A DNA stretch of 64,000 nucleotides from Acidobacteriota bacterium (GTDB lineage Bacteria > Acidobacteriota > Thermoanaerobaculia > Multivoradales > UBA5704), in NCBI GenBank assembly GCA_040005235.1, contig JBDTZG010000029.1, forward strand, positions 1-64,000, in the 5' to 3' direction. The notes beneath the pieces were generated by a model. The model was given only the letters and a program-made list of their open reading frames with translations. It did no database searches and had not been told where the DNA came from. Position 1 is the stretch's first letter. Each line of letters opens with the position of its first letter. Positions 1-64,000 of the stretch are shown in pieces. Made by a program: the position numbers and the translations under genes.

Positions 1-314
1 AGCATCTCGGCGTCTACATCCAGACGGAAGAGAGCCTGCGCGAGATCGGCGGCGAGGGCGGCCGGGAAGATCTGGCCGGTCTCGACCAGATCCTCGCCAA
101 GACGATCGACGAGCTCGATCTGTCGGTGCGCTCGGCCAATTCGCTCAAGAACGCCAACATCCACAATCTGCGCGATCTGGTCCGGCGCACGGAAAAAGAG
201 ATGTTGGAGACCAAGAACTTCGGCCGTAAATCCCTTGAAGAGGTCCAGGAAGTCTTGGACAAGTTGGGCCTCTCGCTTGGGATGAACGTGTCGTCCAGCG
301 GCGCGTCCGCCTAG
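1..314 (+). CDS. rpoA: RNA polymerase alpha subunit, C-terminal part (5' end outside window)
   Basis: Frame from base 3 reads ...[49 protein letters not shown], the alpha-CTD signature; directly upstream of rplQ. Confidence 0.97.
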
Positions 315-322
315 GAGCAGTC

Positions 323-865
323 ATGCGTCACGCGTACAGAGGTTCGCGGCTCGGGCGGAGCACGGCGCACCGGCAGGCCTTGTTCAAGAACCAGATCCAG
401 TCCTTGATGCTGGCGGAGCGGATCATCACCACGCTGCCGAAAGCCAAGGAAATCCGGCCGCTCGCCGAACGGGTGATCACCCGAGGCAAGCAGGGCACCA
501 TCCACGCGCGCCGCTGGGCGTTGCGTTGGCTGGGCAGCCGCGACCTGGTGAAGAAGGTGTTCGACGACATCGCCCCGCGGTTCGCCGAGCGTCCGGGCGG
601 CTATCTCCGGATCGTCAAGCTCGGACCGCGCCCCGGCGACGGTGCCGAGATGGCGTTGATCGAAATGGTCGACAAGGCGGCGGACGCTCCGGCCCCGGCC
701 CCCCCGAAGCCCGCGAAAGCGAAGAAGCCGGCGGCCCCGAAGAAGAAGGCCTCCGACGAAGCGCCGAAGGAGCGGGGCAAAAAGGAGCCGAAAGCCCAAC
801 CGACCGGGCGCTCGAAGCCGGCCGGAAGTGGCTCTAAGTCGTCGCCACGAAAGATGGGCTCGTAA
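323..865 (+). CDS. rplQ: 50S ribosomal protein L17 with Lys/Ala/Pro-rich C-terminal extension
   Basis: MRH...LGRSTAHRQAL, ITTTLPKAKE and RPGGYLRIVK motifs; AGGAG SD; follows rpoA. Confidence 0.97.
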   Translation: MRHAYRGSRLGRSTAHRQALFKNQIQSLMLAERIITTLPKAKEIRPLAERVITRGKQGTIHARRWALRWLGSRDLVKKVFDDIAPRFAERPGGYLRIVKLGPRPGDGAEMALIEMVDKAADAPAPAPPKPAKAKKPAAPKKKASDEAPKERGKKEPKAQPTGRSKPAGSGSKSSPRKMGS

Positions 866-895
866 AGTCGCCTCCGCATCTGAGGGTTGTTCTTG

Positions 896-925
896 GGGTC
901 AGCGGTTTTACCGCTGGCCCTTTTT
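896..925 (+). terminator. Rho-independent terminator of the alpha operon
   Basis: gggtcagcggt-ttt-accgctggccc stem followed by ttttt. Confidence 0.8.
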
Positions 926-1014
926 GCGTTTGATACGCTGCCTCAAAAGACCGTGTCGCTCAACGGAGAGCCGAGAGTCCGGGTCTATCGCGGAGTACCC
1001 TGCACCCTACGGTC

Positions 1015-4000
1015 ATGACGCTCATGCTGATCACTTCGAGGACTTTCATGCGCAGAATCGCTCCACTCGCCTGCCTTCTCGCCTGGGTGGCCGTTTCCTC
1101 CGTGCTCTCGGCGCAGGCAACCGCCGCCTCTATCGATCCGAAGGCACTGCTCGCAGAAATCGACGCCGCGGCCCTCCAGCCGGAAAAGGCGGTGATGCTA
1201 AAGAAGGTGAAGCTCGCGGCGGGTCTCGCGACTCTCACGCTCGAAGGGAAGCTGATCCCCGTATCGCCGGCAGGGGGCCAGGTGCGCGAACTGGTCTTCT
1301 TCGGCCAGGGGCGCATCGAGCTGCCGGCACCCGACGAGATCGAGGCGGGGCAACTGGAGCTGTTCACCGGCGCACCCGCGATCGACGAGTCGTTCGATCA
1401 GGCGGTGCTGGTGTTCGGACTCGACCGGGCGGTCGAAGCGTTGCTCAAGCGCCCCGCGGCCGTCCTCGACGACGCTGAAGCCAAGAAGGCGCGAGATGCC
1501 TATGAGAAGTGGAAGAAGGGACCGGAGCGCGAGCTTTTGGACATTCGCGGTGCGATCTGGTCCGACGCATTGGGTGACGCTCCGTACCAGAATCTGTTTG
1601 CCGGTCGCTTCCACGGGCTCGAGCGGGGCGATTTTCTCTATCTCGTCGATCCGCAGTCCGACGAGCAGGTGACGCTTGGCCAGTTCGTGCCGATCGAGGC
1701 TACCGAGAAAGAGAAGCGGAAGATCATCCGCCAGCTGGCCCGCGAGCAGCGCCGGGGAAGGCTGATTGGCGTCGAGTTGGACGACCTGGGCCAGTGGGAT
1801 ACCTGGCTTTCCTCTTCCCTGCGCACCAAAGAGGGTTTGGCCGTGCCGGGCGCGGCGGCCTTCGAGCCGGTGCGCTACACGCTCGACGTCACGGTCGAAG
1901 ATCCAATCGAGAAGCTTCATGGAGTGGCGAAGATCGATCTCAAGCCGGTCCTCCCTGGTGTGCGCACGGTCGAGATCCGCCTACCGCGCGATTTCGAGGT
2001 CCGCACGATCAAACTCGGAGACGCAAACCTCCCGTTCGAGCGATCGGGCACGAACCTGACCGCCGTGCTGCCGGAGGTTCCTTCGCCCGATGGCACGGTG
2101 ACGATCGCCGTCGACTACAGCGGGATCGCGATCGGAGGAGATGCCAGGTCATACGCTCTCCGCGACACCCAGAACTGGTATCCGCACGTCGGCGTGGTCG
2201 ATCGCGCGACCTACGAGGCGACTTTCCACTGGCCGCAGAGGTTCGATCTGCTCGCCCCGGGCCACCGGTTGGAAGGCGGCGAGACCGGAGGCCTCAAATG
2301 GGAGCGTCATCGACTCGACTTGGCGACCTGGGGCTACACCTTCGAGTTGGGCAAATTTTCGGTCGAACAGCGCCAGGTCGGTCACGTCAAGGTGACACTG
2401 GCGTTCGATCCTTCCGGGAAGAGCCAGGGGTACGCCAGCCGCAAGTTGATCGGCGACACGGTCGCCGAAGCGCTCGGATATTTCGAAACGACGTTCGGCC
2501 CTTATCCACTCGACGAATTGACCGTCTCGACGATTCCGCGCTCGTTTTCGCAGTCCATGCTCGGATTCATCACCCTCTCCGACCTGATGATGCTCGACAC
2601 GTCGTTCTGGACCCTGATCCTCGGCTTTGAGGATCGCCGCACGGTGATCGCCCACGAAATGGCGCACCAATGGTGGGGTCATCGGGTCAGCTGGGCGAGC
2701 GACCGGGACGTCTGGCTTTCGGAGGCGATGGCGAATTATTCCGCGCTGCTCTACCAGGACGAAAAGATCGAGCCCGCCACGGGGAAGAAAGTCGATCGGA
2801 AGAACCGGCGCGAGGACGTGCTGGTCGGCCCGACCGCCGGTTGGCAGGCGGCGCTCACGGATACGCTACCAGACCAGCGCGCGATCGATTCGGTCGGACC
2901 GGTGGTCCTGGGGAGCCGTCTCTTCTCCAGCCGAACCAATAGCGCCTACGAGCCGATCGTCTACAAGAAAGGCGCGGTGATCTTGGACATGCTGGCGCGT
3001 TCCTTAGGCGAGGACAACTTCCCCAAGGTCCTCCACGAGGTGGTGCGCGCGGTCAACGGGAGAACGATCTCGACCCGTGAATTCTTCGAGCTGATCGAGA
3101 AGATCACGGGCACCCATTTGGATGCCTTCGTCTCGCGATTCGTCGAAGGGACGGGCTTGCCCGAGGTCTACTACACCTACAAGTTCCAGAAGGAAGGGGA
3201 AGGCAAATGGCGGGTCCAGGGCGAGGCGCGGATCGAGACGCCCTACCGCTTCCGTTACCGGGCGGTTCCTGCGGGTTCGGGTTTCGATGTCACTCGCGAG
3301 CGGCTGGATACGATCCGCGATCTTTCCGGCCTCGCGTTCATCGTTCCGGTGCAGGTCTCGTTCTACGACCCGGCCCGCGATGAGGCGAAGTGGAAGAAGA
3401 GCTCGGATCCGAACGCATTGCTCAAGGGACGCATGGTGTTGCGCGGCGAGCGGGTGCCGATCGACATTCCGCTCGATTTCGAACCTCGCCGATTCTGGCT
3501 CGACAAAGACCAGCGGGTCTACGGTCGGTTCTTCGACGAGAGCCTCCGGCCGAAGCGCACCCTGTGCTACCGCGGCGAAGATCAGGCCGCGGCCGGCAGG
3601 TTGGACGAAGCAGCCCAGCTCTTTTCCCAAGCGCAGTCGGCCGAGGTCTGGAGTGGCGATCCGGACGACAAACCGAGCAACAGCGATCTGAGAACCGAAT
3701 CGCGGGAATTCGACAGCCGGATTCAGCTCGGGCTCGCCCGCATCGCCCTCGACCGCGGCCAGGACGCCGAGGCGCAAGCCGCGCTCGACAAGGCGAGGAA
3801 GACGCTCAATTCGGTCACCGGCAGCTGGGCCGACGAGGACATTCGAGTCATCGAATCCCGGCTGGACCTCCGCCGCGGCGACTTCGACCGCGCTTTCAAG
3901 CGACTGAACAAAGCGCTGCTCAAGAGAGAAGACAGTGACGCTACGGAAGCCTACGTCCTCCTCGCGATTGCGGCCCAAAAGACCGGCCACGCCGAGGAGC

Positions 4001-4062
4001 TAAAAAAGGCGAAAGATGCGGTGAAGGAGTCGGGTTCGGATTTGTCGGCGCTCGGGAACTGA
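1015..4062 (+). CDS. Secreted M1-family (gluzincin) aminopeptidase with C-terminal TPR-like helices
   Basis: Signal peptide; HEMAHQWWG followed by WLSEAMANY (HExxH-18-E); YKKGAVIL motif; start may be 1048. Confidence 0.85.
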   Translation: MTLMLITSRTFMRRIAPLACLLAWVAVSSVLSAQATAASIDPKALLAEIDAAALQPEKAVMLKKVKLAAGLATLTLEGKLIPVSPAGGQVRELVFFGQGRIELPAPDEIEAGQLELFTGAPAIDESFDQAVLVFGLDRAVEALLKRPAAVLDDAEAKKARDAYEKWKKGPERELLDIRGAIWSDALGDAPYQNLFAGRFHGLERGDFLYLVDPQSDEQVTLGQFVPIEATEKEKRKIIRQLAREQRRGRLIGVELDDLGQWDTWLSSSLRTKEGLAVPGAAAFEPVRYTLDVTVEDPIEKLHGVAKIDLKPVLPGVRTVEIRLPRDFEVRTIKLGDANLPFERSGTNLTAVLPEVPSPDGTVTIAVDYSGIAIGGDARSYALRDTQNWYPHVGVVDRATYEATFHWPQRFDLLAPGHRLEGGETGGLKWERHRLDLATWGYTFELGKFSVEQRQVGHVKVTLAFDPSGKSQGYASRKLIGDTVAEALGYFETTFGPYPLDELTVSTIPRSFSQSMLGFITLSDLMMLDTSFWTLILGFEDRRTVIAHEMAHQWWGHRVSWASDRDVWLSEAMANYSALLYQDEKIEPATGKKVDRKNRREDVLVGPTAGWQAALTDTLPDQRAIDSVGPVVLGSRLFSSRTNSAYEPIVYKKGAVILDMLARSLGEDNFPKVLHEVVRAVNGRTISTREFFELIEKITGTHLDAFVSRFVEGTGLPEVYYTYKFQKEGEGKWRVQGEARIETPYRFRYRAVPAGSGFDVTRERLDTIRDLSGLAFIVPVQVSFYDPARDEAKWKKSSDPNALLKGRMVLRGERVPIDIPLDFEPRRFWLDKDQRVYGRFFDESLRPKRTLCYRGEDQAAAGRLDEAAQLFSQAQSAEVWSGDPDDKPSNSDLRTESREFDSRIQLGLARIALDRGQDAEAQAALDKARKTLNSVTGSWADEDIRVIESRLDLRRGDFDRAFKRLNKALLKREDSDATEAYVLLAIAAQKTGHAEELKKAKDAVKESGSDLSALGN

Positions 4063-4127
4063 ACCCGCAGTTGCCCTACCCGCGCGGCTCTGCCAGGATT
4101 CCCGCTCCTTACCCAGGGGAGCACCTC

Positions 4128-5807
4128 ATGCCGAGCTTTTCGCGCCGCGCCTTCGCGGCGCTGCCCGCCGTTCTGATCGCCTTCGGCTGCGCCGCGTCGG
4201 CGGCGTTCGCAGCACCCCCTGCCGCCAAAGCACCCAAGGCACCAGAGACGAAGACCGAGAAAAAGAAAGACGAATCGATCCAGCCCGCGCCCGCGCGGCG
4301 GGCGGACGAGGGTATGGGGCCCTACGATCGTCTGATCCTCCGCGGCGCCATCCTGATTGATGGCACGGGCGCTCCACCGGTCGGTCCGGTGGACATCGTG
4401 ATCGAGAAGAATCGGATCGCGGATGTCGAGATCGTCGGCAGTCCGGGTGTCGCGATCGATCCGGAGAAACGGCCGAAGGCCAAGCCGGCCGATCAGGAGA
4501 TGGACCTTTCCGGCATGTATATTCTGCCCGGTTTCGTCGACATGCATGGTCACATCGGGGGCACGGAACAGGGTACGCCGGCCGAGTACGTCTACAAGCT
4601 TTGGATGGGGCACGGGATCACCACGATCCGCGATCCGGGGAGCGGCAACGGGCTCGACTGGGTCCTCTCCGAGCAGGCGCGGAGCGCCAAGAACGAGATC
4701 GTGGCGCCGCGCATTCACCCTTATGTGACCTTCGGCCAGGGGCGCGACGAGCCATTCACCACTCCCGAGGAAGCGCGAGCCTGGGTCCGCTCGGCGGCGA
4801 AGAAGGGAGCCGAAGGCCTCAAGTTCTTCGGCGCCCGACCGGATCTCATGCGCGCGGGCGTAGAAGAGGCGAAGAAACTGGGCCTGCGCTCCGCCTGCCA
4901 CCACGCCCAGCTTTTCGTCTCCCGCGTCAACGTGCTCGATTCCGCCCGCTGGGGACTCACCTCGATGGAGCACTGGTACGGTCTGCCCGAAGCCCTGTTC
5001 GTCGATCGGACGATCCAGAACTATCCGGTCGATTACAACTACGCCGACGAGTCCGATCGGTTCAGCGAGGCCGGACGCCTCTGGCAGCAGGCGGCGCCGC
5101 GCGGCTCGGATCGGTGGAAGGCGGTGATCGACGAGCTGGTGAAGCTCGATTTCACCATCGACCCTACCCTTACGATCTACGAAGCGAACCGCGATCTGAT
5201 GCGCGCCCGGCGCGCCGAGTGGCACGAGGAATACACGCTCCCTTCGCTCTGGGATTTCTACGCGCCGAGCCGCAAATCTCACGGTTCCTACTGGTTCGCC
5301 TGGGGCACCGAGCAGGAGGTGGCCTGGAAGGAGAACTACCGGATCTGGATGTCCTTCCTGCTCGACTTCAAGAATGCGGGCGGCCGGGTGACCACCGGTT
5401 CGGACAGCGGCTTCATCTACAAGCTCTACGGCTTCGACTACATCCGCGAGCTGGAGCTGCTGCGCGAGGCGGGGTTCCATCCGCTCGAAGTGATCCGCTC
5501 CGCGACCCTTCTCGGCGCCCAGGCGCTCGGTGTTGCCGACCAGATCGGCAGCGTCGAGCCCGGTAAGCTCGCGGACCTGGTGGTCGTCGGCGCAAATCCG
5601 ATCGAGAACCTTCAGGTGCTCTACGGCACCGGGGCGATCCACCTGAACGATCGGAACGAAGTGGTTCGCGAGGGGGGAGTCCGCTACACGATCAAGGATG
5701 GCATCGTCTACGACGCCAAGCAGCTGCTCGCCGACGTGCGAGGCATGGTCCGCAAGGCGAAAGACGAGGCGAAACAGGAGATCGTCCAGCCCGGGATGGT
5801 GAAATAG
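4128..5807 (+). CDS. Amidohydrolase-family protein, exported (twin-Arg-like signal)
   Basis: PGFVDMHGH metal motif, GSDSG, GSVEPGKLADLVV; SRRAF signal; GGGGAG SD before ATG 4128. Confidence 0.85.
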   Translation: MPSFSRRAFAALPAVLIAFGCAASAAFAAPPAAKAPKAPETKTEKKKDESIQPAPARRADEGMGPYDRLILRGAILIDGTGAPPVGPVDIVIEKNRIADVEIVGSPGVAIDPEKRPKAKPADQEMDLSGMYILPGFVDMHGHIGGTEQGTPAEYVYKLWMGHGITTIRDPGSGNGLDWVLSEQARSAKNEIVAPRIHPYVTFGQGRDEPFTTPEEARAWVRSAAKKGAEGLKFFGARPDLMRAGVEEAKKLGLRSACHHAQLFVSRVNVLDSARWGLTSMEHWYGLPEALFVDRTIQNYPVDYNYADESDRFSEAGRLWQQAAPRGSDRWKAVIDELVKLDFTIDPTLTIYEANRDLMRARRAEWHEEYTLPSLWDFYAPSRKSHGSYWFAWGTEQEVAWKENYRIWMSFLLDFKNAGGRVTTGSDSGFIYKLYGFDYIRELELLREAGFHPLEVIRSATLLGAQALGVADQIGSVEPGKLADLVVVGANPIENLQVLYGTGAIHLNDRNEVVREGGVRYTIKDGIVYDAKQLLADVRGMVRKAKDEAKQEIVQPGMVK

Positions 5808-5924
5808 AGGGGCCGAGAAGGCGGGGAGGCTCACCTGGTCGTCGGTTCTCCGTCGGGGTTCGAGATCCCTCTTCAACATCCGGGAGCCAACGTCTGCCAC
5901 AATCGGCGGCCAGGAGGACCACCG

Positions 5925-6593
5925 ATGAAGAAAGCCCAAAGCCTCTCGCTCGGTACGCTCGCCACTCTCGCCGCCCTTTCCGCCTTCGCTTGCCTCTCGC
6001 AACCTTCCTTCGCTCTCGATCCCGTTCGCAAGATCACCGAGAACTTTCAAGTCGGATCGGCGCCGAAGGTTCAGACCAAGCTCAAGTCCGGCGACTTGAT
6101 CGTCGAAGGATGGGACGGCCCGGACGTTCAGGCGGTGATCAACCTGGGTTGCCTGGAGGGAACCCCCAGCGATGTGTGCAAGAAGGCGACCGACGGAGTG
6201 AGCCTCGCCTGGTCGCGGACCAACGCCCAAGTGCTGGTGCGGGTGAAAGGTGCGACCGGTTGGCGCGCGCGCAAGCTGTGGATCGAGGCCCGTTTCAAGG
6301 TGCCGGCGCATGTTCCGCTAGAGGTCGAGTCGGTCAATGGCGAGGTCCAGGTCTCCGGCATGCTGAACGACGTGGAAGCCGATTCCGGTAGCGGCGACAT
6401 CACGATCACTCAAAGCAAAGCCTCGGTCGGACCGCTCCACGTCGACGTCGGTGCGGGCAAAGCGGAGCTTTGGGTGAGCGGCGGCAAAATCGAAGGGAGC
6501 GGTTTGCTCCGCTCGATCAACTGGACGGGTACCGGCAGGGCGAAGATCGAAGTCGACATCGGCGCGGGAGACGCCGTGGTGCGCTTGGACTAG
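5925..6593 (+). CDS. Secreted beta-repeat protein (DUF4097/putative adhesin-like)
   Basis: Signal peptide; repeated SGD/NGE/GAG beta-helix-type segments; AGGAGG SD. Confidence 0.6.
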   Translation: MKKAQSLSLGTLATLAALSAFACLSQPSFALDPVRKITENFQVGSAPKVQTKLKSGDLIVEGWDGPDVQAVINLGCLEGTPSDVCKKATDGVSLAWSRTNAQVLVRVKGATGWRARKLWIEARFKVPAHVPLEVESVNGEVQVSGMLNDVEADSGSGDITITQSKASVGPLHVDVGAGKAELWVSGGKIEGSGLLRSINWTGTGRAKIEVDIGAGDAVVRLD

Positions 6594-6668
6594 ACACTCG
6601 GCAGCTCCGGGCCTGTTAGACTTCCGTCGTTCCGTGCCGTATCGCCCCTGCCGAAGGAGAGCTTCGCC

Positions 6669-7640
6669 ATGACCGCAACTCGTCGCAAGATTCCCAGTGT
6701 CAACCTGGACGACTACCGCTCGGGCACGAGCGAACAACGGGCGCGGATGATCGAGACGCTCGGCGGGGGGCTGGTCGAGTTCGGCTTTCTAAACGTCGAG
6801 GCGCACGGCATCGAGCCGACGCTGATCCGCCGGACCTACGACCTCTGGAAGGAGTTCTTCGAGCTGCCCGACGAGGTCAAGAAGCGTTACGTCGGGGGTA
6901 CCGGCGGAGCCCGCGGCTATACGCCGTTCGGCGTCGAGCATGCGAAAAACAACCCGACGCCGGATCTCAAGGAGTTCTACCACGTGGGCCAGGAGCCGGA
7001 TTCCGCAGCGGCGTTGCCCGACGGACATCCGGCCAAAGAGGTCTATCCGGCGAACGTCTGGCCTGAGGCCATCCCCGAGATTCACGAGCCGACGGTCCAC
7101 CTGTTCCGCCGCCTGGAGGAAACCGCCGCGACGCTTCTTGAGGCCCTCGCCGAGTATTTCGGCCTGCCGCGCCGCCAGTTCGCCGACATGGCGGTGAACG
7201 GCAACAGCCTCCTGCGCATCCTGCACTACCCCGCCGTGCCGCAGGGCATTCCGGCAGGTGCCGTACGCGCTGCGGCCCATGAGGACATCAATCTGATCAC
7301 TCTGCTCTGCGAAGCGACGGACTCAGGGTTAGAGATCTTCACCCGCGAGGGCGAATGGATGGCGGTCGAGACCGGTCCGGGCGAGATCGTGGTCGATGCG
7401 GGCGACATGCTGTCGCGTCACCTGAACGAAGTCGTCCCCGCCACGACCCACCGGGTGGTGAATCCCGGCGACACGAGCCGCGAGCGCTACTCGATGCCGT
7501 TCTTCGTCCATCCTTACTCGGGCGCCGACCTCACCATCCACCCGCGCTTCGTGACCGAGGACCGCCCGGCAAAATATCCGCCGATCACCGCCGGCCAGTT
7601 CCTGGAGCAGCGCCTGATCGAGATCGGGCTCAAGAAGTAG
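6669..7640 (+). CDS. 2OG-Fe(II) oxygenase, isopenicillin N synthase family
   Basis: HEDINLITLL (HxD), THRV and RYS motifs; GARGY; DLKEF. Confidence 0.9.
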   Translation: MTATRRKIPSVNLDDYRSGTSEQRARMIETLGGGLVEFGFLNVEAHGIEPTLIRRTYDLWKEFFELPDEVKKRYVGGTGGARGYTPFGVEHAKNNPTPDLKEFYHVGQEPDSAAALPDGHPAKEVYPANVWPEAIPEIHEPTVHLFRRLEETAATLLEALAEYFGLPRRQFADMAVNGNSLLRILHYPAVPQGIPAGAVRAAAHEDINLITLLCEATDSGLEIFTREGEWMAVETGPGEIVVDAGDMLSRHLNEVVPATTHRVVNPGDTSRERYSMPFFVHPYSGADLTIHPRFVTEDRPAKYPPITAGQFLEQRLIEIGLKK

Positions 7641-7647
7641 AAACGCC

Positions 7648-7686
7648 AAAACGCCGAGGCCCGAAACGGGCGCCCCGGCGTTTTTG
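7648..7686. terminator. Probable bidirectional terminator between convergent genes
   Basis: aaaacgccg...gcccg-aaa-cgggc...cggcgtttttg stem flanked by A and T runs. Confidence 0.65.
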
Positions 7687-7714
7687 AACGGATGGAAGAG
7701 ACTCGACAGGGTGC

Positions 7715-8230
7715 CTAGTTGCAGGCGTTAGGTGCGAGGGTCCCCAAAGTACAGCCGTCAAGGAAATTGACGTTGAGCACGTACTCCCCTTCGGAGCTGT
7801 CGTAGTCGGAGATTTCGAAGCAATAGTCGCCGGCGTCCACTTCGGTGGTGAAAATGTCGCCGCTGCCTCCGGCGAGCGTCGTGGTTCCGACGACGTCCGC
7901 CTCTTCGTTGCCCGTGTTCCAGACATAGAGGGTACCCGTGATGGCCACTCCCTTCGCGCCGAGGACCAGCAGGCCGGCGATGCTGTGTCGGATCTTCACC
8001 ACATCGCTGTCCCACTCGTCGATCTCATTGGCGTAGGTCGATGAGGAGGTAATGCTGTGGACCAGGTAGCTGCTGGAAGACCAATTCGCAAAAGCGTCGG
8101 CGCAGGTCGCCGCCGAAGCCGAGCGAGGCAGGACGAAAGCGCAGAGGGCGAGTGCGAGCAGAGCCGCGAAGAGACGGAGCGAGAAGCGGTTACGGCGGGT
8201 TTCGGACAGGTGGGTGGCGTTCGAAGACAT
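7715..8230 (-). CDS. Secreted protein with PPC-like beta-sandwich domain
   Basis: Signal peptide ending ASAA; AGDYCFEISDYDSSEGEYVLNV resembles a PPC domain end; GGAGA SD before ATG 8230. Confidence 0.55.
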   Translation of the reverse strand: MSSNATHLSETRRNRFSLRLFAALLALALCAFVLPRSASAATCADAFANWSSSSYLVHSITSSSTYANEIDEWDSDVVKIRHSIAGLLVLGAKGVAITGTLYVWNTGNEEADVVGTTTLAGGSGDIFTTEVDAGDYCFEISDYDSSEGEYVLNVNFLDGCTLGTLAPNACN

Positions 8231-8413
8231 GGAGTTCTCCCCTTTGGCGGGCCGATTTCGGCGCCGCGGCAAAACGTCAGTTGGTTTTGCGGTTTGGGGG
8301 ATCCCCTGATTTTGGTGGCGGTCCGCGTCCGCCTCCACACGCTTCTAACGCGCTGTTTTCGAGAATTGGCCGGATCGCGACATCCGGGCGGCGCAAACGC
8401 CTCTCCTTCGTGA

Positions 8414-9649
8414 TTGAATGGACAGACTTTGAAGGGCGAAAGCGTAGGTCGCGGCGCGGTCGAATCGTCCCGAGTATTCACGGCCTACGTGCGCGCCTCC
8501 GATCCCCAGGATCGCGACGTGGTGCCGGTTCTGGCCGAGCTGCGCCGGGCGCTCCGCGCCGAAATCAAGCGCCGAGGGCTGTGGGAGACTTCTCCGAGCT
8601 ATCTCGGCATCTACGGCGCCGAGAGGTGGCACGGGGGAACCGTGGCCGACTTCGCCCCCGGCCTCGGCGGCGGACCGCTCGATGAGCTGCTCGCCGACTG
8701 CTTCAGCTACATCTTCGTCGATCGCCTGCGTTCGCTATCGGCGCAGCTCAAGGTGAAGGACGACGTTGAGGGACTGGTCTACCTAAACGTCCGGCATTTC
8801 GTCCACGAGCGGCAGCGGGATTGCGATCCGCTCGGGACGCGCGTCTACCAGGTTCTGCACCGGGCGGTGCAGGCGGCGGTCGACGCGGGAGAGCTGGAAA
8901 TCCTCGCGGGCGATTCGCGGATTCGCAACGACACCCTCTTGACCTTCGACGCCGGAACCGAAGACGTTCCGGCCGACCAGCGTGCCGAACGCCTGGCCCG
9001 GCGGGTCGGGCGTTGGTGCGATGACCTGCTTCCCGATCTGGTCACCGCCACAGGCCGCCGCGAGGACCCCTTGGTCGAGCGCCTCCGGGCGCGCTTGCCG
9101 GAGTTGTGGGACGACGGCTTCAACGTTCTTCCGTTCCATGAGCTGATCGATCCTCTGAAAGCGGAGGTTCGGGGCCGGTGGGCGGCGATCCTCGGCAACG
9201 CCCGCGAACGACTGGGAATCGCCGGCCCTTCCGGTTCGCCGCCCGCCGGCCGCTCCGACGGGGGCGAAAGCGGCGACCTGGGAGAGCGTTTTGCGGCGGC
9301 CGATCCGGAGCCGCTGCCGGATCTAGCCTTCGAGCAACGCGACCGCTTCCGCGCCCTGGTCGCCTGCGTGGTCCGCGCGCTCGCCCAACTGCCCGGCGAC
9401 GAGCGGAGCCGGCGCACGATCGAAAAGCTCTGGGGATTCCTTCGCGTCTGGTCCGCGGAAGGGGGGCTGATGGGAGATCGCCTCCCTTCGAACCGGGAAC
9501 TCGCTTTACGCCTCGGCCTTCCCCGCGAGCGAATCCCCGATGCCATGGAGACGATCCGAAGTCTGATCGAAGGTTGTCGGACGTCGAAAGCGGGATCGCT
9601 CGGCCGCGATGTCAACCGGCCCGAGACCCCTCGGCCCGATTCACACTGA
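8414..9649 (+). CDS. Hypothetical protein, divergent sigma-factor-like with C-terminal HTH
   Basis: Long coding ORF; region-2-like LDELLADCFSYIF; C-terminal PSNRELALRLGLPRERI HTH; upstream of an anti-sigma-like gene. Confidence 0.5.
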   Translation: MNGQTLKGESVGRGAVESSRVFTAYVRASDPQDRDVVPVLAELRRALRAEIKRRGLWETSPSYLGIYGAERWHGGTVADFAPGLGGGPLDELLADCFSYIFVDRLRSLSAQLKVKDDVEGLVYLNVRHFVHERQRDCDPLGTRVYQVLHRAVQAAVDAGELEILAGDSRIRNDTLLTFDAGTEDVPADQRAERLARRVGRWCDDLLPDLVTATGRREDPLVERLRARLPELWDDGFNVLPFHELIDPLKAEVRGRWAAILGNARERLGIAGPSGSPPAGRSDGGESGDLGERFAAADPEPLPDLAFEQRDRFRALVACVVRALAQLPGDERSRRTIEKLWGFLRVWSAEGGLMGDRLPSNRELALRLGLPRERIPDAMETIRSLIEGCRTSKAGSLGRDVNRPETPRPDSH

Positions 9650-9676
9650 CCGCCCGGAAGAGACGAGAGAGACGCC

Positions 9677-10714
9677 ATGTCGAACCCACGAATTCCCTCG
9701 AAAGGAGAAGACCTCCGCGCCCTCCTGGAACGCGAGCTGGAGGAGCGTCGGGGCCGAGCCCCCGAGCCGGGGGAGATCTTCGTCCTGTCTGAGACCGCCG
9801 AGCTGCCGGTCGAATGGGCGCTGCTCGAAGCTGGGCCAAACTCCTTTCTCGCGATCCCCGCCGACACCCAGCCGCTCGCCGGAAGCCGCGACTTCGCCCT
9901 GGGCGCAAACGTCCTTTCCGGCCCTCTGGTCCTCCGCTGCGGCCACGCCGCGGAGATCGCCGCCTCGCGCCTTCGCCCCGAGCTGCGCACCGGACTGCTC
10001 GATCCCCACTCCCTCGCCGCCGCCCGATCGCTCCAAAAAGCCCTCGCCGCCGGGACTTCCGCGGCAGATCCGGTGGGCGAAGAGGTCGATCGAGATCCGG
10101 AGTATCGGGATTGGGTGACGGAAGTGCTGGATCCGGCGCGGGCGGTGTTGAGGGGTTTGGGGGAAGGAGATAACCGATCGTCGGAGGTCGAATCGAAGGT
10201 CGTTCCCTTCGAAGATCGCCGCCTGAAGCGGGTCGAGCAACCGACGCGCGTCCAAGCTCCGGGATGGCGACCGGCGCTACCCTGGTTGGTTGCGGCGGGT
10301 CTGGCCATTGCCCTGGGTTGGTCGAACCATGAGTTACGCGAGATACAGGTGGCTGCTGCGGAGCCTCAGTTCGATGAGCCGAGTCTGGCGCTCCCGGGAG
10401 GTACCGTCCGGGGTGAGACATCTTTTCCCTTGCCCCCGGACTCCGGGTCGCCGGGAGAGCGGGTACACATTTCGGGATTCACCCCGTCGGATTTGGTGGG
10501 ACCGACGCCGACGGTCCTGGTGCTGCTCGACAAGTTCGATCACGAAGTGGTCCGTAGTCCGGTGCGAGACCGGGGGCCTTCCGATGACTGGTCGATGGCC
10601 ATCCCGCGATTGAAGGTGTCACCGGGGCGTTACCGCGTCGCGCTTCGGTCTCTTGACGGCAAGCCTCTCGCCGTCTGGGACATCCGGGTCGTCGAGTCCG
10701 CGGACGCGTCCTGA
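9677..10714 (+). CDS. Single-pass membrane protein, anti-sigma-like
   Basis: Cytoplasmic N-terminus, VVPF motif, TM helix LPWLVAAGLAIALGW, then GGTVRG and an Ig-like domain ending PGRYRVAL. Confidence 0.55.
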   Translation: MSNPRIPSKGEDLRALLERELEERRGRAPEPGEIFVLSETAELPVEWALLEAGPNSFLAIPADTQPLAGSRDFALGANVLSGPLVLRCGHAAEIAASRLRPELRTGLLDPHSLAAARSLQKALAAGTSAADPVGEEVDRDPEYRDWVTEVLDPARAVLRGLGEGDNRSSEVESKVVPFEDRRLKRVEQPTRVQAPGWRPALPWLVAAGLAIALGWSNHELREIQVAAAEPQFDEPSLALPGGTVRGETSFPLPPDSGSPGERVHISGFTPSDLVGPTPTVLVLLDKFDHEVVRSPVRDRGPSDDWSMAIPRLKVSPGRYRVALRSLDGKPLAVWDIRVVESADAS

Positions 10715-10914
10715 CTCACCTTTCGAGTGGCGAGGTGTCTCTTAGGTCAAGCACCTCTTAAGCTGGAGTGCGTTCCGGCCGGTCTTCTGCGAAGATGATT
10801 CCTTCCTGACCCTCGGCGTCCGTTTTTCTCGCGTTTCCTTCGTGGAGTGATCTCTCGGAGGGGGCGGACCTCGATCGGAAACGGTATGCCGCGTCCGTCT
10901 CGAAAAGCGAACTC

Positions 10915-13900
10915 GTGCATCGCAATGAACGATTGAATATCGGATCGCCCCGAGCGGGCCTTGTGCTGCTCTGTCTTCTTGCGATGGCAGGTGGCAGCTG
11001 CAAGCGCGAACCGCCTACGGGGACGGAGGCGAGGAAGATGGAGCCTACCCCTTTGACCCTGAAGCTCGGCATTGCGGACCGACGCGAGCTGGCCCCGGGT
11101 GCGATGGAGAGCACTACCCTAGAGCTCTCGGCCGGCGAGTTGGTCCGTATCACGGCCTTGCAGGACGGCCTCGACGTGGCGCTCCGTTGGTTTCCGCCAG
11201 GAGAGGAAAAGCCCTCGTTGGTGATCGATAGCCCCAATGGCGATAAGCGGACCGAGAGCCTGGCGGTCGTTGCCGCGGTCGCTGGCGTTCATCGGTTGGA
11301 GGTTCAGGCCTCCAAGGACGCGAAGCCTTCGGGCCACTATGTGGTGACGCTCGAAGAACGGCGCCTGGCAACTGATCGGGATCGGCGCGCTGCAGATCTC
11401 GGTGCACAGTTCGCGGCGGGAGAAGAGGCTCGCCGCGGCGGGAGAACCGAAGAGGCCCTTACCACCTATCGTGGGCTTCTGCCGCTTGCACGAGAGGTGG
11501 AAGACCGGTCCTGCGAGGCGACCCTCTACTACCGAGTCGGTTGGATGGAGGCGACTCTGGGGAACTGGGATCGCGCAATCGAGCCGTTCGAGACGTCGAT
11601 TGGGCTGTTCGGCGGCCTTGCCGACAAGTTTATGGAAGCGACCGCGCTCAACCGGTGCGCTGATTCTTACCGTGCTCAGCTTCGCGTCGAAGAGGCCCTG
11701 GCGCTGCACCAGCGAGCCCTTGGGCTCTTCCGAGGCATCAAGGACGCGGATGGAACGGTCGCCTCGTTGGTCAGTTTTGGCATCGACCAATTTTGGAAAG
11801 GAGACCTCGACGAGGCGACGGCGACGCTTAACGAGGCGATCGTCCTCGGTGACCGGTTCAATGTCCGCGACAACGAGGTGCTCGCCCGCTCCACGCTGGG
11901 AGAGCTTCAAGCTTCACGCGGCAAGTTCGTTCAAGCGCGGAACGAGCTGGAAGCCGCGGTAGCTAAGGCGACCGCGATCGGCCGTGAGGACTGGGCGGCG
12001 CTCGCTCTCTTGCCTCTTGGCGAGATCGATCTGCGGGAAGGGCGCTTTGGCGATGCGAAAGCCCGGTACTCGCGCGCTCTTGAAGTCTTTCGCGCGCGGG
12101 GCGAAGCGCGCAACTCAGTCGCGGCCCGCCTGGGGCTCGGCGCCTCATTGCTGCGAATCGGAGATCTCGAAGCGGCGCGGGCGGAATTCGAAAAGGCCCA
12201 GGGCATCGCGGAAAAAATCCACGCGGTCGACGACGAGGCGGCTGCGGCGATGAATCTTGGGCGTTACCACCATGCGCGCGGCGAGGATGCGTTGGCGGTT
12301 CGCGATCACGAAAGGGCGATCGCCTTGTTCGAGCGGCTCGGCAATGGAGCTGCGACTGCCGCGAATCGTTTTGGTGCCGCCCGGTCGCTCTGCCGGAATG
12401 GCAAACTCGAAGAGGCACTGGCTCAGATCGACAGCTCGCTTGAAGGGATCGAACATTTGCGCGCCACAACCGCCAACTTCGATCTTCGCACCAGCCATCT
12501 TGCGACCAAGCGGGAGTATGCCGAGCTACAGGTCGAGGTCTTAATGAGTTTGGACGAGAAACTCCCGGACAAGGCGTACGCCGACCGGGCGCTCGGAGCC
12601 ACCGAGAAGGCACGGGTTCGTCAGTTGGTTGACCTTCTGGGAGAGGCGCGATCCGGGCTTCGCAGTGCCATTCCCGAAGCGATCGCCACGGAGCAAGGTC
12701 GATTGCGCGACGAGCTCGAAGCGCTCGAACGCCGTCGGAAAGCGCTTGCCAACCAGGAGACCGATCCGGCCGTCATCGATCGGCTGGAGGCGGAACAGGG
12801 GCGCCTTTTGGCGCGCACAGAGGAGTTGCAGGCGGAGGCGCGCAAGGCGAACCCTCGGTACGCACAGCTTGCACCGCCGGAGATCCTGGATGCTGAGGCG
12901 ATGCGAAAGCAGCTCCAGGCGGGAGATGCGATGCTCGTCTATTGGCTCGCTGAGCCGCGCAGCTTTCTTTGGGTGGTGATGAGAGATCGGGTGGAGCCCT
13001 TCGTGCTGGCGCCCCGCAGCAAGATTGAACCGCTCGCCAAGCGGTTTGCGGACTTGTTGGCCTCCTCCAATCCGAACGATGTGGAGGTTGGTCGAGAGGT
13101 CGGCCAGAGGCTCGCCCAAGAGATCCTCGTTCCGGCACGATCAGCGCTTTCGGGTACGCGCTGGATCGTGGTCGCCGATGGAGCGCTCCAGCGAGTGCCG
13201 TTCGCAGCGCTGCCCAATCCCGCATCGAAGGAAGGGAACCCCGTGCTCGAACGGTTGGAGGTGGTCTATCTCCCTTCGGCCACGGTCCTCGCAGCCCTTC
13301 GCGCTGGTGTGCGCCGGTCCTACTCGCTGGACAGCCTAGCGGTGTTTGCCGACCCGGTGTTCTCCGGAGACGGCCGCTCACCCGGCACGCTGGCCCCGCT
13401 GCCGAACACTCGGAAGGAGGCCGAAGCGATCATCGATCTGGCTAAGCCCAGGGAAATCCTCTCCGCGCTGGGCCTAGACGCGAACCGGGAGGCGGTCCTT
13501 GGCGCGCGGCTGAAACCTTACAAGATTCTTCACTTCGCGACCCACGGCGGTGCCCATCCGGTTCACCCGGAGCTGTCCGGTCTGGAGCTTTCTCAGGTTG
13601 ATGCCGAAGGACGGCCGATCCAAGGGACGCTCACCCTGCAGGATATCTTTGGTCTCGACCTCGACGCCGAGCTGGTGGTGCTCTCCGCCTGCAACACCGG
13701 GGTTGGCCCGGATGTCGCTGGAGAGGGCCTTGCGAGCCTTGCTCGCGGCTTCTTCTATGCCGGTGCGCCGCGACTGGTCGTGAGCCTATGGCCGGTGGAC
13801 GATGCGAGCACGGCCGATTTGATGAAGCTTTTCTATCGAAGGCTCCTGCGTGAGAACCGCGCTCCTGCCGACGCCTTACGCGAGGCGCAAAGGGAGCTGC

Positions 13901-14121
13901 GGAACGATCCCGCGCGGAGCGACCCGTACTACTGGGCCGGCTTCGTTTTCGTCGGCGATTGGCGCACCGACCCGCAGCGTTGGCATGGGCCGATCGAAAC
14001 AAAGGACGTGGGAGGCCCGAACCCAACCGGGCGCCCACCGATCGATCTGCCGTGGCCATCGTCGGACTCTAATTTCGATGAGGAAGGGAGCCCGATGGGG
14101 CCGCCCGGAGGGAATTGGTGA
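10915..14121 (+). CDS. CHAT-domain (caspase-like) protease with TPR array and lipoprotein-like signal
   Basis: VADGALQRVPFAAL, HFATHG (His), VLSACNTG (Cys), SLWPVDD and PYYWAGF CHAT motifs; many TPRs; LLAMAGGSC. Confidence 0.92.
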   Translation: MHRNERLNIGSPRAGLVLLCLLAMAGGSCKREPPTGTEARKMEPTPLTLKLGIADRRELAPGAMESTTLELSAGELVRITALQDGLDVALRWFPPGEEKPSLVIDSPNGDKRTESLAVVAAVAGVHRLEVQASKDAKPSGHYVVTLEERRLATDRDRRAADLGAQFAAGEEARRGGRTEEALTTYRGLLPLAREVEDRSCEATLYYRVGWMEATLGNWDRAIEPFETSIGLFGGLADKFMEATALNRCADSYRAQLRVEEALALHQRALGLFRGIKDADGTVASLVSFGIDQFWKGDLDEATATLNEAIVLGDRFNVRDNEVLARSTLGELQASRGKFVQARNELEAAVAKATAIGREDWAALALLPLGEIDLREGRFGDAKARYSRALEVFRARGEARNSVAARLGLGASLLRIGDLEAARAEFEKAQGIAEKIHAVDDEAAAAMNLGRYHHARGEDALAVRDHERAIALFERLGNGAATAANRFGAARSLCRNGKLEEALAQIDSSLEGIEHLRATTANFDLRTSHLATKREYAELQVEVLMSLDEKLPDKAYADRALGATEKARVRQLVDLLGEARSGLRSAIPEAIATEQGRLRDELEALERRRKALANQETDPAVIDRLEAEQGRLLARTEELQAEARKANPRYAQLAPPEILDAEAMRKQLQAGDAMLVYWLAEPRSFLWVVMRDRVEPFVLAPRSKIEPLAKRFADLLASSNPNDVEVGREVGQRLAQEILVPARSALSGTRWIVVADGALQRVPFAALPNPASKEGNPVLERLEVVYLPSATVLAALRAGVRRSYSLDSLAVFADPVFSGDGRSPGTLAPLPNTRKEAEAIIDLAKPREILSALGLDANREAVLGARLKPYKILHFATHGGAHPVHPELSGLELSQVDAEGRPIQGTLTLQDIFGLDLDAELVVLSACNTGVGPDVAGEGLASLARGFFYAGAPRLVVSLWPVDDASTADLMKLFYRRLLRENRAPADALREAQRELRNDPARSDPYYWAGFVFVGDWRTDPQRWHGPIETKDVGGPNPTGRPPIDLPWPSSDSNFDEEGSPMGPPGGNW

Positions 14122-15536
14122 TGACCGCAAGTAGAGACGACATCCATCGGTTGATCGCCTTCAATGGCATAGATGGGGCGACTGGCAACTTTCTCCAATC
14201 ACCTCTAACAGGTGAACAACTCGGCCGGTTGGCAGTCCAGCTCCCGGTTGGTGGTGCATTGCACCAACTATTGGCAGATTGGAGAGAAGGAAGGGAGGTC
14301 AGCGATCCTTTTCGCGCGCCCATAAGCGATGTCAAAGACCCCAAGGATCTTAGCCAGGCCGGGTGGGGTGTCATTTTTGCCGAGGATACGCCGGCCGTAA
14401 TCCGCCGGGCGCTTAAGCCGCTACTGGCCCATCGACGCGACCAGGCAGGAGACCTTTTCAAAGATCTAGTTTTCAGATCCGGCCAGACCCATCAGCAGTT
14501 CATGTCGGAGGTGGGCGCTATCCCTGGAGCACGTGCGGTACCGGAGAGGCTGCCTTATTACCTGCTATTGGTCGGAGATCCGGTAAAGATGCCCTTCCGG
14601 TTTCAAAACGAGCTAGACGTCCAATATGCGGTGGGGCGACTCCATTTCGACGCCGAAACTCCGGAAAAATCGGCGACCGCATATGCTTCCTATGCGGAAG
14701 CTGTCGTTGCGGTTGAAGATGGAACATGGAGAAATCGACGCCAGGAAGTCCTTTTCTTTGCCGTTGAAAGTCCCGGAGATGAGGCGACCCGTCGGACCTC
14801 TGGTGAGCTTGTCGAACCGCTCGCAGAAGTCTTGCGCCGTAGTCGCCCGGAATGGCGGCCTACTCTGATCGGCGGCGGCGAAGCCACTCGCACCCGACTG
14901 CAACAAGTCCTCGAGAGTGATCGGCCTTCGATTTTGTTCACCGCCAGCCACGGTGTCAGTTTTCCGAACGGTAGTGAGCGACAGCTCGAGGCACAAGGTG
15001 CCCTAGTCTGCGCTGAAGGGGTGGACGGTCGCTCTGGCCGTTACTTCACGGCCGCCGATGTTCCCGACGACGCGAAACTGAGCGGCATGATCGCGTTTCA
15101 CTTTGCCTGCTACAGCGCCGGAACTCCTGAGCTCGATGAGTTCGGGCGAATCTCAGGGGTCCAAGGGCAAATCGCTCCTCGACCGTTTGTAGCTCGGCTG
15201 CCCCAGAAGCTTTTGGAGAAAGGGGCGCTTGCGGTGATCGGACATGTGGACCGCACCTGGACTTCCTCTTTCTCTTGGAATGATCAAGGTGGTCATGTGC
15301 AAGTCTATTCCGAGTTGCTCAAGCAACTGACTAACGGCGAGCCGATCGGCTGGGCGATGGAGGCGATGAATTCCTATTTCGCTTCCCAGGCAGCGAGCCT
15401 TCAGAGTCTCCGCGATGACATTCAGTTCTTCCGGCCTGAAGATTTTGCGATCTACGCTGACCTATGGCGCCAGACTGTCGATGCCGGCAGTTTCGTGGTC
15501 CTGGGAGACCCGGCCGTCCGCCTTAACTTCGACTGA
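14115..15536 (+). CDS. C25/gingipain-like (clan CD) cysteine peptidase
   Basis: YYLLLVGD, YAVGRL, FTASHG (His), FACYSAG (Cys), C-terminal VVLGDPAVRL; overlaps the CHAT gene stop. Confidence 0.75.
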   Translation: MVMTASRDDIHRLIAFNGIDGATGNFLQSPLTGEQLGRLAVQLPVGGALHQLLADWREGREVSDPFRAPISDVKDPKDLSQAGWGVIFAEDTPAVIRRALKPLLAHRRDQAGDLFKDLVFRSGQTHQQFMSEVGAIPGARAVPERLPYYLLLVGDPVKMPFRFQNELDVQYAVGRLHFDAETPEKSATAYASYAEAVVAVEDGTWRNRRQEVLFFAVESPGDEATRRTSGELVEPLAEVLRRSRPEWRPTLIGGGEATRTRLQQVLESDRPSILFTASHGVSFPNGSERQLEAQGALVCAEGVDGRSGRYFTAADVPDDAKLSGMIAFHFACYSAGTPELDEFGRISGVQGQIAPRPFVARLPQKLLEKGALAVIGHVDRTWTSSFSWNDQGGHVQVYSELLKQLTNGEPIGWAMEAMNSYFASQAASLQSLRDDIQFFRPEDFAIYADLWRQTVDAGSFVVLGDPAVRLNFD

Positions 15537-15624
15537 CTCCCGTTCTCCCGACTCTTCGTGCTCGTGGGGTCCTCTCTTTTGCGCAGGCCGGATCTTTCCC
15601 TGATACGATCCGTACGTATCCTCT

Positions 15625-16209
15625 ATGAGCGACACCACAGACGTCACGGAACTTCTCCTGCTCTGGAGTCGAGGCGATGCCTCGGTTCTGGGGCAGATCA
15701 TTCCTTTGGTGTTCGAAGATCTGCGGGCGATGGCGCGGCGGCACTTGGCGCGGGAGCCGAGCGACCATACGTTGCAACCGACCGCCCTGGTGAACGAGTT
15801 GTACCTTCGGCTGGTCGGGCAGACTCGGATGCAGTGGCACAATCGCCAGCAGTTCTTCGCGATCGCCGCGACGTTGATGCGCAGGATTCTGACCGACTAC
15901 GCGAAGGGCAAGAAAGCGGAGAAGCGGGGCGGCAATATGCTCAAAGTTCCGCTCGACGACGTGGATGGGGCCAAGCTGATCGCTGAAGCTCACGGAACTG
16001 ACGTCGTGGCGCTCGACGAGGCGCTCGGGAAGCTTCGGAAGTTAGATCCCCGCCAGGCGCAGATCGTCGACCTCCACTTCTATATGGGACTCACCTTCGA
16101 TGAGGTTGCCGAGATCTTGGAAGTCTCGGTGACCACGGTCAAGCGCGATTGGCAGATGGCGCGGCGATTTCTGAAGCGTGAGATCACCCGCGACCTGGAT
16201 CTTGAGTAA
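15625..16209 (+). CDS. ECF sigma-70 factor of the kinase-associated type
   Basis: DVTELL, HTLQPTALVNELYLRL, KRGG and TVKRDW motifs; immediately upstream of a Ser/Thr kinase. Confidence 0.92.
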   Translation: MSDTTDVTELLLLWSRGDASVLGQIIPLVFEDLRAMARRHLAREPSDHTLQPTALVNELYLRLVGQTRMQWHNRQQFFAIAATLMRRILTDYAKGKKAEKRGGNMLKVPLDDVDGAKLIAEAHGTDVVALDEALGKLRKLDPRQAQIVDLHFYMGLTFDEVAEILEVSVTTVKRDWQMARRFLKREITRDLDLE

Positions 16210-16295
16210 GATATTACTTTGGGACGAATGGCGAGCTTTTTCGCCGCTGCATTTCGCGTCTTTGAACAACCGGATTGGAATAACGCCCTGAGGCA

Positions 16296-18866
16296 ATGCC
16301 CGATCCGGAAACTCTTCATGATCGCGAGACTCGAACCGTGACGCCCGAACGTTGGCAACTGACCCAGGATCTGCTCGAAAAGGCTCTTCTGCTGACCGGG
16401 CAGGAGCGTACGGATTTCCTGGTTCGGTCGTGCGACGGCGATCAGCCGCTCCGCGAAGAGATCGAGGCCCTGCTCGTCATCGACACGAACCTCGGCGATT
16501 TCATCGAGAAACCTCTGTTCGACATGCATGGCGATCAAGGCAGCCTCGCTGCCGGTGATCAACTCGGTCCCTGGCGGATCGTCCGCGAGATTGGTCGAGG
16601 CGGCATGGGGGCGGTCTATCTCGCCGAGCGGGCTGACGCGACGTACGAGAAGAAGGTCGCGGTCAAGCTGCTCAAGCGGGGGATGGACACCGACGAGCTG
16701 GTGCGCCGTTTCCGTAGCGAGCGGCGGATTCTCGCCCTGCTGGAACATCCGCACATTGCCCGTTTGCTGGATGGTGGTTCGACTCCGGACGGTCGTCCTT
16801 ACCTGGTCATGGAGTACGTCGAGGGGCGGCCGATCGACGCCTGGTGCATCGAGCAGTCTCTCTCGGTCGAGGATCGGCTGGCGCTGTTCGAAAAGGTCTG
16901 CCGGGCCGTTCATTTCGCGCACCGCAACCTGGTGGTCCATCGCGACTTGAAGCCGGGCAACATCCTGGTGGTCGCCGACGGGGAGCCCCGGCTTCTCGAT
17001 TTCGGTATCGCGAAGCTCCTCGGAGGGGATCCCGAGCCTTTCGCCACGGTGGCGGCCTTTCTGCCGATGACGCCCGAATACGCGAGCCCGGAACAGATCC
17101 GCGGCGAGCCGGTGACCACGGCGACCGATATCTATTCGCTTGGGGTCTTGCTCTATCGCCTGCTCGCAGGTCGCTCTCCGTACCGACCCGCGGCTGAAGG
17201 GCGCGCGGCGCTCGCCGAAGCGGTCTGCAACCAAGAGCCGCTGCGACCCAGCACGGTGGTCGGAGCTAGGGCGAAAACGGTAGCGGAAGCGTCGAGTGCG
17301 GAGAGGGATCGCCATCTCGCCAAACGCCTGCGCGGCGACTTGGACACGATCGCCCAAAAGGCGTTGAGCAAGAATCCGGGCCGACGCTACGAATCGGCGG
17401 AACAGCTCGCCTCCGACATCCGCCGCCATTTGGAAGGTTTGCCCGTCCTTGCCCGGCCGTCAGGGGTTGGCTATCGGACGAGCAAGTTCGTCGGGCGGCA
17501 TAAAATCGGAGTTGTCTTCGCAACGGCCGCATTGCTCGCGATCATCGGAACGGCGGCAGTGGCGTTGGTGCAGCGATCGGAAGCGATCCGGGAAAAAAAT
17601 CGAGCGGAAGACGAAAGAAAGCGGGCTGAATGGGCTTCGAATTTCATTAATGGAGTCTTCGAGATCAACAATCCCAGTGAATCGCATGGACGTGAAGTTA
17701 AGGCAATTGATCTCCTGGAGAAGGCTCGCAAGCAGTTGGAGAACAGTGACTATCAACCTATTCAGAGCGGGCAGCTCCACGTCACGCTAGGAAGGGTTTA
17801 TAGCTCGCTCGGCCAGTTTGAAACCTCCAAGAATCTCTTTTCCGAAGCAATAGACCTCTATTCCCAGGTTGGGATGAAAGAAGGGCCACAAGTTCTAGAA
17901 GCAACGGTGGAGCTTGCTCAGGCTGAGGGCGACCTGGGAAATGACTCGCGAGCCGAGGAGCTTATGAAACAAGGGCTCAGGCTCTTGGGCGATTCGAAGA
18001 TTGACGAGAACACCGTGAACACCTTAGCGCTCAACAACTACGGAGGCCTGCTTCTCGGTACTAAGCGGCGCAACGAGGCGGAAAAATACTTCATTCGGGC
18101 TCTAGCCATCGAAAAACAGCGGGGCCGACTCCAGAGCCATGCCGTCGCAATCGCTCTTGCCGGCCTCGGTGACCTTAGGTCCAAGCAGGGTCGTTTTCCT
18201 GAGGCTGAGGACTTTTATCGGCGGTCTCTTGCTCTCAGACGTCTGGTGTTCGGAGAGCCTTCGGTCGAAGTCGCCAAGACGATGAATAGCCTCGCCACCT
18301 TGCTGGAGAAAGTTGGCAAGGATCGGGAGGCCGAGGACCTCTATCTTCGTTCGATCACGATGCGCAAGACAGTATTAGGGCCTTCTCACCCTCGCCTCGG
18401 ACCACCGCTCAGCAACTTGTCGCGCTTCTATGAAGAGAGGGGACGATTGGAGAAGGTCGAGGCGCCCTATCGCGAAGCGGTTTCAATCTGCGCCAAGAGC
18501 GGCAACGAGGACCGCAACTGTGGCGTCTTCATCTCTCACCTGGCGTCTTTCCTTGCCGAGCAGGGCAGATGCGGCGAAGCGGAGCCTCTGGGGGTTCAGG
18601 CGCTCGCTCTGCTTGAGGCGAAGAGTGGCGACAAGGATGCGATCTCCGAAGCCCAGAGCGTCGTTGGGGGATGTCGCTCAGAGCGGAGAGATTTCGTCGG
18701 CGCCGAGCCGCTTTTGCTTCAGGCGTTCGAAGCCACGAAGGAGGTCCCTTCCTCGTCTCTGATGCGCAAGCGCATCCTAGACCGCCTCACCCGCCTTTAC
18801 GACGCCATGGGCAGGCCGGACCAGGCCGCGAAGTACCGCCCGGCCGCGCCCAAGCCGGGCGTTTGA
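16296..18866 (+). CDS. Membrane Ser/Thr protein kinase with extracytoplasmic TPR repeats
   Basis: GRGGMG, VAVK, HRDLKPGN, DFG, TPEYASPEQ; TM helix; TPR repeats. Confidence 0.95.
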   Translation: MPDPETLHDRETRTVTPERWQLTQDLLEKALLLTGQERTDFLVRSCDGDQPLREEIEALLVIDTNLGDFIEKPLFDMHGDQGSLAAGDQLGPWRIVREIGRGGMGAVYLAERADATYEKKVAVKLLKRGMDTDELVRRFRSERRILALLEHPHIARLLDGGSTPDGRPYLVMEYVEGRPIDAWCIEQSLSVEDRLALFEKVCRAVHFAHRNLVVHRDLKPGNILVVADGEPRLLDFGIAKLLGGDPEPFATVAAFLPMTPEYASPEQIRGEPVTTATDIYSLGVLLYRLLAGRSPYRPAAEGRAALAEAVCNQEPLRPSTVVGARAKTVAEASSAERDRHLAKRLRGDLDTIAQKALSKNPGRRYESAEQLASDIRRHLEGLPVLARPSGVGYRTSKFVGRHKIGVVFATAALLAIIGTAAVALVQRSEAIREKNRAEDERKRAEWASNFINGVFEINNPSESHGREVKAIDLLEKARKQLENSDYQPIQSGQLHVTLGRVYSSLGQFETSKNLFSEAIDLYSQVGMKEGPQVLEATVELAQAEGDLGNDSRAEELMKQGLRLLGDSKIDENTVNTLALNNYGGLLLGTKRRNEAEKYFIRALAIEKQRGRLQSHAVAIALAGLGDLRSKQGRFPEAEDFYRRSLALRRLVFGEPSVEVAKTMNSLATLLEKVGKDREAEDLYLRSITMRKTVLGPSHPRLGPPLSNLSRFYEERGRLEKVEAPYREAVSICAKSGNEDRNCGVFISHLASFLAEQGRCGEAEPLGVQALALLEAKSGDKDAISEAQSVVGGCRSERRDFVGAEPLLLQAFEATKEVPSSSLMRKRILDRLTRLYDAMGRPDQAAKYRPAAPKPGV

Positions 18867-19008
18867 GTCGGCAATCTGGTCCGAGGGCCGAAATCTCCGG
18901 CGCTTCCTTGCTATCTGTGAATAGAGTTCAGGGTAGAATCTCGCGAGATCGCAGCCGCAGGGCCGCAGGTACGCCGAGGAGTAGGCGGACGAACACGCTC
19001 CTAGCTTC

Positions 19009-19057
19009 CCGATAGCGGCTATCCGGCTCCGATAGCGGCTATCCAGCTCCGATGGCG
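19009..19057. repeat. 20-bp tandem repeat (~2.5 copies) with internal palindrome
   Basis: ccgatagcggctatccggct / ccgatagcggctatccagct / ccgatggcg. Confidence 0.8.
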
Positions 19058-19261
19058 AACACAGCCCCCGGCGATGCGCGATGCTTCGCCGCCTACCAGC
19101 CTCCAGAAAATCCTTTGCATTTCAGCACTTCGGCGTGGCGCTGGGCTCCGGTTGCGGTTACTATCTCGACCTCGTGATCACGAGCGGCATCTAATTCGCC
19201 GCTTTTCCGGGGTTCTGCCGAAGACGGTGTCGTCCGCGCCAGGTTCCCCGCGGATGTACCG

Positions 19262-21253
19262 ATGCCTGGATTTCTTACCCGCCGAACCGAGTCGAAGCCC
19301 CGCCGCTCCCGCGGTGGGCTGCTGCTGGCCGTGCTCGCGTCCGGTTTCTGCCTGGTGGCCCCACTTCTTCGCGCTTCTCTCGCCACGGCTCCGGGCCGGC
19401 CGAAGGCTTCCCAGGGCGCCAAGCGGGTCGGCGCGGCGGCGGCTCCGGCGCAACCGGACCTTCGCCCCAATCTTCTACTGATCACCGTCGACACCCTGCG
19501 CCCCGACGCCTTGGGTTGGGTTGCGGGCAAAAACGAGACCCCGGCTTTCGATGCCTATGCGGCCGAAGGGGTTCGATTTGCATCCGCTGTTTCGCCCGTG
19601 CCGCTCACCCTGCCGGCGCATGCCTCGATCCTTTCCGGGCGTTTACCGCGGCGGAGCGGCGTCCGTGACGACGGCCAGCCCTTGCCCGAAGGGGTGCTCA
19701 CGCTCGCGGAGAGGCTCGAAAAAAGCGGTTACGCGACCGCCGCGTTCGTTTCGGGTTCGCCGCTCGAAGCGATCTATGGGCTCGATCGGGGTTTCGCCCT
19801 CTACGACGACCGTCTGCCGGAGGGGGCCGCGGGAGCCTCCGAGCGGCGGGCTTTCGACACCACGACCGCGGCGCTCGGTTGGATCGCCAAGGCGCGGTCG
19901 CCCTGGTTCGTCTGGGTGCACTACTACGACGCGCACGACCCGTACGAACCGCCGCAAAGCTTCCTGCGGCCGGGGCCGCGCGGTGCGTATGACGGGGAAG
20001 TGGCCTATGTCGATGCCTGGCTGGCCCGCCTTCGTGCGGGTCTGCCGCCTGCGGCGGCTTCGAACCTGCTCACCGTTCTCGCCTCCGACCATGGCGAATC
20101 CCTGGGCGAGCACCGCGAAAAGACCCATGGCCTGTTCCTCTACGACGCGACGACCGCCGTGCCCCTGGTGTTTCATTTTCCGGGCCGGTTGAAGCCGGCA
20201 GCGAGCCGCGAGGCTGCCCGCCTGATCGACCTCGCGCCGACCGCGCTCGATCTGCTGGGGCTCGCTCCGCTGCCGGGAATCGACGGAATCAGCCTGCGGC
20301 CCTTGCTCGAAGGAAAGCCTCAGTCCGTGCCGGCCGCGTATTTGGAGACCCGCCTCCCCTGGACGCGCTTCGGCTGGGCGCCGTTGACGGCGCTCCGCGA
20401 CGGGGCGTGGAAGCTGGTCGCGGCCCCGAAGCCGGAGCTCTACGATCTGACCCAAGATGCGGGGGAGGGGACGAATCGGATCGCCGCCGAGCATCCCGTC
20501 GCCCGCCGCTTGGCAGCCGCCCTCAAGGTGATCGAAAAGCGCCCCGCGGCGTTCAGCCCCGGAGTTGCGGATTCGGAGGCGGCCCGGCGCGTGCTCGGTG
20601 CGCGGGGTGCGATGAAGAGCTTGGCGCCCTCTCCCGGCCTTCCCGATCCGAAAGACCGGCTCGATCTCCACGATCGGCTCGAAGCGGGAGCCGACGCCTT
20701 GCGCGACGGTCGCTTCGCTGCGGCGATCGCCGCTTTCGACGCGATCCTTGAGGCCGAACCCAACAACCGCTTCGCGGCGCTCCGCTCCGGTACCGCACTG
20801 CTCCAGGCGGGACGCCTCGACAAGGCCGCCAAGCGTTTGACCCGTGCGGTCGAGCTCGACCCGGAGAGCGCGGCGGCGAGGGGGGCGCTGGCCACCGCTT
20901 TGACCCGGGAAGGCCGCTTCCGCGACGCGGTGCCGCAGTGGTTGGAATTGGCGAGATTGCAGCCGCGCCGTATCGACGCCTGGTCGAATTTGGGGTTGGC
21001 GCTGGGCCGCACCGGCAACCCCGGTGACCTCGACCGGGCCGCCGCCGCATTCTCCGAAGCCGCTCGGCTCGATCCCGGCAATCCGCGCCGCCGGAGCGAC
21101 TTGGCAGACGCCCATCTGGCGCTGGCCCGCCGGGCACTCGGCCAAGGGGACCGCACCGCGGCGAATCGGGCCCTGGTCTCGGCGGTCGAAATCGATCCGA
21201 GAGCCCGCGACCGGGCGGCCGCGGACCCGAAGTTGGTGGGATTGGTGCGGTGA
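19262..21253 (+). CDS. Sulfatase-like hydrolase with C-terminal TPRs
   Basis: LITVDTLRPD, PLTLPAHASILSG, WVHYYDAHDPY, SDHGE; TPR tail. Confidence 0.88.
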   Translation: MPGFLTRRTESKPRRSRGGLLLAVLASGFCLVAPLLRASLATAPGRPKASQGAKRVGAAAAPAQPDLRPNLLLITVDTLRPDALGWVAGKNETPAFDAYAAEGVRFASAVSPVPLTLPAHASILSGRLPRRSGVRDDGQPLPEGVLTLAERLEKSGYATAAFVSGSPLEAIYGLDRGFALYDDRLPEGAAGASERRAFDTTTAALGWIAKARSPWFVWVHYYDAHDPYEPPQSFLRPGPRGAYDGEVAYVDAWLARLRAGLPPAAASNLLTVLASDHGESLGEHREKTHGLFLYDATTAVPLVFHFPGRLKPAASREAARLIDLAPTALDLLGLAPLPGIDGISLRPLLEGKPQSVPAAYLETRLPWTRFGWAPLTALRDGAWKLVAAPKPELYDLTQDAGEGTNRIAAEHPVARRLAAALKVIEKRPAAFSPGVADSEAARRVLGARGAMKSLAPSPGLPDPKDRLDLHDRLEAGADALRDGRFAAAIAAFDAILEAEPNNRFAALRSGTALLQAGRLDKAAKRLTRAVELDPESAAARGALATALTREGRFRDAVPQWLELARLQPRRIDAWSNLGLALGRTGNPGDLDRAAAAFSEAARLDPGNPRRRSDLADAHLALARRALGQGDRTAANRALVSAVEIDPRARDRAAADPKLVGLVR

Positions 21254-21270
21254 GCTTTGACCCGCGACGA

Positions 21271-21348
21271 CTGACGTAGGGGCGGAGCTTGCCTCCGCCC
21301 GCGGTTGTCGCGGATCTCGGGCGGAGGCAAGCTCCGCCCCTACGTCAG
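21271..21348. repeat. GTAG-type REP doublet (31-bp perfect inverted repeat)
   Basis: ctgacgtaggggcggagcttgcctccgcccg (21271-21301) and its exact reverse complement (21318-21348) between convergent genes. Confidence 0.88.
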
Positions 21349-21392
21349 GGTCTCGGCTGTTCAATGGGCGCCGAAATGCGTCTCCCAAGAAC

Positions 21393-22979
21393 CTACTTCG
21401 CCACCGCGTGCTCCAGGCTCCGCTCGGCGAGCGCGGCGATCGTTCGGGTCGGATTTCGGCCGATCGCCTCGGGGATGATCGCGCCATCGATCACGTAGAG
21501 CCGCTCATGGCCGAAGACCCGGCCGAGGTGATCGACCACGCCATCGTTGGCCGTGCGCCCCATGTTGCAGCCGCCGAGCGGGTGAGGCGTCACCAGCATC
21601 TTGAGCAGGGTCCAGGTCGGCGGCACCCACGGGTCGCCGCCGGTCGCAGCGGAAAGTTTCTTGTGCATGGCGACGATGCCGTCGACCATCGCCTCGGACT
21701 TTTCGATCTCCCAGGCGAGCTTGAGCACCCGCTTCCAGGGCGCCCACCATTTGCGGCCGAGGTAGAACTTGCCGTTGGCGGCATCGATCCCCTGCGCGAA
21801 CCAGGGCATGACGTTGCTGAACCCGGGCTTGCCCTCCAGGTGCTTGCCGACGGCGGAGAGCAGTTGGTTCCAACGCCGGTCCTTGCTCCCCTTGGCGAGC
21901 TTCTCCTCAATGTAGCCGAGGACCAGATCAGGGAAGCCGCCGTCCTCGATGAAGAACTTGTTTCCCCCTTGAGAACCATCGAGGAAGTCGATCGCCGAGG
22001 AGATCGTCGGCCCCTGAGTCGGGTTGATCACCCGGTCCTTGCCGTAGAACGCGGGAGTCAAAAAGTCGCCGTTCGATGACCAGCCGATCCCGAGCCGGGG
22101 ACTCAAGTTCGGCAGCGTCTTGTACTGGTCGCGGCAGCGCAGCAGCAGATCGCTCGAACCGAGAGAGCCGGCGGCGACGATTACCTTCGGCGCGGTTTCG
22201 CTCCCCGGGATCAGCTTGCCGTTCTCGATCCGGTCGAAATTCACCTTCCAGCCGGTCCCTTGCGGCTCGATCGAGCGCACCAGGTGGAGCGGCCGCACCT
22301 CGGCCCCTTTCTTTTCCGCCCAGGCGAGGTAGTTCAGGTCGAGCGTGTTCTTCGCTTTGACCGGGCAACCGAGATCGCAGAATCCGAGGTGGACGCAGGT
22401 TCCCTGCTCCACTCCCTGCTCGTTGACGAACTTTTCCGAGTGGCTGTGGTCGAACGGGTTCGGCAGGTCGTAGCTCCACTTGTCCGAGAACGAAACGGCG
22501 AGCGGGAGAGGCATGAATCGGTGCCCCTCGCCGATCTTTTCGGCCCCCTCCTTCATCAGGTTGAAACGCCGGGTGAGCTGGTTGTCCGGCACCTTCTGGA
22601 TGTTCATGAACTTGGCGACCCGCGCGTAGTAGGGCGCCAGCTCCTGATAAGTGACCTCGGGGGGCCAGCCGTCCTCGAACAGCTCCGGACGGGCCTCGAC
22701 GGAGATATTGGCGTAGATCAGCGAGCCGCCGCCCACCCCGGCCCCCTGGACCACCACCATGTCGCCGAAGAAGCGCATGTCGATCCAGCCGTTTTCGCGC
22801 TCGGGACACTCCGGATCGTAGGTCCAAGCGTCGCCAGGTTTCCGCGGATAGTCCTCGACCTGCCAGCGCCGCCCCCGTTCGAGCACCAGCACCCGGTGCC
22901 CCGCTTCGGCCAGGCGGCAGGCGGAGACCGAGCCGCCGAAACCGCTGCCGATGATGATCGCGTCAAAGCCCTGTGCCAT
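21393..22979 (-). CDS. GMC-family oxidoreductase, cholesterol-oxidase-like
   Basis: IIGSGFGGSV, GVGGGSLIY, CVHLGFCDLGC, HPLGGC, NPTRTI. Confidence 0.9.
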   Translation of the reverse strand: MAQGFDAIIIGSGFGGSVSACRLAEAGHRVLVLERGRRWQVEDYPRKPGDAWTYDPECPERENGWIDMRFFGDMVVVQGAGVGGGSLIYANISVEARPELFEDGWPPEVTYQELAPYYARVAKFMNIQKVPDNQLTRRFNLMKEGAEKIGEGHRFMPLPLAVSFSDKWSYDLPNPFDHSHSEKFVNEQGVEQGTCVHLGFCDLGCPVKAKNTLDLNYLAWAEKKGAEVRPLHLVRSIEPQGTGWKVNFDRIENGKLIPGSETAPKVIVAAGSLGSSDLLLRCRDQYKTLPNLSPRLGIGWSSNGDFLTPAFYGKDRVINPTQGPTISSAIDFLDGSQGGNKFFIEDGGFPDLVLGYIEEKLAKGSKDRRWNQLLSAVGKHLEGKPGFSNVMPWFAQGIDAANGKFYLGRKWWAPWKRVLKLAWEIEKSEAMVDGIVAMHKKLSAATGGDPWVPPTWTLLKMLVTPHPLGGCNMGRTANDGVVDHLGRVFGHERLYVIDGAIIPEAIGRNPTRTIAALAERSLEHAVAK

Positions 22980-23003
22980 GGAGTGGCTCCTTTTCCCCGC
23001 GCG

Positions 23004-23441
23004 TCACCGGGCCGACGATGACGATTTCGCGACGTGGGGATAGGTGAGGATGAAGGCGATGATGTAGAGGCCGAGGGCCGTGCAGGTGAGCGAGTAGAAG
23101 ACCAGTCCGGGTCCTTGCGCCGTGCCGCCGCCGCGCAGGCCGCCGTCGGTCATCGCGTCTCCCAAGATGTGGCCGCCGTGGATCGCTAAGCCGATCATCA
23201 CGATCGAATTCCACGCCCAGCGCTGCCCCTGTTTGAACGGAATCCAGGTCAGGATGACGACCATTGCGCAGAGCGTCAGGGTGTAGAAACCGCCGGTGAC
23301 CATGTGAAAGAGGGCGTGGTGGGTGCCCCAGTCGGGCGTGCGCAGGTGGATCAACGCGCCGCGGGCGTCGATCAGCCCGAACGCGATCGGGAGCACGGTG
23401 AGCATCCACATCCCGATCTTGGTTTTCTGGGTCGGTTGCAT
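23004..23441 (-). CDS. Small integral membrane protein (4 TM)
   Basis: Hydrophobic helices, WGTHHALFH; AAGGAG SD; lies inside the hydrolase-oxidase operon. Confidence 0.7.
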   Translation of the reverse strand: MQPTQKTKIGMWMLTVLPIAFGLIDARGALIHLRTPDWGTHHALFHMVTGGFYTLTLCAMVVILTWIPFKQGQRWAWNSIVMIGLAIHGGHILGDAMTDGGLRGGGTAQGPGLVFYSLTCTALGLYIIAFILTYPHVAKSSSSAR

Positions 23442-23450
23442 CTTCGCTCC

Positions 23451-24581
23451 TTAAGCTACGTCGTTCGTCGCGGCCTCGGAATAGCCGCGGCGGTGTTTGC
23501 CGATGAACTCCACCAGACGAGGAAAGATGTCCTTGTCGTTGTTCTTGCCCATGAACGGATCCTGGTGGCCATAGCCGGGGAAGATCACCAGCTCGTGCCG
23601 GCCGGGGACCAGCTTTTCCAGCCGTTGGTGGCAGACGATGTTCGAGTCGGAGAAGACCCGATTGTTCTCGCCGGTCATCAACATCACCGGCGTTTCGATC
23701 TCCTTGGCATGCTCGAAATAATCGTTCGGCAGCGACTTGTATTGCGGATCGTCGGGCAGATACTTGACCGCGGTGTTGTTCGCCCCGAGCATTTTGCCCA
23801 CGTGCCGGTAGTAGTTCATGCTGGTCGCGCCATAGAGGTCGCCGCCGCGCTGGTGGGTGACGTCCGCGAGATTCTTGTGCTCGTAAAGAGCGGGCCAGCC
23901 GGTGCCCCACATCATCGACAGCATGTGGCAGGCGGGGACGTCGCATTCGCGGTGGAAGAACGAAACGATCTTCGAGAAGATCCAACCCCGGGTGAGAGGC
24001 GGGTCGTCGCTCCAGCGCGGATCGAGGTAGGGCACGCTCAGCACGTAGTCGACCAGGAAGGGCGCCGCCCAGATCTTCATCCGCGACCAGGCCGGCACTC
24101 TTGGCGTGAGCGCCACGCTGTTGGCGATCACGCTCGTGATTCCTGTAACCGCGCGGCCGAATAGCGACATCATGAACGACACCGAGCCGAGGCAGTGGCA
24201 GATCACGTGGATACGCCGGTCGCCGACGTGCTTGCGGATCTCGGCGAGCGCCGCGGGAAAGTCGTAGAGCGCGATGTCGTCCATGTTGAACCGGTGGCGC
24301 TTCAGGTTGTAGCTGTGGCGGTTGCTCATCCGGAAATCGAACGACCAGACGTCGGTGAGGCCGTGGTCGAGCAGGTAGCTCACCAGGTTGTAGTGCTCCG
24401 GCATGACGAACATGTCGGTCGAGGTGGTGAGGCCGTGAATGATCACCACCACGTCGTCGCACGGCTTGCGTAGGAATCGGAACGCCGACAGCCCGAGCAG
24501 GTCGCCGGTGGTGATGTAGTGGGTCGAGATGTCGGCGTCTTTGACGCCGTCCAGCGTAAAGAGAGGAATCTCACGCGCCAT
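23451..24581 (-). CDS. Alpha/beta hydrolase associated with the GMC oxidase
   Basis: HGLTTS oxyanion motif, CHCLGS elbow, GYGHQD; GGAGG SD before ATG 24581. Confidence 0.85.
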   Translation of the reverse strand: MAREIPLFTLDGVKDADISTHYITTGDLLGLSAFRFLRKPCDDVVVIIHGLTTSTDMFVMPEHYNLVSYLLDHGLTDVWSFDFRMSNRHSYNLKRHRFNMDDIALYDFPAALAEIRKHVGDRRIHVICHCLGSVSFMMSLFGRAVTGITSVIANSVALTPRVPAWSRMKIWAAPFLVDYVLSVPYLDPRWSDDPPLTRGWIFSKIVSFFHRECDVPACHMLSMMWGTGWPALYEHKNLADVTHQRGGDLYGATSMNYYRHVGKMLGANNTAVKYLPDDPQYKSLPNDYFEHAKEIETPVMLMTGENNRVFSDSNIVCHQRLEKLVPGRHELVIFPGYGHQDPFMGKNNDKDIFPRLVEFIGKHRRGYSEAATNDVA

Positions 24582-24724
24582 GGTCAATCCTCCGAGAGGC
24601 GGCACTCCGAGAAGCCAACCTGCCGAGATACGTCCGTCGGAAAAAGCACACGCTTTATTTTGACCGAAGCTTAACACGCAGGTCGGGTCAACGGTAGCCC
24701 GGAGTGCGGCCTCCTGGCGGCCTC

Positions 24725-25201
24725 CTAGGGGGCCGCGGCTCGCCGGGGCCGCTGTTTCACCGAGATCGACTTGATGATCAGGAGATGCGGTTGATCGGGA
24801 TCGAGCGGCCGCTTGGCGTGTGCGAGAGCGGTTTCCATCAGGGCCTGGATTTCGGAGCGGTCGAGATCCTCGGCCTCGTCGAGCACGATGTGCCGGGCGA
24901 CCGAGCCGCTGCCGGCGAGCAGCTTTTGGGGGTCGGGGAGACCCACCGCCTGTAGGAAGAACAAACTGATCCAGCGGGGATAGAGGGCGATCGAGAAGAT
25001 CGCGTCGTCGGGCCGGTCGGTCGGGCCGAAGCCGATCGCCAGCGCACTGTAATTGTCGTAGACCAGCTCGACCGCGCCGGTCAGTCGGGAGCGCATGCGG
25101 GCGAGGACGTCGTGAGCGCGCTCGGCGATTTCAGGGCTATACCTGGCGATGAACCCGGCGAGCTGCTCTTCGGCGGTGACGACGACGGTTCGATCGGCCA
25201 T
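24725..25201 (-). CDS. DUF1801-like hypothetical protein
   Basis: ELVYDNY, LPDPQKLLAGSG.VARHI motifs. Confidence 0.65.
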   Translation of the reverse strand: MADRTVVVTAEEQLAGFIARYSPEIAERAHDVLARMRSRLTGAVELVYDNYSALAIGFGPTDRPDDAIFSIALYPRWISLFFLQAVGLPDPQKLLAGSGSVARHIVLDEAEDLDRSEIQALMETALAHAKRPLDPDQPHLLIIKSISVKQRPRRAAAP

Positions 25202-25242
25202 GGAGATTCTTCCTCTCGCGCTACTCTGATGTAGACCGCGGG

Positions 25243-27348
25243 TCAGCTGCCGTTGGGTCGCGCAAACAACGTTTCTCGTTCGAGCAGCGGCCGAGTCGTC
25301 GCGTCAGCCCGCTCCCACGCGCGGCGGATGTGCCCGTCGCTCGCCGGTTCGTGCAGCAGAACGGCGACCTCCGCCCGCTTGAACAGCGCCATCGGCAGGT
25401 CGGGGTGATGGGCGGGCAGCCGGCCGATCGCCCGGTCGAGCGCATCGCGAGCCTCGGTGAAACGCCGGGCGGCCAGGTAACAGACGCCCAGATCGAGATC
25501 GTGGACGAAACGGTCCCCTTCGAGGGAGCGGGCGCGCTCGAAGGCGTCGAGCGCGCCCGGCGTGTCGTTCATCGCCATGCGCAGAAGCCCTAAGCGGGCG
25601 AGGTCCGGCCCGGTGGCGCTCTTCTTCTCGATCACCTGTTCGAGCAGCCGCGCGGCCTCCGGCGCGTTTCCTTCGTGCTCGCGGATCGCGGCGAGCCCTT
25701 CGAGCGCCGCCAGCCGGCCCGGGTCGGCGGCGAGGACGCTCGCGAGCAGCGGCGCGGCTTGGACCTCGTGGCCGAAGCGCAGCAGGTGGAGACCCTGATA
25801 AGCGCGCAGATCGAGCGATTCGGGGCGCAGGCGCCGGGCTGCGGCGAACTGCTCGTCTGCCTTGGCCTCTTTGCCGAGGAGCGACCAGGCGACCGCGAGG
25901 CGCAGGCGGGCCGTCGCATTGTTCGGATCTTTCGCCGCCACCCGTTCGAGCGGACCGATCGCGCCGGCATAGTCCTCCCGGACGAACCGCGCGGACCCGA
26001 GGTCGAGATCGCGGAACAGGTCGGTGCGATCCTTCGGATTCGGCGCATCGGGACGGAGTGCGGTGGGAGCGTCTCCTCCCGCCACGTAGCCGAGGCTTGC
26101 GAGCCGCTTGCGGTCTTCATCCGAAAGCGAGGCCTCGGAGGCCGAGGGAGAGGCGGGGAGCTTCGCCAGGTAGTCGGAGAGCGCCGCGCTCACCTTCCGG
26201 TTCGGTTCGCTTTTCGGCTCGATTCGGTGGGCCAGATCACCCAGATCGGTCAGCTCGCGGGGATCCGCCGCGAGGTCGTACACCTCGGTGACGCCCGAGC
26301 GGATCACTTTGATCCGGCCGTCGATCGCCATGGCCTGCGGCTGCCAGCCGTAATCGAGAAACGGCATCATCGCCTCGCCGAGCACGATCTCCGGTCGCGG
26401 CGAAACCAGGCTCGCGGCAGGGGCGTCCGGCGCATCGAGCCCGGCAAACCCGAGGATGGTGTCGAACACGCGGCGGGTGGAGATTGGCTCGTCGCGCACT
26501 CCCGGCACCACGTCCTCATTCCCAGCAATCACCAGCGGCACCCGCATCGTTCCCTGGTAGAGCAGGTGGCCGTGGAACGCCTCGCCATGCTCGCCTCGCC
26601 CCTCGCCGTGGTCGCCGACCACGATCGCCCGCCAGCCGGTCGCGGCGGAGCGGGTCTCGAAGTCCGCGAGCAGTCGACCCAGCTCCTGATCCATCGCGGC
26701 GATCTCGCCCAGGTAGGGATCTTTGGTGTACCGCGAGCGGAACGGCTCCGGCGGTTCGTACGGGTCGTGCGGATCGTAGTAGTGGACCCAGAGAAAGAGC
26801 GGTTTCCCCGCCGCCGGAACGTTCGCCCGAAGGTAGCCGAGCGCCCTGTCGGTCGTCTCCTTGGCGGAGCGTTCCGACCGGCCGCCGAGCTCGTCGTCAT
26901 AGGTCTCAAACCCCGTGGCGAGGCCGAAACCATGGGCGAGCGGGAAACCCGAAACGAAAGCCGCCGTGCGGTACCCGCCCTTCGCGAGCAGCGCGGCGAG
27001 CGGCTCGCGCCCCGGAGGTTCGGAGGTGAGGGTCCGACCGTTTTCGCGCACGCCGTGATCCTTGGGGTAAAGCCCGGTGAGCATCGAGGCGTGGGCCGGA
27101 AAGGTCTGCGGAGCGGTCGTGTAGGCCTGGGCGAAGCGGAGTCCGCGGGCGGCCAGGGCGTCGAGATTCGGCGTTTCCGGACCTTTCGATTCGTAGCCCA
27201 CCGCGTCGGCGCGGGTGGTGTCGAGGGTCACCAGGAGGATCGACGGAGAGGCTGCCGCGGAGCTCCCGGGCGAGCCGGGGGAGCCGGGCGAGCAGGCCGG
27301 CAGCGCCAGGAGAGCGGGGAGGAAAAGCGCTGGGCCGAGTCGTTTCAT
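25243..27348 (-). CDS. Sulfatase-like lipoprotein with C-terminal TPRs
   Basis: LALPAC lipobox; VTLDTTRAD, PQTFPAHASMLTG, WVHYYDPHDPY, GDHGE. Confidence 0.88.
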   Translation of the reverse strand: MKRLGPALFLPALLALPACSPGSPGSPGSSAAASPSILLVTLDTTRADAVGYESKGPETPNLDALAARGLRFAQAYTTAPQTFPAHASMLTGLYPKDHGVRENGRTLTSEPPGREPLAALLAKGGYRTAAFVSGFPLAHGFGLATGFETYDDELGGRSERSAKETTDRALGYLRANVPAAGKPLFLWVHYYDPHDPYEPPEPFRSRYTKDPYLGEIAAMDQELGRLLADFETRSAATGWRAIVVGDHGEGRGEHGEAFHGHLLYQGTMRVPLVIAGNEDVVPGVRDEPISTRRVFDTILGFAGLDAPDAPAASLVSPRPEIVLGEAMMPFLDYGWQPQAMAIDGRIKVIRSGVTEVYDLAADPRELTDLGDLAHRIEPKSEPNRKVSAALSDYLAKLPASPSASEASLSDEDRKRLASLGYVAGGDAPTALRPDAPNPKDRTDLFRDLDLGSARFVREDYAGAIGPLERVAAKDPNNATARLRLAVAWSLLGKEAKADEQFAAARRLRPESLDLRAYQGLHLLRFGHEVQAAPLLASVLAADPGRLAALEGLAAIREHEGNAPEAARLLEQVIEKKSATGPDLARLGLLRMAMNDTPGALDAFERARSLEGDRFVHDLDLGVCYLAARRFTEARDALDRAIGRLPAHHPDLPMALFKRAEVAVLLHEPASDGHIRRAWERADATTRPLLERETLFARPNGS

Positions 27349-27457
27349 GCACCGTTCGATTCTCGCCGCAGTATATGGCTCCCGCCGGGCACTAGAATGT
27401 CTGGGCAAACCGCACCCTGCCGGGCTCTCCGGCCCCTCTGGAAAGGATTCGGACGCC

Positions 27458-28540
27458 ATGATCAGCCGCCGAGATTTCGCCGGACTCCTAGCCGCCGTGC
27501 CGCTTTCCGGGCTCGTTTCGAAGAAAGCCCCGAAGTCGGCGGCCCGCGCCGAGATCCCCGGGATCCCCGCGGCGCCCGCTTCCTCCCCGAAGCCGGTGAT
27601 CAAGCCGGCCAAGCTCTCGCCCGGCGATACGGTCGGCATGATCCTCCCCGCGACGCTCGAATTCACCCCGAGCATGATCGACGTAGGGATCGAGCAGCTC
27701 GAAGCGATCGGCTGGAAGGTCAAGCTGGGAGCGCACGCCCGCGACCGCTACGGATCGTTTGCCGGCACCGATCAAAATCGCGCGGCGGACGTGAACGCGA
27801 TGTTCGCCGACCCGGAGGTGAAGGGGATCATCTGCTACGCCGGAGGGTGGGGGACGCCGCGCCTCCTGCCGCTGCTCGATTTCCCGATGATCGCCAAGAA
27901 CCCCAAGGTGCTGGTCGGCTACAGCGACATCACCGCCTTGTTGAACGCGATCCGCCAGGAGACCGGTCTGGTGACCTTTCACGGACCGATCGCGGGCTCG
28001 AACCTGCGCCCCTACTCGCTCGACCACCTGCGCCGCGCGGTCATGTCGACCGAGCCGCTCGGCCTCCTGGAGAATCCGGCGAAAGAAGACGACGAGCTGG
28101 TGCCGCGCACGTTCCGGTTCCGGAAGATCCGCGGCGGTCGCGCCCGCGGCCGGCTGGTGGGAGGGAACCTCACGCTCTTTTCCGCCCTCCAGGGAACCCC
28201 GTGGCAGATCGATACCCGCGGCGCGATCGTGCTGCTCGAAGACGTCCACGAAGCCCCGTACCGGGTCGATCGCATGCTCACCCAAATCGCCCAGGGAGGG
28301 GCGTTCGAGCATGCCGCGGCCGTCGTCTTCGGCTACTGCACGGAATGCAACGCCGACGGCCCCGCCTCGTTCAACATCGAGGAGATCCTCGACGACCATC
28401 TGGGGAATGTAGGGATTCCCGTCCTCACCGGCCTCGCCTTCGGCCATCTGCCGCAGATGCTCACCCTGCCGCTCGGCCTGGAGGCGGATCTGGACGTCGA
28501 CGCCGGGACGATTTCGATCGGCGAGGGGGCGGTGGTGTAG
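27458..28540 (+). CDS. LD-carboxypeptidase (S66 family) with Tat signal
   Basis: SRRDF; GYSDIT (Ser), GGNL, LLEDVHE (Glu), FGH (His). Confidence 0.9.
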   Translation: MISRRDFAGLLAAVPLSGLVSKKAPKSAARAEIPGIPAAPASSPKPVIKPAKLSPGDTVGMILPATLEFTPSMIDVGIEQLEAIGWKVKLGAHARDRYGSFAGTDQNRAADVNAMFADPEVKGIICYAGGWGTPRLLPLLDFPMIAKNPKVLVGYSDITALLNAIRQETGLVTFHGPIAGSNLRPYSLDHLRRAVMSTEPLGLLENPAKEDDELVPRTFRFRKIRGGRARGRLVGGNLTLFSALQGTPWQIDTRGAIVLLEDVHEAPYRVDRMLTQIAQGGAFEHAAAVVFGYCTECNADGPASFNIEEILDDHLGNVGIPVLTGLAFGHLPQMLTLPLGLEADLDVDAGTISIGEGAVV

Positions 28541-28735
28541 GTCCGTCACGTCACTTCCGCAGCCCGCCATGTTATCGTCACGCCAGTCTTTCGCTCTGGT
28601 CATTACACGCGCAGCTCGTCGGCGTTTTTCGTCGGCTCCGTAGGCTCCCGCCCCGCTCGAATTCCTTTGGCTCGCGGCGGATGCCGCTGCGGCGCCGCGC
28701 TGCGCTTGCGGCTTCGCGCAACAGGGGGGTCCTCG

Positions 28736-31639
28736 ATGAAGAAGTTCCTCGCAGTCCTCGTCGTTTCGATGGTCGCCTTCGGGCTCGGCTCCGTTGCGCT
28801 CGCGCAGCAGACCGGTTCGATCGAGGGGAAAGTCACCTTGGCCGACGGCTCGGCGGTCGCCGGGGTCGCCGTCGAGGCCCGGTCCGACGTTTTGCCGCAG
28901 CCGCGCACGACGACCACGGGGCCGAACGGCGAGTATCGCCTGCCGCTGCTCCCGCCGGGCGAATATCAGATCACCTACAAGCTCGGCGACCTCGCGCCCG
29001 CCACCGAGAAGGCGCTGGTTCTCCTCCAGCAGACGACGACCCAGAACGTCACCCTCTCGCCCGAGGCGGTGACCGAGGCGATCGAGGTCGTGGCCGAAGG
29101 GGCGCCGACGATCGACACCACCTCGTCCGAGCTCAAGACCGCGATCACCGAGGGGACGATCGATGCGCTGCCGGTCGGCCAGGAATACCGCGACCTGATC
29201 AAGCTGATTCCCGGCGTTCAATACACCGAGGACAACGTGCGCGGGCCGAGCGCCGGCGGCAGCGGCCAGGACAACGCCTATCAGTTCGATGGCGTGAACG
29301 TCGCCCTCCCCCTGTTCGGCACTCTGTCGGCCGAGCCGTCGTCTCACGACATCGACCAGATCGCGATCGTCAAAGGCGGCGCCAACGCGGTCGATTTCAA
29401 TCGCTCCGGCGGCTTCACCATCAACTCGGTGAGCAAGTCGGGGACCAACAGCTTCCACGGCCAGGCGAGCTACCAGCTCCAACCCAAGAGCACCACCAGC
29501 TCGCGCGAGAAGAGCGCCAACACCTCGGCGTTCGACGACGACAAGGATTGGGCGACGCTTTCGGCGGGCGGGCCGGTGGTCCGCGATCGCCTGTTCTTCT
29601 ACGGGTCGTACTACCGGCCGACGGCGCAGCGGGAGAACACTTCGAACGCCTACGGCTCGGTGCCCGACTTCAAGAGCACCCGCGACGAATACTTCGGCAA
29701 GCTGTCGTACACGCCGCTGCCGAACGTTTCGCTCAACGGCAGCTATCGCGACTCCTCGCGCGAGAGCAAGACCGCTTCGGTGGGCTCGTTCGCCGCGGCG
29801 ACCACGGCGCTGGGCGAAGAGGCGACGCTCGGCATCGCGATTGCCGAAGGATCGTGGATCGTGAACGACAAGAGCTTCGCGAGCTTCAAGTACACCGATT
29901 TCAAGAACGAGACCTCGTCGCGACCGGATCTTCGGTTCGGCTTTTTGCCCGCCTTCGGCCAGCGCCTCGACATCGCGAACCTTGAAAACCAAGGCCTGTT
30001 CAACGTCCCGCTGCCGCTCGCCGGGCAGACGGCGTTCAACAATTTCATCGCTCCGCTGATCCAACGCTACGGCTTCGACAAGAACGGCGTGCGGACCGGC
30101 GGCGGCCAGGTCGGCGCGGGCAGCACAGAGAGCGACGACGACTTCTTCCGCCAGAGCTACCAGGCCGGCTGGAACTACCTGTTCGGCGAGAGGACGACCC
30201 ACGAAATCCATCTCGGGTACAAGTATTCGAAGGACGAGGAGGACCTGCAGCGGACCAGCAATGGCTTCGGCTCGATTACGGTTCCCGGCGGGCGTACCTC
30301 CTTCAACGGCAAGCCGATTTTCTTCGAGGCGGCGGTCGATCAGATGGGCCTCCCGGGCGGCGTGCCGCTGATCCATTCCGAGTTCGTCTCGCATAGCGTC
30401 GAGATCAACGACCAGATCCGCCTCGCCAACTGGACGTTCAACTTAGGGGTGCTCGCGAGCAACGACGTGTTCTACGGCCAGGGGCTCAAGGAGACCTCCG
30501 GCAACCTCTCCGGCTTCGCGCTGGCGCCGGGCCACAAGTACAAGATGTACGACATTGGATTCGGCGACATGATCCAGCCGCGGTTGGGCGCCACCTGGGC
30601 CTACAACGGGCGCGACACGCTGTTCGTGAACTATGCGCGCTACAACCCTGCGGCCAGCTCGTTGCCCCGCGCCGCCGCTTGGGACCGCAACCTCGCCCGC
30701 ACCATCCGCTTTTTCTTCGCCGCCGACGGCAGCTTCATCGGGAGCGACCCCCTTGCCTCTTCCTCGGGTAAGTTCTTCGACGACGACCTCGACCCGCGCC
30801 GGGTGGAGGAGTACCTGATCGGCACCTCGCGCCAGCTTTCGGCCCGCTGGGTGGGCCGGGTCCATGCCCGCTACCGCTACGCCAACAACTTCTGGGAAGA
30901 CACCAACAACGACGCCCGGATCGCGTTCAACGCCCCGGCCGGAATTCCGCACGAGCTGTACGTGCCGAACCTGCCCCAGGTGCAGCGCGAGATCGGCGGC
31001 TCCTCTTACGTGATCGCCGAGCTGGACGGAGCGTTCACCAAGTACTACGAGGCCAGCGTCGAAAGCGAGTACCGCGGCAACAAGACCTATTTCCGCGGTT
31101 CTTACGTCTGGAGCCACTACTACGGCAACTTCGACCAGGACAACTCCACGACCGACAACGATCAGGCGATCTTCGTCGGTTCCTCGAACCTCGCCGACGG
31201 CGCCGGGCGGCAGTTGTGGAATAAGAAATACGGCAACCTGCGCGGCGACCGCCGCCACCAGCTGAAGGTCTACGGCTCGTACGATCTGGGTTGGAAGGCG
31301 AGCGTGGGCGCGTTCGCGATCTACCAGTCCGGCCAACCGTGGGAGACCTGGGACGTCGAGGTCTATCGCGCTCTCACCACCAGCACGAGCGACGTGAACC
31401 GCAATGCCGAACCGGCGGGATCGCACACCACCGACGCCCACTACCAGGTCGATTTGAACTACACCCAGAACGTCTCGTTCGGCCGCTACAACGTTCAACT
31501 GCGCGCCGACCTGTTCAACGCCACGAACAATCAGACCGGCTACAACATCCAGAACCAGAAGCACTCGGCCGGGTTCGGAACGCCCAAGACGTTCTACGAT
31601 CCGAGACGGTTGCAGCTCGGGGTGAAGTTCGAGTTCTAG
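28736..31639 (+). CDS. TonB-dependent receptor, Oar-like, with carboxypeptidase-regulatory N-domain
   Basis: Signal peptide; GEYRLPLLPPGEY; SKSGTNSFHG; PRLGATW; terminal aromatic KFEF. Confidence 0.9.
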   Translation: MKKFLAVLVVSMVAFGLGSVALAQQTGSIEGKVTLADGSAVAGVAVEARSDVLPQPRTTTTGPNGEYRLPLLPPGEYQITYKLGDLAPATEKALVLLQQTTTQNVTLSPEAVTEAIEVVAEGAPTIDTTSSELKTAITEGTIDALPVGQEYRDLIKLIPGVQYTEDNVRGPSAGGSGQDNAYQFDGVNVALPLFGTLSAEPSSHDIDQIAIVKGGANAVDFNRSGGFTINSVSKSGTNSFHGQASYQLQPKSTTSSREKSANTSAFDDDKDWATLSAGGPVVRDRLFFYGSYYRPTAQRENTSNAYGSVPDFKSTRDEYFGKLSYTPLPNVSLNGSYRDSSRESKTASVGSFAAATTALGEEATLGIAIAEGSWIVNDKSFASFKYTDFKNETSSRPDLRFGFLPAFGQRLDIANLENQGLFNVPLPLAGQTAFNNFIAPLIQRYGFDKNGVRTGGGQVGAGSTESDDDFFRQSYQAGWNYLFGERTTHEIHLGYKYSKDEEDLQRTSNGFGSITVPGGRTSFNGKPIFFEAAVDQMGLPGGVPLIHSEFVSHSVEINDQIRLANWTFNLGVLASNDVFYGQGLKETSGNLSGFALAPGHKYKMYDIGFGDMIQPRLGATWAYNGRDTLFVNYARYNPAASSLPRAAAWDRNLARTIRFFFAADGSFIGSDPLASSSGKFFDDDLDPRRVEEYLIGTSRQLSARWVGRVHARYRYANNFWEDTNNDARIAFNAPAGIPHELYVPNLPQVQREIGGSSYVIAELDGAFTKYYEASVESEYRGNKTYFRGSYVWSHYYGNFDQDNSTTDNDQAIFVGSSNLADGAGRQLWNKKYGNLRGDRRHQLKVYGSYDLGWKASVGAFAIYQSGQPWETWDVEVYRALTTSTSDVNRNAEPAGSHTTDAHYQVDLNYTQNVSFGRYNVQLRADLFNATNNQTGYNIQNQKHSAGFGTPKTFYDPRRLQLGVKFEF

Positions 31640-31660
31640 CGGGTCCCTCCTCGGAGGGGA

Positions 31661-31704
31661 AAACGGCGCCCGGCCATAAGGCCGCGGCGCCGTTTCGCTT
31701 TTTT
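31661..31704 (+). terminator. Rho-independent terminator
   Basis: aaacggcgcc-cggcc...ggccg-cggcgccgttt then a T run. Confidence 0.7.
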
Positions 31705-31784
31705 GCCCGACCCTGGAATTAGATTCGCCATCGGCTTTGTTCACCTATGAAGTACGCCGCATTTCCACCCCAGGAGGTCTCCTC

Positions 31785-32687
31785 ATGTCCATCCGGCCCG
31801 TCAAGCACATCTCCCGCTCCACCCCGGCGATCGAGGGTGCGGGCGTTCACCTGCGCCGCGCGTTCGGCTTCGGCGAAACCGACGAAACCGATCCGTTCCT
31901 TCTGTTCGACGACTTCCGCAACGACCGGCCGGCCGATTACCAGGCGGGGTTTCCCTGGCATCCGCACCGGGGGATCGAGACGATCACCTACGTGCTCGCC
32001 GGCTCAGTCGATCATCGCGACTCGCTGGGCAACCAGGGCTCGCTTGGGCCGGGCGACGTTCAGTGGATGACCGCCGGCCGCGGCATCCTCCACCAGGAGA
32101 TGCCGCAGGGCGACCCGGTCGGGCGGATGCACGGCTTCCAGCTCTGGGCGAACCTCCCCTCGGCCCTCAAGATGACCGCGCCGCGCTACCAGGACGTGAC
32201 CGCGCGCGACATCCCGGAAGTCACCGACAACGACGGCACGAAGGTCCGGGTGGTCTGCGGCAATTTCTGGGGGGTGTCCGGGCCGGTCGACGGGATCGCG
32301 GCCGATCCGCGCTATCTCGATGTTTGGGTCCCGCCAGGCCAGAAGAAGACGCTGCCGGTCGAGACGACTCGCCACGCGTTCGCCTACGTCTTTGAGGGGA
32401 CGGGGAAATTCTTGAACGCCTCGGCCCCCCGTGCGGTCGCGACCGAGGATCTCGAAAGCGGTCTCGTCACGCCCAGCACCGCGGTCGAGAACCGCAATCT
32501 CGTGGTGTTCGATCGCGGCGATGAGGTCGTCGTCCAAGCGGGCGAAGAGGGGATTCGCTTTCTCCTCGTCTCCGGCAAGCCGCTCGGCGAGCCGATCGCC
32601 TGGCACGGCCCGATCGTCATGAACACTCAACGGGAGATTCAGCAGGCGCTCTCCGACCTGCGGAACGGCACGTTCCTGGGGGCATAG
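31785..32687 (+). CDS. Pirin-family protein
   Basis: DPFLLFD, HPHRGIETITY, QWMTAGRGILHQE, GPIVMNT; AGGAGG SD. Confidence 0.95.
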   Translation: MSIRPVKHISRSTPAIEGAGVHLRRAFGFGETDETDPFLLFDDFRNDRPADYQAGFPWHPHRGIETITYVLAGSVDHRDSLGNQGSLGPGDVQWMTAGRGILHQEMPQGDPVGRMHGFQLWANLPSALKMTAPRYQDVTARDIPEVTDNDGTKVRVVCGNFWGVSGPVDGIAADPRYLDVWVPPGQKKTLPVETTRHAFAYVFEGTGKFLNASAPRAVATEDLESGLVTPSTAVENRNLVVFDRGDEVVVQAGEEGIRFLLVSGKPLGEPIAWHGPIVMNTQREIQQALSDLRNGTFLGA

Positions 32688-32867
32688 TGCCGATCATCGA
32701 GACGGCCCATATATAAAGTGTATTGCGTGAGAAGGATGTAAAGATCACGCGAAACCATTCCTTCGGCGTGCGGTTTTTGGGCGGTGCGGTTACACTCCTT
32801 TCCCTCAGAAGGACAAGCTGGGGTGTAACTTCCTGGCGTCAAGCGCGCCAGGTAACGAGGAGCCGCC

Positions 32868-34040
32868 ATGTCCGATCTCATTCCTCGTTTCAACGAGCTG
32901 GGCTACTCCGCCGAGGGTGTGGAGGCGCGGCGCAGATGGATCGAGCAGAAGACCGGCGCCTCCCTCGCTCAGGTCGGCGCCTTCACCTTCCCTGCCGAGG
33001 AGATGCGCGGCAAGATCGAGAACCCGCTCGGGGCCGTGCAGATGCCGCTCGGGGCGGCCGGTCCCTTGCGGGTTTGCGGCGAGCACGCGGACGGAATCTT
33101 CTTCGTGCCGATGGCGACCACCGAGGGAGCGCTGGTTCGATCTTACGAACGCGGGTCGATGGCGGTCACCCGCGCGGGCGGCGCGCACGTTCGCCTCTAC
33201 GTCGACGAGAATCGGATCTCCCCCGTCTTCCTGTTCGCGGGAATCGCCGAGGCGGCTGCCTTTGCGCGCGAGCTGCCCGAACGGTTCGAAGCTTTGCGCG
33301 AGGAAGCCGAGGCGACCACCCGCCATGGCCGGTTGCTGCGCGTGGAGCCGCTGCCGGTAGGGCGCGAGGTGATGGTTCATTTCTGTTATTCGACCGGTGA
33401 TGCGGGTGGGATGAACATGATCGCCCGCGCGACCGACCGGGCCTGCCGTTGGCTGGTCGAGCACAGCGCCGCCTTGCGCTTCTACCTGTTCGCCGCGCTC
33501 GATTCGGAAAAGCACGCGAGCTCGTCGCTCTTTTTAGGCGGCAAGGGAAAGAAAGTGGTGGCCGGCGTTCGGCTTCCGGCCGCACTGGTCCGTACCTATC
33601 TGGGCTCCACCCCCGAGCAGATTCTGGAGCTTTGGCACACCAACGTGATCGCCCAAATGCATGCCGGTGCCTCGACCTGCAACGCTCATTTCGCCAACGG
33701 CCTCGCCGCCCTGTTCATCGCCTGCGGCCAGGATGTCGCAAACATCGTCAACGCCTCGGTGGGGATCTTGCGCTTCGACATCGAAGCGGACGGCGCGCTG
33801 TTCGCGAGCGTCACCCTCCCTTCGCTCACCGTGGCGACGATCGGCGGCGGCACCCAGCAAGGGACCTCGCGCGAATGCCTGGAGATGCTCGGATGCCTCG
33901 GAGCCGAGAAAGCTCCGCGCTTCGCCGAGATCACGGCGGCGTTCCTCCTCGCGGGCGAAATCTCCCTGATGGCCGCGATCGCCTCCGGCGAGCTTGTGGC
34001 GGCCCACGAAGCGTACGGCCGGAATCGGCCGGAGGGGTAG
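32868..34040 (+). CDS. HMG-CoA reductase (class I-like)
   Basis: IENPLG, PMATTEGALV, TGDAGGMNM, CGQDVAN, TIGGGT, C-terminal His (AAHE). Confidence 0.85.
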   Translation: MSDLIPRFNELGYSAEGVEARRRWIEQKTGASLAQVGAFTFPAEEMRGKIENPLGAVQMPLGAAGPLRVCGEHADGIFFVPMATTEGALVRSYERGSMAVTRAGGAHVRLYVDENRISPVFLFAGIAEAAAFARELPERFEALREEAEATTRHGRLLRVEPLPVGREVMVHFCYSTGDAGGMNMIARATDRACRWLVEHSAALRFYLFAALDSEKHASSSLFLGGKGKKVVAGVRLPAALVRTYLGSTPEQILELWHTNVIAQMHAGASTCNAHFANGLAALFIACGQDVANIVNASVGILRFDIEADGALFASVTLPSLTVATIGGGTQQGTSRECLEMLGCLGAEKAPRFAEITAAFLLAGEISLMAAIASGELVAAHEAYGRNRPEG

Positions 34041-34056
34041 ACTTGGCACCTCCGCG

Positions 34057-34809
34057 ATGACCGCCAACGATCTGCTCGGCTCCAGTCTCGTCTACCTTGG
34101 TCTGCTCGCCATGGCGACTGGAGGGTTCGCCGTCTTGAGGCCTCTGCGCTGGTTGCGTCTCTCCCCCCGGCGTCGAGGAGCGTTGCTGATGGGTGCGGGA
34201 TTCGTCTCTCTCCTCCTGGGGATGGCGGTCCCCGCGCCGCTCCGGCACTCCGCGGGCTCGACTCGTCTCGATCGCAGCCTGCCGGACTACCAGTTCTCCG
34301 AATTTCATGAGACTGAGGTGCAGGCCTCTTCCGCGGCGATCCATCGGGCGATCTGGCAGGTGACGGCGAGTGAAATTCGCCTCTTTCGCGTGTTCACCTG
34401 GATTCGATCTCCTCATCTCTCCGGCCGGCGGAAGCCGACGATCCTCTCGGCGCCGACTGATCGGCCGATCCTGGAGGTCGCGACCTCCTCGGGTTTCCAC
34501 CAGCTCGCCGACGAGGAAAACGAGGTCGTCGTGGGAACGGCGGTGATCGCTCCGCGGGGGCTCCGGGCGACCGGCGACCTGCGCAAGATCCCGGGGCTCG
34601 CTCTCGCGGTGATGAGCTTTCGCACCGAGCCGCTCGACGCGAACCGCTGCCGTTTGACCACCGAGACGCGCATCTTCGCGACCGACCCGACTACGTATTA
34701 CCGCTTCAAGGCGTATTGGCGGCTGATCGCGCCGGGCAGCGCGATCCTTCGCGACACCTGGCTCCAAGCGATCCGAAAGCGGGCGGAACGGCAGGCCGCG
34801 GGCCGTTAG
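34057..34809 (+). CDS. Membrane-anchored hypothetical protein (DUF2867-like C-domain)
   Basis: Two TM helices; YQFSEFHE, LTTETRI, FKAYWRLIAPGS. Confidence 0.6.
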   Translation: MTANDLLGSSLVYLGLLAMATGGFAVLRPLRWLRLSPRRRGALLMGAGFVSLLLGMAVPAPLRHSAGSTRLDRSLPDYQFSEFHETEVQASSAAIHRAIWQVTASEIRLFRVFTWIRSPHLSGRRKPTILSAPTDRPILEVATSSGFHQLADEENEVVVGTAVIAPRGLRATGDLRKIPGLALAVMSFRTEPLDANRCRLTTETRIFATDPTTYYRFKAYWRLIAPGSAILRDTWLQAIRKRAERQAAGR

Positions 34810-35969
34810 GCGCGTGGATCCGCCGGCCGGCGCCGACGTTCGACGAGCAGCCGGGGCCCGTCATGCGACTCCTTGCGGAAGCCGAGCAGGTGGCAGACGT
34901 CGAGAGCGAAGCCTCGGGCGATCCGGGTGTCGAGCCGCAGCGCGTCGGTTCGACCTTCGACGGAGCGAACGCCCGGCAGGAGCGGCAGCAGGCGGTCGAC
35001 CCGGAGCGTGCGCAGGACGGTCGAAACCCCCAGCCAAAACGGATGGACGCGGCGGACCAGAAAATACCCGTCGTCCCCCAGCTTTTGGTAGAGCGGCATG
35101 AACAGGTAGCCCCCCTCCTCGGCCCGTACGTCGCCGCCCCGGTCATGGGCGACCACGGTCCCTTTCTGGATCGGAAAGAAGTTCTTGAAGCCGGGGTTCA
35201 TCGCAAAATCGTCCTCCGGCCGGATCGCGTGGCGATGGCGCAGCTCCAGCGCCAAAGGGAGCCCCCGGGTCGATTCGAGGAGCAGCGCGCGCCGCGCGGG
35301 AAGGTCACCGACGCGCCGGGCTTCATTCTCAGTGAGGCAACCGGTGGAGACGAGGGTGAGCCAAAGAGCGGCCTCCTGGCGCGCGACCGACTCCGGCGCC
35401 TGGTGCTGCCCGGCCTCGAAGCCGATCGCGACGTGGCCGAGCTGGTTCACATAGTTGAGCAGCGTTCCTTCGAGGCTCTCTTCGAGGCCGAGGAGGATCG
35501 GCACCCCGAGCGCCTGCGCGAGCCGCCGGTTCACCCGCGAGTCCGAGACGATCGCAAACGGCGCGCTATCCGACGAGGTGGTGTGCAGATCGAGAAACAC
35601 CGCGGCTCCCGTGCGGCTACCAAGCGCCGCTTGGATTTCGCCCCCCAGCTCGACCAGCTCACGATCCTCGCCGGTCAGGTCTTCCGGGCGAGCCCCTTCG
35701 AGCGCCGCCAACCGCTCCGGCCGCCAGGCGCGATTCAGGTCGCGATCGAGAAATCTCTCGCCCCGGTTGAGCGCGGCAAGGTTGCCCGATAGACCCAAGA
35801 TCCGGCCGCGGAAGGCGGGAGCCGCAGCCTGGAGCGTTTCGAACAGACGAAGGATCGCCCGCGCGCCGGAAGGCTCGTTGCCATGCATTCCGCCGGTCGC
35901 GATCACCAACGGGCCGGGGGTTCCGGTCGAGTACGATCCGAGGACGCGGGGGAGCGGGGAGGTAAGCAT
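34806..35969 (-). CDS. Succinylglutamate desuccinylase/aspartoacylase-family (M14-like) protein
   Basis: GMHGNEPSG, RDLNR, DLHT, FEAGQH; the listed ORF is extended upstream through a repeat. Confidence 0.85.
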   Translation of the reverse strand: MLTSPLPRVLGSYSTGTPGPLVIATGGMHGNEPSGARAILRLFETLQAAAPAFRGRILGLSGNLAALNRGERFLDRDLNRAWRPERLAALEGARPEDLTGEDRELVELGGEIQAALGSRTGAAVFLDLHTTSSDSAPFAIVSDSRVNRRLAQALGVPILLGLEESLEGTLLNYVNQLGHVAIGFEAGQHQAPESVARQEAALWLTLVSTGCLTENEARRVGDLPARRALLLESTRGLPLALELRHRHAIRPEDDFAMNPGFKNFFPIQKGTVVAHDRGGDVRAEEGGYLFMPLYQKLGDDGYFLVRRVHPFWLGVSTVLRTLRVDRLLPLLPGVRSVEGRTDALRLDTRIARGFALDVCHLLGFRKESHDGPRLLVERRRRPADPRA

Positions 35970-36027
35970 TTCGCGAGAGTCTACTGGCAGGAGAGTCAGG
36001 AAGAGCCCACGCTGGTGCGTCGTGGGC

Positions 36028-36281
36028 GTAGAGACGTCCCCAGGACCCAACCACCGCCCTATCCGGGTGCAAGGCTGTCGGGGCGTCTCCTGAACGCGCA
36101 CCGACCTATCCGGATACACGGCCTTCGGGGCTTCCGAAAGGCGCAACGACCTGATCAGGTGTGAACATGACCTGCGATATTGGGTTCTGTGGCGTTGGCT
36201 GTTCGCCCGGTGCAGAGAGGAGACGCCCCGACAGCCTTGCACCCGGATAGGGCGGTGGTTAGGTACTGGGGACGTCTCTAC
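36028..36281. repeat. REPIN/MITE-like element with 64-bp terminal inverted repeats
   Basis: 36028-36091 and 36218-36281 are reverse complements with 2 mismatches; both begin GTAGAGACG. Confidence 0.85.
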
Positions 36282-36429
36282 CTCCGCGTAGGAGGCGATC
36301 GGTTTGTCCTGCGGCCATCTCCCGCCCGCAACCTTCCCCCGCCCCCTGTCGTACCATCCCCCCGAGGCTTTACGCCCTTTTGGCCCGGGCTGTCCGGTCC
36401 TCGTCCCGAACCTTCCCAAGGAGAACCGC

Positions 36430-37962
36430 ATGACCCGTAAGTCCCTCGTCTTAGCCGCCCTGCTGCTGGTTTCAACCGCCGTGGTTCGCGCGGAGGAGAT
36501 GTCCGCCAAGGCGGGCGATGGCAAGCCCAAGGCGGAGATTCCGAAGTCCGAACAGTCGGTGACCCAGCACAGTCTAGTGATCGACGGCAAATCGATCGCC
36601 TATACCGCGACGGCGGGGACGTTGATCGTCCGGAACGCGAAGGATGAGCCGGCTGCGAGCATCGGCTATACCGCCTACGTCAAGAAAGATGGGGACGTGA
36701 CGAACCGGCCGATCACGTTCGCCTATAACGGCGGCCCAGGCTCGTCGTCGCTTTGGCTGCACATGGGGGCGCTCGGACCTCGGCGGGTGGTGACGGCCGA
36801 TTCCGGTCCGACCCCGCCGCCGCCGTACGACGTGGTCGACAACAACTGGAGCGTGATCGACAAGACCGACCTGGTGATGATCGACCCCGTGGGCACCGGC
36901 TTGAGCCATGCGGTGGGGGAGAGCAAGGACAAGGACTTCTGGGGCGTCGATCAGGACATCGAATCGGTCAGCCGGTTCATCAAGGAGTACGTTTCGACCA
37001 ACGGACGCTGGCGCTCGCCGAAGTTCCTGCTCGGCGAGAGCTACGGCTCGACCCGTTCGGGCGGCATCGCCAAGTACCTCGAAACCAACGAGAACATGGG
37101 CCTGAACGGCGTGATCCTGGTCTCGGTGGCGCTCGACATCGAAGCGATCTTCGCCTGGCCGGGCAACGACCGGCCCTATCCGCTGATCCTGCCGACCTTC
37201 ACGGCCGTCGCCGCGGTGCACAAGGCGTTGCCGAACCCGCCGGACTCGATCGAAACGCTGCTTACCGAGGTCCGCGCGTTTGCGCTTGGCGAATACTCGG
37301 CGGCGCTCGCCAAGGGGGATCGTTTGGGCGATGCCGAGCGCGACGCCCTGGCCGAGAAGCTCCACCGCTATACGGGCCTGTCGGCCGAGTTCTGGAAGCG
37401 CGCGAACCTCCGGGTGCGGGAGTCGCAGTTCTGCCAGGAGCTGCTGCGCGAGCATCACGAGGTGGTCGGCCGGCTCGATGGCCGGTTCCTCGGCCGCTCC
37501 TACGATTCACTGGCCGAAGAGGCGGATTACGACCCTCAGTCGGCGGCGATCTCCGCCGCGTTCACCTCGGCGTTCCTCGACTATCTGCACAACGACCTCA
37601 AGTTCGGCGACGGCAAGACCTACAGAGTGTCCAACGACGAAATCGCCGGTTCGTGGGACTGGAAGCACAACTCCGGCTGGTTCGTCGCGTCGCCCACCCC
37701 GAACACCGGCTTGGATCTCGGCCAGGCGATGATCTACAACCCGAACCTGCGCCTGCTGGTGCTCAATGGGCTCTACGATCTTGCGACCCCGTTCTTTGCG
37801 ACCGAGTCGATGATCGACCACCTCGGCCTGCCCGCCGATCTGCGCTCGCACGTCGAGATGAAATACTACCCGGCGGGCCACATGATGTATCTGCACGAGC
37901 CGTCGCTCAAAGCTTGGAAAGCGGATATCGCCGCCTTCATCGACCACGCGACCCACAAGTAG
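36430..37962 (+). CDS. S10-family serine carboxypeptidase, secreted
   Basis: NGGPGSSS, DPVGTG, GESYG (Ser), DLATP, AGHMMY; AAGGAG SD. Confidence 0.93.
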   Translation: MTRKSLVLAALLLVSTAVVRAEEMSAKAGDGKPKAEIPKSEQSVTQHSLVIDGKSIAYTATAGTLIVRNAKDEPAASIGYTAYVKKDGDVTNRPITFAYNGGPGSSSLWLHMGALGPRRVVTADSGPTPPPPYDVVDNNWSVIDKTDLVMIDPVGTGLSHAVGESKDKDFWGVDQDIESVSRFIKEYVSTNGRWRSPKFLLGESYGSTRSGGIAKYLETNENMGLNGVILVSVALDIEAIFAWPGNDRPYPLILPTFTAVAAVHKALPNPPDSIETLLTEVRAFALGEYSAALAKGDRLGDAERDALAEKLHRYTGLSAEFWKRANLRVRESQFCQELLREHHEVVGRLDGRFLGRSYDSLAEEADYDPQSAAISAAFTSAFLDYLHNDLKFGDGKTYRVSNDEIAGSWDWKHNSGWFVASPTPNTGLDLGQAMIYNPNLRLLVLNGLYDLATPFFATESMIDHLGLPADLRSHVEMKYYPAGHMMYLHEPSLKAWKADIAAFIDHATHK

Positions 37963-37995
37963 GGCCGCAAGATCCTTGGCGCGCCGGCTCGATGT

Positions 37996-39870
37996 TCAGA
38001 GGTCGAGCCGGCCGCGCCACCAGACGACGCGCGCCTCTGGCCGGTACGCCGACAAGCCGGGGCCGTGAATGCGGAGCCGAACGACGCCGGACGGCGGGCC
38101 GTCGGCTCCCCAGAGCGCCGCCAGCTCCGGCAGGTTGCGCGCGGCCGGGGCGAGCAGCAAGCCGCCGGAGGCGGTCGCCGGCACCAGACGCCAGGTTCTC
38201 TTGCCGCCGTCGGCGTAAGTCGTCTCGGCGAACAGCGGTAGGACCCGCCAGAACGCGGCGGCGAGTTTGCCGCGCGCCGAGGGCTCGATGTGGAGCTCGG
38301 CGAACAGCCAACCCGGGCCGCTCGGGACCTCTAGGGGCTCTCCGAGCGAGAACCTCCGCTCTCCTGCCCTCTCCAGGTGGAACGCGGCCGGCCGTTTTCT
38401 CTTGCGGAGAACAATCCAGCCGGGCCGCGGCCGGCGCGGATCGAGCTCGTACCGTTCGAGGATCGCCCGCCAGGTTTCCGGTGTGTCCCAGAGCATCTGC
38501 CGCCGGTCGATCGCGCGATTTTCCACCAGCAGTAGATCCGCCCCGTGGCCTTGCCGAAAGTGCTCGGCGTCCCAGCGGTCGAGGCGCGGCGAGTAGGCGA
38601 CGTAAAGCTGGAGCGTCGGAGTGGGCACCCAAGGAAGATGATTCGCCGCGATCAGGCTCAGCTCCAAGGGAAGCACGTCGACGGTCGAACCGGCCGCGCG
38701 GATCGGCGCCGCGAACCATTCCGGAAGCCGGGAGGGGGCGAGCGCGCGCCGCTCGATCGCCGCCAGCCGTTGCCGGTCACGCCCGGGATCGATCGCCGCC
38801 CCCAGGTTCTCCATGCCCCGCACCCCGAGCGCCAGTTCGTAGCGGGAATTCTCCGCCGGTCCGGCGAACGAGATCGCGGCCGGGAGAGCCAAGACCAGCG
38901 CCGCGATCCAGCCCGCGAGACTCGCCTGGGTTTCGTCCGCACGCTCGGCGAGCAAAACACCGAGGGCGACCAGAGCGAGCAGGAACGAAGGAAAGATGCT
39001 CCCATGCCCTCCTTGGCGAATCAGCGAATGGCGGAGCGAGAGGATCAAAACAGGGAAGATCACCGCCCAGTACGGCGCGAGCGCGCTCCGGGTACGCCAA
39101 GCGTAGATTCCGAGCGCGAGAATCGCCGCCAGACCCAGAAGGTCCGCCGCGATTTCGAGGCTGGAGCCTTCAACGGCCATCGCGACGGCGAAGCCGCTCG
39201 CCAGATCCGCCTGGTAGCCGAGCCAGGCGAGCGCCCAGCGCGGCGCTTCGAAGGCCAGAGGAATGGCGGCCGCGACGCTCGCACCGAGCGCGCCGAGACC
39301 GGCCGCCACGCTTCGCCAGGCATAGGGCGGCCGGCGCACCCCGAGCGCGAGAAGCCAGACGCCGAAGAGCGCGAGCGCGCTGATCCCGAGGCTCAGTTTG
39401 ACCAACGCGAACAGGGTGACGAGCAAGCCGCCCACGATCGCCGCGATGGGGATTCGGTTTGGCCGGGCGGCCTCCGGAGCGATCAGCAATGCCAGGGCGA
39501 ACAGCAGCTGGTATTCGTAGCGAAGTCCGACGAGAAAGGCGACCAGCAGCAGGGAGGCGAACGCCAGGGCGCGCTTTGGAGAGGCCCGGCGAAGCGCGCG
39601 GGCGAGGGCCGCGGCGAACAAAGCGTGAAGGGCGAGCCGAAACAGAAGGGTCGTTCCGGCGTTCCCCGCGGTGGGTAAGAGCACCGTGCCAAACGGGCCA
39701 TAGGTGTAGACCACGTCCCGGCCATGAACCCAACCGCGAGAAGCGATCTCGCTCAAGCCGAACGCGAAGGAGGGATCGAGACCGGTGCCCAGCGAGCCGC
39801 GGGCGCCGGGAAACAGGAACAACACCAAACCGGCCCAGACGCCGGCCCGGAGCGCGGACGGCCCAGCCAT
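37996..39870 (-). CDS. Polytopic membrane protein, GT-C-like/unknown
   Basis: About 10 TM helices; GLDPS..GRDVVYTYGPFG loop; start uncertain. Confidence 0.6.
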   Translation of the reverse strand: MAGPSALRAGVWAGLVLFLFPGARGSLGTGLDPSFAFGLSEIASRGWVHGRDVVYTYGPFGTVLLPTAGNAGTTLLFRLALHALFAAALARALRRASPKRALAFASLLLVAFLVGLRYEYQLLFALALLIAPEAARPNRIPIAAIVGGLLVTLFALVKLSLGISALALFGVWLLALGVRRPPYAWRSVAAGLGALGASVAAAIPLAFEAPRWALAWLGYQADLASGFAVAMAVEGSSLEIAADLLGLAAILALGIYAWRTRSALAPYWAVIFPVLILSLRHSLIRQGGHGSIFPSFLLALVALGVLLAERADETQASLAGWIAALVLALPAAISFAGPAENSRYELALGVRGMENLGAAIDPGRDRQRLAAIERRALAPSRLPEWFAAPIRAAGSTVDVLPLELSLIAANHLPWVPTPTLQLYVAYSPRLDRWDAEHFRQGHGADLLLVENRAIDRRQMLWDTPETWRAILERYELDPRRPRPGWIVLRKRKRPAAFHLERAGERRFSLGEPLEVPSGPGWLFAELHIEPSARGKLAAAFWRVLPLFAETTYADGGKRTWRLVPATASGGLLLAPAARNLPELAALWGADGPPSGVVRLRIHGPGLSAYRPEARVVWWRGRLDL

Positions 39871-39943
39871 TCGCGAAAAGTAGTTGCGCACTCGCGGGAC
39901 TATACCTCGCGCGAGCGGCGGCTCAGGAGCACGCCTACGAGAC

Positions 39944-39982
39944 AAAAAAAGGCCGGTGCGCCTTGCGGCGTACCGGCCTTTT
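39944..39982 (-). terminator. Terminator of the cold-shock gene
   Basis: aaaaaaaggccggtgcgcc-ttgc-ggcgtaccggcctttt; U-tract on the minus strand. Confidence 0.8.
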
Positions 39983-40021
39983 CCCCTAGCTATCTATTGA
40001 ACAGCTTCGGGTTCTTTGGGC

Positions 40022-40231
40022 TTAGCCGATCTTGACGACGTTCTCGGCCGCAGGGCCCTTCTGGCCCTGGACGATGTCGAACTGGACCCGCTCGCCCTCG
40101 GCGAGGCTCTTGAAACCCTGAGCCTGAATCGCCGAGTGATGGACGAAGCAATCCTTCTCGCCATTGTCCGGGGTGATGAATCCGAAGCCCTTAGTGTCGT
40201 TGAACCACTTCACAACGCCGGTGGTACGCAT
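40022..40231 (-). CDS. cspA: Cold-shock protein (CspA family)
   Basis: GVVKWFN, KGFGFI (RNP1), FVHHSAI (RNP2), GQKGPAA; 69 aa. Confidence 0.95.
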
Positions 40232-40505
40232 AGCTGACCTTCTCCTTTGAGTTTGTAATCGGAGTCCGGCCAAAACCGTGCGTGCCGACTACAGATCGTG
40301 ACAAACGCCCTCACGCTGGGCTTTAACCCGCTACGCCCGGCAACCATCGTGGTCACCGTTCGAGCGGCTTGTTCATGCTGATTCTACCGTGATTGTCTTT
40401 GTTCTCGTCGAGCTGTTCTGGGGGGATTCGATTCCAATGTCCAGAGGGAGGAAGATGGCTCGGTGATGCTGGGCCGGTAACGTCGCCCACTCGGCGAGCG
40501 GGAAG

Positions 40506-40534
40506 ATCATACTCGGTTCTCTCGTCAAGTGCAA
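40506..40534 (-). promoter_or_regulatory. Sigma70-type promoter upstream of csp
   Basis: Minus strand TTGCAC-17 nt-TATGAT. Confidence 0.65.
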
Positions 40535-40692
40535 AGTTTGGGGTCGGGGCGTCCCGCACCGGAGGATCGGGAGGGGCCGAGATCGTCTAAGCGGCTGGTT
40601 GGGTGGGGGGCTGTTGGGCAGCAGGGGGAAGGGGAGGGGTGAATCGGGACAGGCATTGGGCCTGTCCCGACAGATTCGAGCGTCGGGGACTT

Positions 40693-41226
40693 CTACCGCA
40701 GCGGCTTCGCCAGCCGGTAGGTAAAGGTCTTCACCGGCACGCCGGTCTTCTGCTGGATCTCGTCGCGGAACGACTCGATCAGCTCGCGCAGGTTCGGGTT
40801 GATCTCCGAAGCGTTCGCCGGCAGGGTCTCGAAGGTGCTGCCGCAAACGCCCTCTCCGTCATCGCACACCGGCTCGTCGGAAAGGCCGCACTGGATCACT
40901 TCGGCGCTGTCGATGATCACGTCGACAGTTCCCGGATTGTTGTCGTCGGTTCCGGTTGCCACGCGGAAATACGGATAGGGATTGCCGACCGGGAAGTCAT
41001 ACCAGGTATAGGTGCAGCTGCACCCCGCCGGCAACGTCACGTACGGCGGGCAGGAGCTCGCCCCGACGTATTCCGCGGTCCCATGGCCATCCGGGGGGTA
41101 CGGACCGCACGACTTGACCCAGTGGTGGAGTCCAGTGCCGTAGTGGACGGGAAGGGCGTTCGCGGGCAGGGCCACGGCGACGCCGAGGGCGAGCAACGTC
41201 AAAGACAGGGCGATTCTGGATTTCAT
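40693..41226 (-). CDS. Secreted Cys-rich hypothetical protein
   Basis: Signal peptide ending ANA; GGAGG SD; downstream hairpin gggacaggc/gcctgtccc at ~40646-40668. Confidence 0.7.
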   Translation of the reverse strand: MKSRIALSLTLLALGVAVALPANALPVHYGTGLHHWVKSCGPYPPDGHGTAEYVGASSCPPYVTLPAGCSCTYTWYDFPVGNPYPYFRVATGTDDNNPGTVDVIIDSAEVIQCGLSDEPVCDDGEGVCGSTFETLPANASEINPNLRELIESFRDEIQQKTGVPVKTFTYRLAKPLR

Positions 41227-41362
41227 GCTTCCTCCGAAAGGAATGGCGGGTTCTCCCGGCCCGTTCCGGGGCGCGGGATGTAGGGCTGTAAAAAGATGGG
41301 GTGCGCTTAAAGGGGTGAAGCGAGCCGCGGAGGGATTGAGCCGACGGCGTCCGGAGTACGGC

Positions 41363-42502
41363 CTACGCCGTCCAGATCTCGCCGAGCACGCGGCGGAAGT
41401 TGCCGCCCAGGATCAGCTCCACCTCGGCCTCGCCGAAACCCCGGGAGAGCAGGCCGGCGGCGAGGTCGTAGGCCCGGCGGCCATTACGCAGGCCCTGGAG
41501 GTCGTAGGCCGCCCGGGCGCGGCCGGTCGCCGGGTCGTACGGATCGAGATCGCAATCGCTGCCGACCCCGACGTGCTCGACACCCACCAGCTGGGCCACG
41601 TGGACGAAATGGTCGAGCATGCCGTCGATCGTGGGATTGCCGCCGAGGAAGGCACGCACCGCCGCGATCCCCATCACCCCGCCGCGGGCGGCCAGCGCGC
41701 GGATCTCCGCGTCGGACTTATTGCGCGGATGCGAGGCGAGAGCCCGGCAGTTGGAGTGGGTGACCAGCGCGGGGCGGCTGGACCGGTCGATCGCGGCGAG
41801 CGTCGTCTTTTCCGAGCAATGCGAAAGGTCGATCGCCATGCCCACCCGGTTCATCTCGCTCACCACCTGCCGGCCGAAATCGGTAAGGCCCTCGTCTTGC
41901 GGATCGCGGCAGCCGGATCCCAGGCGGCAGCGATCGTTGTACGTCAGCTGCGAGACCCGCTGGCCCAGGCCGTAAAACAGCGCCACGTCCTCTATGGTGC
42001 GGAAATGGTCGCTGCTCTGGAAACCGATAAGAATGCCGATCCGCTTCTCGGTCCGCGCCCGGTCGAGGTCCGCGATGCCCCGAACGGCCAGCAGGTAGCG
42101 CGTCTGATTGCGCAGCAGCTCGTTCCAATCCGCCGCCCAGCGAATCACCGCGGCGTGAGGCTCGGAAGAGTTGGGATCGACGGCGGGATGGAAGACGTTC
42201 ACGCCCGAGGCGAGAAGGCGCCGGAAGTCGGCGTCGCCGAAAGCCCCCGGATCGCGCTGCCAGGAGCGCAGCCGGCCCCAGTCGAGCGTCAACAGGCCGA
42301 GCATGTCGATCACCGTGGCGCGCTCGACCAGCCCCAGGACCCGCGGATCGTCGGCAGCAATTCCGATCGGCTGGACGGCGCCGATAGCGACCGGCTGGGC
42401 GGCACCGGGTTCGAGCAGACCCAGAGCCAGGCCCTTTCGGGTCAAGACGCCGCCGCCCGAAAGAAGGGCGCAGCCGAGAAGGAACCGCCGCCGGTTCAAC
42501 AT
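41363..42502 (-). CDS. Membrane dipeptidase (M19 family) with Tat signal
   Basis: NRRRF; QLTYN, IDLSH, THSNC, HPRNKSD, GSD. Confidence 0.88.
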   Translation of the reverse strand: MLNRRRFLLGCALLSGGGVLTRKGLALGLLEPGAAQPVAIGAVQPIGIAADDPRVLGLVERATVIDMLGLLTLDWGRLRSWQRDPGAFGDADFRRLLASGVNVFHPAVDPNSSEPHAAVIRWAADWNELLRNQTRYLLAVRGIADLDRARTEKRIGILIGFQSSDHFRTIEDVALFYGLGQRVSQLTYNDRCRLGSGCRDPQDEGLTDFGRQVVSEMNRVGMAIDLSHCSEKTTLAAIDRSSRPALVTHSNCRALASHPRNKSDAEIRALAARGGVMGIAAVRAFLGGNPTIDGMLDHFVHVAQLVGVEHVGVGSDCDLDPYDPATGRARAAYDLQGLRNGRRAYDLAAGLLSRGFGEAEVELILGGNFRRVLGEIWTA

Positions 42503-42581
42503 CGAAATTTGCCGAACCCTAGGCCCCTCCCAGCGCCAAGTCAAGAGCTCTGGGACGAATCGCGCGGCGGCCCGCGCGCCT

Positions 42582-43025
42582 TCAGTGGTAAAGGTTTTTC
42601 TGCTCCGGAGCCGGCAAGCCGGGAACCGCAGGATCGCCGCCGTGCAGACGCGCCCAGGCCAGGCGATCAGCCAGGCGTCCCTTCCAAGTCGTCGCGAGAC
42701 GGGTTCCGCCGACCCCGGCGGAACGCTCTTCGAGGAGATCCGCCCCATGATCGGCGAGCCAGTAGACCGAAGCCCCCTGGCGCTCGAAGTGGATGCCGAC
42801 TTTTCCCGAGTCCCCGCGGAGGACCTCGGTCTCCAGCTCCGCCGCCGCGGCGGCGGACGAGATCTCGCCCCGCTCGATGATCCGATAGCCGGGAGGAGGA
42901 GCCAAGATCACCCCCGCCAGCTCGCTCCGCCGGCCGGTGCCGAGGTGCGACTGAAGAGAGCGCTGGAGGACATAGAGCGCCCCGAGGCCGAGCAGGAGGT
43001 ACAGCGCGATTTTGGCGATCTTCAT
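42582..43025 (-). CDS. Hypothetical exported/membrane-anchored protein
   Basis: N-terminal hydrophobic helix; collinear with neighbours. Confidence 0.5.
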   Translation of the reverse strand: MKIAKIALYLLLGLGALYVLQRSLQSHLGTGRRSELAGVILAPPPGYRIIERGEISSAAAAAELETEVLRGDSGKVGIHFERQGASVYWLADHGADLLEERSAGVGGTRLATTWKGRLADRLAWARLHGGDPAVPGLPAPEQKNLYH

Positions 43026-43081
43026 GGCGCCGAGGATACGCCAGTGGGATCGTACCCACGCGCCTCGGCCCCACCCTCAAC

Positions 43082-44692
43082 CTACACGCCCACGATCGCT
43101 TCGAGATAGAGGGGGACTGGGCCCTCCAACGGCCTGCCGTTCGCGTCCTGTTTGGCCGGAAGATCTACGGCGGCGAGCGTGATGCGGGACGCGGCCCGCA
43201 ATGTCGCGCTGCTGCTGTTGGCGGGGAGCGGGCCGATCGGTTCGCCGTTGGGCAGGAAAACGCGCCCTTCGGTCTTCCGTTGCAGAGCGCGGAGGACCGG
43301 ATAGAACGGCATCGGGCAATAGCCCATAAGGTCTTGGGCGACGGGTACGCTGACCGGTACGAAGGCGACCAGATCTTTGCGCGTCATCGCCTCCAGTCCC
43401 TTGTCCTTGATCGTGGCGTTGTGGCTGCCATGGTGGCCCACTTTGTAGAACGCGACCCGGCCGAGCAGATTTTCCATCAGAGACTTGTCTCCCTTCGCCT
43501 CCGGCGGCTTTTGGGGCGCGGCGTCTTCGCGGAACCGCCATTCGTCGAGGGTGTGCCAGGACAGCCAGTTGCCCACTTGGGCGTCCCCTGGAAAGAGCAG
43601 CATCTTTTCCGAGTCCGGGTGGTCGAAGGCCAGAACCAAGCTGACATTGTTGGTGTAGTCCCCGGCGCGCAGCGCCAAGGTCGCCGCACCGGCGAGCCAG
43701 TCGAAGTCGATGCGCCGCCATTCGCCGTTCGGTTCGACCTCCTCGTCGGGGCTTTTGTGCTCGCCATAATGGGCCTTGAAGAACGGCGAGCTGGTGGAGA
43801 GATCCCAGTCGAGTCGGACCTGTGGGGCGAAAGGCGAAAACCCCTCGTCACCGCTGCGGTCTGGGTTGTCCAAGGCGAGCAGTGCGGAGGTTAGCGCGGG
43901 CAGACTTCGGTCGTCGCTCAAGGCGAGCGCCTTGGCGCCGCCGGGTAGGCCGCTGTCGACTTTCAGGCCGAGGGGACCGTAGGAGTACATTTCCGTTTCG
44001 TCGGACAGGATCTCAATGTACTGCGGACCCTGTTTCGTCGGCAGTGGTGGGCCGAGGACATAGCCGTGATGGTTCGTTCCCGGGAGGCGAAAAACGTCTC
44101 CAGGCTCGAAAAACTGGATTTTGCCAGCCGGGCAAAGTGAACGGGCGAACTCCATCGCGCCGTCCATGTCCGTAGGTGGCCCGGAAGCGTTGATGCCTGA
44201 CGGTACGCCGAGAAAATCCGCCTGAGCGCGAAAGCCGGGCTGGTCGAGAATCCCTGCTGTAGCGGCGTTTTCGAGTGCCTTCTGCGCTGCTTTTTCGAGG
44301 GCGTCGCGGAACGATTTTCTCGACTTGTGTTCTCCGCCCAAATTGGCGCTTTCCGTCCATGGCAGATAGAGGGCGTCGACCTTGATCGTTTGCCAAAGAT
44401 CCCTGGCATCCACGAAGCTACTGATGTGGTCGTAGTGCTGGTGAGTGATGGCGAGGACGTCAATATGCCCTCCGGTTGCTTCCCGCAGATTCTCGACGAC
44501 CGTTTGGATGCGTACCTTCTTGTCGGGCGTGCTCATCGCGACGCCGCAATCGATCACCAGGTAGCAAGGGTCTAGCGGCTTGCCCGGCCGCGGAAAGGCG
44601 AGCAGGAAGCAGTCGCCCAGGCCTTGACCGTAGAGGCGCATTTTGATCTCTCCCTCGGCGGGGAGAAGTTTCGGTGTCGCGGTGTCGGGCAT
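43082..44692 (-). CDS. Metallo-beta-lactamase-fold hydrolase (ComEC/Rec2-like)
   Basis: GLGDCFL, IDCG, THQHYDH, NNVSLV, FPGDAQ, KVGHHGSHNAT. Confidence 0.88.
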   Translation of the reverse strand: MPDTATPKLLPAEGEIKMRLYGQGLGDCFLLAFPRPGKPLDPCYLVIDCGVAMSTPDKKVRIQTVVENLREATGGHIDVLAITHQHYDHISSFVDARDLWQTIKVDALYLPWTESANLGGEHKSRKSFRDALEKAAQKALENAATAGILDQPGFRAQADFLGVPSGINASGPPTDMDGAMEFARSLCPAGKIQFFEPGDVFRLPGTNHHGYVLGPPLPTKQGPQYIEILSDETEMYSYGPLGLKVDSGLPGGAKALALSDDRSLPALTSALLALDNPDRSGDEGFSPFAPQVRLDWDLSTSSPFFKAHYGEHKSPDEEVEPNGEWRRIDFDWLAGAATLALRAGDYTNNVSLVLAFDHPDSEKMLLFPGDAQVGNWLSWHTLDEWRFREDAAPQKPPEAKGDKSLMENLLGRVAFYKVGHHGSHNATIKDKGLEAMTRKDLVAFVPVSVPVAQDLMGYCPMPFYPVLRALQRKTEGRVFLPNGEPIGPLPANSSSATLRAASRITLAAVDLPAKQDANGRPLEGPVPLYLEAIVGV

Positions 44693-44713
44693 GGCAAGAG
44701 TCCTTTCGCGGGC

Positions 44714-47700
44714 TCAGCCCCGGTGCAGCAGGGCAAACGGTTCGTCCGACGCCTGGGCCTTGGCGGACATGGCCTGGCGGCGGCAGTCACAGGAGGAAGC
44801 CCGCATGTCTTCCACTTTGCTGTTGCGTCCGAGCAGCCACACTTTCCTCTGGGCTTCCTCGCTGAACCAGCCCGGCGGCAAGCCGTCGGAGGAATACTCC
44901 GCGGCTCCGCCGCTTCCGTCGGCTGCGGCGCGGAAACTCCTTTGGCGCTCCTCGCGGGCGACGTTGTCGACCCTTTTGCAGATGGAGTAACGGACCCGGT
45001 AGTCGTCCAGGCTGATCACCAAAGTGACGCCGCCGCGGAAGGGGAGGGAGCCGGTCTCTTCGACCTCGCCCCGCTGCTGCCGCTCCGCCTTCACCTGCTT
45101 CCTGCGCGCTTTTTCCGCGAGCCGCTCCGTCGGGTCGGTCGGCAGGGCGTCCTTGTTCTGGAGGACCTCGACCACCATCTCGGTGAGAAACTCTCCGCGC
45201 AGACCGATGCGGCGGGCGGGACGCAGGTTGGTCACCTGAAAACTGAGCCGCGTGTCGATGCCGCCGAGGAGGGACTTCTTGGTCTTCGGGTCGAGCGCAT
45301 CGTCCGCTAGATAAGCGTGGAGCGCCGCTTGAGCGCTGTGGATCTCTTTGAAAATGGCTTCCCGGGAGGATCCGGGTTGCCAGGTCAGCAACGCGCGGCG
45401 GAGCTTCGCCGCCCCTTTGAATCGGAGCTTGTCGATCTCGGGCGGAGACCACCGCAACGTTTCCTCGGAGAGCGTCCGCACGTTTCGCGGGTAGATCCCC
45501 CACTTGCGGAACGCTTCGACGAACGCGACCCGATAGCGCCTTTCGTCGTCCGGCACCAGATCGAAGTCCGCGGTGATCAGCGCGCGCAGGAACTCGCCGA
45601 ACGTGATGTCCAAGGGAGGGACATAGTCCATCGCGCGGAGGCACATCCGCAGCACGTGGCGAGCGGACAGAGCCGCCTCGTCGGCCATGCGGCCGACCAG
45701 GTCGGGATGCAGGTCGCCCTCCGGCAGGATGCCCGTTCCGCCCGTGGCGATCCGCTTGAGGTCGCTCACCCGATTCTCGTAAATCGTCAGATAGGCGTCG
45801 AAGACGGCGGCGACCAGGACGGAGCCTCGCTCGTGCGGTTCCTGGATCTCCTGGAGCAGATTCGGGTCGGCCCGGAAGCGCTGCCACAGCTCGCGCGTCT
45901 GGACGTCGGAAAGATCTCGCGCGGCATCCGCCAGAGTCACGGGTGCCGCGCCGCCATCCATCGGGGGCTCGTCGGGCCGGTCGTGCCAGAGATCCTCGCG
46001 CTTGCGGCGGGCCTGGCGAACGACGTGTCCGAGCGCGTCGCGCAACGGTTGGTGCCGTCCGATGGCCGCGCCGAACTGCAAGGCGAGCTGAGTCATCAGG
46101 CTGCCGGCGTCGAGACGGCCCCGGACCCGGGCGATCTGATTGCGCAGCAGCTCCGGATAAGTGAAGCGCTGGAACAGGGCCACGATGTCGGCGAACGCCT
46201 CGTGAAACGCGAGCACGTCCGGGTTGGTCGCCTCGATGAAATAGGCGTGCATGCCGTCCAGGATGGCGTGGGTCGTCTCGTGAGCGACGATGTCGTGGGC
46301 CAGGCAGGTGAAGATCACCCCTCCGGGATACTCCGCGCCGGGGTCGGTATCTCCGGCGGGAAAATAGCCGAATAGAATCGCCCGCTTCTGCGGCGAGTAA
46401 TAGGCGTTCTGATCGCGCATAGCGTGGGGATACAGGCGCAGGTGCTGAACGTACCGGTCCGAGAGATCGACGGCAGCCGGCGGAGCGGCCCCTTTCTTGG
46501 CCGATGGCGCAGGCTTTTCCACCCGTTCGGCATCGCCACTGTGCTTCTTCCAGGGCCGCAAACAGGACCAGAAGATCGGTCGCCCCAACGCCTCCTCGAA
46601 ATGGCCGATCGTCTTCATCGCGACGGCATAGACCATCTGCTGGTGAAATTGGGGGTTCCCCTCGGAACGCGGCAGACCATCCTGGGCGAGCAGGAACGGA
46701 TGGTCCAGATCGACCGGGGCATAGGCGCAGTCCGAAGCCGGGTCCACGTCCACCACTTCGAGATAGTCGCCGACCGGCCCCGGCGTCAGCTTGCGCTCGA
46801 AAACGATCGGAATGGTGATCTCGTTGATCGCGACATCGGCGCTCTGGTTGGCAAGGCTTGGATCGAAAGCGTAGGCCCGCAGCCGGCGGGTGGGAGGCGC
46901 TTCGACCGCGTAGGCGATCTTCGCCGGTCGCTTCTTTGCGTTCTTCGAAGTTTTCGACGCATCCTTTCCTTCCTGGAGCTCGGGACGGCTCTTGATCCAC
47001 TCTCTTTGCACGGCCTTCCTCGCCTGCTCCAATTTTTCGCGCAGAGTGTCGGAAAGCGGCGATTCATCCCGCAGGAGATAGCGGCGCAGGGGGCCGGAGA
47101 ACTGGCTCTGGGGGCTCCGGCAGGCTCGGTCGAGCGCGTTCTGGAGCGCCAGGTCCGTGGCGGACAGGGCGCCGATCTCGGCGATGTCGTGGTCGTCGCA
47201 TTGGGAACCGACGACCTCGTCCAAGGCTGCCAGCAGATGTCGTTTTCTATCCGTCACCTCGGCCAGGGAGGGCAGCCGCGCTTCGCCTTCGGCGAGCGTC
47301 GGCAAGGTCAGAATGTTGCGCCACGAGCCGGCCGGGAAATTGACGACGGAAGAGATCGGAGCATCGAGAACCCGCTCCCGCTCTGCCTTGATCTCGTTGA
47401 TCTTCGGCAAGGTCATCTTGAGCAGCTGGTCGGCCCGGGCGATGCCCGCGCCGAAGCCGCCATGCCCGTCGCGAATGAACTTCGGACTTGCATCCGCCGA
47501 GCCTTTGATGCAGAGCCGGAACAGAAAGGGAAGCAGACCCGGCTGGCCGCCGCAATCTACATCGATCAATTTTTGGCGGCCATGGAAAGAGAGCCAGAGG
47601 GCGGCGAGCCCGGCGACGTTCGCCGTCGCGAACGAGGTTCCGCTGCCCCGGGCCTGCGCGTCTTCCGGAAGGCTCGGGTCGAGACGCGCTTGGTCGTGCC

Positions 47701-48796
47701 AGGCGAGCTCGCCGGGCGCGGTGATCGCGACCTCGGAACCTAAGCCGGAAAACCGCCAAGGCGCGGCTAAGACATTGCTCGCGGCGCAGGCGAGGACGCC
47801 GGGGATGAGGGCGGGAAACACCACCGTGGGAGCGTCGTTGCCGGCCGCCGAGATCACCAGGATTCCTGCGTCGAGCGCGCGGCGGATCTGTGCGTTCAGA
47901 AGCTGCATGCCGAACGGTCCGCCGAGCGACATGGAGATCACATGCGCTCTGCGCACGATCGCTTCGTCGATCGCCAAGGCCAAGTTCTGAAAACTCAAAT
48001 GGATGACCGAGGAGGAGACCCGGAGGGGGATCAGCCTCGCTCCCGGCGCGACGCCCCACGGATGGTTGAGGTCTTCGTGACCGGTGGCAATCACGCTGGC
48101 CGTGCCCGTGCCGTGCCCCGGAAACTTGCCGAGCGACCGATCCTTGAGCGGGTCGAGACCGTTGGTTGCCGCGTCGGGGAGATTGGGTTCGACAAAGTTT
48201 CGGCCATGGTGGCCCGCAGGATCCCCCGGTCGCGTCGCAAGGCGGGGAAGCAGGCGCGGATGGGCCGTGTACCCGGTATCCGGGTGGGCGACGAGAATGC
48301 CGGCGCCCGGCTCTTCGCCCGGATGCTCTTGGATCCAGGCCGCCCAGGCGCCTCCTTGTCCGCTGGCGTCGCAGACCCCCATTTGGACCAGCGACCAGTG
48401 GCGGTTCGCGTCGTTGCTCTGGTCTTGGATCTGCTTCAGACGATCGTCGGCGATCCGGCCCCAGAGCGAAAACTGGCTTTTGGCTTCCGTTTCCGTCGCC
48501 ACCGGCAGGCGGGCGAGCAGTAAGGGTTCGGCGGCCACGATGCCGGGAAGCTCCTGGAGCGCGCGAACGGTCTCCCACGCCTGGCCGAGCGAAGGGGCTT
48601 CGGTGGAGCGGCTCCGGCAGATCCACCAATCGACCGGAATCGGGTCGGAAGTCCATGAGTGTCCTGGCAGCTGATTCTCAAGCAGAGCGATCACATTCGT
48701 CGCATCGACCCCTGGCTTGACCTGAACGGCAAACCCTTCCACGACGGGTAGCCCCGTCGCATCCGCTTTCTTCATCGCTTCCGCGAAGGTCGGCAT
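44714..48796 (-). CDS. Fusion of an S8 subtilase and a gluzincin (M4/M36-like) metallopeptidase
   Basis: S8 triad HPDTG / GHGTGTASV / SGTSFA with AAGN; then NAYY, HETTH and AFHEAFAD zinc motifs. Confidence 0.88.
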   Translation of the reverse strand: MPTFAEAMKKADATGLPVVEGFAVQVKPGVDATNVIALLENQLPGHSWTSDPIPVDWWICRSRSTEAPSLGQAWETVRALQELPGIVAAEPLLLARLPVATETEAKSQFSLWGRIADDRLKQIQDQSNDANRHWSLVQMGVCDASGQGGAWAAWIQEHPGEEPGAGILVAHPDTGYTAHPRLLPRLATRPGDPAGHHGRNFVEPNLPDAATNGLDPLKDRSLGKFPGHGTGTASVIATGHEDLNHPWGVAPGARLIPLRVSSSVIHLSFQNLALAIDEAIVRRAHVISMSLGGPFGMQLLNAQIRRALDAGILVISAAGNDAPTVVFPALIPGVLACAASNVLAAPWRFSGLGSEVAITAPGELAWHDQARLDPSLPEDAQARGSGTSFATANVAGLAALWLSFHGRQKLIDVDCGGQPGLLPFLFRLCIKGSADASPKFIRDGHGGFGAGIARADQLLKMTLPKINEIKAERERVLDAPISSVVNFPAGSWRNILTLPTLAEGEARLPSLAEVTDRKRHLLAALDEVVGSQCDDHDIAEIGALSATDLALQNALDRACRSPQSQFSGPLRRYLLRDESPLSDTLREKLEQARKAVQREWIKSRPELQEGKDASKTSKNAKKRPAKIAYAVEAPPTRRLRAYAFDPSLANQSADVAINEITIPIVFERKLTPGPVGDYLEVVDVDPASDCAYAPVDLDHPFLLAQDGLPRSEGNPQFHQQMVYAVAMKTIGHFEEALGRPIFWSCLRPWKKHSGDAERVEKPAPSAKKGAAPPAAVDLSDRYVQHLRLYPHAMRDQNAYYSPQKRAILFGYFPAGDTDPGAEYPGGVIFTCLAHDIVAHETTHAILDGMHAYFIEATNPDVLAFHEAFADIVALFQRFTYPELLRNQIARVRGRLDAGSLMTQLALQFGAAIGRHQPLRDALGHVVRQARRKREDLWHDRPDEPPMDGGAAPVTLADAARDLSDVQTRELWQRFRADPNLLQEIQEPHERGSVLVAAVFDAYLTIYENRVSDLKRIATGGTGILPEGDLHPDLVGRMADEAALSARHVLRMCLRAMDYVPPLDITFGEFLRALITADFDLVPDDERRYRVAFVEAFRKWGIYPRNVRTLSEETLRWSPPEIDKLRFKGAAKLRRALLTWQPGSSREAIFKEIHSAQAALHAYLADDALDPKTKKSLLGGIDTRLSFQVTNLRPARRIGLRGEFLTEMVVEVLQNKDALPTDPTERLAEKARRKQVKAERQQRGEVEETGSLPFRGGVTLVISLDDYRVRYSICKRVDNVAREERQRSFRAAADGSGGAAEYSSDGLPPGWFSEEAQRKVWLLGRNSKVEDMRASSCDCRRQAMSAKAQASDEPFALLHRG

Positions 48797-48940
48797 GTCG
48801 GCGTCCTTTCAGTCCCCGGACTCCAGAGCCAGGAGCACCTAAATCATTAGGTGGACGCACATCGAGATTTCGTTACAGCCGCCAGGAGAGCCGCAAACAT
48901 TGTCGCCCGCCTCTCCGATCGGACATGATCCGCCTTCCTT

Positions 48941-50227
<1,287 letters not shown>

Positions 50228-50234
50228 AGGATTC

Positions 50235-50263
50235 GTAGGGGGCGAGGCATTGCCTCGCCCCCT
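50235..50263. repeat. Single GTAG REP-like palindrome between convergent genes
   Basis: gtagggggcgaggca-t-tgcctcgccccct. Confidence 0.65.
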
Positions 50264-50271
50264 GGCAGCGA

Positions 50272-50835
50272 TCAGTGCCCCGGTTGCGGCGTCGGGGCCG
50301 GTGCGGGATCGAGCGACGTCGCGGGGTGGGAGTGGCCGCGATGGCAGGTCGTGCAGTTGACGACCGCAGGCTCCTTTTCGTCCTTCCGTTCCGGGTAGGC
50401 CGTGATCGTCTTCGACACGTCGGCCGCGAGCGCGGCCATCCTCCGCGTGATTTCCTTGTTGGGTTTCGCGTCGGAGGACCAGTCGGCGGGGGTGTGACAC
50501 TTGACGCACGAGACGCCGAGCGACCGCGAATAGCCGAATTCCATGATCCGCAGGAGGTTCTCCGCCGGGACGCCGCGTAGCAGCTTGATGTCCTTGAAGA
50601 CTTTCTCGGCAGGCTCCTTCTCACGCCCGGCGATCTGGGCTCGCAACTGGGAGAGAGCCGCCTCCTGATCGAACGGAATCTTCTGCGGCTCGGAAACCGG
50701 CGGCGGGGCGAGCATGCCCTTCGGAGCGGAAGGAGGAGTCGGAGGTGCCGGTGGGGCCGGAGGAGTGGGAGGCTGGCCGGCCGCGGCGCCGCCGAGGACC
50801 AGAGAGAAAAGCGTGAGGGCGATGGCATTCTTCAT
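50272..50835 (-). CDS. Exported diheme c-type cytochrome (reaction-centre cytochrome c subunit-like family)
   Basis: Signal peptide, Pro-rich linker, CVKCH and CTTCH heme motifs. Confidence 0.85.
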   Translation of the reverse strand: MKNAIALTLFSLVLGGAAAGQPPTPPAPPAPPTPPSAPKGMLAPPPVSEPQKIPFDQEAALSQLRAQIAGREKEPAEKVFKDIKLLRGVPAENLLRIMEFGYSRSLGVSCVKCHTPADWSSDAKPNKEITRRMAALAADVSKTITAYPERKDEKEPAVVNCTTCHRGHSHPATSLDPAPAPTPQPGH

Positions 50836-50869
50836 GGTCTCTCCTTGGGTTACTGCGAGGGCTCAGTTC

Positions 50870-51274
50870 TTAAGCAGGGTACCAGTTCTCAAGCGAGAGG
50901 CCCGGTACCTGGGCGAAATGCTTGGTGTTGTTTGAGACCAGGGTGACGCCTAGAGCGAGAGCGTGGGCTGCGATCATGGTGTCGAGCTGGCCGATGGGAG
51001 TTCCTGCGTCCTCAAGGGCTGCGCTAAGTGAGCCAAACGTTTGCGCCGCCTTCGCGTCGAAAGGAACGACCTGAACGTCTTTTGTGAATGCATCGATCAA
51101 GGCGTGAAGCTTCTGGGATTTTCGCTTGCTCGCGCCAAAAGTTAGCTCGGCGAGGCTCACCGCGCTGATACAAACGTTGGATGGCTTTAGGTGCGCCAAG
51201 CGGACTCTGACGTTTCCTTCATCGCGCAGGGCGAAGCTCACAGTGTCCGTATCTAGTATGAAGAGAAGGCTCAC
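50870..51274 (-). CDS. vapC: VapC PIN-domain toxin
   Basis: ILDTD, LAEL, DTMIAAHA, SNNTKHF; GTG start overlaps the vapB stop (GTGA). Confidence 0.93.
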   Translation of the reverse strand: MSLLFILDTDTVSFALRDEGNVRVRLAHLKPSNVCISAVSLAELTFGASKRKSQKLHALIDAFTKDVQVVPFDAKAAQTFGSLSAALEDAGTPIGQLDTMIAAHALALGVTLVSNNTKHFAQVPGLSLENWYPA

Positions 51275-51510
51275 TCGAACGGATCCGCGAGCTTCGAAAT
51301 CGGTTCCTGCTTTGGCCTCTCGATCTCGTCCGGCCAGGAACCCAAGGCTGCGAGAAATTCCTCCGACCAGGTATCGAGAGGCTCCAAGATGATCTTTTGA
51401 CCCTGACGACGGACGAGAACCTCGGTCAGGCTGTCGGGGAAACGGCAATCTTTCGGCAGGCGAACCGCTTGGCTGCCGCCGTTTTGAAAGAGCTTCGCGT
51501 GGAGTGCCAT
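51271..51510 (-). CDS. vapB: VapB antitoxin (AbrB/SpoVT fold)
   Basis: AKLFQNGGSQAVRLPKDCRF. Confidence 0.93.
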   Translation of the reverse strand: MALHAKLFQNGGSQAVRLPKDCRFPDSLTEVLVRRQGQKIILEPLDTWSEEFLAALGSWPDEIERPKQEPISKLADPFE

Positions 51511-51516
51511 GACCGG

Positions 51517-51537
51517 AGTATAGACGCCAGTATAGAC
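51517..51537. promoter_or_regulatory. Probable vapBC operator (two agtatagac copies)
   Basis: agtatagac-gcc-agtatagac just upstream of the vapB start; each copy is near-palindromic. Confidence 0.5.
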
Positions 51538-51673
51538 CGGCACAAGGGCGGCGCATTGTAGATCCTTGAAGAGGAAAACCGCCTTCGGCGACTAGAGCTA
51601 GGGGACGCCTTCTTTCTCGAGGCGGGCTCGGGTAGCCATCGCGCCGCCCACCCGTTCTAAGATACCCGCCATC

Positions 51674-53173
51674 ATGCCCATGAGCCCTGGTGGTTCCTCT
51701 CCCGTGCCGCGCCTCGGGCCGCGGCTCGGGACAATGCGGCGGGTCCGCGGCGATCTGTATGAGCTGGCGGCGCCGCCTTCCGATCCCCGGCTTTCGAACG
51801 CCGACCTGGCCCCCACTACGGTCGCGCAGCGGACCTGGTCGACGTACCACATCGCCTCGCTCTGGATCGGCCTCGCGGTCTGCGTGCCGACTTACATGCT
51901 GGCGGCCGGGATGGTCGACGGCGGGATGAGCTGGTGGCAGGCGATGGCGACGATCCTGCTCGGAAATCTGATCGTCCTGCTACCGATGGTGATGATCGCC
52001 CACGCCGGAACCCGGTACGGAATTCCGTTTCCGGTGCTCGCGCGCGCCTCGTTCGGCACGTCCGGCGCGCACGTGCCCGCCTTGCTGCGGGGTCTGGTCG
52101 CCTGCGGCTGGTTCGGCATTCAGACCTGGATCGGCGGTCAGGCGATCCACGCGATGCTGACCGCCGCCTGGGCCGGCTGGGCGCGGATTCCGGGGGCGGT
52201 TTGGATCGCCTTCGGCGCGTTCTGGGTCTGGAACATGTACATCGTCATCCGGGGGAGCGACTCGATCAAAGCGCTGGAGGCGTGGGCCGCGCCGTTCCTG
52301 ATCGTCGCCGGTCTCGCGCTGCTCGCCTGGGCGGTTACTCGGGCGGGCGGGTTCGGGCCGATCCTCGCGCAGCCGAGCCGGTTTGCCACGACCGGAGCGT
52401 TCTTCCGCTTCTTCGTCCCCTCGCTCACCGCGATGGTCGGCTTCTGGGCGACGCTCGCCCTCAACATTCCAGACCTCTCCCGTTACGCCCGCGACCAGCG
52501 CGCGCAGATTCGCGGCCAGATGTTGGGCCTGCCGACCACGATGGTGCTCTTTTCCTTCATCGGCGTGGCCGTCACCTCCGCCTCGGCGATCATTTTCGGC
52601 CAGGCGATTTGGGATCCGGTGGCGCTGCTGTCGCGGGTGGGGAGCCCGGTGGTGATCTGCATTTCGCTGTTCGCGCTCCTGATCGCCACGCTCACCACCA
52701 ACGTGGCGGCGAACGTCGTGGCGCCCGCGAATGGTTTTGCGAACCTTTGGCCCTCGCGCATCAGCTTCGCGATCGGCGGCCTGATTACCGGGGCGCTCGG
52801 GATTTTGATTCAGCCCTGGCGCCTACTCGCCGATTTCGGCACCTACATCTTCGGCTGGCTGGTCGGCTACTCCGGCTTCCTCGGGCCAATCGCCGGCATC
52901 GTGATCGCCGACTATTGGCGGGTCCGCAAGGGCAATCTTTCCCTTCCCGACCTCTACGCCCCCGACGGGATCTACGGCCGGTGGAACGGCAAGGCGTTCG
53001 TGGCTCTTGCGGCCGGGGTACTGGCGGCGTTGATCGGCCTGGTCGTTCCGGCGTTGAGGGCGCTCTACGACTACGCCTGGTTCGTTGGGTTCGGCGTTGC
53101 GTTCGTTCTGTATTTGGTCTTGATGCGCGGCACCCCGGGGATCGATCTTTCGCCGGTTCCCGACGAAGTCTGA
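51674..53173 (+). CDS. NCS1-family nucleobase/allantoin permease
   Basis: YGIPFPVLARASFG, WFGIQTW, LNIPDLSRY; about 12 TM helices; start uncertain. Confidence 0.92.
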   Translation: MPMSPGGSSPVPRLGPRLGTMRRVRGDLYELAAPPSDPRLSNADLAPTTVAQRTWSTYHIASLWIGLAVCVPTYMLAAGMVDGGMSWWQAMATILLGNLIVLLPMVMIAHAGTRYGIPFPVLARASFGTSGAHVPALLRGLVACGWFGIQTWIGGQAIHAMLTAAWAGWARIPGAVWIAFGAFWVWNMYIVIRGSDSIKALEAWAAPFLIVAGLALLAWAVTRAGGFGPILAQPSRFATTGAFFRFFVPSLTAMVGFWATLALNIPDLSRYARDQRAQIRGQMLGLPTTMVLFSFIGVAVTSASAIIFGQAIWDPVALLSRVGSPVVICISLFALLIATLTTNVAANVVAPANGFANLWPSRISFAIGGLITGALGILIQPWRLLADFGTYIFGWLVGYSGFLGPIAGIVIADYWRVRKGNLSLPDLYAPDGIYGRWNGKAFVALAAGVLAALIGLVVPALRALYDYAWFVGFGVAFVLYLVLMRGTPGIDLSPVPDEV

Positions 53174-53241
53174 GGGGCGGGTAACACGGCGGGGGGAGGA
53201 GACGCGGTAGGCTTGGAGGATAGGGACAGGGAGGGAAAGAC

Positions 53242-55584
53242 ATGGAAGCGCAAGTCATAGGCAAACGAGTTACCCGAAACGAAGACGCCCGGCTCTTGAC
53301 CGGCCGTGCCCTGTTCGTCGACGACCTCGACCTGCCCGGAATGGCGCACGTGGCTTTCGTTCGCAGCCCCCACGCCCACGCCCGGCTGGTAGCGATCGAC
53401 GTCTCCCGCGCGCTTTCCCGGGAAGGGGTTTTCGCCATCTATACCGCGGAGGATCTCGGGCGTTATTGGCAGCACGGACCGCTGCTCGTGCCGCCCCCGC
53501 CGGTGCCCGGCATGACGTTTCACGAGCGCACCCAGGTGCCGCTCGCCAAAGGCAAAGTCCGCCAGGTGGGAGAGCCGATCGCCGTCGTGGTCGCCGCCTC
53601 CCGTTACCTGGCCGAAGACGCACTCGAAGACATCGAGGTCGAGTACGAGCCGCTGCCCGCCGTGGTCGATCTGGAGCGAGCGCTCGCCTCGGACTCGGCG
53701 CTGGTCCACGAGGACGTGGGAAGCAACGTCGCGGCCTACGTGCCGCAAAAAAAAGGCGATTACGCCGCTGCGCGGGCGAAGGCCGACCTCGTCCTCTCCC
53801 GCCGCTACTCCTATGACCGAGGGGCTTCCGCGGCGATCGAAAACCGCGGCGTGGTGGCCCAGTGGGACGCGCGCGCCGAGCGGTTGACCGTCTGGGACAC
53901 CACCCAGGCGCCGATCCCGATCCGCAACGGCCTGGCCGCCATGCTCGGCCTGTCGGAGCACCAGGTACGCGTGGTCGCCCCGTTCATCGGCGGCGGCTTC
54001 GGGCCGAAGATCATGATGTTCTATCCGGAAGAGGTGCTGATCCCCTGGATCTCGATGCGGCTCTCCCGGCCGATCAAGTGGATCGAAGACCGGGCGGAAA
54101 ACTTCGTCGCCACCACCCAAGAGCGCGGCCAGATCCACGACGCCGAGATCGCGATGACGAAAGACGGCCGCATTCTCGGGGTCAAAGACTCATTCCTTCA
54201 CGACACCGGCGCCTACGACCCGTACGGCCTCACCGTGCCGCTCAACAGCCAGTGCACCCTGATGGGGCCGTACGACATCCCGGCCTACGACAGCGAATTC
54301 CGCGCGATCTTCACCAACAAGCCGATCGTCACCCCCTACCGCGGCGCGGGGCGCCAGCACGGCGTGTTCGTGATCGAGAGGCTGCTCGACCTCGCGGCGC
54401 GCGAGCTGGGAATGGATCGAATCGAGATCCGCAGGAAGAACTTCCTCACCCCCGACCAGTTCCCGCACGACCACGTGATCATCTATCAGGATTTCGCGCC
54501 GCTCTATTACGACAGCGGCAACTACGCCCCGGTGCTCGACAAGGCGCTCGCGATGATCGGTTACGAAACCTTTCTGGCCGAAGAGCAGCCGCGCCTGCGC
54601 GCCGAAGGAAAGACCGCGGGCATCGGCGTCGTGGCCTATGTCGAAGGGACGGGGATCGGCCCGTTCGAAGGATCGAGGGTTCAGGTCCAGACGAACGGCA
54701 AAGTGACGGTGGTGACGGGGGTGGGCACCCAAGGCCAGGGCCACTTCACCGTCCTCGCCCAAGTGGCGGCCGAGCAGCTCGGCGTGCCGGTTTCCCACGT
54801 CGAGGTGGTGACGGGCGACACCGATCAATTCCATTGGGGCACCGGAACCTTCGCCAGCCGAGGCGCCGTGGTGGCGGGCAACGCGGTGAACGAAGCGGCC
54901 AAGCGCGTGCGAGAAAAAGCGATCCGCCTTGCCGCCGAAAAGCTCGGGGTCACCGAATCCGAAATCGAGCTGGCGGAAGGCGCGGCGCGGGTGATCGCCA
55001 ATCCGGAGCGCTCGATTCCCCTCGCCGAGCTCGCCTCGCTCGCCAACCCGATGCGCGGCGCGGTCAAACCCGGAGCGGAGCCAGGCCTAGAAGCGACCGC
55101 CTACTTCGGCCCCTACCGCGGCGCCACGGCAAGCGGCGTTCACGCCCTGATTCTCGAAGTCGATCCCGAGACGATGCAGGTCGAAATCAAGAAATACGTC
55201 GTAGTCCACGACTGCGGCCGAGTGATCAACCCCCTCCTGGTCGACGGCCAGGTCCACGGCGGCGTCGCCCAAGGCATCGGCAACGCCTGGTACGAGCAGC
55301 TCGTTTTCGACGAGAACGGCCAGATGATGAACGCCTCGTTCATGGACTTCCTCCTCCCCACCGCCCTCGACGTCCCGCGCGTCGACGTCGGCCACGAAGA
55401 GACCATCTCGCCGCTCAACCCCCTAGGCACCAAGGGCGCGGGAGAGGCCGGGGCTATTCCGGTAGGAGCCCTCTTCGCCCAAGCGCTCGAAGACGCCTTC
55501 CAAATCCCCAACCTGGAAATCAACGAAATCCCCTTGAAGCCTAGCCGCCTCTGGGAGCTGGTAGAAGCCGCGCGAGCAGCCTGA
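53242..55584 (+). CDS. Xanthine dehydrogenase/CoxL-like molybdopterin-binding large subunit
   Basis: RSPHAHA, GGGFGPK, PYRGAGR, QGQGH, GQVHGG, KGAGEAG. Confidence 0.93.
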   Translation: MEAQVIGKRVTRNEDARLLTGRALFVDDLDLPGMAHVAFVRSPHAHARLVAIDVSRALSREGVFAIYTAEDLGRYWQHGPLLVPPPPVPGMTFHERTQVPLAKGKVRQVGEPIAVVVAASRYLAEDALEDIEVEYEPLPAVVDLERALASDSALVHEDVGSNVAAYVPQKKGDYAAARAKADLVLSRRYSYDRGASAAIENRGVVAQWDARAERLTVWDTTQAPIPIRNGLAAMLGLSEHQVRVVAPFIGGGFGPKIMMFYPEEVLIPWISMRLSRPIKWIEDRAENFVATTQERGQIHDAEIAMTKDGRILGVKDSFLHDTGAYDPYGLTVPLNSQCTLMGPYDIPAYDSEFRAIFTNKPIVTPYRGAGRQHGVFVIERLLDLAARELGMDRIEIRRKNFLTPDQFPHDHVIIYQDFAPLYYDSGNYAPVLDKALAMIGYETFLAEEQPRLRAEGKTAGIGVVAYVEGTGIGPFEGSRVQVQTNGKVTVVTGVGTQGQGHFTVLAQVAAEQLGVPVSHVEVVTGDTDQFHWGTGTFASRGAVVAGNAVNEAAKRVREKAIRLAAEKLGVTESEIELAEGAARVIANPERSIPLAELASLANPMRGAVKPGAEPGLEATAYFGPYRGATASGVHALILEVDPETMQVEIKKYVVVHDCGRVINPLLVDGQVHGGVAQGIGNAWYEQLVFDENGQMMNASFMDFLLPTALDVPRVDVGHEETISPLNPLGTKGAGEAGAIPVGALFAQALEDAFQIPNLEINEIPLKPSRLWELVEAARAA

Positions 55585-55631
55585 GCAAACGGTCAAGTTG
55601 CGCACACGTTGCCCCATGCTCCCCCTGGGAC

Positions 55632-55654
55632 CGCCGCCGTCTCGGCGGCGTTTT
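55632..55654 (+). terminator. Rho-independent terminator
   Basis: cgccgccg-tct-cggcggcg then tttt. Confidence 0.65.
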
Positions 55655-55692
55655 CATTCGAGGAAAGTCGGCTGCGCTACAATCGACGCGCG

Positions 55693-55932
55693 ATGACCAG
55701 CCCCGGCGAAGCGTTCGAGGCCCATGAAGACGAGGTTCGTACCCTCGTCGACAGCTACCGCACGCAATGCCTGTGGTTCCTGCGGGAAGACTTCTATCCG
55801 GAAAACGCCGAGGAAGCCGTCCGCGTCCTTCAACAGATCGAGCAAAACGCCGATCTCGAAGGATTCCGCCGCGCCGCCCGGCTCCGCGCATGGCTCTCAC
55901 CGACTTCCAGCGCACCGTCTGTCGCCTCCTAG
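55693..55932 (+). CDS. Small hypothetical protein, probable antitoxin-like partner of a nucleotidyltransferase gene
   Basis: YRTQCLWFLREDFYP; its 3' end overlaps an ATG starting MALTDFQRTVCRLLA. Confidence 0.5.
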   Translation: MTSPGEAFEAHEDEVRTLVDSYRTQCLWFLREDFYPENAEEAVRVLQQIEQNADLEGFRRAARLRAWLSPTSSAPSVAS

Positions 55933-56003
55933 CCCATTCCCCCGTAGCGCGCAGTTCCTGGGCGCGCCAGGCTCCAGCCTGGCCGTTTTTCGCAGCACGG
56001 TAG
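55890..56003 (+). pseudogene. Truncated N-terminus of a probable AbiEii-like nucleotidyltransferase toxin
   Basis: MALTDFQRTVCRLLA then diverges and stops after 37 codons; family recognised from memory only. Confidence 0.35.
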
Positions 56004-56042
56004 AGGTTGACACCCCGCGGCCCGCGGCCTAAATTCCTCCCC

Positions 56043-56267
56043 ATGGTCAACCTCCTCGATCGAATCACCACGAATCCCGAACAGTGCGGCGGGAGGCCCT
56101 GCATTCGCGGTCTGCGGATTCGGGTCTCGGACGTTCTTGAGCTCCTGGCGGCAGGGGAGAGCGCGGAAGAGATATTGGTCGAGTACCCGTACCTCGAAGC
56201 GGCGGATCTCGGCGCTTGTTTGCAGTTCGCCGCCCGGCGGATCGACCATCCGATCTTGGCGGCCTGA
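56043..56267 (+). CDS. DUF433 antitoxin-like protein
   Basis: RITTNPEQCGGRPCIRGLRIRVSDVLELLAAG..EEILVEYPYLE..D. Confidence 0.9.
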   Translation: MVNLLDRITTNPEQCGGRPCIRGLRIRVSDVLELLAAGESAEEILVEYPYLEAADLGACLQFAARRIDHPILAA

Positions 56268-56270
56268 GAG

Positions 56271-56405
56271 GTGGCTCCGATCCGCTGCTGGATCGACGCT
56301 CAACTCCCTCCGAGCTTCGCGCTCCTCGCGTCCTTTGGATTACCTGCGGGAACTGCAAGAAAAGTGAGCTCTGAAGCCACGTTCGAAGCGCATGGGCTCG
56401 CGTGA
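56271..56405 (+). pseudogene. Remnant of a DUF5615 (PIN-like) toxin
   Basis: GTG 4 nt after the DUF433 stop encodes IRCWIDAQLPP (DUF5615-type start); stop after 44 codons. Confidence 0.5.
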
Positions 56406-56474
56406 TGGCTCTGCTCTCCGCCGGAGAGACCCTGGTCGAGATCTCGGGTCCAAGGCCCCCTCGCCGATGAGGCC

Positions 56475-58748
56475 ATGACGGCGTTTTTCGCGCATAGCGC
56501 TCCCTCGCGGTCGGATTGGGAACCGCTCTCCCGGCACCTTAGCGAGGTTGCGTGCCGGGCGGAGGCTTTCGCCGCTCCGTTCGGGGCGGGTGACGAGGCG
56601 CGCTTGGCCGGACTGCTGCACGACCTGGGCAAGTACAGCGATCGGTTCACCCGGCGGCTCGAGGGGACGGAGAGCGGGCTCGATCACTGGTCGATCGGCG
56701 CGCTCGCCTCGGCGGTGGCGGGCAAGGCCAATGCGCGGGCCGCGGCGCTCGCAATCCATGGTCATCACGTGGGACTTCAAAGCCCGGAGATCTTCCAGAC
56801 CCTTCAGGTGAAACCGGCCCCGGCGAACTGGACCGAGGCCGACCCGCGTAAGGCGCTCGACCTGCTCGCCGCCGATGGCCTCGCCCTGCCCGAGCTGGCC
56901 GGCTCGATCTACGATCGGAAGAGTCCCCCGGGCGGCGCGATGGTGGACGTCCGGATGCTGTTTTCCGCGCTCGTCGATGCTGATTTCCTCGCGACGGAGG
57001 AGCATTTCCAGCGTTTTGAGCCGTTCTCGTTCGCCCGTCCGCAGGGGCAGGTGCTCGATGCCGTTCGCGCGCTGTCTCTCGTCAAGGCCGAGATCGAAAA
57101 GAAGTCTGCCGCAAGCGACGCGGCGCCGACCGTTCGCGCGCTGCGCAACGATCTGCTCGACGCTTGCCTCGGCGAGGCGGTGGGGAAGCAGGGCGTGTTC
57201 ACGCTCACCGCCCCCACCGGCTCGGGCAAGACGCTCGCAATGCTCGCCTTTGCCCTGCGCCATGCGCAGGCGCACAACCTGCGCCGAATCGTCTTTGCCG
57301 TGCCGTATGTCTCGATCATCGAGCAAACCGCGAAGATCTATCGCGATCTCTTTGCCCCGACCTTCGGCGAGGACTTCGTCTTGGAGCATCACAGCCTGGC
57401 CGGGCTCGCTCCCGATCCGATGACGAACGAGGAGCCGAGCGAGGAAGAGCAACGTCGCCGCCTGCTCGCCCAGAATTGGGACGCGCCGATCGTGCTCACC
57501 ACCAACGTCCAGCTGCTCGAATCGCTGTTCGCCAACCGCCCGTCCGCCTGCCGCAAACTCCACGCCCTGGCCGATTCGGTGATCCTGTTCGACGAGGCGC
57601 AGACGATCCGTCCAGATCTCGCGGTGCCCACGCTCGCCGCGCTCTCTCGCCTCACCGAGCGCTATGGCGCCACGGTGGTTTTCGCCACGGCGACCCAGCC
57701 GGCGTTCGATCACCTGGACACCCAGGTGCGGCCGTTCGCCGCCCAGGGTTGGGCGCCGCGCGAAATCGTGGCCCCCGGTTTAGGGCTGTTCGCCCGGGTT
57801 CAGCGAACCCGACCGGTCTGGGATCTCGACCGGCCGAAGAGCTGGCCGGAGATCGCGGCCGAGATCGCCGCCCAAAACCAGGGGCTCGCGATCGTGAACT
57901 TGAAGCGCCACGCCCGCGACCTCGCGGCGGCGGTCAAAGTGCTCGCGCCCGAGGGGCTCTTCCACCTCTCGACGAATCTCTGCCCGGCGCACCGCGAAAG
58001 GGTGCTTGCCGACGTCCGCAAACGTCTCGTGGATGGCTTGCCCTGCCGGCTGATCGCGACCCAATGCGTCGAGGCGGGGGTGGACGTCGATTTTCCCACC
58101 GTCTGGCGCGCCTTCGGACCGCTCGAATCGATCGCCCAGGCGGCCGGGCGCTGCAATCGCAACGGCCGGCGGGAGGAGCCGGGGGAGGTTCGGATCTTCC
58201 TCCCTGAGGACGAGGGCTTCCCGCCCGGCGCCTACGCCCAAGCCGCCCGTGCCACCCGGACGCTGATCGAGAATCTCGGCACGGACGCGATCGACCTCGA
58301 CGATCCGGCGCTCTACCGTCGTTACTACCGCGATTTTTTCGACGGCAGCCGGATCGCGGAGGGCAACGCCGAACTGTTCGACGCGATCCGAGCGCACGAT
58401 TTCGCCGAGGTGGCCCGGCTCTATCGGCTGATCGAAAAAGATGCGATTGAAGTGCTGGTGCCGTACGACCTGGAGGCGTTCGCCGCCCTCCGTGACGAAG
58501 TGACCGCCGCCGGCCGGCCGTTCCCGCAGTGGATGAAGAAGGCCCGCCGGCACGTCGTGAGCCTCTACCGGCCGAAGCGAAACGACGAGGTCTGGTCGGT
58601 CCTGGCACCTCTCTCGGCCGCCCCGAGAAAGAAAGGGGAGCGGGACGAGCGGCTCGAACGGGACGAGTGGTTCGTGCTCACCGGAGCTGGGAAGTACGAC
58701 CCTCAACTCCTAGGATTTGTCGGCTGGTCCGGCTCCTGGATCACGTAG
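56475..58748 (+). CDS. cas3: CRISPR-associated HD nuclease/helicase Cas3 (type I-C)
   Basis: FAHS, LHDLGK, HH, SALVDAD; APTGSGKT, DEAQ, TAT, QAAGRCNR. Confidence 0.95.
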   Translation: MTAFFAHSAPSRSDWEPLSRHLSEVACRAEAFAAPFGAGDEARLAGLLHDLGKYSDRFTRRLEGTESGLDHWSIGALASAVAGKANARAAALAIHGHHVGLQSPEIFQTLQVKPAPANWTEADPRKALDLLAADGLALPELAGSIYDRKSPPGGAMVDVRMLFSALVDADFLATEEHFQRFEPFSFARPQGQVLDAVRALSLVKAEIEKKSAASDAAPTVRALRNDLLDACLGEAVGKQGVFTLTAPTGSGKTLAMLAFALRHAQAHNLRRIVFAVPYVSIIEQTAKIYRDLFAPTFGEDFVLEHHSLAGLAPDPMTNEEPSEEEQRRRLLAQNWDAPIVLTTNVQLLESLFANRPSACRKLHALADSVILFDEAQTIRPDLAVPTLAALSRLTERYGATVVFATATQPAFDHLDTQVRPFAAQGWAPREIVAPGLGLFARVQRTRPVWDLDRPKSWPEIAAEIAAQNQGLAIVNLKRHARDLAAAVKVLAPEGLFHLSTNLCPAHRERVLADVRKRLVDGLPCRLIATQCVEAGVDVDFPTVWRAFGPLESIAQAAGRCNRNGRREEPGEVRIFLPEDEGFPPGAYAQAARATRTLIENLGTDAIDLDDPALYRRYYRDFFDGSRIAEGNAELFDAIRAHDFAEVARLYRLIEKDAIEVLVPYDLEAFAALRDEVTAAGRPFPQWMKKARRHVVSLYRPKRNDEVWSVLAPLSAAPRKKGERDERLERDEWFVLTGAGKYDPQLLGFVGWSGSWIT

Positions 58749-58799
58749 GTCCTTGCTCACACGAAACCGCTCGGCGCCTTCAATTAACTTTATCGCTGG

Positions 58800-58868
58800 G
58801 CGAAGGGTCCCTTCCCCCGGGGAGGGGGTGGGTTGGGTCCGGGGGAAGGACAGGATGGGGGTTGCTCC
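58800..58868. repeat. Left arm of the inverted repeat flanking the DUF559 gene
   Basis: gcgaagggtcccttcccccgggg...ccgggggaaggacaggatggggg; internal hairpin. Confidence 0.8.
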
Positions 58869-58897
58869 CTTGGCCGCCGCCGAACCGATTTCGAGAC

Positions 58898-59236
58898 CTA
58901 CGCCAATCTGTTGCCCTCAAGTTTCGCGACGATCGCCGCGACTACGCCTTCCACGTTTCCCAATACTTCATGATTCCAGAACCGCAGAACGCGGTAACCC
59001 CGTTCGCGCAGCCAGGCATCCCGCGCTTCGTCTTTGCGCGACTCCATGTGTTGGCCGCCGTCGATCTCGATGACCAGCCGGCGGCGCAGGCAGGCGAAAT
59101 CGACGATGAAGTTTCCGATGGGAACCTGCCGTCGAAACTGTACGCCGAGAGCGAGGAGCCGGAGGTGCCGCCACAGGTGGCGCTCGGCGTCGGTCATGGA
59201 ATGCCGCAGGCGGCGGGCGACGGGCGTGAGGGCCAT
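58898..59236 (-). CDS. DUF559 (Vsr-like PD-(D/E)xK) endonuclease
   Basis: ARRLRHSMTDAERHLW, FRRQVPIGNFIVDF, IEIDGGQH, DEARD..GYRVLRFWN. Confidence 0.92.
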   Translation of the reverse strand: MALTPVARRLRHSMTDAERHLWRHLRLLALGVQFRRQVPIGNFIVDFACLRRRLVIEIDGGQHMESRKDEARDAWLRERGYRVLRFWNHEVLGNVEGVVAAIVAKLEGNRLA

Positions 59237-59268
59237 CGGGCTTAGTTTAGCGGGAGAGTTTGCGTGGA

Positions 59269-59339
59269 GGAGGCGACCCCCATCCTATCCTTCCCCCGGC
59301 TCCTACCCGACCCCCGCCCCGGGGGAAGGGACCCTTCGC
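59269..59339. repeat. Right arm of the inverted repeat flanking the DUF559 gene
   Basis: Reverse complement matches the left arm; outer 23 nt identical. Confidence 0.8.
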
Positions 59340-59387
59340 TCGGCTGCGTTGGAGCGTCGCGACGTTGGAGTGGTCCCTGAAAGCCAA

Positions 59388-59471
59388 GCTGGCGCCTTGC
59401 GGCGCCAGCCCCCTGACGAACGCTGATTCTAGGGCGAAAGATGTTTCAATCCACGCCACCAAGATGGCGAG
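59388..59471 (-). CRISPR. Mini-array/CRISPR-like RNA: one degenerate I-C repeat, 33-nt spacer, terminal hairpin
   Basis: Minus strand CTCGCCATCTTGGTGGCGTGGATTGAAAC (59471-59443), spacer ATCTTTCGCCCTAGAATCAGCGTTCGTCAGGGG (59442-59410), GCTGGCGCC-GCAA-GGCGCCAGC (59409-59388). Confidence 0.75.
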
Positions 59472-59473
59472 GG

Positions 59474-59518
59474 TTTATCTTACGCCCCTTGACAGGCAGC
59501 CAGCAATGGCCACAGACT
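59474..59518. promoter_or_regulatory. Overlapping divergent promoter-like elements containing the mini-array target
   Basis: Plus strand TTGACA (59489-59494) with CAGACT 18 nt later; minus strand TTGCTG (59506-59501) with TAAGAT (59482-59477) 18 nt later; TTT+ATCTTACGCCC at 59474-59487. Confidence 0.55.
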
Positions 59519-59812
59519 TCTGCAAGTTCGTTGAAGGTGTGAAGCCGGCCCGCGGAGAGTTCCAGCTCCCCACGGGCCAAAAGACCAACCAGAACCTGGC
59601 GGCTCCAGCTGAATCCCCAAAGTCAGTGTAGCCGCTGTGGTTCTTCTCTACAAGGAGAGCCTTACGGCCAAGCCATATTTCACCGTTCGGTTTCTACGCG
59701 AGCTGCTTCGGCCGCTTTGGCCGCGCAGCCGGTAGCCCCGGGGCTCCGGCACTTGATCCGCCGGAGCCCCCGTTCTCGCGTCTTCATTCGACATCTCGCA
59801 GGAGGAGGCCCC

Positions 59813-60553
59813 ATGGCCGCAAACCCACAAGTCCTCGAAGTCTGGGGCGATCTCGCCTGCTTCACCCGGCCGGAGTTGAAGGTCGAGCGCTTCAGCTATC
59901 CGTGCATCACCCCGTCCGCGGCGCGAGGGGTGTTCGACGCGATCTATGCCAAACCGGTCGAGTTCCGCTGGCAGGTCCGCCGGATCGAGCTGCTGGAAAA
60001 GCCGGCGTTCCTGGCGCTGCGGCGGAACGAGGTCAAGGAGAAGATCAACCTGACCGCGGTGGCTGCCTGGATGGAAGGCAAGCGCGAGCCGGAGCCGATC
60101 TGGGCGGATGGCGACCGCGAGCTGGTGGGCACCGACGAAAAGGGGCGCACCCAGCGGCAGACCATGGCTCTCCGCAACGTGCGCTACCGGCTGACCGCCG
60201 AGATTCGCCCCTGGCCCGGCAACGAGGGGAAGCAAACGGCCCTCGAGGCGCAGTTCCGGCGCCGGGCGGAAAAGGGGAAGTGCTTTGCCCAGCCCTATCT
60301 CGGATGCAGGGAGATGCCGGCATTCTTCGAGCTGGTGGAAGCGGAGGCGAGCGCCGCCACCAAGCCACCGGTCGCTTTTGATCTCGACATCGGCCTGATG
60401 CTCTACGACGTGTTCGACCTGTCGCGCCCAGGCGCCTCGGGCGACCGCCCCGCGGTGAGCCTGTTCCGGGCCGCGATCCTTGGCGGGGTGCTTGAAGTGC
60501 CCGAATGGGAGAGCGCTCAGGTGCTCCGTTCCGGGGGGCCGGCTGATGCTTGA
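59813..60553 (+). CDS. cas5: Type I-C Cas5 (Cas5c/Cas5d)
   Basis: VWGDLACFTRPELKVERFSY, TPSAARG, QPYLGCRE, LGLMLYD-like; AGGAGG SD. Confidence 0.95.
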   Translation: MAANPQVLEVWGDLACFTRPELKVERFSYPCITPSAARGVFDAIYAKPVEFRWQVRRIELLEKPAFLALRRNEVKEKINLTAVAAWMEGKREPEPIWADGDRELVGTDEKGRTQRQTMALRNVRYRLTAEIRPWPGNEGKQTALEAQFRRRAEKGKCFAQPYLGCREMPAFFELVEAEASAATKPPVAFDLDIGLMLYDVFDLSRPGASGDRPAVSLFRAAILGGVLEVPEWESAQVLRSGGPADA

Positions 60554-62378
60554 AGCTCTGGTCCGTTACGCCACGACGCGCAACCTCGTCGCAGAACCGG
60601 GCTTCAAGCCGAAGGAGGCGCGCTGGTCGATCCAGATCGGTTCCTCCGGCCGGTATCTCGGTCTCCAAGAGTTGGGGGAAGCCGGGCCAAAGAACAAGGG
60701 GGCGACGTTTGCGCAGTGCGCCGACTTGACGCTTGGCGAGATGAAGCGCGGCGGGGGCGGCACCCGCCATTTTCTGCTCGACCAGGTAGACGTGATCGCC
60801 CATCTGGCGGACGAGCCGGACGCGAAGCTCGATGCCAAGCATGCCTTCTTCATCAGTCTCTTGCGCCAGGCGGCCGAGGTGATGCCGGAGCTTGGCGCCT
60901 GCGCCGCCGCGCTTGAAGATCCGGAGCACCTCGCCCGTTTGCAAGACGACCTCCGCACGAGCAAGGCAAAGCCCACCGACAAGGCGACGTTCGCGGTCGC
61001 ACTTCCCGAAGGGGGGTTCGATTTTCCGGTTTCCTCCGACGCTTGGCACAACTGGTGGCGGGGCTTTCGCCGCACCCTCGGCCGCGACGGCGAGGGGGAA
61101 GCCTCGGGAAAAGACGGCGAAACCGCGCCCACCGTGCGCTGCCTCGCGAGCGGCGAGCGGGTGGCTCCCGTCGCGACCCAATTCATGATCCGCGGCCTGG
61201 CCGACGTGGGCGGTCTACCGACCGGCGATGCGCTCGCCTCGTTCAAGCAGGAGTCATTCTGCTCCTACGGTTTCGTCCAAGGAGAAAACGCCCCGGTCTC
61301 CGAAGAGATGGCCTCGGCGTTCCGCGCCGCGCTTGAACAGCTGCTGGTGAAAAGCGTGCGCCTGGGCGACTTGAAGATCGCCTATTGGTTTCGCGACGCG
61401 GTGGCGCCGGAGGAGGATCTCTTCGGAGTCTATGCGGAGGGCGAGGATCTTGCGCCGGGCGGCGAGCGGCTGGCGAGCAAGTTCCTGCGCGCGTTCGAGA
61501 CCGGCGAACGCGCCGGGCTGGCGAAGAACCGCTTCTACGCCCTTACCCTGTCGGGCGCGTCGGGACGGATCATGGTCCACGACTGGATCGAGGGTTCGTT
61601 CGAGGATCTCGCCCGGGCGCAGGACTGCTGGTTTTCGGCGCTTTCGATCGTCCGCCGCGATGGCCTGGGGCTTGCGCGAGATCCCAAGTTCCTGGCGGTC
61701 GGGGGCGCGCTTGTTCGGGTGCTCGGCGACCTGCCTCGACCGCTGCTCGTGGCGCTCTGGCGCAGCGCGTTGCGGCCCGGCCTGCCGATGCCGCAGCAGG
61801 CGCTCGCCATGGCCCTCGCCCGGTTTCGCATCGACGTGCTGGACCCCGACCATCCCTTCAACCACGCCCGGGCGGGCGTGCTCAAAGCCTGCCTGCTGCG
61901 CGCTCCCGCGGCGACGCGAATCGAAGAGGAAGACCTCATGCCCTATTTGAATGCAAAGCACCCGGCCCCCGCCTATCACTGCGGCCGGCTGGTCGCCCTG
62001 CTCGCCGAGCTGCAACGCCGGGCGCTCGGCGACGTTGGCGCCGGCGTAGTCCAACGCTTTTACGCCGCGGCCTGCACGACGCCGGCTCTCGTTCTCGGCC
62101 GGTTGCTGCGCACCTCCCAGTTCCACCTAGACAAGCTCGACGTGGGCCTGCGTCGGCTGCTCGAAGGGGAGATCGCCGAGGTGGTGGCGGAGATCTCTGA
62201 TTTTCCCCAGACCCTCGACCTGCCGGGGCAGGCGCTCTTCGCCCTCGGCTACTACCAGCAGATCGCCCACGATCGGGCCGCAGCAGCGCTCCGTCGCGCC
62301 GATCGCGCGGCTGCGGCGGACGGTCCGACCGCTCCTTCTTCCGACCGCGACGACACCGAAACGGAGATCGCCTCGTGA
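60546..62378 (+). CDS. cas8c: Type I-C large subunit Cas8c/Csd1
   Basis: MLEALVRYA start, [39 protein letters not shown]; lies between cas5 and cas7. Confidence 0.92.
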
Positions 62379-63334
62379 ACGAAACCACCGCCATTGCGAA
62401 CCGCTATGAGTTTCTCTTCCTGTTCGACTGCGAGAACGGCAACCCCAACGGCGACCCCGACTCGGGCAACGCGCCGCGGGTCGATCCGCAGGATCTTCAC
62501 GGGCTGGTCTCGGACGTCGCGGTCAAGCGCCGGATCCGCAACTACGTCCAGCTGGCCCGCGGCAATGAGATGCCGAACGCGATCTTCGTCGAGCACGCGA
62601 CCAACCTGAACCGGCCGATCGCCCGCGCCCACGAGGAGACCGGGGGCAGCGTACCGGACAAAGGCAAGGCGACCAAGTCTAAAGTCGAGGCGGCGAAGCG
62701 TTGGATCTGCGACAACTTCTATGACGTGCGTGCTTTCGGCGCGGTGATGTCGACGGGGGCCAACGCGGGTCAGGTGCGCGGACCGGTGCAGATCGCGTTT
62801 TCCCGCTCGGTCGATCCGGTCTTGGCTCTCGACGTCTCGATCACCCGGATGGCGGTCGCCGAGGACGTCAAAGGCAAGCGGACCAGCGCCGAGCTGGCGG
62901 AGTGGGAGGCCGAGCAGTCGGAAGACAAGCTGCGCACGATGGGTCGAAAGTCGCTGATTCCCTACGGTCTATTTCTGGGCAAGGGCTTTATCTCGGCGCA
63001 TCTCGCCGCCGGCAACGGCACGGGATTTTCCACCGCCGACCTCGACCTGCTCTGGGAAGCGCTGCTCGGCATGTACGACCACGACCGCTCGGCGAGCAAG
63101 GGTCTGATGGCGATGCGCAAGCTGTTCGTCTTCCGCCACGTCGGGACCGACACGGACGCCGAGCAGAGAAAACGCCAGGCAATGCTCGGCTGCGCCGGGG
63201 CGCACACCCTGTTCGACCTGATCGAAGTGAAGCGGAAGGTTGGGATCGACGCCGCGCGAAAGTTCGCAGACTACGACGTGATCGTCCACCGCGATCGGCT
63301 GCCGGCGGGGGTGGAGCTGCTCGAATTGCGCTGA
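62375..63334 (+). CDS. cas7: Type I-C Cas7/Csd2
   Basis: [53 protein letters not shown]. Confidence 0.96.
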
Positions 63335-63346
63335 GGACCCCTCCCC

Positions 63347-64000
63347 ATGTTCCCCGAAGACGACCTCCTGCCGATTTCGGCCCTTCAGCACTACGTGTTC
63401 TGCCCGCGGCAGTGCGCGTTGATCCACGTCGAGGGGATTTGGGCCGAGAACCCGCTCACGGTCTCCGGAACGCAGCTTCACGAGCGGTTGGACGACAGCG
63501 GGGTCGAGGCGCGGGGCGATCTTTTGACCGCCCGCGCCTTGCCTTTGCGTAGCCTCGAATTTGGCCTGGCCGGCCGGGCGGATGCGGTGGAGCTGCACCG
63601 GTTTCCGGCGGGAGCGGAGGGACCGGCGAGAACGGCAGGCGGGGTCGAGCTGCCCGGCCGCTCGGGCCGCTGGCGTCCGTTTCCGGTCGAGACGAAGCGG
63701 GGCAAGCCGAAATCTCATGACGCCGACCGGGTCCAGCTCTGCGCCCAGGCGCTTTGTCTCGAAGAGATGCTGGGCGTTCCGGTCCCCGCGGGGGCGCTGT
63801 TTTACGGCACGCCCCGGCGGCGCGAGGAGGTGGCGTTCGATCCGCCGCTGCGCGCCGCGACCCTCGCCGCCGCCCAGGGGGTGCGCGACCAGATCGCCTC
63901 CGGCATCACGCCGCGGGCGGTGCGCGAGCCGAAATGCGACCGCTGCTCGCTGATCGACCGCTGCCTGCCCGATCTCGCCGGCCGCTCGGCGCGCGCCTAT
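63347..64000 (+). CDS. cas4: Cas4 (runs off the window end)
   Basis: MFPEDDLLPISALQHYVFCPRQCALIH, GRADAVE, PVETKRG, QLCAQALCLEEM, KCDRCSLIDRC. Confidence 0.93.
   Translation, partial: MFPEDDLLPISALQHYVFCPRQCALIHVEGIWAENPLTVSGTQLHERLDDSGVEARGDLLTARALPLRSLEFGLAGRADAVELHRFPAGAEGPARTAGGVELPGRSGRWRPFPVETKRGKPKSHDADRVQLCAQALCLEEMLGVPVPAGALFYGTPRRREEVAFDPPLRAATLAAAQGVRDQIASGITPRAVREPKCDRCSLIDRCLPDLAGRSARAY

Follow-up and report, generated by a model that had tools for sequence, protein, structure and literature searches.

A degenerate type I-C repeat and spacer-like guide, a candidate CreA/CreR-type element, beside a predicted promoter and a conserved leader and mini-ORF in the cas3-cas5 gap of an Acidobacteriota bacterium

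The type I-C CRISPR-Cas locus in the window, the 64,000-nt stretch of an Acidobacteriota contig analysed here, carries a solitary repeat-like unit whose spacer-like guide matches a PAM-flanked site next to a predicted, conserved promoter (Table 1). We consider it likely that the unit encodes a CreA/CreR-type guide RNA that would steer Cascade onto this adjoining promoter, which is predicted to drive a structured leader and a mini-ORF and probably to continue into cas5-cas8c-cas7. The organism appears to be known solely from metagenome-assembled genomes.

Table 1. Features of the I-C locus, with positions in the window
Feature	Position	Strand	Remarks
cas3	56475..58748	+	HD, DEAD and Cas3 C-terminal domains
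GC-rich hairpin of 9-10 bp, GCAA loop	59388..59409	-	GCTGGCGCC-GCAA-GGCGCCAGC, then TTGGCTTTC
Spacer-like guide (psi-S), 33 nt	59410..59442	-	seed is the first 11 nt, ATCTTTCGCCC
Degenerate repeat (psi-R)	59443..59474	-	last 15 nt as in host I-C repeat; hairpin rebuilt as CGCCAT/GTGGCG
PAM TTT	59474..59476	+	5' of target, non-target strand
Target seed site	59477..59487	+	ATCTTACGCCC; matches guide bases 1-5 and 7-11
Possible leftward guide promoter	59477..59506	-	TTGCTG 59501-59506, 18-nt spacer, TAAGAT 59477-59482; candidate, weak match
Rightward promoter, predicted from conservation	59489..59518	+	TTGACA 59489-59494, 18-nt spacer, CAGACT 59513-59518
Conserved structured leader, about 130 nt	59525..59657	+	
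Leader hairpin 1	about 59547-59578	+	
Leader hairpin 2	about 59592-59643	+	includes CAGTGTAGCCGC box
Pyrimidine tract, then Shine-Dalgarno (SD) sequence	59652-59657 (SD)	+	tract follows hairpin 2; SD is AAGGAG
Conserved arginine-rich mini-ORF, about 25 aa	59664..59735	+	..YFTVRFLRELLRPLWPRSR*
cas5c (Cas5d family)	59813..60553	+	real start is the ATG after AGGAGG
cas8c (Csd1) and cas7, remaining Cascade genes	60480..63334	+	
cas4	from 63347		after cas8c/cas7

The unit (59388-59474) sits between cas3 and cas5 and outside the CRISPR array. The host array begins at C68:66759, and its 32-nt type I-C repeat was found in 20 copies at C68:66759-68055 and in nine on C45 (29 in total); the host spacers inspected were about 33-37 nt long. 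An earlier note on this DNA had described a lone minus-strand repeat unit, a spacer and a GCAA hairpin, and all three were present in their places. Its proposal that the unit ends in a type I-C repeat handle, to be checked against the host array repeat, was borne out by the identity of the last 15 nt. By manual alignment, 22 of the 32 bases of psi-R were identical to the host repeat, 15/15 at the 3' end and 7/17 at the 5' end, and the psi-R hairpin retained six pairs through altered bases. The 14-mer GCGTGGATTGAAAC, with which psi-R ends, has 30 forward-strand copies in the 6.2-Mb genome, corresponding to the host arrays, and its sole reverse-strand copy in psi-R. The pattern of identity suggests that psi-R descends from the host repeat through selective decay, the handle and stem being kept while the 5' part diverged, and Cas5c is predicted to accept it for processing. 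With a single reverse-strand handle copy genome-wide, the unit does not qualify as a bona fide mini-array, in which a spacer has direct repeats on both sides.

The hairpin that follows the guide is likely the 3' end of the guide RNA or a terminator. It was not called in a terminator scan, and its T-run is weak. The hairpin occupies the place expected of the next repeat's hairpin. A reading of it as another degenerate repeat was rejected; the hairpin is rightly placed but its sequence is unlike the repeat. A search of 58700-59900 against Rfam gave two chance-level matches only (E 0.67 and 0.96), far under the gathering scores. The interval 58833-59900 was identical in two metagenome DNA runs, both from one study and one possibly the source of the assembly, and held no variants with which to probe covariation; the look-up of sequencing runs returned none of RNA.

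The guide seed matched its target at every base except base 6, and the TTT, the TTGACA and the leftward TAAGAT that had been reported around this site were all confirmed. The local target lies 35 nt from the spacer, and a single nucleotide separates the seed site from TTGACA. Guide base 12 is unpaired like base 6, and past guide base 11 a manual count gave 8 of 22 matching positions, which is the chance level; a full 33-nt footprint from the target start would extend to 59509. The seed pattern ATCTTNCGCCC occurred at 26 sites in the whole 6.2-Mb genome, and a TTN PAM was present at three of these vs. 0.39 expected. The local site is one of the three; the others lie at an ORF edge (C42:37370) and within long ORFs (C118:32131), each with TTG. 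The reading of TTT as the PAM holds in part: TTT is a functional I-C PAM elsewhere, reported to rank second among I-C PAMs in Legionella and Xanthomonas systems (PMC5602111; 10.1101/2021.10.18.464778), but it is not the canonical TTC of most relatives. When the PAM of the host system was sought from self-targets, the 26 host spacers yielded partial chance matches only. Viral contigs scanned for a mimic of the guide (handle plus seed) gave 0 matches.

The pattern TTGACA-N17/18-[TC]AGnnT aligned in the window and five relatives, whose -10 elements were TAGCGT, TAGGGT or CAGGCT, and this conservation points to the rightward promoter. For the possible leftward promoter, the -10 hexamer TAAGAT is complementary to the first six nucleotides of the target. 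A consensus promoter scan of 59250-59900 called neither. Support for the two predicted promoters comes from conservation or from weak hexamers (CAGACT, TTGCTG). A 41-aa ORF from the ATG at 59507 was rejected because it is not conserved and would begin inside the conserved promoter, between -35 and -10. The double feedback loop put forward in the earlier note, in which Cascade at one site would repress both the cas operon and the guide's own transcription, fits the geometry of the window, where one site lies over back-to-back predicted promoters. The geometry of locus L057 fits as well, and both of its divergent promoters, read by eye, were near-consensus.

Covariation of spacer and target in homologous I-C loci, which the earlier note had named as a check, was sought in 81 upstream regions, the I-C relatives being the best 80 of 546. 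The pattern GGATTGAAA[CT] upstream of cas5 recovered 16 units in 15 of the 81 loci (best 80 of 546). A TTN-flanked seed site within 190 nt was found at 10/10 for seven of the 16 units and at ≥9/10 for 10 of the 16 (again among the best 80 of 546 loci). Shuffled seeds under the same test gave 2 of 15,998 at 10/10 and 36 of 15,998 at ≥9/10, a comparison that overstates the number of independent events since kin are non-independent. The chance of a nearby PAM-flanked seed site is thus about 1 in 8,000 per unit, and the seed-plus-PAM match is not due to chance. The spacers differ among loci (beginning ATCTT, AGTCT, TGGCT, TTGCT, TCTGC, ATATT or ATAGT) yet match their own neighbours, and spacer and target therefore co-vary. 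The PAM was mostly TTC, the canonical form carried by eight targets, and guide bases 6 and 12 are where mismatches fell. No site of ≥8/10 was present in the region searched for three of the 16 units, and in L034 the sole site, seen by eye, is broken by a 1-nt indel. Records of Thermoanaerobaculia, Bryobacteraceae, Solibacteraceae, Longimicrobiales and Planctomycetales are represented among the loci.

The earlier note had the TTGACA pointing toward cas5 and took the cas5-8c-7-4 operon as repressed from the site beside it. As written this was not supported: the TTGACA promoter does not lead directly into cas5, as a leader of about 130 nt and the mini-ORF intervene, followed by 78 nt between the mini-ORF stop and the cas5 start. 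What stood of the proposed guide is that a PAM-flanked seed match adjoins a promoter region and that I-C loci both near and far share the design with other spacer-target pairs. The leader hairpins showed compensatory changes at 6 of 30 pairs, and a terminator-like site was called within the leader at 59624-59637 on the plus strand; none was called from the mini-ORF stop to cas5. The peptide family is 23-27 aa long, with the consensus ..RRxFTIRFLRE[IL]LRxxWPRSR, and its motif F[TV][IV]R[FY]L occurred in six of the 81 upstream regions (best 80 of 546 loci), all six of which carried the antisense unit. The peptide was kept through synonymous change in these six loci: the invariant Arg, Leu and Pro use three to four codons each, and Ser is encoded by AGC as well as TCN. 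Rare codons (CTA, AGA, ATA) are isolated and lie in mid-ORF; none form a tandem pair behind the start. The window mini-ORF has its SD and reads ACG at the position of the relatives' ATG, GTG or TTG; its sole in-frame canonical start, a GTG at 59637, precedes the SD. The anatomy of the unit, its seed-plus-PAM match, the covariation and the linkage of unit, promoter, leader and mini-ORF are all read directly.

The mini-ORF matched no Pfam family, and a search for its relatives among predicted proteins of 12-83 aa gave 21 candidates, none with E ≤ 0.01, a weak negative because ORFs this short are rarely called. A degenerate pattern of leader plus ORF was found in the window genome only among 401 genomes of the class, a sample that held 13 genomes of the family without G012 and G033. 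When the gap was compared with 60 relatives by BLAST, matches were confined to the cas5-proximal 120 nt. Nine metagenome-contig stretches with the leader-box pattern were treated as chance, since a repeat-like unit or the motif of the mini-ORF was present in 0/9.

Three layouts were seen among the I-C loci: the unit faces the cas5 promoter directly, a protein cargo (NYN, DUF3800) or the conserved mini-ORF. In L051, L048 and L055 no cargo intervenes, and the TTC-flanked site targeted by the unit is 48-90 nt upstream of cas5. A DUF3800 gene lies between target and cas5 in L030, and an NYN-domain gene, a putative RNase, does so in L057 and L058. In L032 and L034, about 380-430 nt of other sequence separates the mini-ORF from cas5. 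Four I-C loci of the same genus have cas5 but neither unit nor mini-ORF; cas5 is therefore not dependent on the TTGACA promoter, and the module is dispensable for the I-C system. The window differs from its relatives in spacer length (33 nt vs. about 23-24 nt), in its terminal hairpin and in the distance from target to TTGACA (12 nt vs. 32-59 nt), and functional homology with the relatives is therefore not guaranteed.

The mechanism that we favor would begin with a weak promoter overlapping 59477-59506, which would transcribe the minus strand. Cleavage by Cas5c at the foot of the rebuilt psi-R hairpin would leave an 11-nt repeat handle, and the 33-nt guide, still carrying its 3' hairpin, would be loaded into Cascade (Cas5c, Cas8c and Cas7). 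Cascade would recognise the TTT, and guide bases 1-5 and 7-11 alone would pair with the target. Since pairing would end after the seed, Cascade should bind without licensing Cas3 and, so bound, may act as a roadblock, lying 1 nt from the rightward -35 box and atop the -10 of the guide itself. The transcript running rightward would carry the leader and mini-ORF and would probably read through into cas5-cas8c-cas7, because no terminator was called after the mini-ORF. Output from the rightward promoter would then report the level of free Cascade in the cell. We infer the transcription, processing, binding and repression in this scheme, and any role of the mini-ORF, from the sequence. Our preferred reading of the mini-ORF is that of a cargo or toxin repressed by Cascade and probably decaying in the window genome; alternatively, it may be a leader peptide.

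Other readings differ mainly in the part given to the leader and mini-ORF. The unit might be a pure CreR-type autoregulator that represses the cas5-cas8c-cas7(-cas4) operon and itself, with the leader and mini-ORF a functionless long 5' UTR holding a uORF or attenuator. We regard this reading as possible but on balance doubtful: the 78 nt from mini-ORF stop to cas5 ATG with no terminator called, the cargo-free targets of L051, L048 and L055, the lack of a canonical start in the window mini-ORF, and the attenuator-like terminator hairpin and pyrimidine tract before the SD are in keeping with it, but the peptide conservation through synonymous changes in six loci, the sequence lying between mini-ORF and cas5 in L032 and L034, the replacement of the mini-ORF by DUF3800 or NYN cargo elsewhere and the same-genus loci that have cas5 without the TTGACA promoter argue against it. 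An addiction module of the CreTA/CrePA type, also possible although on balance doubtful, would make the leader/mini-ORF transcript or the peptide toxic and the guide its antitoxin; loss of Cascade would arrest cells, and control of cas5 would be secondary. The strict linkage of the unit to promoter, leader and mini-ORF (6/6 loci), the patchy distribution (absence from the four same-genus loci and presence in 1 of 401 class genomes by the degenerate pattern), the strong SD and start codon of the relatives' ORF with its rare CTA, AGA or ATA in mid-ORF, the putative RNase in the same place in L057 and L058, and an anatomy like that of the one-repeat Haloarcula hispanica CreA with terminator point toward such a module. 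However, comparison with known toxin families gave no match for the peptide, its rare codons are single, unlike the tandem pairs of CreT, and the window copy has ACG at the start position, so any former toxin may be disabled.

That the element is an inert fossil, the decayed end of an old or inverted array with a coincidental 10-of-11 match, is improbable. The single repeat, the weak T-run after the hairpin with no promoter called, and a window version unlike that of the relatives would suit a fossil, but decay was selective, with handle and stem retained, the element was identical in the two metagenome runs of the one study (one possibly the source), and 7-10 of 16 units, with sequences that differ, show a match that chance would give about once per 8,000 units. 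Least probable is a main target elsewhere, with regulation in trans of a non-cas gene in the manner of scaRNA or the crRNA-like RNA of Haloferax. The genome offers two more TTN-flanked seed sites for such a role, but one is inside long ORFs and the other at an ORF edge, and it is the local site that co-varies in relatives. A speculative and rather unlikely reading is that the peptide and structured leader are a new kind of Cascade-repressed toxin that addicts Thermoanaerobaculia to I-C Cascade, the window being caught turning into a CreR-type autoregulator. If so, the module would be what CreTA/CrePA is in other subtypes, here in I-C and with a peptide as the toxin. Its toxin start would have decayed to ACG and its guide would have taken on a new spacer-target pair aimed right at the -35 box, and it would therefore be a former addiction module becoming a plain autoregulator of cas5-cas8c-cas7.

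Self-regulation by guide RNAs is already known, including in a listing of I-C by others, and the window adds an I-C example beside a conserved mini-gene. CreR of types I-B, I-E and V-A is described as a degenerate repeat plus guide beside cas genes, with partial PAM-proximal pairing at a cas promoter and autorepression without cleavage, and creA-like elements were also found in I-C loci by manual search in that work (Liu et al., 10.1101/2023.03.10.532045, Figure S7). The window unit is like CreR in being a degenerate repeat plus guide beside cas genes with a partial PAM-proximal match; unlike CreR, it belongs to type I-C, is antisense to the cas genes, has a leader and mini-ORF before the effector genes and is known from sequence alone. 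CreA of the Haloarcula hispanica I-B system is reported to pair via bases 1-5 and 7-11 next to the PAM and to exist in one-repeat-plus-terminator forms, and its partner CreT to be an RNA toxin that combines tandem rare codons with a strong SD and an efficient start (PMC8501985). The unit shares with CreA one psi-R, one psi-S, a likely terminator, the match through bases 1-5 and 7-11 beside a PAM, a target at the predicted promoter of a small divergent gene in the cas locus and a patchy distribution. It differs in that processing would be by Cas5c rather than Cas6, and its partner differs from CreT in being a peptide conserved at the amino-acid level, without tandem rare codons and, in the window, without a canonical start.

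CrePA combines a phage-derived protein toxin and an RNA antitoxin in type I-F systems (PMC12737573; 10.1101/2024.01.05.574328). The likeness lies in a crRNA-like RNA steering the effector onto a protein cargo, the closest cases being the NYN and DUF3800 genes of L057, L058 and L030 and perhaps the window mini-ORF. Regulatory mini-arrays have been described as standalone repeats near cas3 with spacers partly complementary to cas8 or cargo promoters and mismatches at positions 6 and 12 (Shmakov et al., 10.1101/2023.03.03.530964). The main text of that paper covers I-B, I-D, I-E, I-F1 and V-A, and the term 'I-C' is absent from it. Most of those mini-arrays have two repeats, whereas the window unit has one repeat plus a hairpin. 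The viral Cracr and Racr RNAs derive from solitary repeats and are loaded into Cas effectors as phage- or plasmid-encoded counter-defence (10.1101/2024.10.29.618823; PMC10651486); the window unit, in contrast, lies inside a host cas operon. Nine two-spacer Cracr arrays are reported to be aimed at I-C loci, for example in Neisseria sicca (10.1101/2024.10.29.618823), implying that host I-C CreR/CreA elements exist.

In the literature cited here, published experimental cases of CreR, CreTA and CrePA belong to types I-B, I-E, I-F and V-A, with I-C appearing in bioinformatic mentions only. For the window itself, the outcome is mainly a well-supported annotation and no new principle. The comparison adds a clear I-C covariation signal across several phyla, in which each guide matches its own TTC-flanked neighbour and bases 6 and 12 are free. 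It also supplies concrete I-C cases that can be put to the test, along with a candidate for a new small cargo or toxin. Systems of type I-C are compact and are used in genome editing and CRISPRi, so natural rules of short-seed repression and one-repeat guides are of practical interest.

The sequence features that the earlier note had described for a CRISPR-like mini-array between cas3 and cas5 are all present in the window and, judged from sequence, the repeat-like unit and its guide likely encode a crRNA-like RNA of the CreA/CreR type. The host array lies outside the window on the same contig (C68:66759-68055, 20 repeats of GTCGCCCCCTGCGCGGGGGCGTGGATTGAAAC with spacers of about 33-37 nt) and continues on a second contig, C45. 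The last 14 nt of this repeat have a sole reverse-strand copy in the 6.2-Mb, 140-contig genome, and that copy is the unit. Comparison with the host repeat, proposed earlier as a check, showed 22 of 32 bases to be identical: every one of the final 15, plus 7 among the first 17. Beside the processing site the stem is kept; in the remainder of the hairpin, different bases restore the pairing (CGCCAT/GTGGCG, six pairs in the centroid fold). A sequence constrained only at its handle and hairpin would be expected to decay selectively in this way. A terminator scan made no call at the hairpin that ends the mini-array, whose tail TTGGCTTTC is a weak T-run.

Features of the type I-C locus in the window
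Feature	Position	Strand	Remark
cas3	56475-58748		HD, DEAD and Cas3 C-terminal domains
DUF559 gene	58898-59236	minus	Pfam E 2e-38
GCAA-loop hairpin	59388-59409	minus	9-10 bp, after the spacer-like stretch
Spacer-like stretch	59410-59442	minus	33 nt
Repeat-like unit	59443-59474	minus	degenerate type I-C repeat
Rightward promoter, predicted	TTGACA 59489-59494, CAGACT 59513-59518	plus	18 nt between hexamers; abuts the seed site
cas5c	ATG at 59813		Cas5d family
cas8c (Csd1)	60480-62378
cas7	62375-63334
cas4	from 63347

The type I-C operon occupies 56475-64000, and its closest Cas5 relatives are from metagenome-assembled Thermoanaerobaculia (Acidobacteriota). The listed cas5 ORF has a TTG start at 59717, but its Pfam match begins only at residue 39; the downstream ATG is preceded by AGGAGG, and the Cas5 alignments of relatives begin at that methionine. 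With cas5 starting at this ATG, 1,064 nt separate it from cas3. The DUF559 gene in the gap is flanked by inverted copies of a repeat of about 65 nt (58798-58866 and 59276-59339, 90.6% alike) that occurs at about 14 genomic places and whose depth in two metagenome runs is 6-12 times that of the local contig; 58798-59339 resembles a small cassette, mobile or REP-like, that has inserted beside the guide RNA gene. At the other end of the gap, the roughly 70 nt before cas5 (59741-59812, CCGCCGGAGCCCCC.TTCTCGCGTCT..) are about 80% conserved in L010-L013, four loci of the same genus without the guide module, and probably contain a promoter of cas5 itself or a different control site.

Spacer bases 1-11 (ATCTTTCGCCC) match 59477-59487 (ATCTTACGCCC) with a mismatch at base 6 alone, TTT lies directly 5' of this target, and TTGACA begins one base 3' of it, as the earlier note had reported. 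Beyond base 11, spacer and target agree at 8 of 22 positions, so complementarity is limited to the seed. With base 6 free, the genome contains 26 seed sites, and only three of them carry a TTN PAM, where composition would predict 0.39; one of the three is 35 nt from the spacer. The other two, on further contigs (C42:37370, close to an ORF boundary, and C118:32131, within a long ORF), are both flanked by TTG and are possible weak off-targets of the guide.

Cas5c (Cas5d) leaves an 11-nt 5' handle, and in type I Cascade the crRNA is flipped out at every sixth base. In the proposed mechanism, Cas5c would cut the RNA at the base of the kept hairpin, the processed RNA would join I-C Cascade, and the complex would bind the TTT-flanked seed site, where pairing would be too short for Cas3 recruitment, and would repress the adjoining promoter or promoters. 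Haloarchaeal CreA shows the pairing pattern predicted for the guide in the window, through bases 1-5 and 7-11 beside a PAM, and is known in a one-repeat-plus-terminator form (PMC8501985). TTT ranks second to TTC for interference in Legionella I-C (PMC5602111) and for binding in Xanthomonas I-C (10.1101/2021.10.18.464778).

The earlier note had suggested looking for spacer-target covariation in homologous I-C loci, and this was found in a comparison of the best 80 of 546 Cas5c-encoding loci, one genome per species, with the window's locus added (81 loci, designated by L numbers). The search for GGATTGAAA[CT] covered at most 2.5 kb before each cas5 and, with the window counted, gave 16 units distributed over 15 of the 81 loci. 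Eleven are antisense to cas5 (the window's own, L024, L026, L030, L031, L032, L034, L051, L056, L057 and L058), four have the same orientation as cas5 and lie just before it (L048, L055, L091 and L092), and one lies far upstream (L074). Each antisense unit precedes a guide-length stretch, mostly of about 23-24 nt and mostly followed by a hairpin and a T-run. When the 11 nt after each unit, base 6 ignored, were compared with TTN-flanked sites at most 190 nt away, 7 of 16 units had a perfect site and 10 of 16 had a site with at least 9 of 10 matches, counts that overstate independent events because the loci are kin to varying degrees. Shuffled seeds gave 2 perfect sites and 36 with at least 9 of 10 matches in 15,998 trials. 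All seeds differ, so guide and target changed together.

The target PAM is TTC in L026, L030, L031, L032, L048, L051, L055 and L056, TTT in the window and L058, and TTG in L057; guide-target mismatches at bases 6 and 12 agree with the flipping of every sixth base. A TTC-flanked site in L024, found by eye, matches the guide at 8 of 10 seed positions and also at bases 13-18, the site in L034 is broken by one extra base, and no convincing seed site was found near the units of L074, L091 and L092. The last two loci (Armatimonadota-type) carry the repeat end TGTGGATTGAAAT on the sense strand, 36-43 nt before cas5 and directly before the ribosome-binding site; with no convincing target nearby, the solitary repeat may have a different use there. 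The surveyed loci span Thermoanaerobaculia, Bryobacteraceae, Solibacteraceae, Longimicrobiales and Planctomycetales records. The four loci L010-L013 have gaps of 130-975 nt with neither unit nor mini-ORF (the arginine-rich ORF of about 25 aa upstream of cas5), and the module is therefore accessory and comes and goes.

The window's guide is 33 nt long versus about 23-24 nt in relatives, and its terminal hairpin is unrelated to theirs. The unit lies 16 nt from TTGACA, compared with 90-150 nt in relatives, and the seed site starts 12 nt before the -35, compared with 32 (L030), 42 (L026), 44 (L032) and 59 nt (L031). On the minus strand, the first six target bases read TAAGAT in complement and TTGCTG precedes them by 18 nt; these hexamers would form a weak but correctly placed leftward promoter with its start at the unit's 5' edge. 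Thus, one bound Cascade would cover the leftward -10 and -35 and abut the rightward -35, a geometry that supports the double loop proposed earlier, in which a single Cascade would repress both promoters.

Five relatives (L024, L026, L031, L032 and L034) carry TTGACA, TTGCGC or TTGACG at the place homologous to the rightward promoter, followed after 17-18 nt by TAGCGT, TAGGGT or CAGGCT, and the region is taken as a conserved sigma-70-type promoter; a consensus promoter scan requiring at least 4 of 6 bases per hexamer made no call there in the window. Downstream of the promoter, these five loci and the window (6 of 6) share a leader with a GC-rich hairpin and another, long hairpin formed by pairing of a GGCGGCT box with a conserved CAGT(C/G)TAGCCGC box, then a pyrimidine tract able to pair with the Shine-Dalgarno sequence, the Shine-Dalgarno sequence itself (AAGGAG) and the mini-ORF. 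Six of the 30 predicted pairs in the leader fold have compensatory changes.

Two readings of the repressed transcript carry roughly equal weight: a toxin-like cargo following CreTA or CrePA logic, degenerate in the window's genome, or a leader or attenuator for cas5-cas8c-cas7 following CreR logic. The mini-ORF peptide (..RRxFT[IV]R[FY]LxE[IL]L[RW]xxWPR[SA][RH]) has invariant Arg, Leu, Leu, Pro and Arg positions that are each written with 3-4 synonymous codons, and its Ser is written AGC, TCG, TCT and TCC; this synonymous variety points to selection on the peptide. The motif is present in 6 of 81 upstream regions, all six with the antisense unit, and the peptide matched no Pfam family and none of the predicted proteins of 12-83 aa. 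At the codon where relatives have ATG, GTG or TTG, the window has ACG (59664-59666), and in frame there is just one canonical start, a GTG at 59637, on the upstream side of the Shine-Dalgarno sequence. With respect to a leader or attenuator, the plus-strand terminator scan flags 59624-59637 within the leader and called no site between the mini-ORF stop (59733-59735, 78 nt before cas5) and cas5. Both readings may hold, each in different lineages.

CreR and CreA are established for types I-B, I-E, I-F and V-A. The CreR preprint (10.1101/2023.03.10.532045) mentions creA-like elements found by hand in I-C loci, the Cracr preprint (10.1101/2024.10.29.618823) describes viral arrays aimed at I-C loci, and Shmakov et al. 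(10.1101/2023.03.03.530964) treat cargo-regulating mini-arrays in a main text that never mentions I-C. The literature searched contained neither an experimental study of an I-C crRNA-like regulator nor a description of the conserved mini-ORF. The predicted regulator is therefore of a known kind, and its cargo is possibly new.

Other layouts were found in the related loci. In L030, a unit and promoter of the window's type are followed by a DUF3800 gene (about 260 aa) between target and cas5, in place of the mini-ORF. L057 and L058 (Planctomycetales) have an NYN-domain (PIN-like RNase) gene between cas3 and cas5, with a near-consensus promoter divergent from a full-length repeat-like unit (32 nt in L057) and a guide match of 15/16 between both promoters. 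The predicted promoters around the L057 target are TTGACA..TATAAT toward the NYN gene and TTGACT-N17-TATCAT toward the unit, and the NYN gene and guide are a candidate protein-toxin/RNA-antitoxin pair. In L051 a promoter lies 90 nt before cas5 and its -35, TTGACG, falls inside the protospacer, and the sense-strand units of L048 and L055 are aimed at a site about 50 nt before cas5. L056 (same record as L016, Acidobacteriota) contains tRNA-Ala(TGC) and tRNA-Gln(TTG) genes inside the cas3-cas5 gap (L056:2155-2307); both are on the unit's strand, just upstream of the antisense unit, so the guide may derive from a tRNA co-transcript, and a 9/10 match to the guide's seed, flanked by TTC, lies 59 nt before cas5. 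I-C loci thus show both direct CreR-like and cargo-controlling CreA-like layouts, and by sequence homology the window's locus is of the cargo-controlling CreA-like layout.
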